IMG/VR virus record: IMGVR_UViG_3300010163_000002 | Location: 1 to 64,000 of that record | Direction: 5' to 3' (one strand) | Origin: a virus | Lineage: Duplodnaviria; Caudoviricetes | Length of the DNA: 64,000 nucleotides | In this document: piece after piece, positions 1 to 64,000 of the stretch | Numbering within the stretch: the stretch's first letter is position 1 | Layout of the letters: each line of letters begins with the position of its first letter | Translations under genes and position numbers: made by a program | Notes under the pieces: model-generated | Told to the model about the DNA's origin: nothing | Database searches by the model: none | What the model saw: the letters and a program-made list of their open reading frames with translations, nothing else

Positions 1-640
1 TTAGCTTTACCTAATTTTCTAGATAAATCCGTATCATTTATCCACGTTATGCCCCTATACGTTTGGCTTATATTTTTAGCGTCCAATACAGCATCTATGA
101 TTTCTTCATATGATTTACCTCTTGCTCTGCGCCCGCTAACATATGAGCTCCCCTTGCCCAATTTTCTAGTTAGATCTATATCATTTATCCACGTTATGCC
201 TCTATATGTCCCACTTCTTTTTTTAGCGTCCAATACAGCATCTATGATTTCTTCATATGATTTACCATTAGCCCTAGTTACGCGAATATATGCATGATTT
301 TTCCCTAATTTTCTAGATAAATCCGTATCATTTATCCACGTTATGCCTCTATATGTCCCACTTCTTCTTTTATTGTCTAATGCTAGGTCTATGATTTCTT
401 CATATGATTTACCATGACTTATATGGTAGCTAACATATTTTTTACCTTTACCTAATTTTCTAGATAAATCCGTATCATTTATCCACGTTATACCCCTATA
501 TGTGCCTCCAGCGTCCAATACAGCATCTATGATTTCTTCATATGATTTACCATGACTTATATGGTAGCTAACATATTTTTTACCTTTACCTAATTTTCTA
601 GATAAATCCCTATTATTTATCCAAGTTATACCCCTATACA
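1..640 (-). repeat. In-frame tandem repeat, 147 bp / 49 aa unit (one unit 138 bp), at least 4.4 copies
   Basis: The Trp codon of YRGITWIND recurs at 42, 189, 336, 483 and 621. Confidence 0.95.
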
Positions 641-1787
641 TTCTGGCGCCATTGTTAAATATATCATTTATCAAATTAATATATTTAAAGCTATCACATA
701 CTACATTTATTATTGGCCTTCTTATTTTTGCGGCTCCAGATCCATTACCAGATAATTCGCGTGCATTGCTTACTGCTTTTTTGGTTTCATATAGAGATTT
801 AGTAACATCAATAAATAATGGAGATTCTTCGGTTTTGATCTTGCATAATCTACCGAATACTTGTAATAAAGTATGGTAGTATTGCACATGCCTGTATAAG
901 AGTATACCATTCTGGGATTTGGGATGGATTCCCTCTAATAACATAGACACAGATAATATTATGGCCTTGCCATCATAGGAATCAAACTCATTGATTATAG
1001 AATCCGAATCTATTCCATTATATAACTCGAATATTTTATAATCTGGGAACAATCTTTCAATAGATAACCTATTTGCTTTAAGGTCTCTTATTGTTGAAAA
1101 ATATGCTAGCCAATGAGTTATATTTGGATTCTCATCTATTATATTTTGCAACATGGTTTTGGTGCTATCAATATTATACTTGTGGTAATACTTGTCTACT
1201 TCGCCGTTGGTATCTTTGATTAATTTATCAACGTCGTCTATTGCTATAGCATAGTTTATAAGTGGAAATAATCCAGCATCAAATGCTTCAGCAATATCCA
1301 TTCCTTTAATATAATTATCAAAGAAATCTTCTGTATGAATTTCTACATTGTTACAGATTACATTTGGTGTAGCAGACATACCAAAAAAGTATTTACCATT
1401 CTTAACATAATCAGATCCTACTGTAAGAAGATTTTTACCTTGAATATCTGATGCCAAATGATGAGCTTCATCAACAAATATTGCGTCAAAACTATAGCAC
1501 CATTCCGTTATCCTATTAAAAGTTGTAAAGGTTACCATAGTAACATTATTTCTAATAAGTTCAAACTCTTTATAGCTACGAATGTTATTCCATATAGCAA
1601 TCTTAGGAACAACATATAAGACCCTTTTATCCTTAAACCTCTCAGCCACAAGAGCCATAAGAATAAAGGATTTCCCAAGCCCTGTGGCTTGGGAAAAGAA
1701 TATCGAATGTTCTCCTTTATCCATTAAATCGTAGATCTGATTTAATATTTCCTCATTATGGGGATATAATTGTATTTTCTTTTTCAT
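1..1787 (-). CDS. SF2 (DEAH, Res-like) helicase with C-terminal tandem HTH-like repeats; 3' end lies outside the window
   Basis: Manual translation from ATG at 1787 (GGAG SD upstream): QATGLGKS (motif I), VDEAHH (II), MSATP (III), LLEG (V), QVFGR (VI). The frame stays open to base 1, so it is missing from the ORF track. Confidence 0.85.
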   Translation of the reverse strand, partial: MKKKIQLYPHNEEILNQIYDLMDKGEHSIFFSQATGLGKSFILMALVAERFKDKRVLYVVPKIAIWNNIRSYKEFELIRNNVTMVTFTTFNRITEWCYSFDAIFVDEAHHLASDIQGKNLLTVGSDYVKNGKYFFGMSATPNVICNNVEIHTEDFFDNYIKGMDIAEAFDAGLFPLINYAIAIDDVDKLIKDTNGEVDKYYHKYNIDSTKTMLQNIIDENPNITHWLAYFSTIRDLKANRLSIERLFPDYKIFELYNGIDSDSIINEFDSYDGKAIILSVSMLLEGIHPKSQNGILLYRHVQYYHTLLQVFGRLCKIKTEESPLFIDVTKSLYETKKAVSNARELSGNGSGAAKIRRPIINVVCDSFKYINLINDIFNNGARMYRGITWINNRDLSRKLGKGKKYVSYHISHGKSYEEIIDAVLDAGGTYRGITWINDTDLSRKLGKGKKYVSYHISHGKSYEEIIDLALDNKRRSGTYRGITWINDTDLSRKLGKNHAYIRVTRANGKSYEEIIDAVLDAKKRSGTYRGITWINDIDLTRKLGKGSSYVSGRRARGKSYEEIIDAVLDAKNISQTYRGITWINDTDLSRKLGKA

Positions 1788-1810
1788 AATAAAGTTCTCC
1801 TTGGTTAATT

Positions 1811-2107
1811 TTAATAACTTATATTACTATTTTCCAGCAATACTATAGCATCAACAAGGTAATCCAACCCTAACTTTGATGCTATATCTTTAGATATTTT
1901 AGATGAACAATCACCTAAAATATTATCATATTTTACATGTAAATCTGATAATTTTATTATTAAAAACTTATCCATCGGATATTTTACTATATACATATCC
2001 TTAGCTAATTTATCAGCCAATCTTGGCGACAATACGATAGTATTACTATCCAGATCACAATCAACCAATGCTAGTAAATGTATATTTTTTATCTTTTTAT
2101 TAAGCAT
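1811..2107 (-). CDS. hypothetical protein
   Basis: 98 aa ORF with GAGGGG SD, in operon context. Confidence 0.6.
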   Translation of the reverse strand: MLNKKIKNIHLLALVDCDLDSNTIVLSPRLADKLAKDMYIVKYPMDKFLIIKLSDLHVKYDNILGDCSSKISKDIASKLGLDYLVDAIVLLENSNISY

Positions 2108-2127
2108 GCAAAATACCCCTCTTATTT

Positions 2128-2919
2128 TTATTTAATGCATATAGTTTCAGTATCTTTTTTGAAATCTAAACTCATTGCTACCTCGGCTGATAAACATGCG
2201 AAACCGTCTTTAACCGCTTCGCTGTAAATAATATCTAGCTGCCTTAAATGTATTAAGTTAAAATACATTCCATGTATTGACACTCCTAATCTAACAATAG
2301 TTGAATCTCCATTGAATATATCAGCATACTTAGAAGGCAGAACAATTTGCGCTGTTTGTAATTTTGTATTAATTGAGGCTGTAAATACATACTTTATTAC
2401 AGTTTTAGATAATATGTCTTTTGTAACAATATTATCATTATTTCTTATTAATATAGATAATTGTGGCAGATCAAATTCTTCTTTTTGGAATTTAAACTGA
2501 ATCCATTTAGGCTCATTTTCTCTATAATCCAGCCAGCTACTTGGATTATCTTTACCGGTGACTTCTTTCACCATGTCTAATAATCTTTCTCCGGCTTTCT
2601 TGGATTTAAGAAAACAAGCTAAATCATAACCGATTACTCTTGGCCGTGCATATTCTCCATTTTCTGGTCTTGGGTCAGGCCATTCATACGGATGCCACGG
2701 AATTCCTTTCCTTGGATGCTCCTGAAGTTTTGGCGCTTCATCGCCGAATGTTAACCTAGATTGTTTTAATCCATCCGCAAGAATTATAAATTCAGTTTTA
2801 CATTCCTCGCATATTACAGGCAGCGTATCTCCTGTTCTAAAATTCATAGTATTTGATACATCGCATCCGCATTTAGGGCAACCATATTTTAAATAATCTT
2901 TATAACTAATTGCAATCAT
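2128..2919 (-). CDS. hypothetical protein with N-terminal Zn ribbon
   Basis: CPKC...CEEC pair; AAGGAGG SD. Confidence 0.7.
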   Translation of the reverse strand: MIAISYKDYLKYGCPKCGCDVSNTMNFRTGDTLPVICEECKTEFIILADGLKQSRLTFGDEAPKLQEHPRKGIPWHPYEWPDPRPENGEYARPRVIGYDLACFLKSKKAGERLLDMVKEVTGKDNPSSWLDYRENEPKWIQFKFQKEEFDLPQLSILIRNNDNIVTKDILSKTVIKYVFTASINTKLQTAQIVLPSKYADIFNGDSTIVRLGVSIHGMYFNLIHLRQLDIIYSEAVKDGFACLSAEVAMSLDFKKDTETICIK

Positions 2920-2953
2920 ACCTTCTTTATCCTCCTTATAATTACTTCTTGGT

Positions 2954-3103
2954 TCAGCGTAACAAATCGTACCGCAAATAGTGCATCTTACAAATATACA
3001 CCCCGTAATAAACTGCTACAAATTCAATGTCCGAATAACAATTCGGACATTGATTGTTGCAAGAAGCCTTAGGGATTCCTGTGCCAATTCTTAAATTTTC
3101 CAT
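2954..3103 (-). CDS. small Cys-containing protein, possibly frameshifted
   Basis: GAGGTG SD before ATG 3103. CPNC is in frame; a partner CTIC lies in the +1 frame. Confidence 0.4.
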   Translation of the reverse strand: MENLRIGTGIPKASCNNQCPNCYSDIEFVAVYYGVYICKMHYLRYDLLR

Positions 3104-3291
3104 TGTATCACCTCGATAATAAATGCTATAAACCACCAAGTTATTGCTAATACACATATAACATTAAGCATTATATGTGTAGCAAAAAACTTCCTTATTT
3201 TATCTGCAATTGATCTATCCCTTATAGTTATAAGAATAACGCCAATATATAAAATCAATGATATTATACGAGTAACAGTGAATAAACTCAA
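3091..3291 (-). CDS. small two-TM membrane protein
   Basis: TTG start after AGGGAGGG; two hydrophobic segments. Confidence 0.6.
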   Translation of the reverse strand: MSLFTVTRIISLILYIGVILITIRDRSIADKIRKFFATHIMLNVICVLAITWWFIAFIIEVIQWKI

Positions 3292-3292
3292 A

Positions 3293-3691
3293 CTAATCCC
3301 TCCCTTGGAAAAAGAATACATGAGTTTCAATACCCATATACATTGCTATACTAATCATATTTCTTGTGTCTATAGATTTACCGTCCCAGAATATCACAAG
3401 CATGATATTAGTTTTATAAACTGAGGCATCTTTAATTGCTGTCAATGCCATATCAATATTTCTTTCGTATACAGCGTATTTACCGCGCGTTTCCCAATCT
3501 GCCGGCATTATCAATAAATCTGTCCCATAGTCAATGGCAAACTTCTCTCCAAGTTTATCGGCGCCTTCATCTCCACCGGAAATAATTGTTATGTGGTTGC
3601 TTCTAGGGCTTAGAAGATTATAGAGTTTAGTTTGCAACATTTTGTAATCATCAAACTCTCTGCTTCCTGTCACAATACATGTAATATACAT
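3293..3691 (-). CDS. SLOG superfamily (YspA/DUF2493-like) protein
   Basis: VTGSREFDDY, ISGG..GAD, ADW...G..A...RN and FWDGKS motifs. Confidence 0.85.
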   Translation of the reverse strand: MYITCIVTGSREFDDYKMLQTKLYNLLSPRSNHITIISGGDEGADKLGEKFAIDYGTDLLIMPADWETRGKYAVYERNIDMALTAIKDASVYKTNIMLVIFWDGKSIDTRNMISIAMYMGIETHVFFFQGRD

Positions 3692-3751
3692 TTTCTTATT
3701 CTCCTTTGTATGAATACTTACTACAAATCTATATTATACAATTGCTTAATC

Positions 3752-4174
3752 TTAATTATGCAAATTTAAATCATCCGTAAGTTTGTTTACATCTCTGATT
3801 TTTTCAAGCATTAGGCCTAGATAATTTTTACCTTCGCCCTTACACTTTCCCCAGAATCTATCTCCCCATGTGTTGTCCTCTACTATAGGACCATTAACCT
3901 GAAGCAATAAACCCATAAGATTTCTATCGGAAAATTTATAGCATAATAGTTCCCACATGATACGTATTTTAACATGCTCCCAATCGCTTCTTAATCTTAC
4001 TCTTCTACCAAGTCTTTTCGCTTGAGAGGGATTTAAATTAACAAATTCCTGTTCCCTACCAGGACATTTTTGCGCTTGAAACGCTGCTTCTACGCTACCA
4101 TAATGATAACCATTATACTCAATATCACATGGATAAAAATTGCTTAAGAAAAAATAATTTCCTTCCATATGCAT
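3752..4174 (-). CDS. NADAR (YbiA-like) family protein
   Basis: FLSNFY, SVEAAFQAQK, AKRLGR, RSDWE, DRFWG and GKNYLG motifs. Confidence 0.92.
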   Translation of the reverse strand: MHMEGNYFFLSNFYPCDIEYNGYHYGSVEAAFQAQKCPGREQEFVNLNPSQAKRLGRRVRLRSDWEHVKIRIMWELLCYKFSDRNLMGLLLQVNGPIVEDNTWGDRFWGKCKGEGKNYLGLMLEKIRDVNKLTDDLNLHN

Positions 4175-4232
4175 AATTCAATACCTCCGTATATTAATTT
4201 ATCTTAAAGTATTATAATAAATAAAATGTAAC

Positions 4233-4256
4233 CCCGATAGGCGCTAACCTATCGGG
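4233..4256. terminator. intrinsic terminator hairpin
   Basis: CCCGATAGG-N6-CCTATCGGG in an AT-rich context. Confidence 0.7.
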
Positions 4257-4260
4257 AATA

Positions 4261-4398
4261 TTATTTATTTTCTTTATTCTTTTTATCGTGTGGGCAAGAA
4301 AAGCAATCATTCATGGATGCTCCAAAACATCCATAGCAGTGCGAATATGTTTCTTCTTTATTAGGCTTGATGTCTTGGTTTTTATCTTTACTATCCAT
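4261..4398 (-). CDS. 45 aa Cys-rich protein (below ORF-track cutoff)
   Basis: AGGAGG SD; MDSKDKNQ...HCYGCFGASMNDCFSCPHD. Confidence 0.6.
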   Translation of the reverse strand: MDSKDKNQDIKPNKEETYSHCYGCFGASMNDCFSCPHDKKNKENK

Positions 4399-4412
4399 GA
4401 TACTTATACCTC

Positions 4413-4580
4413 CTATGCCGGATCTTCCTTTACACAATAAAACTTCTTTTCCTCAGGACTCATACGCTCTACCGCAACTGGGCATTTTTCAATAAAACAC
4501 TCTGTGCATGTACAGCATCCATCTATTCCGTGTTCTTTACAATATTTATCATAATATATACATTCTGTATTAGGTTTCAT
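4413..4580 (-). CDS. 55 aa Cys-rich protein (below ORF-track cutoff)
   Basis: GGAGG SD; MKPNTECIYYDKYC...GCCTCTECFIEKCP; the stop overlaps the next SD. Confidence 0.6.
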   Translation of the reverse strand: MKPNTECIYYDKYCKEHGIDGCCTCTECFIEKCPVAVERMSPEEKKFYCVKEDPA

Positions 4581-4794
4581 ATAATCCTCCGTTCATATAC
4601 AAGAATAGCAGGAGATTTCAGAAATAATTCATAAAAGATTTATACAATTACCTGTTTGGTTTTGCATTTTGCTAAAAGAAAATGTACAGGGAGAAAACAA
4701 GATTTACTTTTATAATATAATTAGCAAAAATGCACACAATACCTCTTTTATAAATTACATCATCCATTCTCCTACTATTACTATAAAGTTCGAT

Positions 4795-5190
4795 CTAAAA
4801 TAAAACAAAAGATAAAATTAATAAAATTATCTCATGCAATCTTTGATCGATCTCCGTGCTAAGTAACGGTAAAATTTTCTCATCTTTAATTTTACCATGC
4901 ATTCTCATAATCCATTTTACAGGAAAACGACTGTCTATTATCATATGCGAAAATAAAAGCACACAAAGTACAATTAAATTCTTGGCGTAATCAATTTGTA
5001 GCAATAATCCTACTATAAATGTAGTTAAAAAAGCATATATCCATGCATGAGAAAACAAAGCAATAGTGCTAGTTTTTAAATCATCTCCCTTTGACCATTT
5101 GGATTTATTGCGAGCTTGCCAATCAAATTGGAATATAAAATCTACAATTCTCCCTATAATAATACTCAATATTAAAAATTCTAAATTCAT
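4795..5190 (-). CDS. DUF3307-like membrane protein
   Basis: DFIFQ..W.A.NK, H..IY, SHMIID and DQ.LH motifs. Confidence 0.8.
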   Translation of the reverse strand: MNLEFLILSIIIGRIVDFIFQFDWQARNKSKWSKGDDLKTSTIALFSHAWIYAFLTTFIVGLLLQIDYAKNLIVLCVLLFSHMIIDSRFPVKWIMRMHGKIKDEKILPLLSTEIDQRLHEIILLILSFVLF

Positions 5191-5369
5191 AGTTTAGCAA
5201 TCCTTTCTGCTGCATAGCACCCTTTGCACGTTGTATTACTACATTCTCCACAAAATACTCCATTAGGATTATACCCTATAGGAGGGTTATGAAACCCTCC
5301 TATATCGTCTGTCCAATACTCATCTTTTGTTTCTTTGTCTACAATTACACACATTAGTTTCTCATTCAT
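5187..5369 (-). CDS. small Cys-containing hypothetical protein
   Basis: GGAGGAG SD before ATG 5369; CGEC...CKGC. Confidence 0.6.
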   Translation of the reverse strand: MNEKLMCVIVDKETKDEYWTDDIGGFHNPPIGYNPNGVFCGECSNTTCKGCYAAERIAKL

Positions 5370-5383
5370 ATCTCCTCCTCCTT

Positions 5384-8011
5384 CTAAGCAATTTCGCCAA
5401 TACATTCGTTGAACACTTCTTCTAAGAAATTTATATTTTCCTCGAAATTATCTTTAGTTGTATCATTGATAATCTCCTGGCAATATTCATGAAATTCTTC
5501 CTTAGCTTTAACACAAGCTTTAGTTTCCACTTTTTTACCATTTATTTTTGTTATAAATTTCTTATCTGGATACTGTTGTTTAATCCAATTTGAAATAACA
5601 CCTCTTAATGCAATAGTAACAGATTTTTCTGCTTCATCCTTGTCATTAAATACTGACAATTTTACTGTGTTACCCACTTCTTCAAGGCCAATATATTTGC
5701 AAACTCGCATATCAATATCTTTTATATCGAAAGAAAGTTCTCCAATGTGGCTGATCATCTTTTCGATAATTACTCTTGGGCTGCCGGTATTAATTTTTGG
5801 CACTTCCTCCATTGCTTTTTTAACGCCAGTTTCAATAAATCTCTGTTTTATCCTTTCTCTTATTATACCAAGGTTGAGATTTTTAAATTCATCGCAACGA
5901 AATTCTATAGGATGGCTATCTGCATCACAAAGAGTTGTTATATCTGACTTTAACACATCCTGCCATGATACAAATAGTATACCGTACTTATACATCCATG
6001 AATCGTAATGTAAAAGATATACATTATCTCCTATAACAAATTTATTTTTATTTTGTTCTTTTTGATCATCCGTTTTGATTAAATGCTTAAATTTATGATA
6101 TAATAAATCTCTCTCCTTTAAAAATTTGTATTTAGTATCAATAATAATACCCATATATGATTTTCTGAATAATATAACTATAGATTTACTAAATTTGTCA
6201 TAAGACACATCGGACTCATCATATGATTCCTCAATCCAATCTGGCATAATATTTTCAAGTTCATATGCACTTACTTCAGTTGGCATAGTGATAATATCAA
6301 TAGTACGTTTAAATCCCCATTTATCTGTATAATTTATGGTTTTAGGAAAACCAAATACAAATTGTGGGGCATGCAGGCAAGTATTTAATGTCAGTTTGTA
6401 TGATTTTTTATTGGTATCGTAATAATCATAGCCATAACTTTTAAATATTTGGTCGGGAATACCTGCAATGATACATGATATGATATCAAATTTTGAAACA
6501 TCTCTATCCCAATCAAAGTTAACATCAAGAACCGATTTAAGTTTGTCTATCATCTCCTTTACTCTAAAGAATGTTTTCTTATTTATACCATTAGATAATT
6601 TATCTCTGCTGATCCTATTAATGCAGCTATTGTATATATCGATCTCAGCAAGTATATCACTTTTACTTTCAAAGGTGAAGTTATAATACTTATATTTATC
6701 GCCATATTCATTTTTAGCATTATAATTAATTAACGACCCCATTTCAATAATAGATACCGCTTTAATTATAGTATCAACACATCCAATCTTTTCAGCTTCG
6801 ATAATCATTTTAGCAGATCTTACCGATACCGGCATTTTTATCATACGTTTTCCTACTTCAGTTATTTTATCATCCTTTATAGCTCCAAGAAGATTAAGAG
6901 TTTTAATAGATGAAATAATACTTTCTTTATCAGGCTGATGGAAAAACTGCAACGCAATAGGATCGATTCCAACACTCATAAGCTTAAGGACAACCTTATC
7001 AAGTGTTAATCTCTGAATTTCAGGCACTGAGAATTCATCTCTTTCGCCCAACCCATTATAAGAACAAAGAACATAGATGCCATCTTTTGTTCTTCCAGCT
7101 CTACCAGCTCTCTGAAGACAATCTGATTTAGATATATCTCTGATGAATAAACCTTCAACGCCATCTATAACTTCAATACGTTTTTCTTTACCATTATCGA
7201 TAACAACGTCAATATCCGGTATAGTAACTGAAGTTTGAGCTATATTAGTTGCTACAATAACTTTAGATCTAGGATAATGCATAAAACATTTTCGCTGTTC
7301 TGCAGATGATAGTTCACCATATAATGGTAAAATTTCCAGATCGAGCTCTTTACCATCATCTTTAATATCTTCTATAAGATTATCTATTTCCTTCTTACCT
7401 TCAACGAATGCCAAAACATTTTTACCGCATGCGGCATATTCCAATACTCTACAAACCATATCATCATGAGCATTTTCAATTATTTGTACATCATAATTAC
7501 GGCCAGGAATACTTATGCATTTAGCATCACCATAAAAATTAGCAAGCCCCTCCAACTCTATAGTTGCGCTCATTAAAACAACCTTAAGTCTATGACCACA
7601 TTGTCTATATTGCTTGATCCACGCAACAAGGGTTTCGATATTAAGATTCCATTCATGTACTTCATCAAGTACAAGGATTGTATTACTAACATCCTTAATA
7701 CCTTTAGCCATCTGAAGCCCATCTGTACAAAATAAAATCTTAGTATCAGGAGTTTTAGTAGATTCAAACGCAGTATGATACCCTACAACATTTTCATCTC
7801 CCATTTCTTCCACTACCCTATCAGCCAAAGTAATACATGCAATACGTCTTGGTTGTGTAACGATTACATCATATCCAGCCTCATATAAATACTGAGGGAC
7901 TTGAGTTGATTTACCAGACCCAGTTTCTGCTGTCAAAATAACAGTATCATTATCTTCTATAGCAGAAATAATTTCGTCTTTGTATTCATAAATCGGCAGT
8001 TCTTTGTTCAT
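5384..8011 (-). CDS. HrpA/HrpB-like DEAH-box RNA helicase
   Basis: LPI...K.EI, AETGSGKSTQVPQ, TQPRRIA, DEVHE, MSAT, ATNIAQTSVTIP, QRAGRAGR, and an HA2-like region. Confidence 0.92.
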   Translation of the reverse strand: MNKELPIYEYKDEIISAIEDNDTVILTAETGSGKSTQVPQYLYEAGYDVIVTQPRRIACITLADRVVEEMGDENVVGYHTAFESTKTPDTKILFCTDGLQMAKGIKDVSNTILVLDEVHEWNLNIETLVAWIKQYRQCGHRLKVVLMSATIELEGLANFYGDAKCISIPGRNYDVQIIENAHDDMVCRVLEYAACGKNVLAFVEGKKEIDNLIEDIKDDGKELDLEILPLYGELSSAEQRKCFMHYPRSKVIVATNIAQTSVTIPDIDVVIDNGKEKRIEVIDGVEGLFIRDISKSDCLQRAGRAGRTKDGIYVLCSYNGLGERDEFSVPEIQRLTLDKVVLKLMSVGIDPIALQFFHQPDKESIISSIKTLNLLGAIKDDKITEVGKRMIKMPVSVRSAKMIIEAEKIGCVDTIIKAVSIIEMGSLINYNAKNEYGDKYKYYNFTFESKSDILAEIDIYNSCINRISRDKLSNGINKKTFFRVKEMIDKLKSVLDVNFDWDRDVSKFDIISCIIAGIPDQIFKSYGYDYYDTNKKSYKLTLNTCLHAPQFVFGFPKTINYTDKWGFKRTIDIITMPTEVSAYELENIMPDWIEESYDESDVSYDKFSKSIVILFRKSYMGIIIDTKYKFLKERDLLYHKFKHLIKTDDQKEQNKNKFVIGDNVYLLHYDSWMYKYGILFVSWQDVLKSDITTLCDADSHPIEFRCDEFKNLNLGIIRERIKQRFIETGVKKAMEEVPKINTGSPRVIIEKMISHIGELSFDIKDIDMRVCKYIGLEEVGNTVKLSVFNDKDEAEKSVTIALRGVISNWIKQQYPDKKFITKINGKKVETKACVKAKEEFHEYCQEIINDTTKDNFEENINFLEEVFNECIGEIA

Positions 8012-8033
8012 TTTATATTCCTCCTTGTATAAT

Positions 8034-8065
8034 AAATATGAGGGGGATATATCCCCCTCATATTT
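8034..8065. terminator. intrinsic terminator hairpin
   Basis: AAATATGAGGGGGATAT/ATCCCCCTCATATTT inverted repeat. Confidence 0.75.
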
Positions 8066-8740
8066 TTAGTAATTTAGACGGAGTCTAAAGTCGTCCGTAA
8101 CATCATTATAGTCAGCCACAACAAAGTCATCATCATTAAATACCCTATCTCCGGTATTTATTCCACTACCATATATTTTTCCAAATTTGTTTTCTTTGAT
8201 GTAATACCGCCCTTCAAATACGAATTTTTTGCCTATTTTAACACCTGCGACCTTGACTTTGATTAAGCTATTAGCGCAACCCAAACTATTCATGTAAAAT
8301 TGCGGCGGATAACCATAATAAGACGACAAACCAAGATTATTATCATAAATACCTCCGCAAGGGTCCATTCCGCTAAAACCGTACTGGTATTGCGGCAATT
8401 CAGCGGTATATTTATCTTTATGATAAATTTTCAATGAAATTTTCTTATCAGACTCTACAAGTTCAAATTCTTGTATGTTAAATAGGCATATATACCTAAT
8501 TAAATGCTTTTTAACCCGTTCATCCGGCAAGTCAGTTTCTAAAGTAATACTGTAATCATCTTCCTTATCACTCCACTTTACCGTAACGCATGACCATGGA
8601 AGATCGTTATTAGATGATGCATTGTAAGTATACATCATTTCTTCAACAGAATTTTTTGTGCAGAGTGTAATTGTGAAAGATTCTATTTTGTTATTATCAA
8701 AATTATATATTTCATCTGTTAACTGATACATCACAATCAA
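8066..8740 (-). CDS. hypothetical protein
   Basis: 224 aa ORF with AGGAGGG SD. Confidence 0.65.
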   Translation of the reverse strand: MIVMYQLTDEIYNFDNNKIESFTITLCTKNSVEEMMYTYNASSNNDLPWSCVTVKWSDKEDDYSITLETDLPDERVKKHLIRYICLFNIQEFELVESDKKISLKIYHKDKYTAELPQYQYGFSGMDPCGGIYDNNLGLSSYYGYPPQFYMNSLGCANSLIKVKVAGVKIGKKFVFEGRYYIKENKFGKIYGSGINTGDRVFNDDDFVVADYNDVTDDFRLRLNY

Positions 8741-8753
8741 TCCCTCCTGAATA

Positions 8754-9383
8754 TTATTTATAAAATCTTGTATTGCTAGCTTGCGTTATAGTTTCCAGGT
8801 TTCTACTATGCCATGAATCCCCCTTACATGATTCGAAATACAATGAATCTATTATAGGATAATCTGCATTTATTACATTAAATACAGCATCATAGCATTC
8901 CTGATTTGGTTCTACCGCATCCCATCTGCCAGATGATACTGGAGTAAACTGTCCGGGATCATAGATAACGTCTATTATTGTATCTGGAAATTCGTCAGAC
9001 TGAGTTCTATTTATTACAGTCTGTGCTATATATTCTTTACACAACAATGACTCCCCTTCAGCTTCTGCCATAACAATTTTAGCAAGATAATAAATATCAT
9101 CTTCGCTATAATTATGCTTTGGCTTATATGTTTCTAACTCAGTTTCCTTTTCCGTTTCTTTTTCTGTAATAGGTTCTGTAGGGATAGTTTCTAACGATTC
9201 CGCCTTTACTATAGGGGCAGGACTTATATCGATTTTAGCATCTTCTATTATACTAAAATTATAGTCCAATATTCTCCTACTTCTTTCATCCATAATTTGT
9301 TGCCTTTCTACGCTTCTTATACACGTAGCAAATAACATGACGCCTATAGGTATCATGATTAAGTATCTCTTTTTATTATGCAT
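8754..9383 (-). CDS. SleB/CwlJ-type cell wall hydrolase (Hydrolase_2) with N-terminal membrane anchor
   Basis: LAKIVMAEAEGE, VINR..S..FPDTI.DVIY..GQF motifs. Confidence 0.9.
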   Translation of the reverse strand: MHNKKRYLIMIPIGVMLFATCIRSVERQQIMDERSRRILDYNFSIIEDAKIDISPAPIVKAESLETIPTEPITEKETEKETELETYKPKHNYSEDDIYYLAKIVMAEAEGESLLCKEYIAQTVINRTQSDEFPDTIIDVIYDPGQFTPVSSGRWDAVEPNQECYDAVFNVINADYPIIDSLYFESCKGDSWHSRNLETITQASNTRFYK

Positions 9384-9442
9384 CTTTCTTACCCTCCATA
9401 AATATATGGGCTAGCCACCTTAAGGCTAACCCATATGAATTT

Positions 9443-9997
9443 TTATTTTTTATCTGTTGATCCGAGGCCACCATTACGGCATGGAAGCAAATCTTCATTG
9501 TCGTCCACCGTAAGGCAAAATTCTCTTATAATACCCTGAGCATATGCTTGTCCGGCTTTGATAACATAGTCCTGACAATCATCACGATTGCACACAAGAG
9601 CAACCATAATATGGCCTTCATTATCAGAACCATAATAATCATTATCAATAATACATACCGTATTTGCCATACAAATACGGTGTTTAAACCCAAGTGAACT
9701 CCTTGGGAAAATGGATAAGTCATAATTATCCTCAAAGAATTTAATACGAACACCTGTCGGTACAATAACAGTCTTATTGTATTTACAAGTAATATTTGTA
9801 GGGGCGAAGAAGTCGTACCCTGAACTTCTTTTAGTTCCTCTACGAGGAAGTTTAATTGAATCATAGATACTTCTAATGACCCTTTCCAATTCATCTGCGT
9901 CGTTAACCAGATCGCATGGATATAATTTCATGTAATCCTTTTTGAATTGTTCAAAACTAACCTTTTCAAATTTTGCTACTCTTCTAGCCATTTCCAT
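9443..9997 (-). CDS. dut: trimeric dUTPase
   Basis: SSGYDF, PTG, PRSSLG, IIDNDY and RNGGLGST motifs. Confidence 0.95.
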   Translation of the reverse strand: MEMARRVAKFEKVSFEQFKKDYMKLYPCDLVNDADELERVIRSIYDSIKLPRRGTKRSSGYDFFAPTNITCKYNKTVIVPTGVRIKFFEDNYDLSIFPRSSLGFKHRICMANTVCIIDNDYYGSDNEGHIMVALVCNRDDCQDYVIKAGQAYAQGIIREFCLTVDDNEDLLPCRNGGLGSTDKK

Positions 9998-10005
9998 TCT
10001 CCTCC

Positions 10006-10356
10006 TTAGATTTCTGGATTCCTTGAATCTGAATCCGGCACATAAAGTAAAGTTGTTAAATCGTTGAAAAGGGATGAGAACCCATTAACTGATTTAGAGA
10101 ATTCCGTTCCAACATCTACAAGAACAAGAGCAACGCCAAGTTCTTTAGCGTGCTCCATAGTAGCATCAGTATCGTGATAGAATACATCTATTTCATTACT
10201 GATACCATCTTTTAGCATTGAAATAATTTGTGCCAGAAGTGAAGATACGTGCACGTATTTTACATTTTCGTAGCATCGATCATCCTGTCCTTCTGACTTA
10301 ACTCTTATTAAGTACTTCTTGTTCTGATTGAGCTCATGATACAGTTTTACTTGCAT
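10006..10356 (-). CDS. hypothetical protein
   Basis: 116 aa ORF with AAGGAG SD and an early-type motif upstream. Confidence 0.65.
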   Translation of the reverse strand: MQVKLYHELNQNKKYLIRVKSEGQDDRCYENVKYVHVSSLLAQIISMLKDGISNEIDVFYHDTDATMEHAKELGVALVLVDVGTEFSKSVNGFSSLFNDLTTLLYVPDSDSRNPEI

Positions 10357-10414
10357 GGTTCAATCTCCTTTCTTTGGTTTATTATACAAGATTATAATAT
10401 GCAATTAAATATCT

Positions 10415-12145
10415 CTACTTGATCTTTATAACTTTAGACGGTTTCATTTTAACTTCTATCTTTTTATTGTTGGAATTTAAATATTCTACTATTTCCACTC
10501 CAGTCATGCCAACCATCTTTTCAGTTGGTTTATATTTATATACATACATCTCGTTTCTATAATCGCGGGCAAGGTCTCTTAATCGTTTATAAATGAAATA
10601 TACTATTCCATCAAAATCATCTGCAGCGTATATACCGTCAAGTTTTTTAAGTGCTTTTTCAATATAATAATATTTACCATTATTCGCTTTTACAACTGTG
10701 GCACAATGAATAGAGCCATTCATGTAAAAACACAAATTACAAATATCATTACAATATTTGCTAAGAACAGCATATTGATAATTGGTAAAATCTACTGGTG
10801 TACCTTTCTTATTTTTAGAAAAATCAGATATTGGTTTTGCCCTGCTTACAAAAGTATATTCTAGTTTATAATCTCTCATTTCATTATATAAACTTAACAA
10901 TTTATAATATGGAATCTTCGCATTATTTACAGGATTATTTAGATTATATGTATATATCGATTGCCCATTAACAATATCTACTAATGTAAAGCCAAACAAT
11001 AATAATACCTTTTCATCCCCTTTATTGAAGTTTGTTATTGTATATCTATAAGCATTGATAAATGGAATAGGTGTAGAATCACAACCAATAAGATCTACAA
11101 TAATATTCTCAAGCATTTTATTTCTGTCTGAAGCATATTTAGGGGAAATTACTATAAGCAAATCTCCAATTCTAGTCCCTCTTGTGTTATATACTTCAAT
11201 AAATGCTGTAGGTATGTTATTTTCATAGTATACTTTTGTATAAACACGTTCGGCGCCATTTTTATGAAATTTATTTATATAACTCATTGTATTATAATCA
11301 ACAGTCCCTAATATCTTTTTATAGCCTGCAATATAATTATCATGCACTGTATCGGTTTTGGCAGTAGACTCATTTATTTCAACGACTTTTTTCGTGTTTC
11401 CAGTTAATATAGCCATTTTAATATCCAAAAATATCTCAAGTAATTGGTCAAATTGATTATTTGTTAGTCTAATATAATTATATATACCCTGATTTGTTAT
11501 AACGTTCTCCTTTTCAATTGTTTTTTGCCTAGATGCTTTCATAGATGATGATAATTTAGTATTTGGATTATCTCCCCCGTCCTTCACCTCAATTATAAGA
11601 TTGTATGGGATATATAAAAAATCAGTTATATAAAAATGATCTTCCCCATTATGCTTATATCTAATAACTGGACCCGGGGCCATTATATCCTCAGATGGAA
11701 TCTGCATGAATTTATCCATGAATTCAAGAAATTTTCTTTCATAAGATCCAGTATATGTAACTTCTCCTCCGTCAGTAAACCTATATTTCCCGGAAATGTG
11801 TCTGTTCGCAAGCATTTTCTTCTGTTGCTCCTCATCATTAAGAATATTATATGTACCATGTGTGGCAATCATATTCTTTTTATATTGCTCCCTCATATAT
11901 TCTTTACATCTAGGATTATCGCATAACACATTATATCTTGACGCTCTACTGTTCCACGTTGTTTCTCCTTTACACACTCTGCATCTACCATGACCATTTG
12001 TACCGTTAGCAATATCATAGACCATTTGCTCTGCAGATATTTCCGTGGTTAATAAATTATCGCTGTGCTGCGCTTTAATATGATTAATTAAGTTCAATCT
12101 GTCATATTTATTATCGCAATACGGGCATTTGTATTTCTTAGCCAT
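10415..12145 (-). CDS. multidomain protein: C2H2/C4 Zn fingers plus PD-(D/E)xK nuclease (T4 gp4/TnsA-like head completion nuclease) plus C-terminal domains
   Basis: CPYC..H....H; CRVC; GSYERKF...YITDF...IIEVK; late-type promoter upstream. Confidence 0.65.
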   Translation of the reverse strand: MAKKYKCPYCDNKYDRLNLINHIKAQHSDNLLTTEISAEQMVYDIANGTNGHGRCRVCKGETTWNSRASRYNVLCDNPRCKEYMREQYKKNMIATHGTYNILNDEEQQKKMLANRHISGKYRFTDGGEVTYTGSYERKFLEFMDKFMQIPSEDIMAPGPVIRYKHNGEDHFYITDFLYIPYNLIIEVKDGGDNPNTKLSSSMKASRQKTIEKENVITNQGIYNYIRLTNNQFDQLLEIFLDIKMAILTGNTKKVVEINESTAKTDTVHDNYIAGYKKILGTVDYNTMSYINKFHKNGAERVYTKVYYENNIPTAFIEVYNTRGTRIGDLLIVISPKYASDRNKMLENIIVDLIGCDSTPIPFINAYRYTITNFNKGDEKVLLLFGFTLVDIVNGQSIYTYNLNNPVNNAKIPYYKLLSLYNEMRDYKLEYTFVSRAKPISDFSKNKKGTPVDFTNYQYAVLSKYCNDICNLCFYMNGSIHCATVVKANNGKYYYIEKALKKLDGIYAADDFDGIVYFIYKRLRDLARDYRNEMYVYKYKPTEKMVGMTGVEIVEYLNSNNKKIEVKMKPSKVIKIK

Positions 12146-12252
12146 AAATAGTATACCTCCCTATATGATTTAATAAAATGTAATTTAAGCAATTATAATC
12201 TAAAAATAAATACGCTGGTAAATCTGATAGAGGGCACGAATGCCCACTATCA

Positions 12253-12858
12253 CTACAATACTGCTTTAAATCTAAACGGTACTTCAGGTTCGATATTAAC
12301 AGCATCTTCACTATCGTATCTTTCCGGAAGTCTGCCATTATTGCTATATGCATACATGGCATCAAATACATGAGCTATGAATACTTTAGCAATATATCTG
12401 ACTGCTTTCATCTTAGCGTCAGATGGTCCAAACCCTTCTTCTACATAGTCCTCGTACTTCTGTTCCATGATGCGCCCGTAAAGACTTGAGCCACACGACT
12501 CAAATGCCGATACAGCCTGCATTATTACTTCTTCAGCATTTTTGTTGTGCGGCTTTGACGGGTTATCAATACCTGCATATGAGATGAATTGGGCCGCACG
12601 ATCTTTTCCAGTTACATCAAAATATGCAAGTATACCAGCAGCAATATCTACTGTTATCCCTTTAATTTGGCAAAGCCATACCCCTACTTGTTCTCCGTAT
12701 ACTTCATTAGCCAACTTTTTGTCAAAATCAGCCAAAATCAATACAGTTAATTTTTTAGGATATCGAAATATATTTGTATTGTCCTCGCACATCTTTCCGT
12801 AGATGTTTACTACTTCCGATCTCCTCTTTAGTATATTTTTAACAATTTCTTTATTCAT
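12253..12858 (-). CDS. IS110 Transposase_20/Nop-domain-like protein lacking RuvC (TasA-like)
   Basis: WL.QIKGI....AAGILA.FD......Q..SYAG and A...A.RY.AK.F..H motifs. Confidence 0.6.
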   Translation of the reverse strand: MNKEIVKNILKRRSEVVNIYGKMCEDNTNIFRYPKKLTVLILADFDKKLANEVYGEQVGVWLCQIKGITVDIAAGILAYFDVTGKDRAAQFISYAGIDNPSKPHNKNAEEVIMQAVSAFESCGSSLYGRIMEQKYEDYVEEGFGPSDAKMKAVRYIAKVFIAHVFDAMYAYSNNGRLPERYDSEDAVNIEPEVPFRFKAVL

Positions 12859-12861
12859 AAT

Positions 12862-13221
12862 TTAGCTCCTTTCTGACAGATTTGCTATCTGTCTTGCTAT
12901 ATTAGAGGCTTCTTTATAATTGCGTAGCTCTTCAATGTTATATAAAAATCTTCCGTAAAGCCCCTTATTTAACCCACTACAACATCCATTTACTGTATCA
13001 TTCCAATCCAATATGCATTCTTTGCATGTACTATTGGAATGATACGTGTAGTCGCAGCAAAAGCAATCCGCATGGATTATTTGCTCAACGCAAAGTATTT
13101 CATATAAATACTTGCATTTAATTTCGAAAGCAAAAATCGGTTTCACTTCTTCTACATGATCAGCTATCCAATTCCACATTTTTCTGTGTTCTTCTATAGC
13201 CTGCTCTTTAGTTAATTGCAT
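12862..13221 (-). CDS. Cys-rich EHRKMWNW-family protein (copy 1)
   Basis: LTxEQAIEEHRKMWNWIA...CFCC.Y...CxxC...IAxQIANL, shared with three other genes in the window. Confidence 0.8.
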   Translation of the reverse strand: MQLTKEQAIEEHRKMWNWIADHVEEVKPIFAFEIKCKYLYEILCVEQIIHADCFCCDYTYHSNSTCKECILDWNDTVNGCCSGLNKGLYGRFLYNIEELRNYKEASNIARQIANLSERS

Positions 13222-13345
13222 ACTTACATTCCTCCTTTGTTTACTAAATTATATTAGTTTAATTCAAAATTATAATATACAAATGTAAAACTTAATATGT
13301 GCAACTTTAAAGTAAAAATTAAATAATGTTTGGAGGTATATTAAT

Positions 13346-13726
13346 ATGGAAGCTCACGTACTTTCATTAAATGATTTTAATATGCCTAAAGTATTTAGCG
13401 CTTCAGATAGTGCTTATGTGCATATAGTGTATCTATTATTATTAGAACCAGGAAAATACCAATCTCATCCTAATATGGGTGTAGGATTACGTAGTCGTTA
13501 TAGATATAATAACGCGGACAATTTTCTTACAGATTTAAAATCAGACATTGAAAAGCAAATATCATTATATCTTCCAGAATTAGTAGACGTATCAGTCGTA
13601 TTAACTATGAAAGATCATATTTTAGGCATCATAATAGATACATCATCAGGTACATATGCTTTAGCATATAATTCGGTAAATGATACAATGGATGCCGCTG
13701 CTACTTACGTATTAGAGGATCTCTAA
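13346..13726 (+). CDS. baseplate wedge / sheath initiator (gp25-like)
   Basis: LLLxxPG....HP.MG.GL pattern; 126 aa; late-type promoter at 13303-13314. Confidence 0.6.
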   Translation: MEAHVLSLNDFNMPKVFSASDSAYVHIVYLLLLEPGKYQSHPNMGVGLRSRYRYNNADNFLTDLKSDIEKQISLYLPELVDVSVVLTMKDHILGIIIDTSSGTYALAYNSVNDTMDAAATYVLEDL

Positions 13727-13766
13727 TAATATAAATTTTTTACCATAATTTAAGGAGGATAATATA

Positions 13767-15398
13767 ATGGCAAACAAAGTAACTCTTGAATCGTTAGTAA
13801 ATTCTACTAAGGCATCCGCATCAGAAAATGCAACTCCGAATGCTGCGCCGGCGGCGAATTTTAAAACTGCTAAAGTGGTATCCACAAGTGAACTTGGCAA
13901 AAGCCTTGCTGCTAAACACCCTGAAGCTCAGGAAAGAAAAAATATTGTTCCAGAAGACGCACCTCTTGTTAAAGATGCATTCGATTCTATGAATCGTAGA
14001 TTGGAGGAAAGCAGAAAATTTATTGAAGAAGAATATATTCCTAAAATCGAAGAGAATGCTAGGGAGATGCAATTAGAAAGAGAACTTGGTGAAGAGTATT
14101 CAGAAGACGAAGAAACAACTGCTGCGCCTGAAATGGTTGAGGAGTATTTCGAAGAATTTGATAACAATACTAATGAAAGTGTGTCAAATTATGATGATGA
14201 AGAAGTTGATCTTCCGGTAGAAGAACCTAAACATGTTACAACTCCAGTAGAACATAAACCGGTTAAACAGGTTAGAGAAGAAACTGCTGATGACAAGGTC
14301 ACGCTCGATGATCTTATGGCCGAACTCAATATCGACGATGATGGAGATAATGAGGAAGCTATAGAGGAGGATAGAGAACAAACAAGAGAAAGATTTAAAG
14401 AATCTCTTAGAGATATAAAGATTACCAAAAATCCAATTAATCTTGGGGAATATACTATCAGAAAAGAGCCAATCAGCGCTGCTGCAGTATTGCGTGATCT
14501 TAATGCTTCTAAGGTTACAAAGAAATGCGATTGGCCGTTATATTTTACAGGAAGAAATATGAGGTTTGAAGAAACCAACGGGCCGGAACTTGATTCACTC
14601 AAGAAGACCATTAATAATAGCAATAATATTAATGGAGTAATTGCTTCGCTGAAATTTATTTATAACCACGTAGTAGATGCAAATAAAAAACCATTTGAAG
14701 CATGGTGTAAATCTATCCGTACAGAAGATATTGAATCTCTATATTTTGGAATTTACAGGGCTACATATGGAGATGCAAATATTGTTCCCAGGTATGATGA
14801 ATACAGGAAAAAGGGATGTAAGAAAACATCGCTTATTGATACTCCAATTAGTACCATGGTTAAATACAAGAACGACGATGTTAAAAACAAATTTGATAAT
14901 CTCTTTAGGATGGACACAACAGATGGAGATAGAAAAGTTAGATCTAATCTAATGGCTATTTCTGATGATCTTGCTATTTCTTATAGCAATCCTACATTAT
15001 ACAGTACATTCATTCAGTATTCAACACTTAAACCGGAAATCGTTGAAAAGTATTCTGATCATCTTAATACCATGGCTTATATTGATAAATTCTATAGGAT
15101 TGATCCGGCAACCAAACAGCTTAGTGCTATAGATATCAAAGAATTCCCGAATAATATTAACAAGACAATACTTAATAAACTTAAAGTATATATTGATCTG
15201 CTTAAAACACTTACAATTGACCAGTATAATGCAATGCTTGGCAAGCTTGATAACTTAATGGAGTCCGACGATATTAAATATGTGTATCCTAAAACAATGT
15301 GCCCAGAGTGTGGTAACATTATGCCAGAGCAGGAAATCTCTTCTATGCTGCAAATGCTTTTTACCAGAGCTCAGTTGGTCCAGGTCAAGAATTTATAG
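13767..15398 (+). CDS. baseplate hub / tail assembly protein (T4 gp26-like C-terminus) with acidic N-terminal region
   Basis: Follows the gp25-like gene; D...LYFGIY.ATY and a terminal CPECG. Confidence 0.5.
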   Translation: MANKVTLESLVNSTKASASENATPNAAPAANFKTAKVVSTSELGKSLAAKHPEAQERKNIVPEDAPLVKDAFDSMNRRLEESRKFIEEEYIPKIEENAREMQLERELGEEYSEDEETTAAPEMVEEYFEEFDNNTNESVSNYDDEEVDLPVEEPKHVTTPVEHKPVKQVREETADDKVTLDDLMAELNIDDDGDNEEAIEEDREQTRERFKESLRDIKITKNPINLGEYTIRKEPISAAAVLRDLNASKVTKKCDWPLYFTGRNMRFEETNGPELDSLKKTINNSNNINGVIASLKFIYNHVVDANKKPFEAWCKSIRTEDIESLYFGIYRATYGDANIVPRYDEYRKKGCKKTSLIDTPISTMVKYKNDDVKNKFDNLFRMDTTDGDRKVRSNLMAISDDLAISYSNPTLYSTFIQYSTLKPEIVEKYSDHLNTMAYIDKFYRIDPATKQLSAIDIKEFPNNINKTILNKLKVYIDLLKTLTIDQYNAMLGKLDNLMESDDIKYVYPKTMCPECGNIMPEQEISSMLQMLFTRAQLVQVKNL

Positions 15399-15409
15399 AA
15401 AAAATTGAA

Positions 15410-15583
15410 ATGATTGCTACATATTATAAGGGCAGAACATCATTTGCAGAATTGATGAATATGCCCTTATCTTATATAAATGCATTATACCGGATCGCTG
15501 AGGAAAGATCAAAAACAAAAGAAGGGCAAGAGCAAATGAAATCTGAGGCAGTACAAGATGCAATAGAGGAGGCGGTAACGTGA
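15410..15583 (+). CDS. gp51-like small baseplate/tail chaperone, possibly the -1 frameshift extension of the upstream gene
   Basis: MIATYYKGRTSFAELMNMP... in the -1 frame; no SD; the TGA overlaps the next GTG start. Confidence 0.55.
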   Translation: MIATYYKGRTSFAELMNMPLSYINALYRIAEERSKTKEGQEQMKSEAVQDAIEEAVT

Positions 15584-15885
15584 ATACATTAGAATTCACA
15601 AAAGACGTTCCGGCCGAACAACTTGCCGTAATATTTAAAGAATTCTTTGAGCAACATATGTTTGCCTATATGCTATTAAAGGGGGTTGAGTTCGTTAAGA
15701 TTAATTCCATTAGTATAAATGCAGCATCCATTATGTATTCTGTAAAAGTATTAAAGGATGAAGATAAGGATAAACTCGTGCATAATTTAACTTCCCATGC
15801 CGCATCTTTAAATATTTACGGTAAGTATTATACCCCGGAAATATATCTTAATGGAGATCTTTTATGTATAACAATTAAAAAATAA
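15580..15885 (+). CDS. hypothetical protein
   Basis: GAGGAGG SD, GTG start. Confidence 0.7.
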   Translation: MNTLEFTKDVPAEQLAVIFKEFFEQHMFAYMLLKGVEFVKINSISINAASIMYSVKVLKDEDKDKLVHNLTSHAASLNIYGKYYTPEIYLNGDLLCITIKK

Positions 15886-15895
15886 AATGCAAATA

Positions 15896-15926
15896 ATATG
15901 GAGAGAGCTTAAGTGCTCTCTCCATA
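15896..15926. terminator. bidirectional terminator
   Basis: ATATGGAGAGAGC-N6-GCTCTCTCCATAT between convergent genes. Confidence 0.8.
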
Positions 15927-15932
15927 TACTTA

Positions 15933-17129
15933 CTATACATTACGAATAGACTTAAAAATTTGATTGCTATCTCTACAAGTTTTGTGCGGGCTTCTATTTA
16001 TCTTATCCTCCGATAAATATACATGCGCTGTGTGCTCGTATGTAGAAGTTTCTTTTAACATATCGCAGTAGATATCGAATGCGGTATCTTTATCCATTGC
16101 TATATATACTTTTTGCTTATCCTGCACTTTATTTTTATAACACAGAACAGTTACAGAATAAAATTTATCTGCGGCATTTACTTCGTTGTAATTTGAATCC
16201 ACGCAATAAATACTATCAAAGTTCATATAATTATGTCTAAAACAATCAGGGATCATTTTTGCACTCTTAAAACAATCCCATATTACTTGCGGGGAGTATG
16301 AATTATTGGAGCCAACGTTATAATGCATAATTGTAAGATTTATTTTCATACGAAAACATACTCTAACAATACTTCCAAATACCATCTGCAATCCGGTTGC
16401 ATATACGCACAAACACTTTGTAGGTACTCCATTTCTGAAAGGGATGTGCTCCCTTATGTACTGCTCGACTATGGCTTCCTGTTTATCGAAGTTGAACATA
16501 AGCGCCTGCGATAGTGCACCTTTGAAGATATAATCTTTAACTGGCATGATATGTCTGTCAGCAACCATGCCTACACTGATTACATCATCTCTGCATATCA
16601 TCAAATTAATTTTATGCGCTGCATGCGCAGGTGCCGGACTTGCACATGGTTTTGTATAGGCGGGAGCAGCGGCCTTTTGTGTCGTGTGCCCCTTCACTAT
16701 GCCAGTAATACCATATTTTGATTTGATTCTGGATACAGAACCTTTACTGATATAGTATTTCTCTGCAAGTAATCTTATTGGCATGCCAGATTTAACGTCG
16801 GATATAAATTCGTTTATCTGATCATCTGTCAACCCGCAAATGTTACCAGCTTCAGTACCAACTTTTCTTCCCGGTTTATGCTTAATTGTTAATTTTTCAT
16901 CTTTTATATTCGGTTGTTCCATTGGCATAATTTCTACGGGTTTAGATTCTTTATTTACATAAGCCCTTTCCACTGCGTTTATCCTATCAACGCTTATATT
17001 ATATTTTGCTGCAAGCATTTTCTTTTCCTCCCGTTCTTTTGTTTTTTCGATGGTTAATAGCGAATTATATACTTCAATAGTTTTCCTATCCATTTCTTGG
17101 ATAGGTTTTGAATACCTAGCCATTATCAT
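15933..17129 (-). CDS. HTH-containing DNA-binding protein
   Basis: LAAKYNIS and LAEKYYISKGSVSRIK HTH-like segments. Confidence 0.6.
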   Translation of the reverse strand: MIMARYSKPIQEMDRKTIEVYNSLLTIEKTKEREEKKMLAAKYNISVDRINAVERAYVNKESKPVEIMPMEQPNIKDEKLTIKHKPGRKVGTEAGNICGLTDDQINEFISDVKSGMPIRLLAEKYYISKGSVSRIKSKYGITGIVKGHTTQKAAAPAYTKPCASPAPAHAAHKINLMICRDDVISVGMVADRHIMPVKDYIFKGALSQALMFNFDKQEAIVEQYIREHIPFRNGVPTKCLCVYATGLQMVFGSIVRVCFRMKINLTIMHYNVGSNNSYSPQVIWDCFKSAKMIPDCFRHNYMNFDSIYCVDSNYNEVNAADKFYSVTVLCYKNKVQDKQKVYIAMDKDTAFDIYCDMLKETSTYEHTAHVYLSEDKINRSPHKTCRDSNQIFKSIRNV

Positions 17130-17195
17130 TCCTCCTTTGTAATTTGTTCAACCATCTATATATTTTTATTATATACAATTTAAATATTAACGAAG

Positions 17196-17207
17196 GACAA
17201 ATAAGTA
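17196..17207 (+). promoter_or_regulatory. late-type promoter (GACA-N6-TA)
   Basis: GACA AATAAG TA upstream of the RNAP gene. Confidence 0.5.
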
Positions 17208-17232
17208 ATATCCAGAGAGGAGTTGAATTGGA

Positions 17233-18879
17233 ATGGAACGTAAATTTCATATAGAACAATTAGATCAGCCTAAATTAATTAAAAATAATGATTTACCAAA
17301 AGTAACTAACCCTGTAATGTTTAGCGGGCCTAATGGGCCCACACCAGATGGTTTGTTAAGTAATGAATTATTTGGTATTACAAGAGATGAACGTTCTGGC
17401 ATATACGGGTGGATAGATTTAAACGAATCATTTATTAATCCATATTTTTATAAAATATGGCTTAGAATAGATAAAAATCTAAGATCATGTATATATGAAA
17501 CTCAAAATTTCATCATTAATAAAGATGGATATCTTGAACCAAGTGAGAATGGGCATACTGGATTAAAATTCATTATAAAGAATATTGATTCAATTAAATT
17601 CAAAAATACTAAAAAAGATAATTTTCTTAAAGCATTAAATAATGCCAAAAATGAAAAGCATTTATTTACAAACAAATTCGTTATCATACCACCATATTAT
17701 AGGGACGTTGAAACAACATCAAGCGGTAAAGTTGGTGTTGGAGAGATAAATAAACTGTACGTTAACTTAATGAATAATATTAGAGCTCTAAATGAATCTA
17801 ATGAATACGGATTATCTATTGTTGGGGGAATTAGAGGTAAAATTCAGGATATTATGCTTGAAATCTATAACTGGTTTACTGCCGGAGAATCTATAATTGG
17901 AGGAGAACATACTGGAGCAGGGATATTTAAAAAGTTTGGCGTAATACGTCGTAGTGTAATGAGCAAAACTACAGATTATTCCGCTAGATTGGTTATTTCT
18001 TCTCCAAAAATTAATGTGAATAAAAAAGAAGACCTTATGGTAGATCTAGATTATTCTGCAGTGCCATTATCTGCTGCATGCACTATATCTTATCCGTTTA
18101 TGATTTATCAATTAAGGCAATTTTTCAATAATGAATTTGGAGGGCAAATATATTATTCATACATAGATAAAAATGGTAACTTATCTAAAGTAGAATTAGA
18201 TAATCCTCAGTTGGCATTTTCTGATGATGTATTTGATAAAGAATTGAATGAATTTATTCATGGATACTCAAATAGATTTAAGCCGGTAAAAATTCCAAAT
18301 AAAGAAGGTAAGGATATTTATTTACGCTTTAAAGGATATTCTATAACAGAAGAAGAATACAAAAACGGAAAACGCGAGAGCGGGGATACATTAAATAGGC
18401 CAATAACATGGATGGATATATTTTATATCTGTGCTGTTGCAGCAACGGAAGATAAGGCAGTAATGATTACACGCTATCCTGTAGATTCTCATTTCAGCAA
18501 ATTAACAACTAGAATACATGTATCATCAACAATAAAAACAGAACCAATGGTTATTAATGGTAAATTTTATAAATGGTATCCTAGAGTAAGAAGAGAAGAT
18601 ATAGGAACAGATACATCAAATAAATTCATTGATACATTTCAGATGGCTAATCCGTACTGTGGATTAATGCTAGCAGACTTTGATGGCGACCAGGTAACTG
18701 TTAAAATGCCGTTTTCTGTTGAAGCCAATGAAGAATTGCTTAAGCATATAAATTCTACAGGGCAATTTGTTACCTTAAGCGGAGAAATTGGACGTAAGGG
18801 TACAATGGAATCTATTCAGACTATGTATAATCTTACATATATAGCAAGCAACGCAAAACTAACAAATCCAGAATTCTAA
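17233..18879 (+). CDS. RNA polymerase beta-prime fragment carrying the catalytic motif (probably virion RNAP)
   Basis: DGLLSNELFG, IPPYYRD, K..DYSARLVIS, TRYP, ADFDGD. The late-type promoter suggests the virion enzyme. Confidence 0.92.
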   Translation: MERKFHIEQLDQPKLIKNNDLPKVTNPVMFSGPNGPTPDGLLSNELFGITRDERSGIYGWIDLNESFINPYFYKIWLRIDKNLRSCIYETQNFIINKDGYLEPSENGHTGLKFIIKNIDSIKFKNTKKDNFLKALNNAKNEKHLFTNKFVIIPPYYRDVETTSSGKVGVGEINKLYVNLMNNIRALNESNEYGLSIVGGIRGKIQDIMLEIYNWFTAGESIIGGEHTGAGIFKKFGVIRRSVMSKTTDYSARLVISSPKINVNKKEDLMVDLDYSAVPLSAACTISYPFMIYQLRQFFNNEFGGQIYYSYIDKNGNLSKVELDNPQLAFSDDVFDKELNEFIHGYSNRFKPVKIPNKEGKDIYLRFKGYSITEEEYKNGKRESGDTLNRPITWMDIFYICAVAATEDKAVMITRYPVDSHFSKLTTRIHVSSTIKTEPMVINGKFYKWYPRVRREDIGTDTSNKFIDTFQMANPYCGLMLADFDGDQVTVKMPFSVEANEELLKHINSTGQFVTLSGEIGRKGTMESIQTMYNLTYIASNAKLTNPEF

Positions 18880-18902
18880 AAAATAATAAACCTAAATATG
18901 TA

Positions 18903-18926
18903 CCCCGAGGGATCGCTCCCTCGGGG
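18903..18926. terminator. terminator hairpin
   Basis: CCCCGAGGGA-TCGC-TCCCTCGGGG. Confidence 0.8.
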
Positions 18927-19039
18927 TTGTACAATGGGCAGTAATTTCATTTGCACATTTAATTTTATTTGGATAAACCAGGATTAATATTCTTCTCCGA
19001 TACCCCAGTTATCCATTTTATCACCGCCCTTCTCTATTG

Positions 19040-19372
19040 TTATTTTTCAGATACAATAGTTAAATTGTTGCCATTGTATCCAGTGCCAATAAGAGCAAAG
19101 GTTTCGCTTTTAAATTCAAACTCTGCTCTTTTTAGTACTTTAATTACTACGAAAATATCATCCGAATCCTGCACAACGGCAAAAGATTTTGTCACAATAT
19201 TTAATTTCCTTTCGGAATCTATTGTACATAGATCGCATTTGATATTTTCATTTTTTAATTGTTTAAATTTTATTTGCCGTAGAGTACCGTTGGTATTTAC
19301 AGCTCCCCACGGAAATATTAATTCTGTTCCCGGTATAAACTTAAATGTTAAACCGGGTATATGATCACTCAT
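19040..19372 (-). CDS. hypothetical protein
   Basis: AAGGAGG SD before ATG 19372. Confidence 0.65.
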   Translation of the reverse strand: MSDHIPGLTFKFIPGTELIFPWGAVNTNGTLRQIKFKQLKNENIKCDLCTIDSERKLNIVTKSFAVVQDSDDIFVVIKVLKRAEFEFKSETFALIGTGYNGNNLTIVSEK

Positions 19373-19460
19373 AATACATTCCTCCTTTGTTAGAATATTT
19401 AGCCGGAGCAAATCAATGCTCCGGCTATTCACTCTTATATTATATTATTAGAATAATTGA

Positions 19461-20045
19461 TTATTCCTCAGACTGAGTCTGATTAGTATACATTGTTTCG
19501 ACATCAACAGTTTCTACCGTAGGTTCTTTAACCTCTTCCTGTTCAACAGTATTTGTATTTTCTACTGCTGCAATTTCAGGAGCAGACTCAGTAACTTTTT
19601 TAGCAACAGAATTTGCATAATCTCTTGCAGCTCTTTCTGTTCTTCTTACTTCTTTTCTGCTCATGCCGCTAGTATTCTTTTTACTCATATACTCTGCATA
19701 AGCTTCATCGTAAGCGAATTTCTGCTCTGCTGAATATTCTGTTTCCGGAGTAATGAAGCCTGATGTCGCTTCTTCATGCCGCTCTACAGGATTTTCTTTT
19801 ATATCATCATGCTCAATTGTATAAGCTTCCACATGACCTGCAGGGAAGTTGTTTTTGTCATAGTTTGTAAAATCAAGTCTTACCGTCTTATCACCGCACA
19901 CTTCTTCAACAACAGCGCGAGCAATAATACATTTTCTGATATCAGAAATTGATTTAGTTACTTTTCTAACAGCACTTCTAATAGGGGGGTTAACAGTAAT
20001 AATTGGCTGTGTTGGGTAAATATTTACTACTTTAGTATTCTGCAT
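19461..20045 (-). CDS. hypothetical protein (late operon)
   Basis: 194 aa ORF with AGGAGG SD. Confidence 0.7.
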   Translation of the reverse strand: MQNTKVVNIYPTQPIITVNPPIRSAVRKVTKSISDIRKCIIARAVVEEVCGDKTVRLDFTNYDKNNFPAGHVEAYTIEHDDIKENPVERHEEATSGFITPETEYSAEQKFAYDEAYAEYMSKKNTSGMSRKEVRRTERAARDYANSVAKKVTESAPEIAAVENTNTVEQEEVKEPTVETVDVETMYTNQTQSEE

Positions 20046-20059
20046 TTTAAAAATCCTCC

Positions 20060-20287
20060 TTAAAATAAATCTTCGTCGTCATCGTATAAATATTCGATAT
20101 AATCAGAATCGTCCTCAAATCCATCGTCTTCTTCATCTTCGAATTCATCAACATCCTCATCTGTGATATTTGCTATTGCATCAATATCATTTGATTCATT
20201 ACTTATGACATCCTGCATAGCATCTTCTACTTCTTCTGCTTCGCCATCAATCATAATGTCTTCTGCATCTTCATATAAAAAATTCAT
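20060..20287 (-). CDS. very acidic small protein ending in DLF
   Basis: Roughly half of residues are D/E; strong SD. Confidence 0.75.
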   Translation of the reverse strand: MNFLYEDAEDIMIDGEAEEVEDAMQDVISNESNDIDAIANITDEDVDEFEDEEDDGFEDDSDYIEYLYDDDEDLF

Positions 20288-20304
20288 ATATTTATTCCTC
20301 CTTA

Positions 20305-20496
20305 TTAGAATAAATCACCCTCAACATCATCTAATGATTCAAGACCATCTTCAGAGGATGTACTATCATCAAAAAGACCTACATTATTTGCAGGGATAAT
20401 ATTATCAATAGTATCCTCTGCCATAATAAATTGTCTGTCTTCTTCAACCATTTCCCTAAGAAATAGTTCTTCAACATCTGTTCTTAATCTTGCCAT
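20305..20496 (-). CDS. acidic small protein ending in DLF
   Basis: GGGAGG SD; D/E-rich. Confidence 0.75.
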   Translation of the reverse strand: MARLRTDVEELFLREMVEEDRQFIMAEDTIDNIIPANNVGLFDDSTSSEDGLESLDDVEGDLF

Positions 20497-20511
20497 TACA
20501 TTACCTCCCTA

Positions 20512-21732
20512 TTACTGTGATGTTTTTGAAAGCATATTTTGTATATTCATATTTATAATATAAATGGTAAATGGAATTAAATAAAACAGTTCCGCATTAT
20601 TCATATAATCAATATGTTTAAGATCTTCAATTTGTTCATTTGTAATGGTTTCATTATTGAAGTATCCTATCAAAATATCTTTCATTACATTACCAGTTTT
20701 TGTATTATTAATTATTTTATTACCGAAATCTGGATCTTCAAATATGTCTATAAGATAAAACTTAGGATATGTTTTTGCATATTCCATATAATAATAATCT
20801 TGTGGGTATGCATATAACAGCGACAATTTTTGTGTTACAAGAAGTATATTTCCTGTAAAACTTCCAATATGGCTTCTTATATCTCCAGTTTCTATAGTAT
20901 GAAATATTGTTCTTGCATAATCTATAGCAAATGTACTAGGAAGATACATCTGATGGTCTATACATAAATAGTTAGTAGAATTAGACATAATTCTATTTCT
21001 TATAATGAATTCTAACAAATAAGGATCATGAACTTTATAACCCATAGTATTTCTATAATACGCAAACGTTTGAATTCTTGTATCATAAAATAACTGAATA
21101 TAAAAATCCTTCAGAGATGTACATAAATTTTCAAGAATATTTACATCTCCGTATGTAGTTTCTTCTATAATACTATTAAAATTTGTGCCGATATTACCGG
21201 CAGCAAATTTATATGTTTTAACAACTTTATCTTCTATTTCAGATAACCCATCGCTAGCATCCAATGAATAATTGATCTTATACATAACAGATCCAGTATC
21301 CAATGTGTTAGGATCTACATGAGTTACCTGAAATATATATTTATCTCCTAGTTGATCTAAAATGAATCTATCCCCGGGATATGGAACAACCGTATATGGT
21401 AATATAAAAGCTTCTCCATTTACATTATTTCCCTCAAGACCATAATCTGTTATTTCAAGATTTGGTTCTATTTTTTGTATTCCATAAATATAAAATCCAA
21501 TCACTTTATTAAATCTTAACGGACTATCTGCTGTTAATTCAGCGTAGTTACCCCTTGTAGCCTCATCAAGTGTTGTCATCGTAGTATTTAGATTATAGTA
21601 ATTGCATAAGGAAGCTTGCTTGTCATTAAACAAATAGTATGGATTATTTAGTATAGTTTTTACGCTATCTATAATAGTACCGCCCATCATTGCTTGACGT
21701 ACTGAATCCACATTAAGAAACCCTTTAGCCAA
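20512..21732 (-). CDS. probable virion structural protein
   Basis: 406 aa ORF with TTG start, AGGAGG SD and AACA-N6-TA promoter. Confidence 0.55.
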   Translation of the reverse strand: MAKGFLNVDSVRQAMMGGTIIDSVKTILNNPYYLFNDKQASLCNYYNLNTTMTTLDEATRGNYAELTADSPLRFNKVIGFYIYGIQKIEPNLEITDYGLEGNNVNGEAFILPYTVVPYPGDRFILDQLGDKYIFQVTHVDPNTLDTGSVMYKINYSLDASDGLSEIEDKVVKTYKFAAGNIGTNFNSIIEETTYGDVNILENLCTSLKDFYIQLFYDTRIQTFAYYRNTMGYKVHDPYLLEFIIRNRIMSNSTNYLCIDHQMYLPSTFAIDYARTIFHTIETGDIRSHIGSFTGNILLVTQKLSLLYAYPQDYYYMEYAKTYPKFYLIDIFEDPDFGNKIINNTKTGNVMKDILIGYFNNETITNEQIEDLKHIDYMNNAELFYLIPFTIYIINMNIQNMLSKTSQ

Positions 21733-21763
21733 TATAAGCCCTCCTTTCTTTAATTTTGATTTT

Positions 21764-21775
21764 TACCAAAATGTT
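21764..21775 (-). promoter_or_regulatory. late-type promoter (AACA-N6-TA)
   Basis: AACA TTTTGG TA. Confidence 0.65.
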
Positions 21776-21842
21776 CGAAATGGGCATTTTACGGCAAAAA
21801 ATAATAAATATATTACGGGAAGTATTTAACCTCCCGTAATAT

Positions 21843-22253
21843 TTAGATTATTTTACTAGTATTCATAAATGTAATAAACGGTTTATTTACACATTCATCA
21901 ATTCTTCTTTTTAAATCATCTACTGTTGCGTCTTCCGATAATCTTGGATAATTATATGGTCTAACCATATGTTCTATTCCACCATTCTTAGGTGTAATAT
22001 TAATTCTAACTCCTTCAATTAACCATACTTGTTCTTTAAATTGCTCTATGGTTACTAGATCGTTCATTTCCATACCCCCCCCCCCGATAATATTCGGGGC
22101 ATTGTATTCGGTATATGCTTTACCTTCACAGAACGGGCATGGTGTAATCAAGTATCCATTATGAGATACATATGTATTACGCCTATTCATTATATCCTTA
22201 CCTTCAATAGTAAACTTATTTCCGCATTTATTGCATCTTAAATGATATAACAT
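21843..22253 (-). CDS. Zn-ribbon protein fused through a G11 tract to a second small domain
   Basis: CNKC...CPFC, then GGGG encoded by poly-G at 22075-22085. Confidence 0.6.
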   Translation of the reverse strand: MLYHLRCNKCGNKFTIEGKDIMNRRNTYVSHNGYLITPCPFCEGKAYTEYNAPNIIGGGGMEMNDLVTIEQFKEQVWLIEGVRINITPKNGGIEHMVRPYNYPRLSEDATVDDLKRRIDECVNKPFITFMNTSKII

Positions 22254-22335
22254 CTTAATTTACCTCCTTGATTTTCTATAGATATAATATATAATTAAAG
22301 TAAAAATTATGGAGAGGGAATAAACCCTCTCCAAT

Positions 22336-23409
22336 TTACATAACAGTTTCACGAATCGATGTTATATAATCTTTTATTCTATCTTTCGGCACCCCAAAAT
22401 CCTTTTCTCCATCATATACATTTCTATGAATAAATATATCGCATGGCAGTAACTGAATTTTGGATTGCGTTGATCCAAAGAATTCTCTATCTGAAACATC
22501 TTTATCGGGATAATAATGTATCGTATAATTTATAATCCCTGTTTCTAATAATACAAACTGTAATGCTTGCGTGTATGATTTACCACCGCATGCAATATAT
22601 ATATTTTGTTTGCTGTTACAAGAATTAAGATTATAAAATATTGATAATATATCAAACTGGCCTTCGGCTATATGGATATTTACTGGGCATGGATCGTATA
22701 CATCCACCATTGTAGGAATTACATAAAAATTTTTTGCATCTGTGGTTTTATTAATTAGGTCATAATTAATATAACGTTTATTTACAGTTCTATATAATTC
22801 CCTATTGGTAAGTTTTCTCATTCCGCAGAATGAGTTATCATAAGACACAAATCCCATAAACCATTTATCCAAATCGTTACAGACCATTTCATGTCTAGTC
22901 AGTTCCAGATTATTTGATTTTATTATATCATATAGGTTTAAGAAGATTTTTAGTTTACTTAGATCTTCTATAGAAAAATCACTACCTATACGGTCATTGA
23001 TGTATTTTAACTTTGCATCATTTAAAGGATTATTTCTTGTATATCCAATCTTCAATGGATACACATCAACTTGTTTTAATGATTTATATTTAGGAAGTTC
23101 TAATACTTCATTATTGTGCTTACTTAATTCTACCAATAAATTAGTATCATCGCATCCTATCTGTCTTAACACATCTGCATCAAATACTCCATGCGCAGGA
23201 CATCTTTTACAGTCGTAAAAAGATAATTCTTCTTCAGATATTGGCACAGAGATATAGAAATGTGCATGTTTAAGATCCTTACTATCTCCGCAAAACGGGC
23301 ACCTAACTACTATCTCTGCACCACCACTTGCAACTTTTAAATTCGGATAGAATGACTTAATTCTGTTAATAAAGTTTCGGCCTGTAAGATTATACATACA
23401 ACCCGCCAC
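22336..23409 (-). CDS. DNA primase (Zn-binding domain plus TOPRIM)
   Basis: RCPFCGDS...H....C..C; IAEGQFD; YPDKD; KDFG. Confidence 0.85.
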   Translation of the reverse strand: MAGCMYNLTGRNFINRIKSFYPNLKVASGGAEIVVRCPFCGDSKDLKHAHFYISVPISEEELSFYDCKRCPAHGVFDADVLRQIGCDDTNLLVELSKHNNEVLELPKYKSLKQVDVYPLKIGYTRNNPLNDAKLKYINDRIGSDFSIEDLSKLKIFLNLYDIIKSNNLELTRHEMVCNDLDKWFMGFVSYDNSFCGMRKLTNRELYRTVNKRYINYDLINKTTDAKNFYVIPTMVDVYDPCPVNIHIAEGQFDILSIFYNLNSCNSKQNIYIACGGKSYTQALQFVLLETGIINYTIHYYPDKDVSDREFFGSTQSKIQLLPCDIFIHRNVYDGEKDFGVPKDRIKDYITSIRETVM

Positions 23410-23421
23410 CTTTCATAAGAT

Positions 23422-24612
23422 TTATAAAGCTATTTTGTATTTATTCTTGTTAAACAGCTTCTTTTTAATATGTACATCTTCGCCTCTAGCGCAAATATTT
23501 TTAGTGCTTCTGAATCCTGCAGCTTGTTTGTGCCCGCCGCCACCAAAACCACTTACTTTACCAAAGATTCCTGCAAGACGCTCACAATCTACATCATCTT
23601 TTGTAGTATATAATGAATACGTATATGCTTCTCCATCATACATATAAGCCATCATTAAATCATACTCTTCAGCCAATCTACCAAACATTGTACTATTGCC
23701 AAGTTTGTTAATAGCAATAACACTGTAAACTCTAGCGTCATTTGTATCATCTACGATAGAAAATTCTACACCATAATCTTTAAGCATTGATTTATTCTGC
23801 ACGTTGCTGTATTTTACAATTGTTCTGCCATGCTTAATTAGTTTTCTGATATACTTATCTTCGGCTTTTTGAGAAGCTTCGTCAAGTTTATCAAAAATAT
23901 TAACCCGTTTAATACCATCATTAATCGATATAAATATTTCATCGAACAATACATCCGGTTGATGATCCTCCATCAAATCGCCATAATGGAATTCTTTGGT
24001 AGATGGCATATCATGAAGCCAAATATCCCACGAGTTAATATATCTTATATATTTTGGTATGTCATATGTTCCAAAATCCCCAACGCATTTAATAGCATCA
24101 TAAAAATTTTTGTATTCCATGTGTCCTGTACGTAATTTACCATAAAAATAACAAATGACGGATGCAGAATGCGCTTGTGTGATTACGTAATTAATATTTT
24201 TAATTTTGCTCCTAACGTCTTTAGGTCCCTTGATATTGTATACATTATCATTCACAAAATCAAATGATGTTTTATGATGATCAATCCATGTAACCGTGCA
24301 TCTTTCGGCAAGGTTAAATAATACTTCTATATTAAATTTATTGCTGAAGGAATAATCAACAAAATATATTTCATCTCCAGATGCTACCATATCTAACGCT
24401 TCATCTAGCATTACAGAATAGTCTACTGAGATGAATTTAATCATTGTATCGCTTACACCATTCCATATTAAATATTCATATATAATTGCAGCCGATGTAA
24501 TACCATCAGCATCATAGTGATGGACTATATAATATGATTTATTGCATGTATTTCCTGATAATAAAATATATTTTGGTTCAGCTTGATTAAATAATAAAGT
24601 AGTATTTTTCAT
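23422..24612 (-). CDS. DHH/DHHA1 phosphoesterase
   Basis: HH.DADG, FVDYS, WIDHH and GGGGH..AAGF motifs; AGGAG SD before ATG 24612. Confidence 0.9.
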   Translation of the reverse strand: MKNTTLLFNQAEPKYILLSGNTCNKSYYIVHHYDADGITSAAIIYEYLIWNGVSDTMIKFISVDYSVMLDEALDMVASGDEIYFVDYSFSNKFNIEVLFNLAERCTVTWIDHHKTSFDFVNDNVYNIKGPKDVRSKIKNINYVITQAHSASVICYFYGKLRTGHMEYKNFYDAIKCVGDFGTYDIPKYIRYINSWDIWLHDMPSTKEFHYGDLMEDHQPDVLFDEIFISINDGIKRVNIFDKLDEASQKAEDKYIRKLIKHGRTIVKYSNVQNKSMLKDYGVEFSIVDDTNDARVYSVIAINKLGNSTMFGRLAEEYDLMMAYMYDGEAYTYSLYTTKDDVDCERLAGIFGKVSGFGGGGHKQAAGFRSTKNICARGEDVHIKKKLFNKNKYKIAL

Positions 24613-24629
24613 TTTCAACTTCTCCTTTA

Positions 24630-24711
24630 AAATAATAAATTTCCAGAGTAGTCGCGGCACTACTCTGGATATGCTTTGGAAGGATTTTACACAGCATAAG
24701 TTTAATGCTTT
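24630..24711 (-). ncRNA. candidate small RNA or attenuated leader (promoter, hairpin, AUCCUUCC, terminator)
   Basis: AACA GTTTTA TA at 24711-24722; terminator stem 24642-24669 with U-rich tail; no ORF. Confidence 0.4.
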
Positions 24712-24743
24712 ATAAAACTGTTATATATGTTATAATACTTTAC

Positions 24744-25043
24744 TTACGCATTGCTTGATTTATTGGAAGGCTCCATGCTAATATAAAGTTCTACTCCTAA
24801 TGCTGAAGTGTATTTTATCAAGCTTCTAAGAGTTGGGGAGCTATTTTCTCCAGTTTCTATATTAGATATACAAGATTCTGACAATCCTGACAATCTTGAT
24901 AATTCTTTTTGAGTTATATTTTTTGCTTTTCTAATATTAGTGAGTTGCATGCGCAGCATTTTATCATTAACCATTGTGTCTACGTTATTATACTGAGACA
25001 TAGGGTTATATTCTATTTTGGCATATTTTCCTTTTTTAGCCAT
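24744..25043 (-). CDS. XRE-family HTH transcriptional regulator
   Basis: IRKAKNITQKELSRLSGLSESCISNIETG...PTL. Confidence 0.9.
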   Translation of the reverse strand: MAKKGKYAKIEYNPMSQYNNVDTMVNDKMLRMQLTNIRKAKNITQKELSRLSGLSESCISNIETGENSSPTLRSLIKYTSALGVELYISMEPSNKSSNA

Positions 25044-25104
25044 ATTGTATTCCTCCAAAAAATAATAGGACGCTATAATTAAATAGCGTCCTAAATATAT
25101 TTAA

Positions 25105-27903
25105 CTAAATAGACGTTATAAAGAACATAAGCTCTTGCTTCACGATGTCATTATACATAGGAACTATATTACCATCATATTCTCCAGGCTTATGATTTTC
25201 ATCGTCCCAGTCAATAATTTCAAATGATGATGATATAACGGCTCCTATTAACTCTTGTATTTTTTGTTCTATCTTCTGATCATTATACTTAGCTTTAATT
25301 TGTTCATATAACGGATCTATTTCAATACTAAGCATATCCTTCTTACTTATAATTTTTCTTGATGCTAATCTTACAACTCTTCCAGAAACTATATATGGTA
25401 ATATTACCATATTTGATCTTAAGAGTATTCTCTTTGCCGCTATAACCAGTTTAATATAGTCCCTCTGGCTATGAATAGCTTTCATACTTATAGGATCTCC
25501 AAATTCTTTATAGAATAAATATCCAACAAGTTGTTTCTGAAATGGATTAATTACAGACGCTCCGTCTTTTGTCAGTTTTCTCTTAAAATGATTTATCTCT
25601 TCATCAGAAAATGGGCCATACAGAGCTTCAATCTTTTCAATCGTTTTTTCTGCTGATACCTTATTCTGCATTGAAAGAGCTTCATCTTTTTTGTTCAATC
25701 TTGCCTCATATCTCCTGTTGTTCACATGGGTCGTTAATCCATGCAGTTCTCTTATGAACTTCTCTGGTATTTCTCCAGATGTGCAGACTATATCACTAAC
25801 CTTAAAATCACCCAAGGTTACTCTACTATTTGGATTTAAGGGATTCTCACCCGCTCACTTGAGCCCTACTCCTGTTGCCGAATTTCACGGCCCTTCCGGG
25901 GATAGTCGTTGAACGTTATTAGTAATCATATTTATCACAAATATTAATAAATGTCTTTTTGTTTCTTATGCACGATATAAGTGTTGCATACCTAGCTTTA
26001 TTCTTCTTATCCATATTACCATAATCTAATCCTATATAATTCAATACCTCTTTAGTAGAAATTTTTGGATTTGATTCTAAGTATTTGCAGATAATATTTA
26101 TTTGATCATATGATAATATTCTATATACTTTATCCATATTATCAAAATTATATTTGCTAGATATGTGTTTCCAACAATGGCCATTTTTTATATTTTGCAC
26201 TAATCTCCTCATATCACAATTTTCTATTGGAAATATAGAACATATCTGTTTTGTACTGTACCCCTCAGATATTAAATAGCATATATACTCAACTTGCTCA
26301 TTGGTCACTACGCTATTACTTCTATCCTCTCCAAGCGTTATAAGGTTATTGTTCACTGCATGTTGCATATTTTCATTCTTTGTGCACCATTCTAAATTCC
26401 ATAACCAATTATGATATTTTATTCCGTCTTTATGATTTACATCATATAAATTTTCATACGGAATTGGACAAAATGCATTTAATATTACTCTATACAAGCT
26501 AATGCTAAATCCGCCGCCATCAATAGTTGACAGTCTTATAGTAATATAATGGTCCTTATTGTAACTCTTATTCAATGGTATTATATTTCCAGTCGCTAAA
26601 TTATAAACAAAGCCAGAATTACTAACTTTGTAATGTCTTGCTACCATTGGGTACACGCTATATGGGAAGTCTGCCCATACTTCCTTAAAAACAAAATTAA
26701 TAGGATAAATCATCATATCACCACCTTAAGGTTTTAATATGATTACTAATTTTCGCCGCTGATTGGACATTATTTAAACCCTTAGCGCCATATGATCAGT
26801 ATGGCTTTTATTTCAGCATAGGTCATCCTAGAACTTATTTCTGTCTTTCGACTCCTATTATATATAGGCATCTAGGCTTTAGCCCTTCCCAGCTTAAAGT
26901 AGAATTATTCATCACACTGTTACCAGTATAATGCGACCGATAGTTGATCGTATTCCGAATTCTGATCTGCATCTCTCTTTGAACTGCTAAGGCGGAAGAA
27001 TGATAATTCATATTTTATATCTGTAATCTTAAATCCAAGATATTGCCTATTGCTAAAATAGTTAAAGTTGATAATATTCTTATCGTAGCTATATTTTGGC
27101 AATATATTCATGATTATATCAACAACAGAATCCTTTGTATGTGTGGTTGTATTATTACCACGAATTTGATTCTTTATCCATAATGGCCTATCAGGATTCT
27201 TAGACTTATTTACTACAGAAACAGCAGTTTCATAAATCTTATCATAAATATATATTCCACGTTCTTCTTCATATTTGACTATACACATATCAAACAACGC
27301 AAGCATAAAATCCTGAATGTCCTCGGATGATTTGATACAGTGTATGTACATATAATGAGTGGCTAATGGAATATACATATTCATTATAAGTGAAATTTCA
27401 TATAATACTTTTGCGTGTCTATTATTAAACTGCAAATTTGGTGTTCTGTTATTATTTGATGATAACTTCATCAAATAATTATCATCGACAAAATGACTTA
27501 TCTTATAAGTCAAATTCAAATTTCTTATAATATATCTATTAATATCATCCATGAAATTGGCCTTGCTATAGTTTCTAAAATAATCTATATTAAGTTTAAT
27601 CTCATAAATGATCATCAACAACTCTTTATCGTAATCATAGAATTTCTCAAAGTAATTTAAATACTTACAAATATGATCACGTGTCTCATTAGAGTTGTAA
27701 CTACGTTTTGTATTCATAGCGAAATAATTCAGAGATTTCTGATTTTCATCTCCCGCACAGAAAAAGTCTGTAATTGGTAATATAATTTCACCACGAATAT
27801 TTCTAAATATCATATCTTGTTCTGCTATGGGATATTTTTCTGTACCCCATTCATCTACTGGCACATGGTCGGTTTTATTGACCACTCTACACATATCTAT
27901 CAT
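25105..27903 (-). CDS. probable sigma-like promoter-specificity subunit of non-virion RNAP (AR9 gp226/phiKZ gp68-like); intron-split, exons 27903-26947 and 25713-25105, 521 aa spliced
   Basis: Exons join in frame (NSEYD|RYEARL). It lies two genes downstream of the chaperonin, matching the recalled AR9 gp228-gp227-gp226 order; early-type motif upstream. The function is inferred from synteny and size. Confidence 0.6.
25714..26946 (-). mobile_element. group I intron (IA-like) with HNH homing endonuclease
   Basis: P element AAGCTGGGAA, Q AATCAGCGG, R TTCAACGACTA, S GATATAGTCT. P1 CGAU/GUCG with a U.G pair at the 5' splice site; terminal G at 25714. Confidence 0.92.
25919..26716 (-). CDS. intron-encoded NUMOD4-HNH homing endonuclease with C-terminal HTH
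   Basis: EVW....YKVSNSG; VNHKDG.K.HN...NLEW....EN..HA. Confidence 0.9.
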   Translation of the reverse strand: MMIYPINFVFKEVWADFPYSVYPMVARHYKVSNSGFVYNLATGNIIPLNKSYNKDHYITIRLSTIDGGGFSISLYRVILNAFCPIPYENLYDVNHKDGIKYHNWLWNLEWCTKNENMQHAVNNNLITLGEDRSNSVVTNEQVEYICYLISEGYSTKQICSIFPIENCDMRRLVQNIKNGHCWKHISSKYNFDNMDKVYRILSYDQINIICKYLESNPKISTKEVLNYIGLDYGNMDKKNKARYATLISCIRNKKTFINICDKYDY

Positions 27904-27959
27904 TATAAAACCTCCTCTGTTCACAATATATTTATATAGTATACAATCTAAGCAGCTTT

Positions 27960-28751
27960 TCAACCACTGCGAGGACGCTTCATAATAGCCTTCTTTGTTG
28001 TTTTAACTGTCTTAGTCTTGTTTGGTATTCGTGATACAGTAGAAGTTTTTGTTACTGAACTTTTTATTGTTTGTTTAGATTGTAGGGCTTTGTCCTTCCT
28101 TTCTTGTTTTTTAGCTTCGGATTTTGCCTTATTAAGTTTTTCTTGTTCCTTCTGTCTATCTTCTACCTTTTTTGTAGCATGGGTTATTTGATCCAATAAA
28201 GTACGTTTTACATATTTCTTGCCATGATTTTTGAGTATATTTCTATTAAAAAGATTATACTTTTCCATAGTTAAATATGCAAAATACAGCGACTTTACAT
28301 ACCAAATATCGTCTTTAGGATTACGCTCTTTTGCAACGTCTTTCAATGCCCTTGAAGACATCTTGCTTTCCAGATCTTTTATAAATAAATTATGTTTTCT
28401 AAAAGCATGAACAAATGTATAGTAAAATGCCGGATCATTAGAATAGAATTGTACTGCATATTCGCGCAAACTAACATTAGATTTCTTTTTATTTTCAGTT
28501 GTAAATAATCTTATTACTACATCATAATAGAAGTTTGATATTACTTCTGATGGCACCTTGATGTATATGTAATATGAATCGTTAGAGTCATTTGTATAAA
28601 ATACCTGCCAATCTATTTTACCATTTTCTCTAACTAAAACTTTATCAAATTTTGATTTATATAAACTTTTATACATGCCTCTATTGGTAATAACAGAGGC
28701 CCCTCCTGACGGATTGTCTATATATTTATCAAAATTCATTCCGTCTGCCAT
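27960..28751 (-). CDS. conserved hypothetical protein with basic C-terminal tail
   Basis: KVPSE....FYYDVV..., FYSNDPAF; lies between the chaperonin and the sigma-like gene. Confidence 0.65.
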   Translation of the reverse strand: MADGMNFDKYIDNPSGGASVITNRGMYKSLYKSKFDKVLVRENGKIDWQVFYTNDSNDSYYIYIKVPSEVISNFYYDVVIRLFTTENKKKSNVSLREYAVQFYSNDPAFYYTFVHAFRKHNLFIKDLESKMSSRALKDVAKERNPKDDIWYVKSLYFAYLTMEKYNLFNRNILKNHGKKYVKRTLLDQITHATKKVEDRQKEQEKLNKAKSEAKKQERKDKALQSKQTIKSSVTKTSTVSRIPNKTKTVKTTKKAIMKRPRSG

Positions 28752-28829
28752 ACTAAACTTCTCCCTTCTTTGCAAGTTCCCGTTTACTCCCTAGGGTAGC
28801 CCTTATTGGCTACCCTATATAATTTAAAA

Positions 28830-30542
28830 TTATTTATCTAATACGTAGACATTATTCATTGGAGTTTGCACAAGATACTGATTGGTAGTAAACATCAGCG
28901 ATAGAATTCTATTAATGGTTTCAAGAATGATTACATCTGATTTGATAGATGACAATACCTTATGATCGTATTCATTAGTTCTAATATTAAGAGGGCATCC
29001 CATTACGATACAATTCTTAAGAATCTGATCAACTTCACCATTAGAATACGATTTACCATAAAGAATTCTAATAAGACGCTCATATGCATCTAATAGAGTA
29101 TTGACAACGATATCGGCGCTATATTCCTTCTCATTTTTCATCTCTGTAAGAACAGAATATGCCATATAGTTTGCTCCATATCCTACACCATCTTCCGCAG
29201 CACTTCTACAATTCAATACCGCATCTTCCACAGACGCTTTAAGATTATCTCTATCAGAATTTGTCAAGCCTCCAATCAAGAAATCTACCATATTACCCTT
29301 AAGGCAATTTAATCTTCTCTTAGCTCTTGATACAACATCGATACCTTCATTTTCCTTTACGGCTTTATCAATCTGCGCCTGAAGGTATGCAAGATGAGTT
29401 AAGTATAAACCAGAATACTCTCCATTTTCATCAAACATATTCTTTGGACGAATAATCTTTGTTTTAACTTCATCGGATTCTACAACTTCTGCTGAGCCAC
29501 AGAAATCTAAAATATTATCCTTTGTAGGGGCTAACCCGGCTTCCTGATCTTTAAGCTGTAATTCAGGGCTTATGTATTTACGAATGAATGGAGCCCCTGT
29601 CATAGTAGCAATATCTTCAAACAAATAATCCTGGTGAATATCGCTAACGATTAATAATGGAATATTATCATAGGTATTCATAAGCTGTACAACTTTTTTA
29701 AAATACGCCTCTGTATCGGATGAAATTTTCTTGCAAAGAATTACTGTTGGCACAGGCTCATATACAGAATTTGGCATATACGCTCTAAGGATGTTATCAT
29801 CGATGATTTTACCTACCATATAGAACATTTCAGGCGTATCAATAGGATCACTGAAACAGTAAATCTTAGGATTTCTTATATATGATGAATTATTTTCTTT
29901 GTTATTTACAAAACAGCTATCGGTAAATCCGGTATCAAGTGTCATACCGTCATATTCTTTTACAATATTATCTGCTGATATAGATACGCCAACATCGATA
30001 AATACCCCCATGCCAAATTTTCTATAAATTTCTCTGATAGATCCAGCAATATCTTCATTATTATTTGTAGAAATAAGGGCGATATTGTAAATGTCATCAA
30101 GAGTACATCCTCTACCTCTCTTAAGAATGCGCTTTGATACTTCATTAATAACACTATTAATGCGGCTCAAAGTATCCGCAGGGCTGTTCTCAATAATTAC
30201 ATTTGTGTCGCACAAGCAGTCAAACATAGTTTTGCAAAGAAGAATAGCAGATGTGGTACCATCTCCAACCTGCTTTACCACATAATTTGTAAGATTAGTA
30301 AGCAGTTCCTGAACAGAACGTTCAATAGGATTTACAAACGCGATATTCTTTACAATATTATGGCCGTCTTTGGTATAATCTATCGAAATATTTACTCCTT
30401 TCTGATCCATATTCTTAACAAACGCTGTAGATGATCCTTTAGGACCAAATGACTGGCTTAAAGCGCCTGCAATAATATCTAAAGTTTCTCTTTGTACCTC
30501 CCTTACCTTATCCTCCGGTACGATGTTAGAATAAATTTTCAT
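28830..30542 (-). CDS. phage GroEL-like chaperonin
   Basis: SFGPKG, TKDG, VGDGTTS, EDAV...SA...G.G.GA motifs. No GroES gene is adjacent. Confidence 0.92.
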   Translation of the reverse strand: MKIYSNIVPEDKVREVQRETLDIIAGALSQSFGPKGSSTAFVKNMDQKGVNISIDYTKDGHNIVKNIAFVNPIERSVQELLTNLTNYVVKQVGDGTTSAILLCKTMFDCLCDTNVIIENSPADTLSRINSVINEVSKRILKRGRGCTLDDIYNIALISTNNNEDIAGSIREIYRKFGMGVFIDVGVSISADNIVKEYDGMTLDTGFTDSCFVNNKENNSSYIRNPKIYCFSDPIDTPEMFYMVGKIIDDNILRAYMPNSVYEPVPTVILCKKISSDTEAYFKKVVQLMNTYDNIPLLIVSDIHQDYLFEDIATMTGAPFIRKYISPELQLKDQEAGLAPTKDNILDFCGSAEVVESDEVKTKIIRPKNMFDENGEYSGLYLTHLAYLQAQIDKAVKENEGIDVVSRAKRRLNCLKGNMVDFLIGGLTNSDRDNLKASVEDAVLNCRSAAEDGVGYGANYMAYSVLTEMKNEKEYSADIVVNTLLDAYERLIRILYGKSYSNGEVDQILKNCIVMGCPLNIRTNEYDHKVLSSIKSDVIILETINRILSLMFTTNQYLVQTPMNNVYVLDK

Positions 30543-31194
30543 CTTCTTCTCCTTTCTTTTTTGGAAATCTATATTTTACTTTTGTATATAGATCCATTAA
30601 ATGTAATTCATTAACATCTCCAAATAAGCAACAATTCCTGCTAACCATATCCGAATCTTCTTCCATATTAAATTTTGCAGCGGCAAAATAAATATGCTTT
30701 CCTTCTATATTACCATATTCGAACAAATTTGTTATGTATTTGACATACAAAATTGTATAATCGCTTAGCGATAATGACTTTTTATTTGGTTCTAATATTG
30801 TAGCAACCTTAGGATTTAGCATATGGATAAATGATTGCTCAAGTTTTGATTTGCACAAAATTCTTATGGCTAATGAAGATGCGTTATTGAGCATTGTAAC
30901 TAATAGGCCAAATGTATCATATGCCATTGCATATGATAATAATTCTTCATAATGCTCTTCCATTATCTCATTATATAAATCCCCTGAATCTACATCAGGC
31001 ATAATAACTTCTAATGGATTTTTATGTTTTCTGCTTAATAGTTTAAATATTATATTTCTTTCATCGTTTTCACTGATGATTTTTTTATCTACATACTCAG
31101 ACGTAGAATAATTATCCCTGATTAATTTATACATAGCCAAATCCAAATCCACTACAAATTCAAATTCAGCAAGTATAGCATTATCTCTTGTCAT
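30526..31194 (-). CDS. hypothetical protein
   Basis: 222 aa ORF with GGAGTGG SD, overlapping the chaperonin start. Confidence 0.7.
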   Translation of the reverse strand: MTRDNAILAEFEFVVDLDLAMYKLIRDNYSTSEYVDKKIISENDERNIIFKLLSRKHKNPLEVIMPDVDSGDLYNEIMEEHYEELLSYAMAYDTFGLLVTMLNNASSLAIRILCKSKLEQSFIHMLNPKVATILEPNKKSLSLSDYTILYVKYITNLFEYGNIEGKHIYFAAAKFNMEEDSDMVSRNCCLFGDVNELHLMDLYTKVKYRFPKKKGEEDENLF

Positions 31195-31256
31195 TATAAT
31201 ACCACTCCCGGCAAAAAATAAAAGGGCATACTTTCATATGCCCTTTTACTATATTT

Positions 31257-32033
31257 TTAATCCATACTATTAGCGATATCATCGAATGACGACATCTCAT
31301 ATTCTTTTGGAGGATTCATAAAATCATCCGGTGTTTTATTACTTTCTCCTCTATTACCGTTTGGATCAAGGAACGGTTTATTATTTTGCTTACTGTTGCT
31401 TCTTGCCCCAACCTTTTCAGCGATTGATCTAATCAAATCATACTGAGCAGATAATTTGTATGCAAGATTATCTGCGACTGTAGCTGCAATTGCATAGCCT
31501 GATGCTTTAACATATTCGCTAAAATATACCTGAAGCATATCAAGTTCGATATCTGTAAATGTTTTGCTGCTGAACTTATTATTTTCATAGTTATATGCAG
31601 CGGTATGGAAATCATTCTTTGTTTCATAAATTACTTCTCCTGTTTCTCCATCATCACGAGCATACATAATTGAGAAACACGGAGCGCTGCTTCCGAATTC
31701 TGTTCCGTCTGATACTTTAAACAAACCGCCTCTAAGCTCCATGCATACATTATGAACGGATTTATCTTTTCTCATAAATGTAATCATATCATTAAGCATC
31801 TTTGCCTTTGTGTGCGGCAAAAATACAGTAACTGCATTTGAGTTATCATATGTTGCATAACCCTGACTGTTATCGCTGTTTTTCAACGCGATAGAAAGTT
31901 TCATCAATCCATTAAGATAACTAATGGAAAATCTCGATGCGCAAATTTTAGATTCTGAATTTGCCATTACTGCCTGTCCATATACAGCAGTCATCTGCTT
32001 TTTATCATTATTATTATACGTATTGAATGCCAT
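31257..32033 (-). CDS. possible single-stranded DNA-binding protein
   Basis: Beta-rich core, flexible linker and acidic aromatic tail (SSFDDIANSMD). The function is a weak inference. Confidence 0.35.
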   Translation of the reverse strand: MAFNTYNNNDKKQMTAVYGQAVMANSESKICASRFSISYLNGLMKLSIALKNSDNSQGYATYDNSNAVTVFLPHTKAKMLNDMITFMRKDKSVHNVCMELRGGLFKVSDGTEFGSSAPCFSIMYARDDGETGEVIYETKNDFHTAAYNYENNKFSSKTFTDIELDMLQVYFSEYVKASGYAIAATVADNLAYKLSAQYDLIRSIAEKVGARSNSKQNNKPFLDPNGNRGESNKTPDDFMNPPKEYEMSSFDDIANSMD

Positions 32034-32162
32034 ATCACATATCCTCCTTAGATACATTTGAATTTATTCTTTTGTTAGTGGTAATGTAAAATGATACAAT
32101 CTATCGAGGGAGACTATAAAGCCTCCCTCAATCAAATTTATAATATATTTTTATTTATTTTA

Positions 32163-33311
32163 TTAATCCATATCCGGATAATAAACCTGAATAGCACTGT
32201 CATATCTATTTCTTACAGGCTGCTCTTTTGCTGCTCTCTGACGAATATCATATAGAGATTGTAAAGTATCAATTGCTTCTTTTCTGGCCTGTTCAGAAAT
32301 ATCTTCGGTTAAGTAATCTTGTAAAATGGCAATATCGGTGTTGCATTTATGAATGATTGGCATCAAGTCAGAAGCCTCTGTAGATGTGCGAAGCAACAAG
32401 CTAAGTTCATACACATCATCTTTAATGCTTCTAATTCCTTTAACTTTAAATTCTGAAAATTTCTTGGAAAATCTGGATCTAATATCATCAATAAATCCTT
32501 CATTTATATTAAAATCTGTATGATTAAGGATATTAACAGCATAATCTAACTCTCTCTCTTCGAGCTTAGATGCTGTAAGTTGTTTCGCCTTATTAAGAGT
32601 TTTTATTGCCGGTAATCTACGAATATTGAATTCTGTTTGCATTCTTAATACCCAAGATAATGCAATGAATCTATCATCTACTTCTTTAGCCATATATGTA
32701 GTAGACGAAGTGATCTTTCTTATTGCAGACTCAAGATATGGGCCATACCCGCAAGATGTTACAAATGTATCTGCAATCATTTCTTTATTTCCAATTTTTG
32801 CAAATAAAGATCCAGTTTTTACAACAGAATCCTTAATAGCATATCCCATAAGTTCTCTAAATCCTTTTGAAGCTTTCAAATCAACATGCTCTCCAGTTTT
32901 GGTAAAATAAATATCAATCTGATTTTTAACTTCATCAATAGTTTCTGTTTCATATACAATATGGCCTATTTCATGAAGAAGAATAGCTGTTAATTCTTTC
33001 TTATTAAGAGCAAGCATCGGATCAAATAGTTTAGAATCCATCTCCACATAGTATTCTGTAAAAATACTTGTCCTTGAATCGCCTAAAACTTCCATAGCTT
33101 TATTGCCATCAATAGCCGGATACACTCTCATACCAAAAAATAATTTGTCTGTATTAAGAGTATAAATTACCTCTCGACATTTTGCTTTTATGAAAAATTT
33201 ATTAAGTTCATTACGAAGTTTTATTAATTCGGAAGAACCATGGAAATTATCCATATTAAGCATTAATTTTTCAATATTAGAAAAATCAAAATTACTTGCC
33301 ACTCTTTCCAT
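32163..33311 (-). CDS. virion-associated zincin-motif (HExxH) protein
   Basis: TAILLHEIGH and E..AD.F....GYG; GGAGG SD before ATG 33311. Confidence 0.7.
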   Translation of the reverse strand: MERVASNFDFSNIEKLMLNMDNFHGSSELIKLRNELNKFFIKAKCREVIYTLNTDKLFFGMRVYPAIDGNKAMEVLGDSRTSIFTEYYVEMDSKLFDPMLALNKKELTAILLHEIGHIVYETETIDEVKNQIDIYFTKTGEHVDLKASKGFRELMGYAIKDSVVKTGSLFAKIGNKEMIADTFVTSCGYGPYLESAIRKITSSTTYMAKEVDDRFIALSWVLRMQTEFNIRRLPAIKTLNKAKQLTASKLEERELDYAVNILNHTDFNINEGFIDDIRSRFSKKFSEFKVKGIRSIKDDVYELSLLLRTSTEASDLMPIIHKCNTDIAILQDYLTEDISEQARKEAIDTLQSLYDIRQRAAKEQPVRNRYDSAIQVYYPDMD

Positions 33312-33492
33312 TCTTTTTACCTCCTGCATCATTATTTTTTATTTTATTTGGTGTTGGCACGTTTTTACCTGTAGCCTGATCATAATGGGTATATACAGAT
33401 CCAAGATCATTCATCGGAAAGTTATGTTTAAGTGCCTGATGTAATGGGCTAGGATTACCGCATATTAATACCTTTGGTTTATTAGTTCTCAT
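33292..33492 (-). CDS. 66 aa mini-protein containing a copy of the capsid C-terminal peptide
   Basis: Has its own promoter (GACA ATAATG TA, 33514-33525) and AAGGAGG SD; NDLGSVYTHYDQATGKNV is identical to the MCP tail. Confidence 0.65.
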   Translation of the reverse strand: MRTNKPKVLICGNPSPLHQALKHNFPMNDLGSVYTHYDQATGKNVPTPNKIKNNDAGGKKNGKSGK

Positions 33493-33701
33493 AGTATGCC
33501 TCCTTCATGCATTTACATTATTGTCAAATCAAAAGTAAAACCAGAGTAGCTTTCGCTACTCCGGCCCTACTTTTATATCATGAAAAGAAGATTTAAGTAT
33601 GGCAGCTAATTTAATTACGGCCCAACAGGCAGTTCGTTCTTGGTAGTTACGTTTTTACCTGTAGCCTGATCATAATGGGTATATACAGATCCAAGATCAT
33701 T
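33359..33701. repeat. 53 bp perfect direct repeat (33359-33411 and 33649-33701)
   Basis: Direct base-by-base comparison. Confidence 0.95.
33541..33564 (-). terminator. capsid gene terminator
   Basis: CCGGAGTAGC-GAAA-GCTACTCTGG followed by TTTT on the minus strand. Confidence 0.8.
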
Positions 33702-35480
33702 GTTAGCGTACATGCTACCAATCGGATCAATATTCGGCAGATGCTCTCTAAGGCCAGTCGGATTAGCTACAAACAGACGGCCCTGAACAGGCTGGAATTC
33801 GAAGAACTTATAACGCTGGAATGCTGTCAGCGCCGGAAGTGTCGGATTCTCAGCATCTCTGATCTCATTGCTGATGTACATCTGATAATCATACAGACGG
33901 TATACAATACGGTTTGTATTCTTCGGAATCAGAAGTACAATCAGGTTGTCATTACCGAACAGCTTATCAGAAGAGATAAAGTTGTACACTCTCTTGTCGG
34001 ATGTGACAACAGTCTTCTTGAAGTCAAGCTCAACAGGTCCGATGTTTGCCGGAGTAGCATAAGAATATTCTGTCGGGATGATCTGGCGAATAAGTCCAGG
34101 ACGACCGATAATGGAAATCTGCATATTCGGATCACGAAGTACCGTAAGCAAACCGGTAATAAACTGATCAAGGGTATTCATGAACGTCTTCTGCAGCCAC
34201 TCAAGATGATCGTGAGCATAGTTCTGCGGCGGTGCAAAGTCAATTGTCTTAGCCAGCTTATGATCCTCATCAAGACGCATAAAGGATTCATCAAGATTCT
34301 CCTTGATATCATCATCCTTAACATTCTCCATGATATCCTTGATCATGCTCATGTACTTGGTAACCTGATTAATACCATACAGCGCACCGATGTCTTTTAC
34401 CTCTTCAGGAGTAATCGGAATCGTGATACCGTCGCTTTCAGGAATCTGAACATACGTAGTTCTTTCCTGCCACTCAACACGATTTGTCTTAAGCATACGG
34501 CTGGAAGCATCATAACGAGCCATCATCTTAACGGCTTTAATCTTTCCGCCAGAATTGATCTCAAACATATTATCCTGCTGAGTTGCAAACAGGGAATCAT
34601 GGAATACTTCCTCTGTAACTCCATCTGCGGCAGTAGTTTTAATGTCAACCGGCTGCATAATAATTCTATTATACTCGCCGTAACCCGGTGTGAACTCTGC
34701 TCTCCACGGTTTCCAAACCAGAGCTACTCCATCTGCAGTTGCTTCGGATTCTGTAATAGTAGCATTTCCTTCAGTATCAGTTCCAATTGTAAGAACTGTA
34801 TCGCCGGTCTTAGCATAATCTTCTACAGCCACTGCGCAGATGTGGGTTGCTACAGACAGATTATGAGACAGTCTCGGAACGTTGAAGTACTTATCGAGAA
34901 TATCCGTTGTCTTCATTTCCGGAAGTACAATCGGAACTTCTACCGGCTTATTGGCAGACTTCCAAGCGTTAAATATCTGATTCTGCTGATTAGCGATATC
35001 AATCTTACGCCCATCAGGAGTAATCATATAACGAGTTTCCATTGTCTCTGTCCATGACGTAGCCTTTGCAACGTATCTCGGTACAGCCTGCGCAAATACG
35101 CAGTTAAGCATAAGATACTTATGCATCGGAAGGGACAAACCAATCATTGGATTCCAGGTACTCATACCTGCCGCTGCATTCTCCTGCACAGCCTGCATAT
35201 CATTAATGAACATCTCGTTCATATCCTGCAGGCGGTCCTGATATTCCTCTGTCGTCATATTGTTCTTCGGGTCAATAATAGAGTTCTCTGTATAGAATTT
35301 CTTAAGCGCCTCCACATTACCCTTAAAAGCAAGTGCACGAGTCGGCTCTGCACCATAATCAACCTTAGATTCTCTTAAGATATTCTGCTGCGTCTCATAA
35401 AATGCAGCAGCATACTGATACATCGGATCTTTAGAGAAATTACCCATATTAGGGTTTTTTCTTTCACCAACACTAGGCAT
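33615..35480 (-). CDS. major capsid protein
   Basis: 621 aa; strongly biased codon usage; gp23-like start after Glu (QE/NAAAGMSTWNPMIGLSLPM); next to scaffold and protease genes; late promoter. Confidence 0.8.
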   Translation of the reverse strand: MPSVGERKNPNMGNFSKDPMYQYAAAFYETQQNILRESKVDYGAEPTRALAFKGNVEALKKFYTENSIIDPKNNMTTEEYQDRLQDMNEMFINDMQAVQENAAAGMSTWNPMIGLSLPMHKYLMLNCVFAQAVPRYVAKATSWTETMETRYMITPDGRKIDIANQQNQIFNAWKSANKPVEVPIVLPEMKTTDILDKYFNVPRLSHNLSVATHICAVAVEDYAKTGDTVLTIGTDTEGNATITESEATADGVALVWKPWRAEFTPGYGEYNRIIMQPVDIKTTAADGVTEEVFHDSLFATQQDNMFEINSGGKIKAVKMMARYDASSRMLKTNRVEWQERTTYVQIPESDGITIPITPEEVKDIGALYGINQVTKYMSMIKDIMENVKDDDIKENLDESFMRLDEDHKLAKTIDFAPPQNYAHDHLEWLQKTFMNTLDQFITGLLTVLRDPNMQISIIGRPGLIRQIIPTEYSYATPANIGPVELDFKKTVVTSDKRVYNFISSDKLFGNDNLIVLLIPKNTNRIVYRLYDYQMYISNEIRDAENPTLPALTAFQRYKFFEFQPVQGRLFVANPTGLREHLPNIDPIGSMYANNDLGSVYTHYDQATGKNVTTKNELPVGP

Positions 35481-35553
35481 ATTTGTTACCTCCTTATTTT
35501 TGACTTAAGTTTAATTATTTATATAAATAATTAGGCTTACCATCCTAAGTATT

Positions 35554-35565
35554 TATTATATTGTT
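35554..35565 (-). promoter_or_regulatory. late-type promoter (AACA-N6-TA)
   Basis: AACA ATATAA TA upstream of MCP. Confidence 0.7.
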
Positions 35566-35573
35566 AGTTTTTC

Positions 35574-36581
35574 TTATTCGTGATTCTTACGTTTTACAGG
35601 TTTTTGTATTAATGCCTTGAGCATTGTACTAATTTGCGTAAGAACCAAAAGGCATTGTTTATAGTATGTAGTATTTTCAACATACGTTCTAGTCACATAT
35701 GCAGTTGTAATTACATAATTAACCATATCTTTAAGATCAACTAACTGATCTGCAATGAATGTAAGAGCTCTTGTATTATCAAAAGTTTTTGGTATTTTAT
35801 TTAAACTATCAAATATTGTTTCTATTGTATCATATAATTCTATATAGTTTGTTAGCAGCTCCTCATTTTTGATCGCGAGCTGTTGCGTGGTTAAATCGGC
35901 AAACAAATTCTTTTCCATATCTGCCAATGTACCGCTGCCAGAGCTATCAGAAGAATCTGCAGATTCTGAATCTCCTCCATCGTCTGTTTGATCGTCTCCA
36001 GAATCATCGGTATTTTCATCTTCGCCGGTATCTTCTGTAGAGCCATCGTCAGATCCTAAGTCATCAGAACCCATTTTGGTATAATCAGGCAAATCATCAT
36101 CTCCCGATGCAGTGTCTTCTACGTCATCTGTATTGTCCGCTGTCTCTGCATCATCCGTAACATCCTGAGTATCATCTGCATCAAATTCATCCTCAGTAAA
36201 ATCATGCAGGTCATCTTCGCCTTCAGTATCTGACTCGTCTGCAGTATTATCTGGATTATCTTCCGCAGGCTCATCAGCCATAGGTGCATCATCAGATTGA
36301 GGCTCTGCTTCAGGTTCGTCCGCTGCTGGTTCTGGATTATCGTCTGATTGTGCGGCCGGTTCTGAAGCCCCATCATCCTCCATATCAAATTCATCCTCTG
36401 TGAAATCATGCAAGTCATCATTAGTATCTTCCAGATTATCTTCTACTGGTTCGTCATCAGTATCTTCATCTTCTGGAGCACCATCCTGATTTTTGGTGTA
36501 ATCCTCATCACCAGAATCATCCATATGCTCCCCGTTAATTTCCAATTCATTAAAAAATGTATAGCTTGGTCTAAAAAGCAT
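35574..36581 (-). CDS. highly acidic prohead core/scaffold-like protein
   Basis: D/E-rich disordered region with repeated DDLHDFTEDEFD, helical C-terminus; directly upstream of MCP. Confidence 0.6.
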   Translation of the reverse strand: MLFRPSYTFFNELEINGEHMDDSGDEDYTKNQDGAPEDEDTDDEPVEDNLEDTNDDLHDFTEDEFDMEDDGASEPAAQSDDNPEPAADEPEAEPQSDDAPMADEPAEDNPDNTADESDTEGEDDLHDFTEDEFDADDTQDVTDDAETADNTDDVEDTASGDDDLPDYTKMGSDDLGSDDGSTEDTGEDENTDDSGDDQTDDGGDSESADSSDSSGSGTLADMEKNLFADLTTQQLAIKNEELLTNYIELYDTIETIFDSLNKIPKTFDNTRALTFIADQLVDLKDMVNYVITTAYVTRTYVENTTYYKQCLLVLTQISTMLKALIQKPVKRKNHE

Positions 36582-36606
36582 TGTATTTCACCTCCTTAAA
36601 TTTTCT

Positions 36607-39138
36607 TTAATCATCAGAATCTCCAACCGGAGGCACATCTTGTTTGTAATATATCGCCATTTTGTATTTGAGCCGCTGTCTCTGCCGTTCAAGATTTCTT
36701 TGAATAATTTCAAGCTGCCTTATTTTCTTAAGATCATTTTCATCTTCTGCCTGACGAATGTATCTTTCAACCATTTTAAGCTCAATCTCAATATCATCAA
36801 GGACTAGCTGCCTCTCTTTTGCTTTAAGCTTGTGGCTATAAGCAAAACCTCCGACGGCAGATATTACTGCAACGGCAGGATTAATAGCCCATGTTACTCC
36901 TAAAACACACGCTATCTTGATGCATTTAGATGCTGAAGGTAATATCCTGCCTTTTATTATAGCTTCCCTGTTGTCATTCATAGCAGCAGCTTCAATACCT
37001 TTAGATATATTATTTGCAGCCATATCAATAGCATTAGATGCTTGTTTTTCTTTGTCTTTAAGCTTTACAGCATTCTTTTTGAGACGATCAACAGCAAGTT
37101 TTAATGTATTGGTAAAATTCATTTCCATTACATATTCTTCATTCATATTCATATTAATCATCTCATTAAGACATGTAAGATAACACTTAATGGCTTGTAA
37201 GTCATTTGATGTTGAATATACCATCCTATCATTTTTAAGCTTGTATATATTTTCATTCAAATAATCAATTCTGATATAATCAGATACATCGTTTGAATTT
37301 TCCCTTAATTGATTTCTGTATTCGGTTAATGCATCGCACAATTTGTTTCTTTCGAGTACTGTAGGTACTGTAATAGAAAAATCTGTTAGCTGATCAATAG
37401 CATCATTATCAAGCTTATATATATTCTTAAATACTATCCCCTCGATATTATCATCAATTAGCCCTTCAGATATTGATTGCATAAGATTAGCTACAGACTC
37501 TATATTGGCGGTTTCCTCAAAATCGAAATCATCCCAATCATCGTCGTCAAAATCAAAATCGTCATCATACGATCCATCATATTCTGTTGATGTATCTCTC
37601 TCATAATTTTCATCTTCTGAATAAAGATTATTTTCGTATTCTTTAATTTTCGCGTAATCCTTATTAAGTTCATCTAGATATTTCTGAAGATTTTCCTTTG
37701 ACTGATTATCTTTTGATTTTTCAAGCTTGTCTTTTACAGCGTCAATTTCATTTTGGTACGCTTTAATAATTTTCTCTGTTTGTTTTCTTGATAAGGTTAA
37801 TTTGATAATGCTGTTAGTAATAAATCCAACCAAACCTAGAATAGGGTGTATATAAGTCATTAACACGACTACCATACCTCTTATGATAATAAAAATACTA
37901 GGCAGGTCATACACAATCTGATATGGGGATTTAGTAAATATTCCTGTAACCATTGCTTTAAGTCTAGTTACATTGGTTTTATTGTCAGGATCTTTAATAC
38001 ATTCTTTTCTAAATTCACTGATTTCTCTTTGGGTTGTTCTATCAATCCTTTCATCAGGATTGCCTTTCTTTGCGTCTTTAATTAATTGCCTGCCTGCCTT
38101 TTTAATTTCTTTCTTTTTATCTTTAGCATCTTTTTTCATATCTTTAAGGAAACCATCTTCATTTATTGCAAATGGGCTACAATAGTTTTCTATCAGCACA
38201 TTAGCAGTTTCTTGAGCTGATAATAGAATATTATCATCATCTCTATCAATGATATAATCTAATATATCAAAATCATCATCTGTAAATAATACAGAATCTT
38301 TTTTTACCTCCTGTACAGCACCAATGTCCTGTTCAGATAACCCAGAAGAAAGAATGTAATAATCCATTACAGCTTCAATTATGCATTCATTTTGATAATT
38401 AATATTATTTTTATTAATTGCATAGTATGCTGTTTCTAATGAATGAGACAGCTTATTCTTTAACGGAATATTATATGTATCTATGCATTTTGCAATTTCC
38501 ATAATAGCAATATACATACCGCCATAATCATATGAGGCTTCAGATATGATCTTATCGATATTAAATCTGGTTGAGATTTTGTTGTAATTGCTAATTATTC
38601 TATCGCATTCACGATTTTTTTTAGCTTCATGTATTATAACATTAAAACATTCTTCTATTACTGCTTCTGTCTGTACCTGGGACGGTGAAGAGGTAGATAC
38701 TCCATTAGATGTCATAGTACGTTTAATTGAATCTATAGCGCTCTGAATATTATCAGAAATAGAATCAAAATTATTTTTGTTTTTTGTTACTATTTTTCGT
38801 TTCAGCCTCGAATTTCTATATTTAAGAGATTTAATTAATTGAGAAGCATCCCGCACTTTGTCAGTGCCCTCGGCTAAGCACATCCCGCATGTTCTTATAG
38901 AAGAAACATTAGAATTTAAACATAATTCCTCATAAATATCCATAGCCTTATTAAATGCTTCTGTAGGAGTTTCAGCTAGCGATTCCCAATGCATAATAGC
39001 ATCGATAGCATTATTGTTACAAAATTTATGCTGTTCTGTATAAATTCGCGGAACAATTCTTGAGTTATTTGGTTTCATATTACCAAGAGATCTTATCCTA
39101 TTGGTAATATCAGAGTATTTAACGTCCATATTAAGCAC
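36607..39138 (-). CDS. virion head-associated structural protein
   Basis: 843 aa; in the head cluster; late-type promoter at 39158-39169; several (I/L)xE candidate cleavage sites. Confidence 0.55.
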   Translation of the reverse strand: MLNMDVKYSDITNRIRSLGNMKPNNSRIVPRIYTEQHKFCNNNAIDAIMHWESLAETPTEAFNKAMDIYEELCLNSNVSSIRTCGMCLAEGTDKVRDASQLIKSLKYRNSRLKRKIVTKNKNNFDSISDNIQSAIDSIKRTMTSNGVSTSSPSQVQTEAVIEECFNVIIHEAKKNRECDRIISNYNKISTRFNIDKIISEASYDYGGMYIAIMEIAKCIDTYNIPLKNKLSHSLETAYYAINKNNINYQNECIIEAVMDYYILSSGLSEQDIGAVQEVKKDSVLFTDDDFDILDYIIDRDDDNILLSAQETANVLIENYCSPFAINEDGFLKDMKKDAKDKKKEIKKAGRQLIKDAKKGNPDERIDRTTQREISEFRKECIKDPDNKTNVTRLKAMVTGIFTKSPYQIVYDLPSIFIIIRGMVVVLMTYIHPILGLVGFITNSIIKLTLSRKQTEKIIKAYQNEIDAVKDKLEKSKDNQSKENLQKYLDELNKDYAKIKEYENNLYSEDENYERDTSTEYDGSYDDDFDFDDDDWDDFDFEETANIESVANLMQSISEGLIDDNIEGIVFKNIYKLDNDAIDQLTDFSITVPTVLERNKLCDALTEYRNQLRENSNDVSDYIRIDYLNENIYKLKNDRMVYSTSNDLQAIKCYLTCLNEMINMNMNEEYVMEMNFTNTLKLAVDRLKKNAVKLKDKEKQASNAIDMAANNISKGIEAAAMNDNREAIIKGRILPSASKCIKIACVLGVTWAINPAVAVISAVGGFAYSHKLKAKERQLVLDDIEIELKMVERYIRQAEDENDLKKIRQLEIIQRNLERQRQRLKYKMAIYYKQDVPPVGDSDD

Positions 39139-39202
39139 CGTCCCCTTTCTATGATATTATTATAAAGTTGAGTGATTCATCTGTTAAGCTATAATATAGA
39201 AA

Positions 39203-39214
39203 AACATGTAAATA
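39203..39214 (+). promoter_or_regulatory. late-type promoter (AACA-N6-TA)
   Basis: AACA TGTAAA TA. Confidence 0.65.
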
Positions 39215-39245
39215 AAACATGACGCTTATAAGGAGGTTCTAATAA

Positions 39246-40076
39246 ATGGATAATAAACCAATTGGAAATATTATTCTTGAAGGGGCCACTACAGTAGAGG
39301 ACTCTATTATCACTAATGGTTCCGGTAAAAGAGTACTTGCTGAAGGAACCCTCCAAGATATGGATGTAGAAAACAGAAATCGCAGAATTTATGCAAAAAA
39401 AGATTTGGTACCAGAAATTAATGGGCCAAGAATGACTGAGCTTATCAAAGCCAGACAATTCTGTGGAGAGTACGGGCACCCACTATCAGATGATCTTGTA
39501 AGACAGCAGACAATTGATCCTAAGCTTGTATGTGTAAGATTTGAAAAGGTATGGGTTGAAGATAATCTTGTTAAAGCTCAGTTTAGAGGAACAAACAATG
39601 ACTACGGATCATACTTTGATGCGGATTTACGTGAAGGATGCAAACCAGCATTTTCTCTTAGAGCACTCGGCGCAATTGAAAACGTTAATGGAAAAGCATA
39701 TGTAAAAGGAATTAAAATTATTACATGGGATAGCGTAATATACCCATCTCATAAAGTTGCTTATACATCTAATATTGTAACAGAATCAACTATGGATGGT
39801 AAACCATTATACGAAAATCAGATTGTTGTTCCTGTAGATGATCCTGGCACAATTATTACATTGAGAGAATCTGATGCTCGTACAGTGCTTTCTAGATTAC
39901 AAAGAGAATCTGCAAATCTTGATACCATCTTAAATACATTTGATGGGATCTATGATAAAATTTCTCAGGTTAATGAAAGTACAATTATGCTTACTAATAG
40001 AATGGGCGGTAAAATATATGTAAATCTTGAAGATCATGTGCAGAATCTCATAATGGATTATGTGACAAAATTGTAA
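39246..40076 (+). CDS. prohead maturation protease (T4 gp21-like)
   Basis: NRNRRIY, GEYGHP, FSLRALG and ITWD.V..PS motifs. Confidence 0.9.
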   Translation: MDNKPIGNIILEGATTVEDSIITNGSGKRVLAEGTLQDMDVENRNRRIYAKKDLVPEINGPRMTELIKARQFCGEYGHPLSDDLVRQQTIDPKLVCVRFEKVWVEDNLVKAQFRGTNNDYGSYFDADLREGCKPAFSLRALGAIENVNGKAYVKGIKIITWDSVIYPSHKVAYTSNIVTESTMDGKPLYENQIVVPVDDPGTIITLRESDARTVLSRLQRESANLDTILNTFDGIYDKISQVNESTIMLTNRMGGKIYVNLEDHVQNLIMDYVTKL

Positions 40077-40084
40077 AAAAAATA

Positions 40085-40110
40085 AACCAGAGGGAGCAAT
40101 CCCTCTGGTT
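40085..40110. terminator. bidirectional terminator
   Basis: AACCAGAGGGA-GCAA-TCCCTCTGGTT; the core is identical to the hairpin near 43560. Confidence 0.8.
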
Positions 40111-40113
40111 GCA

Positions 40114-40893
40114 CTATTTGCGAACTGGCGTACATAATATTTTTGCTGGTGTAATCTCCATGTTTATGGTCATATATTTATCAGTATTTATTTCTAATGA
40201 TGTATCACAAGACATATCTTTTGTATATTTCAAAAAGAATGCATTTATATACTTAATATCTGTAAATACATTATCTTTGAATAACCAAATTTCGTCGCCA
40301 TTAAGCACCATCAGCATATCAATAGAATTACTTATAGTACGCTGTAATATATCATACAATTCCTTGCGCTCATTAAGATTTAAATATACTAGATTTATTA
40401 AAATTGACCATATATGCTCAATTATTGTTGCTCTTCTGTATCGGCTTCTATATCTTTCTAGTTTTCTAACCATTTCCATACAATATTCAGCCGTTAAGCA
40501 ATATCCTCCGGTCAATGACATTATTTCGTTTTGATGATTAGCCATATATAGTTTAGCCTCTATTTCGCAAGCGCTTTCAATTTGAGCACGATACAGTTCA
40601 TCTTCCATCATTCTATTATAGTCTATTAATTGATCTGTATGATATAATTCATGAATTACTGCTTCTACAGTAAATAGTATTACATCTACAATATTATCAT
40701 AGAAATCTATCATACACTGTGGATTAAGTATGACTTTATTAGGAGATTTTGACCATCCACCTGCAAGGCATTGTGGTTGTTTTAACCAATTAATATCTAA
40801 TACTGCTGGTTGATTAATTATATTAATCTTACCATTATAATAATTGAATACGGTTTTGATATATGCCGTATAAGCATCTCTATCTATTGCCAT
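40114..40893 (-). CDS. zincin-like HExxH protein (paralog A)
   Basis: IHELYH.DQ and IESAC motifs. Confidence 0.7.
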   Translation of the reverse strand: MAIDRDAYTAYIKTVFNYYNGKINIINQPAVLDINWLKQPQCLAGGWSKSPNKVILNPQCMIDFYDNIVDVILFTVEAVIHELYHTDQLIDYNRMMEDELYRAQIESACEIEAKLYMANHQNEIMSLTGGYCLTAEYCMEMVRKLERYRSRYRRATIIEHIWSILINLVYLNLNERKELYDILQRTISNSIDMLMVLNGDEIWLFKDNVFTDIKYINAFFLKYTKDMSCDTSLEINTDKYMTINMEITPAKILCTPVRK

Positions 40894-41645
40894 AATAATT
40901 CCTCCTAATTATCAATTATACTGCACATTCTATTCATTGGCACTGCCTCTATGTCAATAATTAATGTATCGCCATCATACTTCATGCTAAAATTATTACG
41001 TTGTATGATATCGCATGAATACTTACCAATGAATGGATTGAATAGCGATGGTTCTAATAATCTACCGCCCCTACAAATTGTTAAACGCTCATCATTAATT
41101 TTCAATACTATATCAGTCTCCCTAGAAACAGATTCAGAAATTGAATTAATTACATGCATGATGATGTCTGGTGGAAAACACGCCACATTATCTATACTAA
41201 GTATTATATGATCAAGAATAGTTCTTCTTTCATATCTAGGATTAAATTTATCCCAATATGAAATTATTTCATTATAATCTATTTTTGTAATGTCAACCCC
41301 TGTAAGCATAGATACTTCATTTTGATGATCTGCTATATAAAGCATGGTTTCCATATTGCATGCAGATTCTATTTTATTTTTGTATACTTCATCTACATGC
41401 ATAATACGATAATCTACTACCTGATCTGTATGATACAATTCATGAATTATAACCTCAACAGTATTTACTTTAATAACATCCCAGTCATAATTATTAAATG
41501 TAATTATAACATCAGGATTTATTTTTACAATGTTAGGAAGATGGGACCATCCACCTGCAAGGCATTGTGGTTGTTTTAACCAATTAATATCTAATACTGC
41601 TGGTTGATTAATTATATTAATCTTACCATTATAATAATTGAATAC
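40751..41645. repeat. 101 bp perfect direct repeat (40751-40851 and 41545-41645)
   Basis: Direct comparison inside otherwise diverged paralogs. Confidence 0.92.
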
Positions 41646-41681
41646 CATGTGTATAAATTCTGTATATTCATCCCTGGTCAT
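40905..41681 (-). CDS. zincin-like HExxH protein (paralog B)
   Basis: IHELYH.DQ; AGGAGG SD before ATG 41681. Confidence 0.7.
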   Translation of the reverse strand: MTRDEYTEFIHMVFNYYNGKINIINQPAVLDINWLKQPQCLAGGWSHLPNIVKINPDVIITFNNYDWDVIKVNTVEVIIHELYHTDQVVDYRIMHVDEVYKNKIESACNMETMLYIADHQNEVSMLTGVDITKIDYNEIISYWDKFNPRYERRTILDHIILSIDNVACFPPDIIMHVINSISESVSRETDIVLKINDERLTICRGGRLLEPSLFNPFIGKYSCDIIQRNNFSMKYDGDTLIIDIEAVPMNRMCSIIDN

Positions 41682-42174
41682 CTTTTGCCTCCTTGATGGG
41701 ACTTTTATTAGTATCTCTACGCATTGTAAATTCGCCATTCTGCTTAAATATGAAATAGTAATCAGCATCATTTATAGGTTCTTTTGCTTTATCTTCCACT
41801 TCAATTATAAATGCAGTTAGTTTTCTACGATACAATGGTGGCATTCTAGCATCAGAAGTGAATGCTTTTATTTCAGCCCACGTCATACTATTAGACCCAT
41901 CTTTAATAAATCTTTTATTTTCAAATGGTTTTAATTCATGGTAAACACCATGTATATCTATTTCATGAATTATTCCAGAACAGCGACCAGATAAATACTC
42001 TATATTTACAAGCCCATCGCTAATTCCTATTACCTTATATGCAGCATCAATTCTAAAATCAAAATATGTTTTACCAACTATATATTTTTTAGTGTTATAA
42101 TCCAATCTATATGGTACAAGTTTATTATACATTATTACATCACTGATTGATTTGCAATAATACATTATTTTCAC
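41668..42174 (-). CDS. hypothetical protein
   Basis: 168 aa ORF, overlap-coupled to its neighbours. Confidence 0.65.
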   Translation of the reverse strand: MKIMYYCKSISDVIMYNKLVPYRLDYNTKKYIVGKTYFDFRIDAAYKVIGISDGLVNIEYLSGRCSGIIHEIDIHGVYHELKPFENKRFIKDGSNSMTWAEIKAFTSDARMPPLYRRKLTAFIIEVEDKAKEPINDADYYFIFKQNGEFTMRRDTNKSPIKEAKDDQG

Positions 42175-42434
42175 TCCTCTATCATATTTCTGTATAAATC
42201 ATCTAAAATATTTAAGGCCTTTTGTAAATCGTTGACATTCATGCTTGATAATTCAGGGTCACGATTAGTAATTATATTGTATATATTATCTCTCCACTCA
42301 GTTGCTAAGTTGCTATTAAGATAATGATATTTTCTAATTCCTAATAATCTGCATCTATTTTTAGCATCCGTATAAGCTAATATAAAAATATAAGCATCAG
42401 CTTCTGATTTAAAATAGTTAAAAAATGTATCCAT
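42171..42434 (-). CDS. hypothetical protein
   Basis: 87 aa ORF with AAGGAG SD. Confidence 0.65.
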   Translation of the reverse strand: MDTFFNYFKSEADAYIFILAYTDAKNRCRLLGIRKYHYLNSNLATEWRDNIYNIITNRDPELSSMNVNDLQKALNILDDLYRNMIEE

Positions 42435-42447
42435 AATTCCATTCTCC

Positions 42448-42654
42448 TTATTTTATTCCTAAAATTTCTTTTGCCGACATGTGTTCAAGTTCATATAACT
42501 TTTTGCAAGATATATAATTAGCTACAAATTCCAACAAGCAATCTGCTGGAATAACAAATTTTTTCTTTTGATCCTTGCTTCTGATAGTAACATCTCCCGA
42601 CATATCAGAATGATAATTGAATAGGGTTCCTTTGTTCGAAATATAAGTACGCAT
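42448..42654 (-). CDS. hypothetical protein
   Basis: AGGAGG SD before ATG 42654; early motif upstream. Confidence 0.65.
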   Translation of the reverse strand: MRTYISNKGTLFNYHSDMSGDVTIRSKDQKKKFVIPADCLLEFVANYISCKKLYELEHMSAKEILGIK

Positions 42655-42752
42655 ATAAATATCCTCCTTAAATTTTTTATTCATCATTATAATATACAAA
42701 TATAAATGTATTTTATATCATGGACAAATAAATAAAAACGGAGGTGAATAAT

Positions 42753-43553
42753 ATGGCAGGAACGTTGACACCAACATCGCCCCATTCTATTATACGCCCA
42801 GGAAATAGAATGACTGAGTTGGTTAATAAAATAGAACGTCGTCTTGGATTATCTGTATTACCATTGCCGGATGCTATAGCAAAAGACACATGGCATACTG
42901 TAATCGAGGAAGACACTATTCCTACATTTAGTAGATATTTTCCATACAAAATAACTATCATAGTGGATAATACATGCGAAAAAGATGGATTCTTTTTCAT
43001 AGATAAAGATCTACCAGAAGGAACTAAAATTCTTGGTGTAAAAGATGTAGACTGGCAGGCTTACAGATGTGATCCAAGGTTTGACAGATATGGAATAAAC
43101 TTTTCTACATATGACTTCATTAGTAGAGAATATGGCATTGATGATGTTGCGTTTACTCAAATGAGCGCAGATTTCATGAGCTTATTTAATCTTGGTATTT
43201 ATATTGAATTTGAATACCCTAATAAAGTAAAACTTGTATCTGTAAATGGCTCCCCAGTTTCAAGATATAGACCATTTCCATTACAGATATTTATAGAACA
43301 TCCACCAAATTTAATGACTATTAGTCCGACAATGATGGAAACATTTGAAAAGCTTGCAATGTGCGACATTGCAACTATGATTTATCAGCAACTTAAATAC
43401 TACGATGGAACAGAAACAGTATTTGCTAATCTTGATCTTAAGCTTGATGATTTAAGATCGTGGCAAGATAAGCGTGAAGATTTAGTAAGGGAGCTTGACG
43501 AAGCTCATACTTCAACTGCAAATGAATACGCTAATCTTATTATGACAGTATAA
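42753..43553 (+). CDS. probable neck/head-tail adaptor protein (T4 gp13-like)
   Basis: L..KIERRLG...... pattern; late-type promoter at 42723-42734. Confidence 0.5.
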   Translation: MAGTLTPTSPHSIIRPGNRMTELVNKIERRLGLSVLPLPDAIAKDTWHTVIEEDTIPTFSRYFPYKITIIVDNTCEKDGFFFIDKDLPEGTKILGVKDVDWQAYRCDPRFDRYGINFSTYDFISREYGIDDVAFTQMSADFMSLFNLGIYIEFEYPNKVKLVSVNGSPVSRYRPFPLQIFIEHPPNLMTISPTMMETFEKLAMCDIATMIYQQLKYYDGTETVFANLDLKLDDLRSWQDKREDLVRELDEAHTSTANEYANLIMTV

Positions 43554-43556
43554 AAA

Positions 43557-43588
43557 ATATTACAGAGGGAGCAATCCCTCTGTAATAT
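43557..43588. terminator. bidirectional terminator
   Basis: ATATTACAGAGGGA-GCAA-TCCCTCTGTAATAT. Confidence 0.8.
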
Positions 43589-44323
43589 TTATTCATCTCT
43601 ATTCACAGCATTAGCTATATCAAAGAATGATCTTTTATTTCTATTGTATGTATAATTACTTGTATTTTCCATTGTGTTCATATCGAATAAATTTGTACCA
43701 TAACTTGGTCTACCAATATAGTTTAACATATTTTGAGCTAACTGATACATATTGCATGTGCTTAACATTTGATACAAAGAGAATATAATATTAGAAGGCA
43801 TGAAAAACATAGATGAATCATTATTCATGTATACATTAATACCAACAATATCATATCCGGTGCTATAATCAACTGCTGGTTCAAACTCTATATACTGATC
43901 AAATTGTAATTGTACTTTAATTGGATCTGGTCTATTTACCACAACAATTCTTCCATCTTGTCTTTTTGCAAATATCTTGTTCACACCATCTTCTCCAGCC
44001 ATCCATTTCATTACTCTCTTTAGATTAAATATTATAAAATATATATCTGCATGAAATAATTTTACATATGTTTTAAGATCATTGCGAGATACATCTATAG
44101 AAAAGTAATATGAAAAATTTCTTGCTATTTTTACCCGGCTATACTTATCTTTATCAGTATACAAATACTCTTTATGGTAATTTTCTTTTGCAGTACTATT
44201 TTTATTAATTTTTCTTACATAAAAAAGATCTACATTGAATTTTAATGATACTCCATTTCCAAGCCACATGACTATATCTGATATTCTATCATAATCATTA
44301 TGAACTAAACACATCTCTTTCAT
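43589..44323 (-). CDS. hypothetical protein
   Basis: About 245 aa; TACT-TTATAG-TA motif upstream. Confidence 0.7.
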   Translation of the reverse strand: MKEMCLVHNDYDRISDIVMWLGNGVSLKFNVDLFYVRKINKNSTAKENYHKEYLYTDKDKYSRVKIARNFSYYFSIDVSRNDLKTYVKLFHADIYFIIFNLKRVMKWMAGEDGVNKIFAKRQDGRIVVVNRPDPIKVQLQFDQYIEFEPAVDYSTGYDIVGINVYMNNDSSMFFMPSNIIFSLYQMLSTCNMYQLAQNMLNYIGRPSYGTNLFDMNTMENTSNYTYNRNKRSFFDIANAVNRDE

Positions 44324-44443
44324 TGTATTTATCCTCGCCAATATTTTTAATTACTATAAAGTAAATAAAAAAATTATAATGTATTTTAAAGCCATGAGGA
44401 GTCCTACCGGGCTCCTCATAAACTTTTAGTGTGGGCGCACTAA

Positions 44444-45673
44444 TTATTTCCCTGTAAGTTTTGCCTTAAAAATGTGTAACGGATATGATACACATCCACA
44501 ATTAGGATCAACTACAGGAATATTGCCATATAATACCATTATAACGAACTTTTTATCATTACATGGCATTGTAAACGCCAGGTTATATTTTGCTAACAGC
44601 TCAGGCACATCAATGTATTCATTAATATTAACCTGAGTCAGGAACGGATTATTAGCTCGCTGTTTGCAATCCAACTCCTTCATTTTCTTCTTCAAGAGCG
44701 GATTATTCAACAGATCAAACAGCGGATATGTCGGAAGACCCTGAATAAGCTTGAAGTGCTTGTCAACTTCCTCTATCATCTGCTGATCTGTCAAACCACA
44801 CGTTTCATGCGGCAGTTTATGGACATGCTGCTGTACAGGTTGACTGCTATTATTGATAACCTGCTGAACAGTAGACATTCCGGGAACCACCTGCGCATTC
44901 GGCGTATTCTGCCTTATGAAATTACCAATATTAAATCCATTGGCAATGCTGTAGGCAGCCTGCTGCTGAGGAACTTCAGTCTTTTTAGACTTACTATCAT
45001 TTACAGAGGCAGGTGGTTTAGGAAGTTGTTTTGTACTGGTCTTTGCAGATGTTTTATTATCTGCTTTATCAGCATCTTTCGCCTCATCATTAATACCCTT
45101 AACGCACCCAGCCGTTGTACAAAGTAGATCCGTGAGAGCATTAACCTCATCGATCTCGTCCTGGGTCATTTTACAAGGGTCAAGGCTTTCAATTTCCGAC
45201 GCAAGCTTTTTAGCCTCTGATGCAATTGAGTTCAAATAGTTTTCACTATTTAAAATCAATTTTTTGAGATCAATTTTAACCAAGTCTTCAACCTTGGCTT
45301 TGATCTCATCGATTTTTGTAGATATCTTTTGATCAGCCTCAGATTCTACTGCAGCAGATTTCAATTTCGCATCAAGCTTATCGTCAAAGAATCTTCTAAT
45401 AAGTTTATCTGCGTCCATGCCAAATTTATCGTTCTGCTCTCTGTTGATAAGCATGGAGCCGAGAAGTTTGTGGTTCTCAAACTCCTTGCCAACCAAATCA
45501 ACAAGATGCTCATATGCATCTGTTAACTTAGCAATGCTGTCAGCGGCATTAATCTGATCAATTACTCTCTGCCGCTTTTCGTCTACGGGATATAATATAG
45601 AATCAATTGAATCCCAGATAAAGATCCAATCCTCTCCTCTGTTCTTTAATTCTGTTAATGTTTTAGCCTTCAT
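44444..45673 (-). CDS. hypothetical coiled-coil protein, probably highly expressed early
   Basis: AAGGAGG SD; elevated GC; own terminator. Confidence 0.7.
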   Translation of the reverse strand: MKAKTLTELKNRGEDWIFIWDSIDSILYPVDEKRQRVIDQINAADSIAKLTDAYEHLVDLVGKEFENHKLLGSMLINREQNDKFGMDADKLIRRFFDDKLDAKLKSAAVESEADQKISTKIDEIKAKVEDLVKIDLKKLILNSENYLNSIASEAKKLASEIESLDPCKMTQDEIDEVNALTDLLCTTAGCVKGINDEAKDADKADNKTSAKTSTKQLPKPPASVNDSKSKKTEVPQQQAAYSIANGFNIGNFIRQNTPNAQVVPGMSTVQQVINNSSQPVQQHVHKLPHETCGLTDQQMIEEVDKHFKLIQGLPTYPLFDLLNNPLLKKKMKELDCKQRANNPFLTQVNINEYIDVPELLAKYNLAFTMPCNDKKFVIMVLYGNIPVVDPNCGCVSYPLHIFKAKLTGK

Positions 45674-45817
45674 AGCAAGGCCTCCTTTCTTTATTATAAT
45701 AAATATGTGCGCCCACCGAGAATATTTTCTTATCCTCAATCATAAATATATTATGCAACCAAAAAACTAATTGTTTACAGTATTATTACGGATAGGGAAT
45801 TAACCCTATCCGCATAT

Positions 45818-47335
45818 TCAATCATTATATACTACACTGCACATTACCTTATGAGTATTATATTTTTCCACAACCATATTATATCTTCTATCTATTTCAT
45901 CATCACTCATCCACACATCCTTACAAGATTTAGCATATACAGATAATATAGGTTTCTTTGTCTCATAATATCTCTTTGTAAAGAAAAATCCATGATCAAC
46001 TAAATCTATATACAGCCCTTCCTCTCTTGGTCTACCAAGGGTTTGTCTTGTTAGCACTTCAGATCTAAATGGTTCTGCTAGATTAACAACTACTTTAAGA
46101 TGTTTTATATCAGATGCAGTTCCAGAAGATTTAGTAGTACTAAGAATAATCTTATTATGAAGATTTAAATTTCTAAGCTCTTTCTTTATAGCGCTAGTGT
46201 AAATTCCCATATTGTTTTCAAGAAACGGTAATTGAGATATTAGATAATCATAAACATCAGCAATGCCTGAGTTAGTGCCAATGTAAATGATACATTTACC
46301 ATTCATATTGACTATCATATCTAATATTACCACTGCAAGCTTAAGAAAGTTTGGCCTAGCAACCAAATAATTAGTATATTTATTACGATTGAAACCATAC
46401 TGATTCTTGCAAGCTCTTATATCCATTGGAGATGGATGGGAATTAAAATGTATTGCCCAATAAGTAACATGAGGATCGGTATTCTCATCAAATAATGATA
46501 TTGATGGAATATTCTTAAAATACATTTGATATATTTGGTTTTCGTCTTTAGAAGATCTTGCCGGTGTTGCTGTTAAATATAAAGTCTTTTTTGTATTAGA
46601 GTGATAATCTATTTTACTCATATTATCAAAATACAAATGAGCTTCATCAAACACTTTCATATATATCTGCATATATTTGAATAGCTCATCTACTTTATAC
46701 CAACCGTACTTATCGCCATATGATCTTATTGTAGCATGAGATGCTAAAAATATTTGATATTGCAGTGGGTCTCTATTCAATAATTTATGAATACTAGAAG
46801 ATCCAGAAATCATATACAATTTATTTTCATGCAATGGAGTATACTCTAATATGCGAGCTTTCCATTGATTTAACCACTCAATAGAATTAGTAATTATTAC
46901 GGCTCTAGCCCCGGTAAAACATATTGATGCTACCGTGACAAAAGTTTTACCACTGCCAGTGGCAGAATTGCATGATAATTGAGATTTGGATTTGGTATAA
47001 TAATAATTATCTTTACCAAGAATGAATTTAAGTATCTCTGATTGTCTATCATCCTTTGTTAAATATTTAATACCTATAGGATCAGTATTTACGTATGGAT
47101 CTGATACTTTATCTACATACGGTTCGCACATAAATGTATTTTTTAAATAATTTATATCAAATCCTCTTGGTATAATAAGTTTTTTATTTTCTTCATCATA
47201 TTCTATTGCCTTAAAGAATGATTGATGATACGTTGGGTTCCATACAGAGAATAAATATTCTAATCTTGGAGCGTCCCCCATTTCATAATTATTTATTTCT
47301 ATTCTAGAATGTTTTAATACTATCTTCTTATCCAT
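45818..47335 (-). CDS. UvsW-like SF2 DNA helicase
   Basis: ATGSGKT, FDEAH, LTATP and QTLGR motifs. Confidence 0.88.
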   Translation of the reverse strand: MDKKIVLKHSRIEINNYEMGDAPRLEYLFSVWNPTYHQSFFKAIEYDEENKKLIIPRGFDINYLKNTFMCEPYVDKVSDPYVNTDPIGIKYLTKDDRQSEILKFILGKDNYYYTKSKSQLSCNSATGSGKTFVTVASICFTGARAVIITNSIEWLNQWKARILEYTPLHENKLYMISGSSSIHKLLNRDPLQYQIFLASHATIRSYGDKYGWYKVDELFKYMQIYMKVFDEAHLYFDNMSKIDYHSNTKKTLYLTATPARSSKDENQIYQMYFKNIPSISLFDENTDPHVTYWAIHFNSHPSPMDIRACKNQYGFNRNKYTNYLVARPNFLKLAVVILDMIVNMNGKCIIYIGTNSGIADVYDYLISQLPFLENNMGIYTSAIKKELRNLNLHNKIILSTTKSSGTASDIKHLKVVVNLAEPFRSEVLTRQTLGRPREEGLYIDLVDHGFFFTKRYYETKKPILSVYAKSCKDVWMSDDEIDRRYNMVVEKYNTHKVMCSVVYND

Positions 47336-47380
47336 AATTGCACCTCAAAAAATAATCTAGTATTATTTTAACATTGTTAT

Positions 47381-47475
47381 AATGTGGTACTAAAAGTGCT
47401 GGTGCTACATTCCTCCAAGTTTTTCTATATACGCTGATGGCCCGTAGGGAGAAATCCCTACGGGCTAGCTTTTAT
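47381..47475 (+). ncRNA. candidate small RNA with exposed anti-SD motif (UCCUCC)
   Basis: AACA TTGTTA TA promoter at 47370-47381; 11-bp hairpin with three G.U pairs valid only on the plus strand; GAAA-loop terminator with U tail on plus; both flanking genes are on minus. Confidence 0.6.
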
Positions 47476-47853
47476 TTATAGCACTACTGTATTTGCCGGC
47501 ATAAATGACAATCTTACTGTGGATTGTCTATAATGCTTTTTAAATATACCAGCATGATATTTTATTACATTCTGCCATTCATCTATACTAAGATTAGCGT
47601 CATAACATTTAGCGTATGATGCCTGAAGAACAAATACTACTTCGCCATTTTTAGGGCAGCCCCATTGTTCCTTATAAGTTGTTCTTCCAGGAGTAATAAG
47701 CCATGTCACATAAGTATTTGTACTGGCATCTATTTCGTCTTCTATGATTTTAATCTCTTTGCAGAAATCTTCTATTGTGGTAATAACGTTTTTATGAAAA
47801 TAATCGCTGTTAATACCCAACGTAATCTGAGCTATACATTCATTATAATTCAT
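47476..47853 (-). CDS. hypothetical protein
   Basis: 125 aa ORF; T.Y...WGCP..GE. Confidence 0.65.
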   Translation of the reverse strand: MNYNECIAQITLGINSDYFHKNVITTIEDFCKEIKIIEDEIDASTNTYVTWLITPGRTTYKEQWGCPKNGEVVFVLQASYAKCYDANLSIDEWQNVIKYHAGIFKKHYRQSTVRLSFMPANTVVL

Positions 47854-47854
47854 A

Positions 47855-50053
47855 CTATTCGCTCTCCTTTTTATCTACAATTTTAACCATCTCTATACCC
47901 TTTTCAGGATCTAAGATATCCACCTTGTCTGTAAATAATCCATCAGACATATAATTCTGCGGCTGTTCGCAGAAGAATAAATCAAAGAATGATGGCGCAT
48001 GTTTAGTAAATGATAACGGATTATAAAGAACTTTATGAAGATCTCTATAAAGCATAGATACAATAACACTAGGGTTGTTTACCAATGCATGATCCAATGT
48101 AAGCATCTTGCATTCAGCAAATGGATCATTCCAATTAGGTCTCTTAAGAACATCTGTCGTTGAAACCATCTGATTTGATAAGATTACTTCCAAATGAACT
48201 GCATCTACATCAAGACCCCCATCAATAACCAAATCAACAAAAGTCTGCATAATCTCATCTTTATTCATATTCTCTGTAACTGAAGCTTTATTGATTACGC
48301 TAATGATATCATTCATTGTTTTACTAATTTCATCATTGAAAATTCTTACATAGAACAGAATATCATCTGTAAGGCTGCTAAGTGGTATTGATACCTTTCC
48401 ATCTACAGCATGAGCTTTCTTACGAATAGCATTGTTAAGTGCTGTAGAAATATATAACGAATCTTGATCTTGCGTACCACATTCTATCATTTCTCCAGTT
48501 GGCGTTTGAATATAAAACGATGTTACATACTCATTATATAACCCGAAGCCATCATCTTCCATAGATATCTCATTACCATCGTCGTCGTATGATATTACAT
48601 CTTCCTCGTCATTTACAAGAAATATTTCTTCTGGATCAATGATTAAGAAAAATTTCTTAAGATCAAACTCATCCAAATCAGTAAGTTTAATACTTGTACC
48701 ATCTATATCAAAATAGTCCTGAAATTTTGGGAACCATTTCAGCGCAACAACTCTCGTTTCAAGAAGATGCTTGGCTGATAATAGAATCTGCGTAAGTTTT
48801 GATGATAACAATTCTGCAGCCATCTTGCCAGGGTTTATATTAATATTTGTATAATACAAATCTCCATAACAGCACTTGCATATTCCTTTACCAGATGTTT
48901 TGCACGAGCAAGTCATTGGAGAATGTAAATATATTGTTTCTCCTATAAGGGATTTATCTTCTGTATCAATTAAATACTTAATACCCCTAGGATTTTTACG
49001 ATAATATCTATTCTTAATCATACTAAGATGCTTATCTGATTTTATCTTAAATTTAATGAAATGCTGGGACATACATTCATAATTAGCATCCGGATTAAGA
49101 ATTGTATCTATATTGTTAAGGCCTAAACATCTAGCAAAGTCTCCAGAATCTCCAACATTATTTTTAGATAGAATTTGTGCTTTACGAGCCACACTAGATT
49201 CTATATAAAAATATCTCATATTATTTACTCCGCCATTGGTAAAACTATTAGCAATTACCTCTGGGAAGATCGTACCATCCCCGCTAGGTTTAGTACCTAT
49301 ATTGATCCTTGCTTCTTTAAACTGTCTTGGATTAATAGCTTCTTCTGCCTTGAAACTATTTGTTAATCCATGATCAAATCCCAAATATTTACGACTATCT
49401 TTAATAATATCTATAGCCTTATATGTTGCTTGCATACCATATTCCTTCACGCTCTCAAATGGGACATCCTGGAGAGTTGTATGCATAAGATCTCTGTATA
49501 ATGGAACCTTTTCCATTAACATAATATCGTCTTCATTATTAATGGTATTAGCAAGATAGTAAGAGAACTGTTCTATTTTGCTAAAGTTCCATAGGCTATC
49601 ACATATAATATTATTAAGGTAGATATTTCCAAACTTAATTTTATTTTCTCTAGTTAATATGAACTTATCTACAAATACTTTCATATTTTTTCTTTTTAGT
49701 TCGCTACCAAAGAAAATGTGTTTAGGCCTAATTTCCTGATCTGTTAGAAGAACCATCTTCCACATAAAAAGGCTAAACCAATAATCTACAACAAATAGTT
49801 TACAAGATAAACCATTGCCCCAATCAAGATTAATCATGAGATTATGCACATAATCTTCATCAATACCATCTTTAAGAATAGCATCGATACCATTAATGTG
49901 ATCTGAAACATTAGCCTTTGTAATATCCCTAGGAACATAGATCGTCATACACATATCTCTGTTCTTTATCATATCTGCATAGATATAATAGTTCTTATAA
50001 TTTACTAGGTAACTTTGATTAAAATCCTCATTAACCATATAGCCTATTTCCAT
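47855..50053 (-). CDS. RNA polymerase beta-prime C-terminal fragment (probably non-virion RNAP)
   Basis: Bridge-helix-like K..VGDSGDFAR; Zn site SPMTC...GICKCCYG; trigger-loop TQILLSAKH; HLEVIL; early-type motif upstream. Confidence 0.88.
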   Translation of the reverse strand: MEIGYMVNEDFNQSYLVNYKNYYIYADMIKNRDMCMTIYVPRDITKANVSDHINGIDAILKDGIDEDYVHNLMINLDWGNGLSCKLFVVDYWFSLFMWKMVLLTDQEIRPKHIFFGSELKRKNMKVFVDKFILTRENKIKFGNIYLNNIICDSLWNFSKIEQFSYYLANTINNEDDIMLMEKVPLYRDLMHTTLQDVPFESVKEYGMQATYKAIDIIKDSRKYLGFDHGLTNSFKAEEAINPRQFKEARINIGTKPSGDGTIFPEVIANSFTNGGVNNMRYFYIESSVARKAQILSKNNVGDSGDFARCLGLNNIDTILNPDANYECMSQHFIKFKIKSDKHLSMIKNRYYRKNPRGIKYLIDTEDKSLIGETIYLHSPMTCSCKTSGKGICKCCYGDLYYTNININPGKMAAELLSSKLTQILLSAKHLLETRVVALKWFPKFQDYFDIDGTSIKLTDLDEFDLKKFFLIIDPEEIFLVNDEEDVISYDDDGNEISMEDDGFGLYNEYVTSFYIQTPTGEMIECGTQDQDSLYISTALNNAIRKKAHAVDGKVSIPLSSLTDDILFYVRIFNDEISKTMNDIISVINKASVTENMNKDEIMQTFVDLVIDGGLDVDAVHLEVILSNQMVSTTDVLKRPNWNDPFAECKMLTLDHALVNNPSVIVSMLYRDLHKVLYNPLSFTKHAPSFFDLFFCEQPQNYMSDGLFTDKVDILDPEKGIEMVKIVDKKESE

Positions 50054-50208
50054 TATAAATATCCTCCTTGCTTTTTCTTCTTACTCCTTTATAATATACC
50101 TTCAAAAAGAAATTTGCGGTATTATATTAAAGTACGGGAAGATATAAAATCGTAAAATGGAAAATAAAAACCGCATGGGTATTATCCCATGCAGCCTTTA
50201 TATCGTTC

Positions 50209-50700
50209 TTACATAAATCTGATCGGCGGAAGCTTCTTAGCATTCTTAATATGCTCTTTCTGGGATCTCTTTGCAATTGTCTTTGCCTTGGTCCCGTATT
50301 TGGTAAAGATAGCAAGTCTAAGCTTTCTCTCTTTAACACGATTAAGCGCAAGCTGTTTAAACAGCGGGTCCTTAGCATTTCTGCAAAGAATAAGTGCAGC
50401 AAGATGCTCTCTACGAGTAAGATCATCATTCTTTCCAATTCGAACAAATGTTTTCTTACTCATCTTCTGAGCTTCAACCATAGCCTGAACCTCTGCAGAC
50501 TCGGTAAATGATTTCTGAACTTCTTCTCCATTATCGAAATACGTCATGCTCTCCAAAGCAGAAGTCATCATATTGTTCTCTACTTCTTTAGCAATGGCAT
50601 CCATACCATCTTCTGTATCCGGATCGGCATTACCAGCAATAAGATCAATATCATTAGTTTCTGCCTCAGTACCTTCCTTTAAATACTGGTTAAATAACAT
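50209..50700 (-). CDS. probable virion head/core protein
   Basis: Late promoter AACA TAACAG TA at 50756-50767; acidic N-terminus with LxE sites; basic C-terminus. Confidence 0.5.
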   Translation of the reverse strand: MLFNQYLKEGTEAETNDIDLIAGNADPDTEDGMDAIAKEVENNMMTSALESMTYFDNGEEVQKSFTESAEVQAMVEAQKMSKKTFVRIGKNDDLTRREHLAALILCRNAKDPLFKQLALNRVKERKLRLAIFTKYGTKAKTIAKRSQKEHIKNAKKLPPIRFM

Positions 50701-50871
50701 ATTTATTTACCTCCTTAGAATTTTATTTTCATGTAGTCTTATTATACAGGGATTTTACTGTTATGTTTTTATAAATATGGCTGGTTAAACTTTAAAATAA
50801 ATCATATATTATAAATATGGATAAATTTTAGAAGGTATAAAAATATTTAATTTCAAGGAGGATAATAAATA

Positions 50872-51249
50872 ATGGAACTAACCAGAGAGCAAGCAATAGA
50901 AGAACACAGAAAAATGTGGAATTGGATTGCTGATAATATTGAAAAAATAAAACCAAATGGTAATAAAGACATTAAGGAATACTATCTGTACAAAATAAGA
51001 AAATTAGACGAATCAATAGATAATTACTGCTTTTGCTGCGAATATTCCAGTATTTATGAAACCAGCATGATAAAACTTGTTTGTGATCATTGTCCAATAG
51101 AATGGGATGGAGAATGCAGAAATTGCCTTTCATCGCTTTTGTATAACAATTTTACTATGGCTATATGTAATAACAAGTATGATATTGCATCTACTATGGC
51201 AAAACAAATTGCCAATTTGCCAGAAAAGAAAAAGCCAAAAAATATTTAG
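50872..51249 (+). CDS. Cys-rich EHRKMWNW-family protein (copy 2)
   Basis: Family motifs; AAGGAGG SD. Confidence 0.8.
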   Translation: MELTREQAIEEHRKMWNWIADNIEKIKPNGNKDIKEYYLYKIRKLDESIDNYCFCCEYSSIYETSMIKLVCDHCPIEWDGECRNCLSSLLYNNFTMAICNNKYDIASTMAKQIANLPEKKKPKNI

Positions 51250-51311
51250 GTAAACCAGATATTATATTTTCCGAATTTTTAAAATAAAAATTAAAGAAAG
51301 GATATAATCAT

Positions 51312-53444
51312 ATGTCAGATATTAGTTTCATGCCCAAAGTACTAAGTGCCAAAGCAATACAAGAATATGAACAAGTAATGGTAGATGGATTAAGACATTC
51401 GTTCCCATTACTAAAAGAATCAGAGCTCAGAGAAGCCATAGAATATTCTATTAGTAATAGATTCAAAGATTCTCCGGCTCAGATTAAAAACAATTATACT
51501 AATAAAAATTTAAATGGTACAGCGTTAGAGGTTCTTTCATATATAGAGAAACTACAGCCTATTATTACATCAAGCGGCGTATTGTTTAAAAGACATAAAG
51601 AAGCAGATAACCCACTATCAAGAATGATTATGGGTTTTATTAATCAAAGAGCAAAATATAAAAAAGAGATGTTTAAATATCCTAAAGGATCAGAAATGTT
51701 TCAGAGATATAATTTACTACAACTACTGGAAAAATTAAATGCTAATGCCACATACGGCGTGTTAGGCGCACCGACCTCGGCTTATTATAATATATATGTA
51801 GCAGAAGCAATTACCCGTCAGGGTAGATCTTATATTAGTTGTAGTATTATGCTATTTGAATCATTATTGTCTAATAACGTTAAATTTAATAACTTAAATG
51901 AAGTAATTACGTTTATCAATAACGTAGAACATGAAAAACCTAACAGAAATTTACTGGATAAATATATACTTGATAGAAATATTACTTTGGAAGAGTGTTT
52001 CTTTAAGATTATGAACACTGCGGATATGATGATATGGATTCCGACAGAAACAGAAATGGCAAGAGTATGGGAATACATTCAAGGATTATCTCAGGAAGAT
52101 ATTAATAGGTTATATTATAAGAATAACTTGTATTCATTTGTAGATCTTCCAGTTGTTACAGATTTAGTAATAAAAATTCTTGGAGAATTAAATACTCCAT
52201 TTATGAATCCTAATAATCCGCCAAAAAATATTAAAGAGGATCTTGATACTCTTGTTTGTATGATTAAGGAGTATGTGTATTACCCGCACTTCTATATAGA
52301 CAAGCTTGATCGTATTGAGTATATGCAAAGAGACATAGTTGTGGTATCAGATACCGATAGTACAATTATATCATTTGACGCATGGTATAGATTCATACTA
52401 CAGAAAGTGTACAATCTAGATTTGCCAATCAAAAAAGAAAAATTTGATATGGTTAAAGTCATTAAAGCAGATGAGTTTGGAGATTTACCATTAAGAGAAA
52501 TGTGCGAAATTGTAGATCCTGTATACGATTACAATTTCTATACAGATGAAGTGATTGAATTGCAACGACTAATTGAACCATGCAAAATAATACCTCAGGA
52601 GTCTCTTAAGTATTCAATTATCAATATAATTGCTTATGTATGTAGCGACCTGGTGGTGGATTATTTGCGTGAATATACCAAGCTTACTGGAAGTTATCAG
52701 GAAGGCGTAAAATGCCGCATGATTATGAAAAATGAATTTACCTTCTTGCGTCTGTTGCTGACTAATAATCGTAGAAATTATGCGGATATTCAAAGCATTC
52801 AGGAAGGAAACATAATACCAAAAAGCGAAAGTATGGCTATCATGGGCCTTCCCATCAACAAAAGTGTATTATCAGAAGATACAAAAGAAAAATTACAAAG
52901 AATTCTGTATGAAGATATACTTACTGCTGACAATATAGATCAAGTAAATATTATGAAGAAGCTTGTATTATTTGAGAAAGAAATTTATAATAGTATTATG
53001 AATAAAGAGATCAAATATTATAAGCCAGACAATATAGCATCGTTAGCTTCATATAAGAAAGAACCATTGTCTGTTAATGGTATATTGGCGTCTGTTATTT
53101 ATAATAAGATGCGTGCAGAAGATATGCCAGCGATTAATCTTGAAGAAAGGAATAAAATAATAAAAATCAAGATTGATGTTAACAAGAAAAATGTAGAATC
53201 TATAAAGGATATATATCCGGAAGAATATGCTAAATTGGTTGCGTTGTTAAATGACCCGGTTCTTGGTTCTAAAGTTACCACAATAGCATTACCGCTTGAT
53301 ACTGCAGTGCCAGATTGGGTATTATCATTTGTAGATTTTAAAACAATCATTAATGACCAGCTAAAGAATTTCCCATTAGATAGTGTTGGAATTAAACGAT
53401 TGCAAAATGATTCTGTAAATGTATCAAATATAATTCAATTATAG
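51312..53444 (+). CDS. family B DNA polymerase, split catalytic subunit (motifs B and C)
   Basis: Q...K..ANATYG, IT..GR, SDTDS, MKNEF. No exonuclease domain or DxxSLYPS motif seen. Confidence 0.88.
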   Translation: MSDISFMPKVLSAKAIQEYEQVMVDGLRHSFPLLKESELREAIEYSISNRFKDSPAQIKNNYTNKNLNGTALEVLSYIEKLQPIITSSGVLFKRHKEADNPLSRMIMGFINQRAKYKKEMFKYPKGSEMFQRYNLLQLLEKLNANATYGVLGAPTSAYYNIYVAEAITRQGRSYISCSIMLFESLLSNNVKFNNLNEVITFINNVEHEKPNRNLLDKYILDRNITLEECFFKIMNTADMMIWIPTETEMARVWEYIQGLSQEDINRLYYKNNLYSFVDLPVVTDLVIKILGELNTPFMNPNNPPKNIKEDLDTLVCMIKEYVYYPHFYIDKLDRIEYMQRDIVVVSDTDSTIISFDAWYRFILQKVYNLDLPIKKEKFDMVKVIKADEFGDLPLREMCEIVDPVYDYNFYTDEVIELQRLIEPCKIIPQESLKYSIINIIAYVCSDLVVDYLREYTKLTGSYQEGVKCRMIMKNEFTFLRLLLTNNRRNYADIQSIQEGNIIPKSESMAIMGLPINKSVLSEDTKEKLQRILYEDILTADNIDQVNIMKKLVLFEKEIYNSIMNKEIKYYKPDNIASLASYKKEPLSVNGILASVIYNKMRAEDMPAINLEERNKIIKIKIDVNKKNVESIKDIYPEEYAKLVALLNDPVLGSKVTTIALPLDTAVPDWVLSFVDFKTIINDQLKNFPLDSVGIKRLQNDSVNVSNIIQL

Positions 53445-53550
53445 AAATATAGGGAGGGTTTAAACCCTCCCTATAAATTTCTTTAGTAATATATTATAAT
53501 TTTGAATTAAACTAATATAATTTAATAATAAAACAAAGGAGATTTAAATA

Positions 53551-53973
53551 ATGAAATTAACTAAAGAGCAAACAATTGAAGAACATCATAAGATGTGGAA
53601 TTGGATTGCTGAAAATGTGCACGATATAAGACCAACTACAGCAAAACAAATTAAAGAATATTACTTAAAAAATATAAGTTGCTTAAAAGAAACAACTGAC
53701 AATAATTGTTTTTGCCCAGAGTATATTAATGAATTATGCTATAATTGCTCATTATATTGGGGAGCTAAACCGTATAGATGCGTGATTGATAACTGCGTGT
53801 TTTATATAGAGTTCTCAAAGTATATTAGATGTGCTGATTATGTAAAAGCAGCAGATATGGCAAAATTGATAGCAAACTTACCAAAAAGAAAGGATGATAA
53901 TAATGGAATTAACCAGAGAACAGGCTATCGAAGAACACAGAAAAATGTGGAATTGGATTTCCGAGAATATTGA
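53551..53973 (+). CDS. Cys-rich EHRKMWNW-family protein (copy 3)
   Basis: Family motifs; the tail reads about 23 codons into the next gene. Confidence 0.75.
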   Translation: MKLTKEQTIEEHHKMWNWIAENVHDIRPTTAKQIKEYYLKNISCLKETTDNNCFCPEYINELCYNCSLYWGAKPYRCVIDNCVFYIEFSKYIRCADYVKAADMAKLIANLPKRKDDNNGINQRTGYRRTQKNVELDFREY

Positions 53974-54637
53974 AAAAATAGAACCAGATAATATCAGAGA
54001 TATCAAACGATATTATTTGTACAAAATAAGAAAATTAAACGAATCAATAGATAATTACTGCTTTTGCTGCGAATATGATAGTAATGCCATGACATGTTTT
54101 GATGATGCGTGCTTTAATTGCCCACTAATTTGGGGAGATATAGACAGTGAATGTTCCAACGTTGATAGTTTGCATGACATTTTCATAAAAAATGTAAAAT
54201 CTAAAAATTACAATGCAGCATCAAATATAGCAAAACAAATAGCAAATCTACCAGAAAGAAAAAACGCAATATTTAAATTGACCAAAGAACAAGCAATAGA
54301 AGAACACAGAAAAATGTGGAATTGGATCGCTGATAATGTGGAGAATATGCAGGTTACTAAAGTCGATTATATAAAGAAATATTATATGAAGGTAATAAGA
54401 AGAATAAGAGTAAATATAGAAAGAGATTGTTTTTGTTGCGAGTATGCCAAGCAACAATCGCCATTACAAGAAAATATATGCGATTATTGCCCATTGGATT
54501 GTAATAGTAAAGAAAACAATCATATTATTAGTGAAGATTTGTTTGATTACTTTTATAGTAAATGTGTGTCTACTGGGAGATACATTCAGGCATCAAATAT
54601 AGCAAGGCAGATAGCAAATCTACCAGAAAGAAAATAA
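53903..54637 (+). CDS. Cys-rich EHRKMWNW-family protein with two tandem domains (copies 4 and 5)
   Basis: The family motif occurs twice. Confidence 0.8.
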   Translation: MELTREQAIEEHRKMWNWISENIEKIEPDNIRDIKRYYLYKIRKLNESIDNYCFCCEYDSNAMTCFDDACFNCPLIWGDIDSECSNVDSLHDIFIKNVKSKNYNAASNIAKQIANLPERKNAIFKLTKEQAIEEHRKMWNWIADNVENMQVTKVDYIKKYYMKVIRRIRVNIERDCFCCEYAKQQSPLQENICDYCPLDCNSKENNHIISEDLFDYFYSKCVSTGRYIQASNIARQIANLPERK

Positions 54638-54647
54638 TAAATGAGGT

Positions 54648-55163
54648 ATGAATATGATTACAGTAGAAACAATTAAAGACAATTTCAAGGGAGCACTCAT
54701 TACAAGTGTGAAACCGGCAAGAAAAAATTCATATGGTAAATATATGAGCCATAGAAACGATGAAGAAATAATACTTGTATCGCAGAAAACACATGTATTA
54801 CAAGTAGAAGATTATTCTAAATGGTATAATTTGTATTATCTTATGCCAGGAAATATTTCTACAAAAGAACTATATTTAGTGTCTTTAACATTTGGAGATA
54901 TAATAGATGGTATAGACCATTGTTACTATCCAAATTCTGTAATAGAATTTTGTTGCAAAAATAACTTGCTGATTGATGGTATTAGTTACATGGCTATATG
55001 CAAAATGCTATATGAATATATGGATTTTGGAGATATAAAGGAATATCTGCCTAATTCTGTAGATTTGTATAGAACTTTGCAGTGGGATTACAATGCTAAA
55101 TGTAATACATTCTATTTATCTAAAAATGATATGGGTGCAATAGGAGGATATTATAATGAGTAA
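54648..55163 (+). CDS. hypothetical protein
   Basis: 171 aa ORF in an operon. Confidence 0.65.
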   Translation: MNMITVETIKDNFKGALITSVKPARKNSYGKYMSHRNDEEIILVSQKTHVLQVEDYSKWYNLYYLMPGNISTKELYLVSLTFGDIIDGIDHCYYPNSVIEFCCKNNLLIDGISYMAICKMLYEYMDFGDIKEYLPNSVDLYRTLQWDYNAKCNTFYLSKNDMGAIGGYYNE

Positions 55164-55866
55164 AGCACATAATTGTTTGTACTATTTAGCAAAAAACGAT
55201 AAAGAATACGAACAAATCATGAAAGAAGGGATAATCCCAACAGAAAAGTGTATCGCAGATATATCTATGGATAAAGAAAAAATCACTCTTTTATGCGAAT
55301 TCAATCAGGTAGGTAAATGGAAAATTCTTGAACAAAAACCAATTGTATTAAGGATATCTAATGTAGCCAAAGAAGATTGCAAAGAAGTTGAGTTGGTTGA
55401 TATTGCTAAAAGACTGATATATGATAGAGTAATATCGCCAGAAAATATTGAAAGGGCGTATGTTTTTACAACGAGAAAACAAATGAAAGAATTGTGTGTT
55501 GCGTACGCAATCGGTCTAAGTATTATTATATCTAATACTATATATCATTATGATAACAATACTCCAGAGCATGAAAAATTTGTTGAATATATTAGTAAAT
55601 CTACAAATAATATTGTCAGTACAATCGACCGATTAGATTATAAGAACAACTGGAGATGGGTAGCTAAAAAATTAAGAGAATATGCGGATGAAGGAAACTA
55701 CACATTCTTAGATACCTACTGCAATAGCGATATTAAACTATATGAGCAGATTACTATGTTCCCAAGAGATGATACTTATGGAGACCGTTGGGTGCTGAGA
55801 AAATGTATTCAGACCGCATTTAAAAATATGCTTAATTTAGATACAGGAGGGTATACAAAATGTTAG
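55156..55866 (+). CDS. hypothetical protein, N-terminus weakly ART/KptA-fold-like
   Basis: I.KEGI.P...VL.I...I.PENI pattern. Confidence 0.5.
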   Translation: MSKAHNCLYYLAKNDKEYEQIMKEGIIPTEKCIADISMDKEKITLLCEFNQVGKWKILEQKPIVLRISNVAKEDCKEVELVDIAKRLIYDRVISPENIERAYVFTTRKQMKELCVAYAIGLSIIISNTIYHYDNNTPEHEKFVEYISKSTNNIVSTIDRLDYKNNWRWVAKKLREYADEGNYTFLDTYCNSDIKLYEQITMFPRDDTYGDRWVLRKCIQTAFKNMLNLDTGGYTKC

Positions 55867-56297
55867 TTGTACAAGTACCATATACAGTATTAATTCCTAA
55901 AGATTATGTTAGCAATCCTTATCTTATAAAGCTTAAGGGAAATGAGTATATTAAAATCTCAACAATAGTTACTATCAATAATGATGAACTTAATAATTAT
56001 TATCAATTAAATGGAGATCTTGCTATACCATTTATAGTGTATAATAATTGGATGCTTAAGTGCATGCCTGAAATAGCTAAAATGTTTGGATCGATATCTA
56101 ATAAGGATATAAATATTGATGAGATAGTAGCACTGGTAAATAATTTTACTGTAATTAATATAAGTGATTCATATAAGATAGAAGATATGCTTCCTGTTCA
56201 AGAATTTAGAAATGCATTTGCAATGGCCATGATGGGCGATGTGTTATATAATTATATTATGGAAAAGTACGCTTTACCATATATAGACAAAAAATAG
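55860..56297 (+). CDS. hypothetical protein (paralog pair, A)
   Basis: NYY.L.GDLAIPFIVY.NW shared with the next gene. Confidence 0.7.
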   Translation: MLVVQVPYTVLIPKDYVSNPYLIKLKGNEYIKISTIVTINNDELNNYYQLNGDLAIPFIVYNNWMLKCMPEIAKMFGSISNKDINIDEIVALVNNFTVINISDSYKIEDMLPVQEFRNAFAMAMMGDVLYNYIMEKYALPYIDKK

Positions 56298-56330
56298 AAA
56301 TATACTTTTAAAAATACAGGAGGGCACAAA

Positions 56331-56744
56331 ATGTTAAATTTATCAACCCCATATAAAGTAATATTCTCAAAAAAATATTATATACAACAACCTGCATTTA
56401 TATGGTTACACGATAATACGTACCATATTTTAGGAGGAATTCATTCGTTAGATATATGTCCTACAGATGATAACTATTATACATTAACAGGTGATTTAGC
56501 TATACCATTTATAGTATACCATAACTGGTGGTTGGAGGGCTCTATATCTAGAGTAAAGAATTCCACAGAACGCGATGAAAAATTATTATATGTGCTTAAA
56601 GAAAATATTATAGATATAGGAAACGCATATAATATAATTGATATAGTACCAGAAATAGCTACGTATGAAGATCCTGATGTTGCATATATTTATCTTGCTT
56701 ATATGATAGAAAAATATTTATTACCGCATATAAACAAAAAATAA
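56331..56744 (+). CDS. hypothetical protein (paralog pair, B)
   Basis: Same motif; similar ATACAGGAGGG leader. Confidence 0.7.
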   Translation: MLNLSTPYKVIFSKKYYIQQPAFIWLHDNTYHILGGIHSLDICPTDDNYYTLTGDLAIPFIVYHNWWLEGSISRVKNSTERDEKLLYVLKENIIDIGNAYNIIDIVPEIATYEDPDVAYIYLAYMIEKYLLPHINKK

Positions 56745-56854
56745 ATACACTAATCAAATTAACATCCGGTGGGATTAATCCCACCGGCCTTTAAAACTCA
56801 AAGACAGATGAATCATCTTTGAGTGTTTTTATTTTTTATATCTCGCCTCCAATC

Positions 56855-57143
56855 TTACTTTCTAATATACCCGTTGTTTTCCAGGTATATTAGAATACGT
56901 CTTGTGTATTTAGCGCAAGACATATTAAATGCCTTAGCCGGATACACATTACCACGGGTTACATCGAGAAGACTGGAAGCGAACCAGTCCTGGAAGTCCG
57001 CTGCCTGCTCCTCGATTTCTAGCATAGCATCAGTATGCTTGGTATTTCCGCCAAGCATAAGCAGAGCTTTGTTGGCGGTTGCTTTGAAGCTCATATGTGG
57101 ACTTTACGAGTTCCTTATTCATTGTGCTCATTGTTGTATTCAT
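56855..57143 (-). pseudogene. small early gene, apparently frameshifted
   Basis: The SD-led ATG at 57143 gives 37 aa; an overlapping 79 aa frame (57094-56855) has no well-spaced SD. Confidence 0.4.
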
Positions 57144-57233
57144 AGTATCCTCTTTCTCACTTATAACGGGCTTCAAGCGACTACCCGATTTTATTTTTAT
57201 ATAATAATATCTTCTATTCACCATTATAATATA
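57141..57233 (-). promoter_or_regulatory. duplicated early promoter plus structured 5' leader (copy 1)
   Basis: Near-identical to 58580-58675; TATATTATAA motif; pseudoknot-capable CGGGU/GCCCG and UCGCUU/AAGUGA. Confidence 0.8.
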
Positions 57234-57367
57234 CAAACAAAAAGATATCCAGTAGGGTTTCCCCTACTGGCACTTTTATCTCGTTTAATAATATAAATTT
57301 GGCTGGAATTTATTTATCATTATAACAAGATATACTTTAAGATATAATGAATTTTTTGCTTTTGCCT

Positions 57368-57919
57368 TTACATTATTGTCAATTCAAATTTTTCACTAAA
57401 ATGAATTTCTAATCCCATTTCAAGAGCATGTCTGGCAACAGCCATTTTTTCTGCAGAGATTTTTAACCCATCATATTTTTCAACATCAACTCCAGATTTA
57501 AATCCGGAATAGATTTCATAAATCTGATCTTCGTCGTATCCAGCTTCAATATAGCTGTGCATGTCATGCCCCTCAACCAATGCGGCGATTGCCCAATTGG
57601 ATTTAATATACGGAATACTCGGATTAAAATACGGAAGAAGCTGCTCTGTGGTTAATCCATGAGAATATCCGGTAAGAATAACCTGCATTTGTGTAGCATT
57701 CAATTCCGGATTCATAAAACGCTCAGGCCTAATTTCCGGATTTTTTTCTGCAGAGGTAAATACAGAAAGAATCATATCAAGCTGCTCTGTATTGAATTCT
57801 TTTATTTCTACTTCTTCAATGCTGCATTTATCCATTAACTTTGCAGCGCTATCAATCCATGCAGATGAATATGCCGGATTTTTTAATAATCTCATTTCAA
57901 TTTGCTTTTTGTTATCCAT
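57368..57919 (-). CDS. hypothetical helical-repeat protein
   Basis: Repeated F/Y...Q...I..G...G pattern; translationally coupled to tad1. Confidence 0.65.
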   Translation of the reverse strand: MDNKKQIEMRLLKNPAYSSAWIDSAAKLMDKCSIEEVEIKEFNTEQLDMILSVFTSAEKNPEIRPERFMNPELNATQMQVILTGYSHGLTTEQLLPYFNPSIPYIKSNWAIAALVEGHDMHSYIEAGYDEDQIYEIYSGFKSGVDVEKYDGLKISAEKMAVARHALEMGLEIHFSEKFELTIM

Positions 57920-58320
57920 TATTTTACTCCTTCTGTAGAATCTGTGTTATTAGTTCCCTGCACGCCTGACGCAATTCTTCTGTTAGTTCTGTCTCTTAAT
58001 GCTACTACAGCATCTGTAATAGACTTGATTGCTCTTGCATTTTCTTCACATGCAAATTCAGAAGACTGAAATGCTGTAAGACGCGTAAGTACCATAAGAA
58101 GAAGATCTTCATTGAATACTCCATTGATTCCGCATTCTTTAACCGGTCCCTCCTGAAAGTTTACTCTGCAAATAGCACCACCTGTTTCTGCATTACGTAC
58201 AACGAAATGATGTGGCCCGTTATACTTGAACTGTGATGCATCTTCACAACATACCTTTGTTAATTTCTGCGTAAAAAGCGGATGCTCGATAGGGAGCATC
58301 TGTAAATCATTAGATCCCAT
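57919..58320 (-). CDS. tad1: Tad1/Acb2-family anti-Thoeris signal sponge
   Basis: GPHHF, FQEGPVKECGINGV.NEDL, RL..FQ.SEFAC.EN..AI and RT..R...GV.GT match the recalled Tad1 signature. Confidence 0.85.
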   Translation of the reverse strand: MGSNDLQMLPIEHPLFTQKLTKVCCEDASQFKYNGPHHFVVRNAETGGAICRVNFQEGPVKECGINGVFNEDLLLMVLTRLTAFQSSEFACEENARAIKSITDAVVALRDRTNRRIASGVQGTNNTDSTEGVK

Positions 58321-58405
58321 TACTTTATCCTCCTTAATATTTTTTACTATAAAGTACCATATAGTTTATTTATTAAATATAACAAAAAATAATGCAGGCC
58401 TAAAC

Positions 58406-58582
58406 CTACATTATTCTGCCCATGCTCTGAAGAGTATGAATAATGCTATACTTAAGTTTAACCAGTTCCAATCGCATCTTTAATGCGAAAAGAGGGTTAG
58501 TAATTTTACACCTCCATACCAGAAGCGCAAGGCGAAGATCAAAGATCTTCTTTTCTAAATTTATTTTATTTAATTTCATCAT
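58406..58582 (-). CDS. 58 aa basic early protein
   Basis: AAAGAGG SD inside the duplicated leader. Confidence 0.6.
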   Translation of the reverse strand: MMKLNKINLEKKIFDLRLALLVWRCKITNPLFALKMRLELVKLKYSIIHTLQSMGRIM

Positions 58583-58675
58583 AGTATCCTCTTTCTCGCT
58601 TATAACGGGCTTCAAGCGACTACCCGATTTTATTTTTTATTTATATTATTATCTTCTATTCACTATTATAATATA
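58580..58675 (-). promoter_or_regulatory. duplicated early promoter plus structured 5' leader (copy 2)
   Basis: As copy 1, with AAGCGA in the second stem. Confidence 0.8.
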
Positions 58676-58731
58676 TAAATAAATATATAGAGAATTACAA
58701 ATATTACAGTCGAGCATATTTTATATTCCAA

Positions 58732-58743
58732 AACATTGTGATA
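58732..58743 (+). promoter_or_regulatory. late-type promoter (AACA-N6-TA)
   Basis: AACA TTGTGA TA upstream of terL. Confidence 0.7.
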
Positions 58744-58767
58744 AATAACACGAAAGGAGGTAATATA

Positions 58768-61700
58768 GTGAACTACGAACCAACAATGGTTGGAAGACCT
58801 ATGAATACTGCAAATCCGTATAATAACGTCGTTGTTAACAGACAAGCTGTATACCCTGGCGGGCCTCCACCGCCAAGACAAACATATTCAAAACCGCAAA
58901 CTATAAGAACATTATATGCTCAAAAAACAACTAAAAATAAGAGTTTCTTGGATATGCACCATTATCTTGAATCTATAGGAATTAAGAATAATGAATTCAT
59001 GCTAACTCTTATAGATCCAGATCTTGATGGTATTGACCCTCATGATCCTAACCTCAATGCTTATTATAAACAGAAAATTTTGCGAGAATGCCTATGCAAC
59101 TATTGGTAAAAATGAAATGCTCCGTATTATGGTAACATAGTGCGTGCACCTTACTGAATTGCTGGGAAAGGCTAAGAGCTTCAATGCCTATTAATAGGAG
59201 TCGAAAGACAGAAACAAGTTTGAAGATGGACTATGCTGAAATAAAAGCTATATATCTATATAGTGCTAAAGTCTAATTAATGTCTAATCAGCAGCCAACA
59301 GATTAGTACTACAATACCGAAGGAAGTACTAATTATGGAAATTATTGGTAAACGATTTGAAAGTAATAATTTTGGATTCTTTAAAGTTATTGATACAGTA
59401 GATAAGATAAAATGTAAAGAGCCTAGATACCTTATACAATTTGAAAATACTGGATCTTATAATACGGCCTCGTATAATTCAATACGGCACGGAAGAGTAA
59501 AAGACAGGTATGCTCCAATTGTAGCAGGTGTAGGATTTCTTGGAGATTATGATGGTAAAATAACAACAGATCCGTTTATTTATGGTTTATATAGGCCATG
59601 GAATGATATGCTGAATAGGTGTTATAATGTTACAGATGAAGATTATCCAGAATATGGAGCTATAGGAATTAGAGTTGATAAAGCGTGGTTTAATTTTGGT
59701 ACATATTTGCATGATGTGCAACAATTGCCAGGTTTTAATCTTAAGCTAAAATACTGGGATATTTATCAATTGGATAAGGATTATTTGCAGCTTAATATTC
59801 CTAAATGTAACAGAATATACTCTAAGCATACTTGTATATGGATTTCAAAGCATGATAATATTTTGCTTATGAATACAGAAAATGGTAATAAAACTGGCAT
59901 GATGGGTATAGTGGAAAGAAGTGGGGGATACGTGGTTAGATATCGTAATAAATCATACGGTAAATACGACAATCTAATAGCTGCAGGTAATGCTTATAAT
60001 AATCTATTCCCATTATTAACAAGATCTAATCCGCATGCAAACATATTCATTCCAAATAATGTGCCATATATACCTCAAGAGGAAATTATTAAGCACTTAA
60101 TGAATCCAAAAGAATTATGTAAAATCGTTCAATAAATACTATTGGTTGGTTCAACGACTATCCGTGATGAGTGTAGCGGAGTAGGGCCCAAGTGGGTGGG
60201 TGAGAATCCCTTAAATCCAAGCGGTAAGGCGTCCATTATATGGATGAAGATATAGTCTCAGCATATGGAGAAATTCCATAGTATTTATTTTAATATAACG
60301 TAATATAACGAATTACGGTAAGAATTAATTTCATAAGGGAATGTGTAAGAGTACCATCATCAGGCAGACCTATGATGTATAAACTTACACGAGCTAATCT
60401 TGCATTAAATTTCTGTATGAGTTTAAACCTTAATGTATTTGAGGAGATACCTCGACAGCAGGGTAAAACAGTTTCTGTAGCAATTAGGCTACTTTATGTA
60501 TATAATTTTGGAACTACCAACACCAAGATGGCATTCCTGCATAAGGGTATGGATGGTGCTAAGGATAACTTACAAACTCTTAAAGATATCCGTGATATGC
60601 TCCCTCCGTATCTTATTATGAAAGAACGAGTAATGCCAGACGGTAAAGTAGATAAAGGTCGTAATAATACTACGGATATACTTAATCCATTTAATAATAA
60701 CTCAATTAAAACATTTGCATCCGCAACCAATAAAGCTAAAGCGGCATCATTACTTAGAGGTAAGTCCCTTAGCACTATATGGTACGATGAGTACGGATTT
60801 TTACCATATAATGATGTAATTTATATGAATGCTGCTCCTGCATTTAAAACAGCTTCAGAAATAGCTAAAAAGAATGGAACTCCTCATGGTATTGTAATTA
60901 CTACAACACCTGGATTTATGACTACAAATGAGGGTAAAGAAGCATATTCAATGAAAGAGATGGCTACTAAATTTAGCGAATCTTGGTACGATTTGAAATA
61001 TGCCGAGCTAATGCAAATCATAAATGCCAATACAAAATCAGATTTTGTATACATTAAATTTACCTACCAGCAACTCGGATGTAGCGAGCAATGGTTTGCT
61101 GAAGTAAGTAAACTTCTTAAGAATAGTTGGCCTGACATAAGGCGAGAGATTTTGCTTGAGTGGGCTACTGGAGTGGAAAACTCTCCATTTAAAGAAGAAG
61201 ATCTTGATACTATATCTGGTCTTATCAGACAACCTATAAGTATTACATATCTACTTGGTAAATATAGATTTGAAACTTATCTGCAGGCTGATACTAGAAC
61301 ATATCCCCCTCTTATTGGAGTCGATGTTGCTAGTGGATATCGGCAAGATAGTTCGACTATTACTGTAGTAGATTCTTTAACAACTAAAGTTCTTGGATGT
61401 ATGAATTGTAACTATATAAGTACAATCGATTTGGCAAGATGCATTGAATTCATTGTTAAGAACTGGATGCCGAATTCGATTATCAATGTTGAGAGGAACG
61501 GGGGTTATGGTTCAACAGTTATAACTAAGCTTGTTAAGATGGGCTTAAGGAAAAACTTATATTATGAGATAAAAGATGTCGTAACAGAAGAAAAACAAGA
61601 CGGTATTCATTCATATAAACAGAAAACAAGAATGAAAGTATATGGCCTTACGTCTACCAAAGCAATAAGAAATACTCTAATTGATATTCTTATTGAGCGA

Positions 61701-62354
61701 GTTGAGAGTCATAAAGATAAAATCGTATCTCCTATAATTTATAATGAGCTGCTTGGAATGGAGATTAAACGTAATGGTAAAGTCGAGCATTCTGATAGCA
61801 CTCATGATGACCAGGTATTTTCTATGTTAATGGCTTTATATATGTGGTATGAAGGCGTTAATATGGGAGAACGCTTTGGCATGAAAAAGACATCTATTAG
61901 AACAGATGAAGATATAGACGAACAAGTAGATTACTACAATGATGATTCAGTAGAGATAGTTGGGTCTTTTAATCAGGAAGATGATTTAAATACAGAAATT
62001 GAAAAGGATCTTGATAATGCTATTAAAGCTGGCGGTATGCAGATGCAAGAATTTCTTGATCAACGTAGAGCTCAAGAGCAAGCTCAATTTAAATCATTAA
62101 TTCTTTCTCCTATAGGAGAAAGAGCTTATAGACAAAAATATAATATTCCAGATAACGTACCAATAACAAATTTTGTTGGAGAGCAGAATAATTTCAACGT
62201 CCCAGATTCTGTTCTTCTAGGATTTTATAACAATAATAACGGTAATCCGTATTTTGAAAGCGAAGTACCGTTTAATAGATTAGCCGTATCAGAAGATCAA
62301 GCTTATATGCTTGAAGATGATGGATATAGATACCAGGATCATTTTAATTTCTAA
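58768..62354 (+). CDS. terL: terminase large subunit; intron-split, exons 58768-59107 and 60328-62354, about 788 aa
   Basis: PRQQGKT Walker A, WYDE Walker B, ITTTPG, IGVDVA.G...D.S, VERN, HDD. The exon join gives NYWYFIRE. Confidence 0.92.
59108..60327 (+). mobile_element. group I intron (IA-like) with homing endonuclease; apparent terminal A
   Basis: P AATTGCTGGGAA, Q AATCAGCAG, R TTCAACGACTA, S AAGATATAGTCT; 7-bp P10 AUGAAAU/AUUUCAU. Confidence 0.9.
59335..60135 (+). CDS. intron-encoded HNH-like (beta-beta-alpha-Me) homing endonuclease with AP2-like tail
   Basis: W..ML.RCY....Y..YG..GI.V...W..F, LDKD, YS..TC.W....N. Confidence 0.8.
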   Translation: MEIIGKRFESNNFGFFKVIDTVDKIKCKEPRYLIQFENTGSYNTASYNSIRHGRVKDRYAPIVAGVGFLGDYDGKITTDPFIYGLYRPWNDMLNRCYNVTDEDYPEYGAIGIRVDKAWFNFGTYLHDVQQLPGFNLKLKYWDIYQLDKDYLQLNIPKCNRIYSKHTCIWISKHDNILLMNTENGNKTGMMGIVERSGGYVVRYRNKSYGKYDNLIAAGNAYNNLFPLLTRSNPHANIFIPNNVPYIPQEEIIKHLMNPKELCKIVQ

Positions 62355-62361
62355 ATATTTT

Positions 62362-62388
62362 ATGGAGGAGGTTATATGCCTCCTCCAT
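62362..62388 (+). terminator. terminator after terL
   Basis: ATGGAGGAGG-N7-CCTCCTCCAT followed by a T-rich tail. Confidence 0.75.
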
Positions 62389-62445
62389 TGCTTTTTATCA
62401 TAAAAAGTACAACTATGTAAAAATAATCTAAGGAGGACTGATATA

Positions 62446-63240
62446 ATGAATGGCAATCAGGTAGAATTGTACCGGATCGATAATGAATACAATATTAGCG
62501 AAATATTAGCTCATTTTGATTCGGATTTCATACTACACGCATTAGAAGACAAATTAGAGCATATTGATTATGCTTCAACACTTATAGAACCAAATTTTGT
62601 TGGAGCATTCGAAAGCAATTTCAAACTCATGAATGATGAATATTCTGGGGATAGTCAGAATATTCGTACAGTAAGAGAGCAAGTATACAGAGAAATTATT
62701 AAAGTATTATGCGGTAAATTTAATCTTGAATTTAATAGTATTGATGACCACATTGATCCATATACTGCAGCATATTACTTGTATGATTTTCTCGTATGCA
62801 ATAGAAATACTATTATGGTAAACTTCTTTGTAGCATTCATAATTAATAATAAAGAGAGTTTATGCAATATGCTTAATGTAGAAGACTTCAGAAAAAATAA
62901 GGACAGCTCATCAGCATATGGAAAACGAGTATATTCTGATACTGATTATGCCATCATAAGTGCAAATATCCCTAAAATTATTAACTATATTCAGACATTG
63001 GATATTAGATTAATAAATATATTTCAAAGCGTATATGTAGATCCGGCATTAGTTCAATTTCTTGATAATGCATTTGCTGATAAGGGAAATTTCTTTAAAG
63101 ATTATTATTGTACTGCAATAAATAATGTAGAAATTGCCCCAATAATAATAACTAATATAAGGCTATCGTTGCAAAAAATTGTAGGGGATGTTAGTGCAAG
63201 TCATATAGACGAGATTATGGCGACAAGCCCAAAGGCATAA
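62446..63240 (+). CDS. hypothetical protein (late region)
   Basis: 264 aa ORF with AGGAGG SD. Confidence 0.7.
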   Translation: MNGNQVELYRIDNEYNISEILAHFDSDFILHALEDKLEHIDYASTLIEPNFVGAFESNFKLMNDEYSGDSQNIRTVREQVYREIIKVLCGKFNLEFNSIDDHIDPYTAAYYLYDFLVCNRNTIMVNFFVAFIINNKESLCNMLNVEDFRKNKDSSSAYGKRVYSDTDYAIISANIPKIINYIQTLDIRLINIFQSVYVDPALVQFLDNAFADKGNFFKDYYCTAINNVEIAPIIITNIRLSLQKIVGDVSASHIDEIMATSPKA

Positions 63241-63268
63241 AATATAATTAAACGGAGGATATAGAAAA

Positions 63269-64000
63269 ATGAGCGAAAAAATTGTAAACATTGATGACGT
63301 GGCAACACTTAGAGACGATACCGAATTAACTGACGATCAGGTCGGATTAATTTATAATTCTCTTAAAAATGAAGATAAAGCCAGCCAGGATAATTTAAAA
63401 AATGCTATAGATAAAACAGAATCAACTCAATACACTTCTGAAGATAATAATGTGATTGAAGCGCAGGATATGATTCCCGGAGTTGATGCTATTCCTAGCA
63501 ATTTAAAATACGAAGAAACAACAGGAGAGATTGAAGAAACTGAAGAAAATATTAAAGATACATTAGAAATGTACGGAATCAAAGATGAAGACGTAGAATT
63601 AATGCTTGATGTGATTAATCAGTATAAAAATGATAAAAACGTAAGCATTACAAATATCTATAATAAGTTACCAGCATCATTCAAAACAATGGTTGATAAC
63701 CTTGCTATGCTTGAGGGAGCGCCAAAGGATTTCAAACAGCTTAGAGCAATGAGAAATGCTGCTACTAGAACTCTTCTTGATGAGTTCATCAATGACTCTA
63801 AACTCTCTAAAGCTGTAGAAGACTACACCAAAGAAGTATCAGATGCTATAAATGAAATGGAAACCGGGTACAATAAAATTATTAATGACGCAATCAACGA
63901 TGCATTTGATAAAATTGATAAGATTGAAGCCGAAAACCCAACTCAAGCTGCTAATATTAAAGCTATAAAACAAGCGTTTAAAGACGCAGTAGAGCTTGAA
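63269..64000 (+). CDS. acidic helical hypothetical protein, truncated by the window end
   Basis: GGAGG SD; MSEKIVNIDDVATL...; the frame appears open to the end of the window. Confidence 0.75.
   Translation, partial: MSEKIVNIDDVATLRDDTELTDDQVGLIYNSLKNEDKASQDNLKNAIDKTESTQYTSEDNNVIEAQDMIPGVDAIPSNLKYEETTGEIEETEENIKDTLEMYGIKDEDVELMLDVINQYKNDKNVSITNIYNKLPASFKTMVDNLAMLEGAPKDFKQLRAMRNAATRTLLDEFINDSKLSKAVEDYTKEVSDAINEMETGYNKIINDAINDAFDKIDKIEAENPTQAANIKAIKQAFKDAVELE

Follow-up and report, generated by a model that had tools for sequence, protein, structure and literature searches.

Modules of the NUMOD1/IENR1/I-TevI_DNA-bd type (PF07453, PF20987, and PF22083), as found in I-TevI and I-HmuI, are small hairpin-plus-HTH units that occur in phages in tandem and on short linkers, and characterized homing endonucleases carry only a few NUMOD-type modules each. 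The restriction enzymes HsdR (type I) and SauUSI (type IV) follow a logic in which a dsDNA translocase is served by a separate, fast-evolving, and recombining target-recognition part. XPB and VETF-s (vaccinia early transcription factor small subunit) are anchored dsDNA translocases that work beside multisubunit RNA polymerases, and HA-domain helicases (PF03457) carry, C-terminal to an SF2 motor, a row of small helical modules of the DNA-binding type. In TALE and zinc-finger arrays, near-identical tandem units differ within a short segment, evolve in concert, and change in number; TALE repeats vary at two hypervariable residues. The NUMOD-type modules of homing endonucleases adopt an extended conformation on the long, asymmetric sites that they bind (PMC3239194). 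The gene that we describe here, which is intact and belongs to a jumbo phage, encodes an SF2 motor followed by a tail of at least six small repeats that are predicted to fold as HTH modules.

The window, the 64,000-nucleotide stretch that we analyzed, comprises bases 1-64000 of a contig of 248,905 bp. The gene enters it as a 595-aa ORF on the minus strand (3..1787), with an AAGGAG ribosome-binding site upstream of its ATG, and is still open at the window edge. The first 115 bp of the contig (1..115) are identical to its last 115 bp, and joining the two ends yields a protein of 677 aa with six repeat units, the frame passing the junction uninterrupted and in register. The window holds codons 1-595 of the 677-codon gene; the other 82 codons and the stop were retrieved from the opposite contig end (L001 9639..9885, with the 115-bp overlap removed). 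The order that the earlier note had read from the window, a helicase core and then a repeat array running into the edge, was thereby confirmed and extended to a motor at aa 1-383 plus six repeats. The 115-bp overlap, given in IMG/VR as a "direct terminal repeat," consists of repeat scaffold only, namely one unit's end and the next unit's start, and the assembly may therefore have collapsed units, making six a minimum. The terminal repeat behind the record's "complete" call thus sits inside a coding repeat, indicating that arrays of this kind can generate terminal-repeat calls. Genome-wide, the array is the sole large tandem repeat of the phage. Searches of the whole genome with one unit (blastn and tblastn) found no copies outside the array, and a diversity-generating retroelement target was rejected because no template repeat lay elsewhere in the genome. 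The phage genome likewise contained no motor paralogues and no iteron-like repeated candidate target sites beyond the array itself, and deposited phage genomes gave no match to the DNA, to the whole protein, or to the array alone.

The motor and its linker (aa 1-383; 639..1787, minus strand) carry motifs I (ATGLGKS), II (DEAHH), III (SAT), V (EGIH), and VI (QVFGR), and Pfam ResIII matches the query above its cut-off (57 versus 22.5 bits). Motifs I, II, and III (Walker A, DExH, and SAT) place the protein among SF2 ResIII/DEAH motors and are invariant in 53 relatives, as are EGxH of motif V and QxxGR of motif VI; the invariant residues among these 53 family members are G38, K39, D106, E107, H109, H110, A139, T140, E285, G286, H288, Q309, G312, and R313. 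The usual second arginine of motif VI is missing family-wide (QxxGRxx- versus QxxGRxxR), and the query itself does not match Pfam Helicase_C. Best among solved structures, the motor family profile matches HsdR (3h1t, 1e-18) and SauUSI (7clg, 1e-16, an entry whose identity as SauUSI was confirmed), aligning across both lobes of each; related SF2 cores follow in XPBII (of the XPB/Rad25 type, 3e-11), RadD (6.5e-9), and VETF-s (2.4e-5), together with weak matches to RIG-I, Dicer, and eIF4A. These profile matches point to a dsDNA motor, namely a DEAH-type SF2 ATPase akin to HsdR, SauUSI, XPB, and RadD. PHROGs, NCBIfam, and PADLOC returned only a generic "DNA helicase" and left the units unmatched.

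The likeness to restriction enzymes extends to the logic of the protein, in which the array would take the role of the recognition part. In contrast to HsdR and SauUSI, the protein is encoded by a phage, and its HTH array stands in place of the HsdS target-recognition domains or the SRA-like domain. No nuclease domain was found in the protein, in its longer relatives (the only longer fused form is a 1115-aa Myb-type relative), or in the flanking ORFs, and no methylase domain was found in the protein or its immediate neighbors; neighboring ORFs, considered as a partner nuclease, had no Pfam or PHROGs match. As far as sequence can tell, a related motor is here combined with a candidate recognition part and no nuclease, and the protein would not class as an ATP-dependent restriction enzyme of type I or IV.

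Behind the motor, Tandem Repeats Finder detects a 147-bp period in 4.4 copies (5..638), in agreement with the earlier count of at least 4.4 units, and the six repeats of the full protein are 46-49 aa long. All lie on the minus strand. Unit 1 (aa 384-429; 501..638) and unit 2 (aa 430-478; 354..500) share the variable segment GKKYVSYHISH (552..584 and 414..446, respectively), unit 3 (aa 479-527; 207..353) carries NHAYIRVTRAN (267..299), and unit 4 (aa 528-576; 60..206) carries GSSYVSGRRAR (120..152), each exactly as first read. The first 19 codons of unit 5 occupy 3..59, and its remainder and unit 6 lie at the contig end (L001 9639..9944), where the variable segments past the junction are AKGYVRAHRKY (unit 5) and FDAYTSYHRKR (unit 6). 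Unit 2 arose by a recent duplication of unit 1 (138 bp, 97% match). The scaffold had been described as nearly invariant even in its DNA, which overstated the case: nucleotide identity between units averages 90% in the scaffold (84-95%) as against 48% in the 11-codon variable segment. Where residues are identical, synonymous codon differences amount to 66/417 for the scaffold as opposed to 20/46 for the variable segment.

Both modeling and remote similarity point to a hairpin-plus-three-helix HTH fold for the unit. AF2 predicts a β-hairpin and three helices for each unit (pLDDT 87-88). In the three-unit model, the units are confident, and the packing between them is not predicted with confidence (pTM 0.44), which would fit separate modules strung on linkers better than a TALE-like solenoid. 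The helix-loop-helix of the model coincides with the classical 20-residue HTH pattern, whose positions 4, 5, 8, 9, and 15 are occupied by L13, S/A14, L17, G18, and V/I24 of the unit, and it is there that the Pfam HTH families and the HTH proteins of the PDB align. A Pfam scan of 147 single units matched families that are almost all HTH (HTH_24 with 12 matches; Phage_CI_repr with 10, best 1.9e-7; KorB with 9; HTH_3 with 8; NUMOD1 with 5), and the unit profile found the HTH of TraN/AM32 in the PDB (E 0.0016, unit positions 9-31). These results support the earlier proposal that the repeat is HTH-like. They also favor its reading of the variable segment as a putative recognition helix, since the variable residues fall at HTH positions 11-13, 16-18, and 20, the canonical DNA-contact positions. 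Foldseek against the PDB returned nothing at E ≤0.001, whether queried with three units or with one, and the fold matches of the 47-aa unit in VIA-align (Z ≤4.1), which include UBA/CUE protein-binding three-helix bundles beside HTH domains, are too weak to separate HTH from UBA-like bundles.

The closest relatives of the array are found among homing endonucleases, with which it shares both the predicted unit fold and the tandem arrangement. The three-unit model finds its best BFVD matches in a NUMOD1 protein (4.3e-5) and in an intron-associated endonuclease (6.4e-5); weaker ones are an HNH and a GIY-YIG endonuclease (1e-3, up to 1.3e-3). By hhalign, the unit aligns to that of the GIY-YIG endonuclease P0191 (E 4.8e-5, probability 68%), which itself scores I-TevI_DNA-bd at 2e-27; I-TevI (1t2t) aligns to the unit in VIA-align at Z 2.5. 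The query units reach no Pfam gathering score (NUMOD1, PF07453: 16 bits versus a cut-off of 22.8, E 0.015), NUMOD1 matches at E <0.1 are confined to 5 of the 147 single units (best 0.0023), and NUMOD1 matches across the phage's own genome are all subthreshold; we therefore treat the units as a distant relative of NUMOD1 and I-TevI_DNA-bd rather than as a member. They differ from the homing-endonuclease modules in being attached to an SF2 motor and to no nuclease, in their number (6-11 copies), in an extra, strongly conserved acidic third helix (SYEEIID), and in a scaffold that is homogenized within each protein. The HA-domain helicases, whose architecture is alike, differ in host (here a jumbo phage) and in repeat family: PF03457 is absent from the query's matches and from the 25 families listed for single units.

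Sequence variation among units is concentrated in the second helix. Unit positions 20-22 and 25-27 have entropies of 3.3-4.0 bits, and nine variable positions in all lie at 2.6-4.0 bits, whereas many positions of the scaffold (Y2, G4, L13, L17, I38, L42, and D43) stay below 1 bit. The variable segment is basic (net charge +2.4) and rich in K, S, R, N, Y, and H, and 278 distinct segments occur among 289 units; helix 3 (SYEEIID) is strongly conserved and acidic (net charge -1.9). A dN/dS of 0.22 shows the scaffold to be under purifying selection. At the variable positions, the pooled value is 0.66 (0.44, 0.61, and 0.97 in three pairs), which is about that of the linkers (0.55), and positive selection on the variable helix was not demonstrated. 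Relaxed constraint thus accounts for the variability no less well than retargeting. The segment may vary because constraint on it is low rather than because targets change, and the surface that truly matters for function could be that of the strongly conserved acidic helix 3.

The architecture is not peculiar to this phage. Among 81 homologs, about 60 carry 1-11 units, and these unit-bearing metagenomic relatives lie mostly on phage contigs of 100-266 kb; others have Myb-like or other HTH-type arrays at the same place, and some family members and a few units show weak NUMOD1 or I-TevI_DNA-bd matches. Some related phages encode paralogous helicases with different arrays side by side. The unit profile reaches 1108 protein clusters, and the unit also occurs on a GIY-YIG endonuclease, beside dUTPase domains, and as stand-alone arrays. 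Motor and tail evolve discordantly: the motors of P0025 and P0035 are 61% identical and their arrays 97%, whereas P0035 and P0074 have motors that are 92% identical and arrays that are 70% identical. The DNA of another pair (L008 and L009) is nearly identical save for a sharply bounded divergent block over the array. Comparison of repeat number and order in related phages revealed gains and losses of units within 90% clusters, mosaic arrays, and swaps, with changes among close relatives falling mainly at the distal end of the array, in support of the idea that arrays change by recombination. Such rapid turnover argues against recognition of a conserved promoter, and, despite the related cores of XPB and VETF-s, no link from the gene to RNA polymerase genes emerged.

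On balance, we somewhat favor the view that the protein is a dsDNA motor with a flexible tail of at least six small HTH modules, distantly related to NUMOD1 and I-TevI, that serves as a DNA-tethering array. The modules would lie along duplex DNA, with the basic variable second helix of each (HTH positions 11-20) in or near the major groove, and several weak contacts would sum to hold the motor on an extended stretch of about 50-60 bp, where its preference for sequence is probably loose. From this anchor, ATP-driven translocation could unwind DNA, form loops, or strip proteins. On this reading, the tail changes by duplication and loss of units, gene conversion homogenizes the scaffold, and recombination swaps whole arrays between phages.

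The same evidence can be read in other ways. That the array is a protein-interaction or oligomerization module, with acidic helix 3 and the hairpin as its functional surface and helix 2 unconstrained, would account for the conservation of helix 3 (the most conserved part), for variable positions that evolve like linkers, and for UBA/CUE and death-domain three-helix bundles that score equal to HTH domains in VIA-align. We nevertheless judge it unlikely, since the unit fits the classical HTH motif (Gly at 9, a small residue at 5, and hydrophobic residues at 4, 8, and 15), its Pfam and PDB sequence matches are nearly all DNA-binding HTH families, the BFVD matches are DNA-binding arrays of homing endonucleases, the variable helix stays basic, and sister proteins have Myb-like arrays at the same position. 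Binding of RNA, ssDNA, or a DNA structure, which would make the protein an RNA or branched-DNA helicase, seems more improbable still. RNA helicases are found among SF2 cores of this size, RNA binding is known for some HTH-like folds, and the weak matches to RIG-I, Dicer, and eIF4A would be in keeping, but the best matches of the core are dsDNA translocases (HsdR, SauUSI, XPB, and RadD), and the nearest relatives of the unit (I-TevI/NUMOD1, TraN, Cro, and LacI) bind duplex DNA. Since the contig breaks within the array and its "terminal repeat" is repeat scaffold, one could also suppose a misassembled or decaying gene with functionless repeats. We find this scarcely credible given a reading frame that runs through the junction without a break or shift, a scaffold under purifying selection, and the same architecture in dozens of independent assemblies.

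A further alternative, put forward in the earlier note, grants that the array binds DNA and ascribes more to it: each unit would read its own short subsite, a long target would be spelled by unit order, and the motor would gain new targets as units recombine, in the manner of TALEs or zinc fingers. Change by recombination is supported, and variability is concentrated at the canonical HTH contact positions. The largely distal gains, losses, and swaps of units, the exchange of arrays between different motors, the adjoining paralogous helicases with different arrays, and one pair with dN/dS of 0.97 at variable positions versus 0.19 in the scaffold are also consistent with it. Against it, the near absence of repeated segments amounts to no small alphabet, the inter-unit geometry is not predicted with confidence, and the pooled dN/dS, being like that of linkers, gives no sign of positive selection. 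The phage units have 9-11 variable positions, in contrast to TALE repeats, and in the models they are independent domains on linkers. In addition, differences in unit number may partly stem from assembly collapse, and the NUMOD-type modules of characterized homing endonucleases make sparse and partly nonspecific contacts (PMC3239194). We consider this reading unlikely, and a TALE-like code is speculative. The same doubt attaches to its broadest form. There, the array would act as a natural DNA-address module that recombination can reassort, each unit would prefer its own short subsite through HTH positions 11-13, 16-18, and 20, and phages would swap, duplicate, or convert units so as to retarget the dsDNA translocase, as well as unit-carrying dUTPases and nucleases, when they contend with hosts or rival phages. 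If true, this would set the array alongside zinc fingers and TALEs as the third natural scaffold for modular DNA reading.

Returning to the tethering array, we found no description of this architecture in the limited literature covered, which is weak evidence of novelty, and a variable HTH array on a motor is putatively a so far undescribed mode of DNA tethering. The compact 46-aa HTH scaffold with its well-defined variable helix may be of use in protein-engineering studies. If the tail anchors the motor on DNA, the family would represent a widespread and as yet unnamed design in large uncultured phages, and it would explain how a generic translocase gets its address.

The helicase gene is an open reading frame on the minus strand (window 3-1787), served by an AAGGAG ribosome-binding site, that runs past the window edge. 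The window is the opening 64 kb of one virus contig of 248,905 bp. The first 115 bp of that contig are identical to its last 115 bp, and the record is classed in IMG/VR as carrying direct terminal repeats, with a CheckV completeness of 79%. Removing this overlap and joining the contig ends extends the ORF by 82 codons, keeping both the reading frame and the phase of the repeat, and gives a protein of 677 aa in which a motor region (aa 1-383) precedes an array of six tandem units of 46 to 49 aa (aa 384-677). Tandem Repeats Finder gives the array a period of 147 bp. The genome contains no other sizeable tandem repeat, and no further copies of the unit were found in it outside this array. Because the overlap (window 1-115; contig 248791-248905) lies entirely within the coding repeat and consists only of its conserved scaffold, the assembler appears to have opened a circle within the array, with possible collapse of units, and six is thus a lower bound. 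The termini of the record and its completeness call both depend on a repeat whose copies an assembler can also merge.

An earlier note, made from the sequence alone, had read each unit as a helix-turn-helix (HTH) with an 11-residue switching segment as its recognition helix. The segments it quoted are exact; those of units 5 and 6 are AKGYVRAHRKY and FDAYTSYHRKR. AlphaFold2, given one alignment of 119 three-unit windows and another of 147 single units, yields models that are confident for the unit itself (pLDDT 88 and 87) and of low confidence for the placement of units relative to one another (pTM 0.44). The predicted unit runs from a two-strand hairpin (YRG/ITW) through helix 1 (DLSRKLG), a short loop, helix 2 (the variable segment) and a turn (GKS) to helix 3 (YEEIIDAVLD), and its sequence fits the classical 20-residue HTH pattern. 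With G18 as the glycine at HTH position 9, L13, S/A14, L17, and V/I24 occupy positions 4, 5, 8, and 15. Among 289 family units, entropy is highest (3.3 to 4.0 bits) at unit positions 20-22 and 25-27, and positions 28-30 are rich in Arg and Lys; on the register we assume, these are HTH positions 11-13, 16-18, and 19-21, which would correspond to the N-terminal turn and outer face of the putative recognition helix. The variable segment is basic (mean net charge +2.4), with Lys, Ser, Arg, Asn, Tyr, and His abundant, and helix 3 is acidic (-1.9).

Single units match almost exclusively HTH families in Pfam, and the unit profile matches the HTH of the DNA-binding protein TraN/AM32 (E 0.0016) as well as Cro and XRE proteins (unit positions 9-31). 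When compared with predicted viral structures, the three-unit model best matches a NUMOD1 protein and endonucleases of the intron-associated, HNH, and GIY-YIG kinds (E 4e-5 to 1e-3). Against 1.84 billion representative proteins, the unit profile recovered 1108 clusters, among them a stand-alone array (P0161); such metagenomic arrays hold six to eight units. Also recovered with units was P0191, a 781-aa GIY-YIG endonuclease with about 14 copies on both flanks of its nuclease domain and an I-TevI_DNA-bd match at 2e-27, one unit of which aligns to a query unit at E 4.8e-5 (hhalign). P0137 groups with these two as a metagenomic protein bearing the same kind of unit, and P0234 and P0257, also hits, consist of at least a dozen repeats of the HTH_23/HTH_24 type. 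PDB fold searches gave weak matches for this small domain (Z ≤ 4.1), with HTH domains intermixed with UBA/CUE bundles. Since these fold matches are weak and the query's own units reach no Pfam family cut-off, we regard the unit as distantly related to the NUMOD1/I-TevI modules and place it outside those Pfam families.

ResIII scores above the Pfam cut-off in the motor. Across 53 relatives, motifs I, II, III, and V and the QxxGR portion of motif VI are invariant, and the second arginine usual in motif VI is absent from the whole family. The closest solved structure to the motor family profile is the type I HsdR motor (3h1t, 1e-18); SauUSI (7clg, entry identity confirmed) matches at 1e-16, followed by XPB/Rad25 and RadD and, more weakly, vaccinia VETF-s and T4 UvsW. 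The best-scoring of these, HsdR, SauUSI, and XPB, are double-stranded-DNA translocases that work from an anchor or a recognition part. Searches for a nuclease in the query protein, its longer relatives, and the flanking ORFs found none.

All 81 homologs are metagenomic, many on contigs of 100 to 266 kb, and none was found in deposited phage genomes. About 60 of them bear 1 to 11 units, which in a few also lie N-terminal of the motor. Others carry, in the same position, four to nine Myb/SANT-like repeats (WTEEED...RLPGRT...LGL; P0039, P0050, P0052, P0059, and P0268) or a third HTH-like repeat (FRGE..ECC..SKQEAIEYYL; P0077 and P0079). Related 260-kb phages encode two adjacent paralogues or a two-unit helicase fused to a dUTPase; in one (L002:10001-14264), a seven-unit helicase is directly followed by a paralogue that bears two units and ends in a dUTPase domain. 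In another relative, two array-bearing helicases, of nine and six units, lie in tandem. Because genes for dUTPase, NADAR, and DUF6582 recur nearby, the helicase gene is placed in a conserved but uninformative accessory-gene block. In the query, all on the minus strand, adjoining SLOG-family (YAcAr; window 3293-3691) and NADAR (window 3752-4174) genes lie upstream of the helicase, and a 263-aa ORF (window 2128-2919) that matches no family begins with a zinc-ribbon-like motif, CPKCGC...CEEC, in its N-terminal part. At the far end of the contig, also on the minus strand, are a 156-aa ORF with an HExxH motif (VHELLH) two genes downstream (L001:8713-9183; contig 247618-248088), without a Pfam or PHROG match, and a 1054-aa protein combining DUF6582 with a HAD hydrolase (L001:4705-7869; contig 243610-246774), in which a putative metallophosphatase-like GD..GNHD stretch is visible by eye. 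DUF6582 proteins lie close to the helicase in related 260-kb phages as well, and NADAR lies close to the helicase homologs in L004 and L005. In L004, a 166-kb relative, the array helicase adjoins a sigma-70-like gene, a second ResIII helicase, and an ArdC-N/MPTase "polyvalent protein" gene (L004:2579-6908), neighbors that suggest an early or anti-defense block.

Between units of the query, DNA identity averages 90% in the scaffold (84 to 95%) and 48% in the 33-nt variable segment, and codons for the same residue differ at 16% of scaffold versus 43% of variable sites, so homogenization of the scaffold is more recent than divergence of the variable segments, a pattern indicative of concerted evolution through gene conversion. 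Units 1 and 2 depart from it: they stem from a recent 138-bp duplication, are 97% identical, and share one variable segment. In the family, identity within versus between proteins is 0.63 versus 0.47 for the scaffold and 0.21 versus 0.15 for variable positions, which stay different. DNA of three relatives follows this trend too, more weakly than the query does. Close relatives (90% clusters) differ by entire units, chiefly at the distal end (5 versus 9; 3 versus 6; one cluster with 5, 6, and 7), and some of this difference may come from units collapsed by the assembler. Motor and array do not share one history: motors are 61% and arrays 97% identical between P0025 and P0035, and motors are 92% and arrays 70% identical between P0035 and P0074. 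Two related contigs, L008 and L009, are nearly identical in DNA upstream of and through the motor (dS 0.009), diverge by 8 to 20% from the second unit to just beyond the gene, and are then identical once more; a third allele combines stretches of both through recombination. This pattern reflects either array exchange by recombination or an old polymorphism kept there.

The variable helix is far less constrained than the scaffold, as judged from dN/dS over three pairs (motor ≤ 0.14; scaffold 0.22; linkers 0.55; variable positions 0.66, from 0.44, 0.61, and 0.97) and from amino acid substitution fractions over ten (0.12, 0.15, 0.35, and about 0.30, respectively); positive selection on this helix was not demonstrated over the three pairs. 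The stronger claim of a TALE- or zinc-finger-like code, in which each unit would spell one subsite, has a low probability and lacks support: the variable segments form no small alphabet, no rigid array is predicted, and nonsynonymous change is not in excess. The best-supported explanation is that a dsDNA motor would be kept on DNA by HTH modules of weak specificity strung in a flexible chain, much as NUMOD-type modules serve homing endonucleases through extended, sparse contacts across long sites (PMC3239194), with the tail acting as an exchangeable part. The fast turnover of the array, the expansion of paralogues, and the exchange across lineages fit recognition of a conserved origin or promoter less well, and they suggest that the protein may take part in conflicts with hosts or with rival phages.

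Follow-up and report, generated by a model that had tools for sequence, protein, structure and literature searches.

To our knowledge, few regulatory RNAs are known from virulent phages. RsaE/RoxS and RNAIII combine a stand-alone promoter, hairpins that flank an unpaired pyrimidine seed directed against GGAG-type Shine-Dalgarno (SD) sequences, and an intrinsic terminator. The C/U-rich seeds of Gram-positive small RNAs act by pairing with the SD, which blocks ribosome loading or triggers decay. Phage cis-antisense RNAs include lambda OOP, aQ and the c4 RNA of P1/P7, the last of which blocks a ribosome-binding site (RBS) from exposed loops (PMC12197685). All of these belong to temperate phages, are transcribed by the host polymerase, and have a defined coding gene or RBS that they overlap or target. 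For the Yersinia phage phiR1-37, which belongs to a related lineage of uracil-DNA jumbo phages, RNA-seq yielded misc_1-10, nine of them antisense RNAs and one 'encoded within an intragenic region' (PMC12197685); none of them has an assigned role, and phiR1-37 has no defined late promoter motif.

In phage AR9, 94 late transcription starts carry AACA-(6N)-TA/G, the last base of which is the transcription start site (TSS) (PMC5312081). The gp226 subunit of the non-virion RNA polymerase (nvRNAP) reads the -11 AACA -8 element through the template strand (PMC9209446), and the AR9 early consensus is AAATATATATTAT-N6-G (PMC5312081).

The window analysed here is a stretch of 64,000 nucleotides, the first 64 kb of a 248,905-bp IMG/VR virus record that has direct terminal repeats; G+C is ~32%. 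Among public sequencing runs, parts of the stretch were found in DNA contigs from rat-gut metagenomes and one other study, and no RNA run was listed as containing the window. A DNA similarity search against catalogued phages gave no match, nor did a search of reference genomes for related sequence, which was aimed at the host. By their predicted products, the genes around the locus of interest mark an AR9/PBS1-type jumbo phage. DNA polymerase, virion protein, beta', small gene and helicase are syntenic with AR9 g152-g156, and the helicase is 32% identical to AR9 g156. The block is made up as follows.

51312-53444, plus strand: divergent family-B DNA polymerase gene
50209-50700, minus strand: virion protein gene
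50091-50098, minus strand: early (vRNAP-type) promoter core TATATTAT, 38 nt upstream of the beta' gene
47855-50053, minus strand: nvRNAP beta' C-terminal subunit gene (split beta'), homolog of AR9 g154, first in the early operon
47476-47853, minus strand: 125-aa gene with no assigned function, its 3' end adjoining the terminator tail of the unit described below
45818-47335, minus strand: SF2 DNA/RNA helicase gene, homolog of AR9 g156, the divergent neighbour of the unit, without a promoter of its own in the spacer

Elsewhere in the window, at 5384-8011(-), an 875-aa DEAH/HrpA-like helicase with DEAD, Helicase_C and HA2 domains is encoded, which is unusual phage cargo.

The two minus-strand genes at the end of this block are separated by a 140-bp spacer (47336-47475). 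Within it we identified a plus-strand unit, 47370-47478(+), with the following parts.

47370-47381, plus strand: AR9-type late promoter AACA-N6-TA, AACATTGTTATA, predicted TSS A47381
47375-47383, plus strand: overlapping extended -10-like element TGTTATAAT, read from the sequence, a possible alternative host sigma-A promoter
47381-47411, plus strand: 5'-terminal hairpin starting at +1, 12 bp with three G.U pairs and a 7-nt loop (47381-47392 pairs with 47400-47411)
47412-47432, plus strand: single-stranded pyrimidine-rich linker beginning CCUCCAAG, with CCUCC at 47412-47416 and UUUCUA at 47422-47427
47438-47467, plus strand: terminator hairpin of 13 pairs, 8 of them G-C, with a GAAA loop at 47451-47454, followed by GCUUUUAUUUAU
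47468-47478, plus strand only: U-rich tail GCUUUUAUUUA, overlapping the stop codon of the minus-strand 125-aa gene

As in the AR9 late promoters, AACA (47370-47373) occupies -11 to -8, with T47380 at -1 and A47381 at +1. The extended -10-like element TGTTATAAT has no -35 alongside it and was not called by the consensus scan; a TSS ~7 nt downstream, as for this host sigma-A alternative, would cut into the 5' hairpin. That hairpin has a predicted energy of -12.2 kcal/mol on the plus strand versus -1.0 on the minus strand, the predicted unpaired probability of CCUCC at 47412-47416 is 0.99, and the RNA folded from A47381 has a z-score of -5.0 against shuffles. On the plus strand the consensus scan found an intrinsic terminator, with a G+C-rich stem-loop followed directly by the tail GCTTTTATTT; at the same hairpin it called no terminator on the minus strand, where the tail reads CAUCAGCGUAUAU. 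No credible ORF lies in the unit, which contains only MWY* and a 14-codon frame without an SD.

Predictions thus give a locus with its own promoter and terminator, a stable fold and no ORF. The initial annotation had proposed just such a self-contained plus-strand unit, with a phage late (nvRNAP) promoter type and a strand-specific terminator, and our analysis supports it: promoter, +1 hairpin with three G.U pairs, linker and GAAA-capped terminator all lie where it had placed them. Its further claims that the hairpin is functional on the plus strand alone (-12.2 vs -1.0 kcal/mol), that the U tail is confined to that strand, that no ORF is present and that an anti-SD-like tract is exposed (CCUCC, 0.99) likewise agree with the folding, the consensus scan and the frame check.

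At gathering thresholds, Rfam gave no hit in the window, and hits around the unit were at chance level only. The best of these sub-threshold hits was the trpB motif (24.4 bits against a cutoff of 59), a score that reflects no more than a generic hairpin-plus-terminator layout. A tRNA/tmRNA search found none. The terminator is a member of a set of 16 intergenic hairpins genome-wide that share an invariant inner core, TAGGG-loop-CCCTA, and whose outer stem bases co-vary (CCCG, CCGG, CCCC, TCCG, GCAG). Located mostly at the 3' ends of genes, these hairpins resemble a terminator family specific to the phage, and their core recurs in relatives; those inside the window are at 45793-45808, 47445-47460 and 57253-57266.

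A comparison with the described systems places the unit near several of them. With the late non-coding and antisense transcripts of AR9 it shares promoter type (AACA-N6-TA/G, gp226 nvRNAP), lineage and synteny (PMC5312081). The AR9 antisense RNAs lie opposite other genes (g125/g126 and others) (PMC5312081), whereas the present unit stays within an intergenic spacer and ends at a terminator of its own. Like OOP, aQ and c4, it is a short phage RNA transcribed against neighbouring genes; unlike them, it overlaps spacer only and belongs to a virulent-type jumbo phage. The phiR1-37 RNAs have no evident tie to the unit in sequence, position or structure. The layout is the same as that of RsaE/RoxS and RNAIII, but there is no sequence or Rfam relationship, and, unlike those RNAs, the unit is assigned to a phage multisubunit polymerase with a template-strand promoter and has a loosely conserved seed. 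The RNA family is new, being without an Rfam match, and so is its maker, an AR9-type nvRNAP; the kind of RNA is already known. Our literature search found no report of an AR9/PBS1-group regulatory RNA driven by a polymerase that reads uracil-containing template-strand promoters.

The late promoter assignment draws on the transcription scheme of the whole phage. AACA-N6-T[A/G] occurs in 300 copies on the two strands of the 249-kb genome, and 25 of these lie 12-60 nt upstream of same-strand gene starts, versus 4-19 of 415-614 for permuted or respaced controls, an enrichment of 3-8x. Structural genes are among those preceded by the motif, for example the major head gene, with its motif at 35554-35565(-). 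A homolog of gp226, the sigma-like nvRNAP specificity subunit, is encoded at 26929-27753(-), within 26920-27963 (E 1e-9, 26% identity over residues 26-290), and many intergenic regions carry the AR9-like early motif TATATTAT, as at 50091-50098(-). Because of the late-motif enrichment, the gp226 homolog and the early motif in many intergenic regions, the phage very probably uses the AR9 two-polymerase scheme. Two early-promoter cassettes (TATATTATAATTTTGAATTAAACTAATATAATTTA...), at 13222-13300(-) and 53470-53560(+), are near-identical through the leader into the first codons and head two small paralogous genes with no assigned function.

Gene-less pairs of late motif and terminator are not enriched genome-wide (9/300, against 6-12 of 398-614 for permuted motifs). 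Since the motif is short and such orphan pairs are not enriched, a single locus proves little.

The same caution applies to the messenger targets that had been proposed for the linker. The initial annotation named 11-nt complementarity to the RBSs of the genes starting at 13221 and 19372, and the matches exist: in the whole 249-kb genome, GGAGGAATGTA is confined to 13225-13235(-) and 19375-19385(-), each immediately 5' of an ATG, at the RBSs of the gene 12862-13221(-) and of the reading frame whose ATG is at 19372(-). Matches of 9-10 nt that had been noted near 17129 and 25043 were also found, at 17127-17135 and 25049-25058. Its caveat that GGAGG-containing matches are common by chance proved well placed: with UCCUCC fixed and the flanks shuffled, the best match reaches at least 11 nt in 66% of trials, and at least two such TIRs occur in 43%. 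The 13221 and 19372 sites share a longer common RBS context, and neither gene has a homolog in G001 or G002, two near-complete relatives that retain the RNA. As evidence for specific targets, the two sites were therefore rejected. In G001, the seed has 19 near-matches in its own genome versus 14 for the reversed control, no clear excess, and neither this genome nor G001 yielded a target with complementarity beyond chance or co-varying with the seed. With RBS matches at chance level and orphan pairs not enriched, the case for the unit therefore rests on conservation and not on one locus.

Relatives were gathered by helicase and beta' protein searches of viral and metagenome contigs. We identified the same layout in eight diverged relatives (L058, L010 (= L006), L011/L012, L013/L015, L017, L024, L025 and L026), and in all eight the unit lies on the strand opposite beta' and helicase, in the equivalent place between the nvRNAP beta' and SF2 helicase genes. 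The shared layout consists of AACA-N6-T[A/G], a hairpin starting from +1 to +3, an unpaired linker and a G+C-rich stem-loop. All eight have TA or TG as the TSS dinucleotide, and a U-rich tail follows the stem-loop in most versions, being weak in L013/L015 and L024. RNA lengths across the versions run from 92 to 207 nt. In a MAFFT alignment of seven units, the terminator aligns and the 5' halves do not. The presence of the motif at the hairpin start in every lineage is not due to chance, because there are only 300 copies in 249 kb.

In 8/9 versions the stability of the 5' hairpin is higher on the RNA strand, with 16 G.U pairs in total, and a +1 to +3 hairpin is found in just one of the 32 late promoter-to-gene leaders of this genome. 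Strand-biased hairpin stability and rarity among late leaders point to selection on the RNA product of the plus strand. No small protein on the RNA strand is conserved among the versions.

In a helicase tree, the unit-bearing lineages, whose helicases differ by up to ~36%, all group in a single 14-member clade (support 100/100). Of these 14, six have the terminator alone at the site, without the unit. More distant relatives, including AR9, lack it, and the AR9 g154-g155 spacer holds a bidirectional terminator only. The unit appears to be old and to have been lost two or three times; because it is absent from 6/14 clade members, it is dispensable.

The genes next to the unit vary. L058 is without the small gene, and in L010 and L017 an additional ORF precedes the helicase. 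Whether the beta'-helicase slot holds a small gene (122-238 aa) differs among relatives, and the inserted ORFs are of 104 aa and 278 aa (L010 6203-6517, L017 6250-7086). L080/L090 have, at the corresponding spot, a late promoter that drives a protein gene in the divergent orientation. In L058, the late promoter of the unit is immediately preceded by an early-type motif, ATATATATATTAT, at ~2456-2480 (locus minus strand), and the L058 RNA may be made both early and late.

We also compared the linkers. The recurring tract is a sub-string of the 16S rRNA 3' tail (...CACCUCCUUUCUA). The versions read as follows.

Window: CCUCC
L010: CUCCU
L013: ACCUCC
L017: CUCCUUUCU
L024: UCCUUUCUA
L025 and L026: UCCUU
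L058, the closest relative: UUCUCUUUU, with no core 5-mer in the linker
L011/12: CUCCU inside the terminator stem only, not in the linker

A core anti-SD 5-mer (CCUCC, CUCCU, UCCUU or ACCUC, a set picked after viewing the sequences) is thus present in the linker of 7/9 versions, at a predicted unpaired probability of 0.66-0.99. UCCUCC, the conservation of which had been named as a touchstone in the initial annotation, is not conserved as such; what is kept, in those 7/9 versions, is a looser pyrimidine tract. The P value of the 5-mer is ~3e-5 against composition-preserving shuffles and 7e-6 against a non-RBS intergenic background, both of which overstate the case because the set was chosen post hoc and the nine units are homologous. 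The L017 and L024 tracts match the 16S 3' tail over 9 nt, although the host's own tail may differ, and these two are also the only ones of the seven units scored in which RNAduplex against an extended SD beats shuffles.

Two mundane sources of the tract were considered and rejected. Generic terminators carry a core 5-mer in the 35 nt upstream in 10/95 cases, which equals background, so the tract is not a general pre-terminator feature. A mini-ORF or leader peptide on the gene strand, behind GGAGG, is not conserved and does not explain the tract, because no conserved start codon follows the complementary GGAG.

We put the probability that the unit is a real late small-RNA gene at about 0.8. Tentatively, and at somewhat less than even odds, we favour a mode of action in which the exposed pyrimidine tract base-pairs with the SD regions of specific mRNAs. 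The nvRNAP with its gp226-like specificity subunit would start at A47381 from AACA-N6-TA and produce a ~95-nt RNA ending at the intrinsic terminator (47438-47478), and the hairpin at the extreme 5' end probably guards this RNA against 5' decay. The ~21-nt single-stranded linker with its CCUCC would then pair with purine-rich SD regions of particular mRNAs, phage early or host, so as to block ribosome loading or trigger decay. Because the mRNA of the early beta'-to-helicase operon would have to run through the spacer, the RNA is also fully complementary to that mRNA and may act there too. Several findings weigh against the SD-pairing reading: the RBS matches are at chance level and belong to genes absent from G001 and G002, the G001 seed shows no clear excess of matches, duplex energies against an extended SD beat shuffles in only two of the seven units scored, the linker motif is missing in L058 and L011/12, and the unit is missing in 6/14 clade members. 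A replication-origin primer RNA was set aside, because the strong terminator releases the transcript. Comparison alone delimits the candidate, through nine diverged versions, a strand-specific structure and a semi-conserved exposed tract, and should it act on RBSs, it would illustrate how host ribosome use can still be tuned by a phage that needs no host transcription.

The main rival to pairing in trans, which we consider a real but doubtful possibility, is that the late RNA acts in cis as an antisense to the early operon. It would pair over its full length with the spacer of the beta'-125aa-helicase mRNA, and the ~95-bp duplex would be cut by a double-strand RNase, uncoupling or destabilising helicase or beta' expression late in infection. 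The sole early promoter for the block is at 50091-50098(-), and the minus strand of the spacer has neither an early nor a late motif; because it has no promoter there, and because the minus-strand hairpin has no U tail or terminator call, helicase expression would need read-through from upstream, which we infer and which is a weak point of the cis reading. The position of the unit is fixed beside the stop codon of the upstream gene in every relative despite gene insertions, its primary sequence drifts freely, as expected of such an RNA, and AR9 has seven late promoters driving antisense RNAs, mostly late in infection (PMC5312081). An action in cis leaves unexplained, however, why the pyrimidine tract stays unpaired in 7/9 versions, and neither an RBS nor a coding sequence is overlapped by the RNA, whose 5' end stops ~35 nt short of the helicase SD (47341-47346). 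A cis-antisense effect is plausible regardless of any other role of the RNA, given its perfect complementarity to the spacer of the read-through mRNA, and if it does act in cis it would be a clean case of late antisense control over an early replication/transcription operon.

Other accounts dispense with messenger-specific pairing. It seems improbable that the RNA does some other job without SD pairing, for instance by titrating a nuclease or RNA-binding protein as a decoy or sponge, with protein binding at the pyrimidine tract. Its stable, structured appearance with a conserved single-stranded U/C-rich tract would suit such a role, as would complementarity searches that gave no target, but no result points to a protein partner, and the 9-nt 16S-tail matches in L017 and L024 point to pairing with purine-rich RNA. 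Quite improbable, too, is a functionless RNA, its promoter and terminator being either a transcriptional roadblock or insulator against early read-through or the relic of a lost divergent late gene. The one-strand G.U pairs of the +1 hairpin in 8/9 lineages speak against it, as they indicate selection on the RNA and not on transcription; a remnant 5' UTR would show GGAGG on the plus strand, not CCUCC, and persistence across lineages with helicases up to ~36% apart argues against decay. It would nevertheless accommodate the divergent protein gene behind the late promoter of L080/L090, the fluid gene content between beta' and helicase, the 6/14 clade members without the unit, and orphan motif-terminator pairs that are as frequent as for permuted motifs. 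The initial annotation had itself favoured a global mimic of the 16S rRNA 3' tail, which would sequester SD sites and shut down early or host translation late in infection. We judge this very unlikely, even with CCUCC exposed and with L017 and L024 matching the tail over 9 nt (CUCCUUUCU, UCCUUUCUA). The phage's own late genes carry strong GGAGG right after their late promoters and would be hit as well, and the abundance of the RNA would need to rival that of ribosomes; moreover, the tract is short, variable and sometimes missing (L058, L011/12), 6/14 relatives do without the unit, and the named targets are at chance level.

Units of related design occur elsewhere in the genome. A second one (~24628-24722(-); L092, L094) lies immediately upstream of a DHH phosphoesterase gene (23422-24660) and comprises a late promoter, AACAGTTTTATA, a short hairpin, an unpaired AAAAUCCUUCCAAAG and an 11-bp stem with a U tract. 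Both G001 and G002 keep it; in G001 the tract is near-identical, and an A-U pair of the stem is replaced by G-C in a compensatory change. The kinship that had been suggested between the window unit and one at 24630 is supported by this shared design, which is itself conserved in the two relatives. The second unit may be a terminating leader (attenuator) or a 5' UTR-derived small RNA.

A third unit, beyond the window (74289-74502(+) of the whole genome, G000; L101), has a late promoter, AACATCTTAGTA, a 13-bp +1 hairpin and a strong terminator. Its long linker contains UAUCCUCCGAU, and the unit as a whole runs antisense to a small ORF (~59 aa). G001 keeps the architecture, again with a small ORF on the opposite strand. 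By analogy with type I toxin-antitoxin systems, the RNA could be the antisense partner of a gene for a small protein.

It is conceivable, though unlikely, that a few late RNAs, transcribed by the phages' own multisubunit polymerase, together reprogram the loading of mRNAs onto host ribosomes late in infection in AR9-like jumbo phages of the gut, with the window unit, the leader-type unit at 24628-24711(-) and genome 74300-74502(+) as the candidate members. Each member would combine a +1 hairpin, an exposed tract resembling the anti-SD and a terminator. Early messages of the phage or those of the host might be silenced in this way, and phages whose transcription already bypasses the host would then have temporal control at the RNA level as well.

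A unit at 205739(+) (G000 205728-205826) is not conserved as a promoter unit, G001 and G002 showing a 3' UTR and terminator only. Further late-motif units without an ORF are located at G000 241657-241752 and 94440-94563.

Follow-up and report, generated by a model that had tools for sequence, protein, structure and literature searches.

Apparent replacement of the terminal guanosine by adenosine in a group I intron of a phage terminase gene

The group I intron that interrupts the large terminase gene of the phage genome analyzed here appears to end in adenosine, at a position where a guanosine, omega-G, is regarded as universal among group I introns and essential to their mechanism. At the level of sequence comparison we consider this observation confirmed as real and not a product of chance, because intronless relatives fix the exon junction independently and because the A aligns with the omega-G of eight introns inserted at the same site. 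The element is quite probably a mobile IA2-like intron that would be removed by two-step splicing with A60327 at the 3' splice site. The same terminal base recurs at this site in related phages, and on that ground this type of ribozyme probably does without the customary final G when it joins exons.

The interrupted terminase gene and its intron

The window, meaning the whole stretch of 64,000 nt that was analyzed, is the start of a single contig of 248,905 bp (32.7% G+C) whose relatives are uncultured jumbo-phage contigs of 150 to 310 kb. The 248,905-bp genome holds one copy of the terminase gene and two introns of this IA2-like family, namely, the one in the terminase gene and a sister intron. 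The features discussed below are as follows.

58768..59107, + strand: terminase large subunit exon 1 (PHROG 32359 and phrog_2 matches; homologous to the N termini of full-length relatives)
59108..60327, + strand: group I intron, IA2-like, 1220 nt, with an ORF in the P6 loop (R/S core elements; helix covariation in the family)
59112..59121, + strand: internal guide, in which 59112-59118 pairs with exon 2 (P10) and G59119-U59121 pairs with GGU 59105-59107 (P1)
59123..59144, + strand: P2 hairpin with a GUAA loop
59149..59154, + strand: 5' strand of P3 (partner, 60224-60229; compensatory changes among relatives)
59160..59166, + strand: 5' strand of P4, the P element (partner, the Q element at 59286-59296)
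59335..60135, + strand: putative intron-encoded HNH endonuclease ORF, 266 aa (phrog_2081, E = 4.4e-39, residues 5-186)
60149..60160, + strand: R element and 5' strand of P7, with G60156 as the guanosine-binding G
60161..60223, + strand: structured P7.1/P7.2 insertion of 63 nt between P7 and P3'
60231..60245, + strand: P8 hairpin
60248..60258, + strand: S element and 3' strand of P7, with C60257 paired to G60156
60263..60281, + strand: P9 hairpin
60299..60317, + strand: last hairpin (P9.2-like)
60318..60327, + strand: 10-nt 3' tail, with A60327 as the terminal (omega) nucleotide
60328..62354, + strand: terminase exon 2 (PHROG 32359 and phrog_2 matches; Walker A)
25714..26946, - strand: sister intron of the same family, with omega-G and an HNH ORF at 25919-26716

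Gene callers split a terminase with this intron into two ORFs. Here one ends at 59109 and the other spans 60372-62354, and both match PHROG 32359 and phrog_2; a Pfam search returned no match for exon 1, exon 2, or the intron ORF. The frame of exon 1 is open from 58738, and translation presumably starts at the GTG at 58768, behind AGGAGG. The exon ends in AAC TAT TGG T (CNYW plus a T), and the TAA stop that closes its ORF at 59109 sits right at the intron start. Exon 2 begins with AT TTC ATA AGG GAA, in frame with a 660-codon ORF that ends at 62354, and contains a Walker A motif (PRQQGKT) that is conserved among homologs. The intron ORF is assigned as a putative nuclease from its match to the phrog_2081 profile over the nuclease region, and phrog_2081 is also the PHROG of intron endonucleases in Bastillevirinae phages (PMC11878797).

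The P, Q, R, and S elements of the group I core were located in the window together with P3, P4, P8, and P9. Assignment to subgroup IA2 follows from the P7.1/P7.2 insertion and the extended domain 9 (hairpins 60263-60281 and 60299-60317), IA2 introns being characterized by P7.1/P7.2 between P7 and P3' and by an extended domain 9 with P9.1/P9.2 (PMC4227781). When seven ORF-less introns from the same insertion site were folded jointly with RNAalifold, P1, P2, P3, P4, P5, and P8 were recovered, with compensatory changes in 33 of 54 pairs. The P7 helix is confirmed by the relative L052 (1931-2311, minus strand), where GACUA/UAGUC has become GACCA/UGGUC, a compensatory change of U-A to C-G that keeps the G-binding G-C pair. 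A search of the window with Rfam RF00028 gave no group I match at either the gathering or the E-value threshold; in the window the HNH ORF interrupts the Intron_gpI model. The ORF-less relative L013 matches that model over its full length (25.8 bits, E = 1.4e-4), against a gathering threshold of 50, and five relatives searched at the gathering threshold gave no match. The 3' half of the intron is ~80% identical to intron DNA from Bacillus phages of the SPbeta type (bnrdF region) and from some Staphylococcus phages.

P1 is limited to 3 bp (GGU/GCU) and an A-U extension, with the U-G wobble at the 5' splice site present. P10 is a perfect 7-bp helix (59112-59118 with 60328-60334) adjoining the U59107-G59119 wobble, just as the initial annotation had described it. 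In this intron family P1 (in the window, within 59105-59121) is unusually short, and its combination with a 7-bp P10 is the reverse of the usual balance. The canonical guanosine-binding pair of P7, likewise said earlier to be kept, is G60156 (in GACTA, 60156-60160) with C60257 (in TAGTC, 60253-60257), and C60155 is bulged.

The sister intron interrupts an uncharacterized gene, whose intronless relatives read SEYD|RYEARL across the insertion point. From that reading its 5' splice site lies after GAU at 26947, 24 nt upstream of the apparent end of the ORF (ALYW, then a stop), and the ORF at 26920-27963 therefore carries a false tail of 8 residues. Further introns of the family occur at other terminase sites (L013:684-2071, L031 from 4597, and L070:1440-1560); one of the other homing sites lies in the Walker A codons (IPR|QQGKT) and another after ASILRGR. 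Their presence accounts for the many exon-only proteins of ~606 aa returned by the protein search. This terminase family is a hot spot for introns with at least three homing sites.

Two other features of the window lie upstream of the terminase gene. A 92-nt direct repeat, 84% identical between its copies at 57140-57231 and 58579-58670, occupies two noncoding gaps; its minus-strand reading closes with a ribosome-binding site and an ATG before small ORFs, and it resembles a promoter and leader, with a conserved hairpin, shared by two leftward genes. Tandem paralogous small genes (53547-54634 and 55860-56744) comprise three units of ~370 nt with 73 to 87% identity and two genes of 137 to 145 aa.

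Position of the exon junction

About 45 full-length intronless homologs (705 to 804 aa, down to ~50% identity) read C-N-Y-W-[YF]-[FY]-[IL]-R-E across the insertion point with no variation in length, and ~36 intronless loci read TGG TAT or TGG TAC followed by TTC at the junction. Only the join 59107|60328, or its equivalent shifted by one base, gives W-Y-F. This is the in-frame NYWYFIRE join of the initial annotation; the exon frames agree with it, and the intronless homologs fix the same junction. Since the intron and exon 2 both start with A, a boundary one base further 3' is also possible, and under either placement the intron ends in A. That base is A because the reading of the homologs is reproduced by these two joins alone. 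We chose the boundaries 59107|59108 and 60327|60328 on the basis of homology with the G-ending relatives and of the U-G wobble rule. The bases in question are T at 59107, A at 59108, G at 59119, and A at 60327 and 60328, so that the proposed 5' splice site after T59107 agrees with both the bases and the exon frame, and the proposed terminal base is indeed A in the assembled sequence. The omega-G of group I introns, which is near-universal though not definitional (ND5-717, below), is thus replaced here by A60327, and intron finders whose rules require a final G would put the junction in the wrong place.

Other boundaries were tried and rejected. An intron ending at G60322 gives TGG TAA, a stop codon. 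Placing the 5' site after G59106 or A59108, or the 3' site after U60326 or A60328, yields another protein or a non-G end anyway. An end at G60318 gives W-L-R-I-N-F, with three inserted residues that the homologs lack. The outcomes at G60322 and G60318 had both been predicted from the sequence and were reproduced.

The last of these sites deserves more attention, as it is possible that the canonical G60318 is the terminal nucleotide after all and that the phage makes a terminase with three extra residues and a change of Y to L. G60318 lies directly 3' of the hairpin at 60299-60317 and permits an in-frame join. In-frame G sites also occur 10 to 13 nt upstream of the terminal A in the window, L013, and L001, and in the relatives they lie 10 nt (L013) and 13 nt (L001/L003) upstream. 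We nevertheless consider use of G60318 improbable. An insertion at this point is found in 0 of ~45 full-length proteins and 0 of ~36 intronless loci, and inserts of this type would vary in length and sequence between lineages. In another A-ending relative, L083, the nearest G leads to a frameshift and a stop. P10 would not abut a splice site at G60318. In the G-ending relatives that have the last hairpin, omega lies 10 to 12 nt past it and aligns with A60327 rather than G60318, and the same spacing of 10 to 12 nt holds for all relatives with that hairpin. The tail of the sister intron measures 10 to 11 nt and ends in G, in line with the earlier remark that its distance from the last stem equals the 10 nt seen here. 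The junction at A60327 remains our preferred placement.

Same-site introns and the recurrence of the terminal A

A survey of homologous introns had been suggested as a check on the terminal base. Protein look-ups and pattern scans yielded twelve further distinct introns at the same site, of which eight end in a G aligned with A60327 (L031, L037, L038, L029, L004, L052/L059, L056, and P0074) and four end in A. The latter come from seven other assemblies, from other metagenomes.

L013: A-ending, 371 nt, no ORF
L001: A-ending, HNH ORF
L002/L003: A-ending, two assemblies, identical over the region compared
L083/L084/L085: A-ending, 324 nt, no ORF, three identical assemblies

The contigs L001 to L004 lack the 5' halves of their introns. 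The intron is optional among close relatives, most of the same-site loci examined being intronless. P0009 was examined as a potential product of splicing in the L001 lineage, but with only 93% identity it was taken to be an intronless relative. A junction-pattern scan of IMG/VR for more A-ending copies returned unrelated genes only, and a scan with the last-hairpin pattern returned one more intron of the family, L070, which interrupts a relative's terminase at the Walker A site and seems to have a terminal G.

P10 covaries with exon 2 in three sequence versions, and its register changes with the exon in L031 and L038. Because helix and exon change together, the register of the 3' splice site is fixed independently of the protein argument. 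P10 spans 7 bp both in the window and in L013. A strong P10 is nonetheless not confined to the A-ending class: the G-ending L031, L038, and L056 have 7 to 8 bp (8 bp in L056), and the A-ending L083 has only 5 contiguous pairs. A-ending and G-ending relatives have the same G-C pair, the same bulged C, and the same J8/7. Among P7, its bulge, J8/7, P10 length, and the presence of an endonuclease ORF, no feature of the same-site relatives covaries with the terminal A. As the P7 pocket, the P7 bulge, and J8/7 are alike in both classes, no compensating change was found.

The A-ending introns do not appear to form a single lineage. Ribozyme identity to the window is 76 to 77% for L056 and L052, both ending in G, and for L013, which ends in A. 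L083 (A) is nearest to L037 (G), at 77%, and is only 59 to 64% identical to the window and L013. A maximum-likelihood tree of the introns, built from about 400 columns with the tail columns left out, needs three changes of the terminal base and places the A-ending introns on at least two separate branches. An approximately unbiased (AU) test rejected the A-ending introns as one clade (p-AU = 0.00025), a value somewhat weakened by the group having been defined once a first tree was at hand. The A-ending lineages also have differing tails. Two origins are conceivable, repeated change of G to A or exchange of 3' ends between introns; under both, the terminal-A state has persisted in diverged, structurally intact ribozymes, and it is not a single recent accident.

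It might still be that splicing never completes, with the terminase inactive or produced as two polypeptides, one from exon 1 and one from exon 2 starting at ATG 60372. A terminal A is expected to cripple ligation, and both the exon 1 stop codon right at the intron start and the in-frame ATG in exon 2 fit the production of two polypeptides. We regard this account as unlikely too, since the terminase gene is the only one in a 249-kb genome and since the exons are intact and under strong purifying selection in five distinct A-ending lineages. For exon 2, dN/dS in the A-ending carriers is 0.08 to 0.09, equal to that of intronless relatives. The first 14 complete codons of exon 2 (60330-60371) match the family consensus, and their differences from relatives are mostly synonymous. 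These codons are conserved, yet the frame has a stop upstream at 60306 and no start codon before ATG 60372, so that they could be translated only after the exons are joined. In L083, moreover, there is no Met at the corresponding place. The evidence indicates that a terminase gene carrying a terminal-A intron is still in use. A base-calling or assembly error at 60327, with G as the true base, is highly improbable: only one assembly of the window genome is on record, but four other distinct introns in seven other assemblies share the A.

Proposed splicing and comparison with known systems

We infer that splicing initiated by guanosine, with a second step that tolerates A, is the most likely mechanism. 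As a mobile intron at the homing site TGGT|ATTTC, the element would splice in the ordinary two steps with A60327 at its 3' end. In the first step, free guanosine in the unchanged G-C pocket of P7 would attack after U59107, which is wobble-paired to G59119. In the second, the 7-bp P10 stacked on P1 would mainly set the 3' splice site; the terminal A would fit the pocket poorly, and the exons would be joined as NYW-Y-FIRE. The second step probably tolerates A since positioning falls mostly to P10, which is stacked on a very short P1.

Changing the terminal G of the Tetrahymena intron to A is said, from the work of Price and Cech in 1988, Michel et al. in 1989, and Been and Perrotta in 1991, to impair exon ligation strongly. 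In that intron the terminal G contacts the G264-C311 pair of P7 as a base triple, P9.0/P7ext is made by the two nucleotides preceding that G, and the splice site is then positioned by P10 (PMC10020454); the 3' splice-site substrate is bound much more strongly with P9.0 and P10 (PMC2588497, PMC10020454). No convincing P9.0 pairing could be assigned from the window sequence.

A broader proposition seems to us evenly balanced. In it, the terminal G gave way to A repeatedly at a single homing site while the pocket stayed as it was, the 3' site would be chosen and ligated largely via P10 and tertiary contacts, and recognition of omega-G would be dispensable here. If true, bacterial and phage introns would have their first example of this kind, and the ORF-less introns of 324 to 371 nt are small enough for direct kinetic and structural work. 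The initial annotation had raised the possibility that ligation is protein-assisted, a suggestion that found no support. Two A-ending relatives, L013 and L083, have no ORF, so that the intron's own endonuclease can be no general requirement. The terminal-A interpretation, which we infer from these comparisons and regard as supported, is directly testable with the small ORF-less relatives. Natural matched pairs exist in the window intron with L056 and in L083 with L037, and such pairs could address second-step tolerance of a non-G nucleotide, hydrolysis at the 3' site, and circle formation.

The engineered Tetrahymena variants G414A and G264A:C311U, known from Michel et al. in 1989 and Been and Perrotta in 1991, reportedly show that an A-U pocket is required for ligation when the terminal base is A. 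They pose the same terminal-A question, but the pocket here stays G-C. Among phage and Firmicute IA2 introns, those of SPbeta bnrdF and T4 td, nrdB, and sunY share with the terminase intron P7.1/P7.2, the extended domain 9, the R/S consensus, and residence in conserved phage genes; they end in G, whereas the terminase intron ends in A. Bastillevirinae phages of Bacillus carry group I introns with phrog_2081 HNH genes in terL and pol, some genes hold several introns, and some of the introns splice only in infected cells (PMC11878797). These resemble the present case in the large terminase gene as host and in the PHROG of the endonuclease and differ in the phage group and the insertion sites; the searched text of that paper (PMC11878797) mentions no terminal-A case. 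Group B IStrons, whose 5' splice site follows G and not U (PMC4227781), offer a parallel as bacterial IA2-like ribozymes that splice in vivo in spite of violating a "universal" rule for splice sites, although their deviation is at the 5' splice site and they are transposon chimeras.

No paper on a group I intron with a terminal A in phages or bacteria came up in the literature searches, and the only published natural omega-A found here is that of ND5-717 in hexacoral mitochondria. The precedent cited in the initial annotation holds: the exons of ND5-717 are perfectly ligated in vivo (PMC6545197, PMC8146996). It is an obligatory intron, inherited vertically and presumed to need host factors (PMC3679873). 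Like it, the terminase intron is a natural group I intron in which a terminal A replaces omega-G inside an essential protein gene. ND5-717 alone, however, is giant, with genes in P8, strictly vertical, and obligatory, and it is removed by back-splicing in mushroom corals; the terminase intron does not belong to that type. The phage introns are instead optional and mobile, measure ~320 to 400 nt without an ORF, and in some cases carry HNH genes, with the ORF in P6, and their terminal A recurs on separate branches. Small mobile phage introns that share one site and one pocket, end in G or in A, and in some cases have no ORF may therefore offer a cleaner system than ND5-717.
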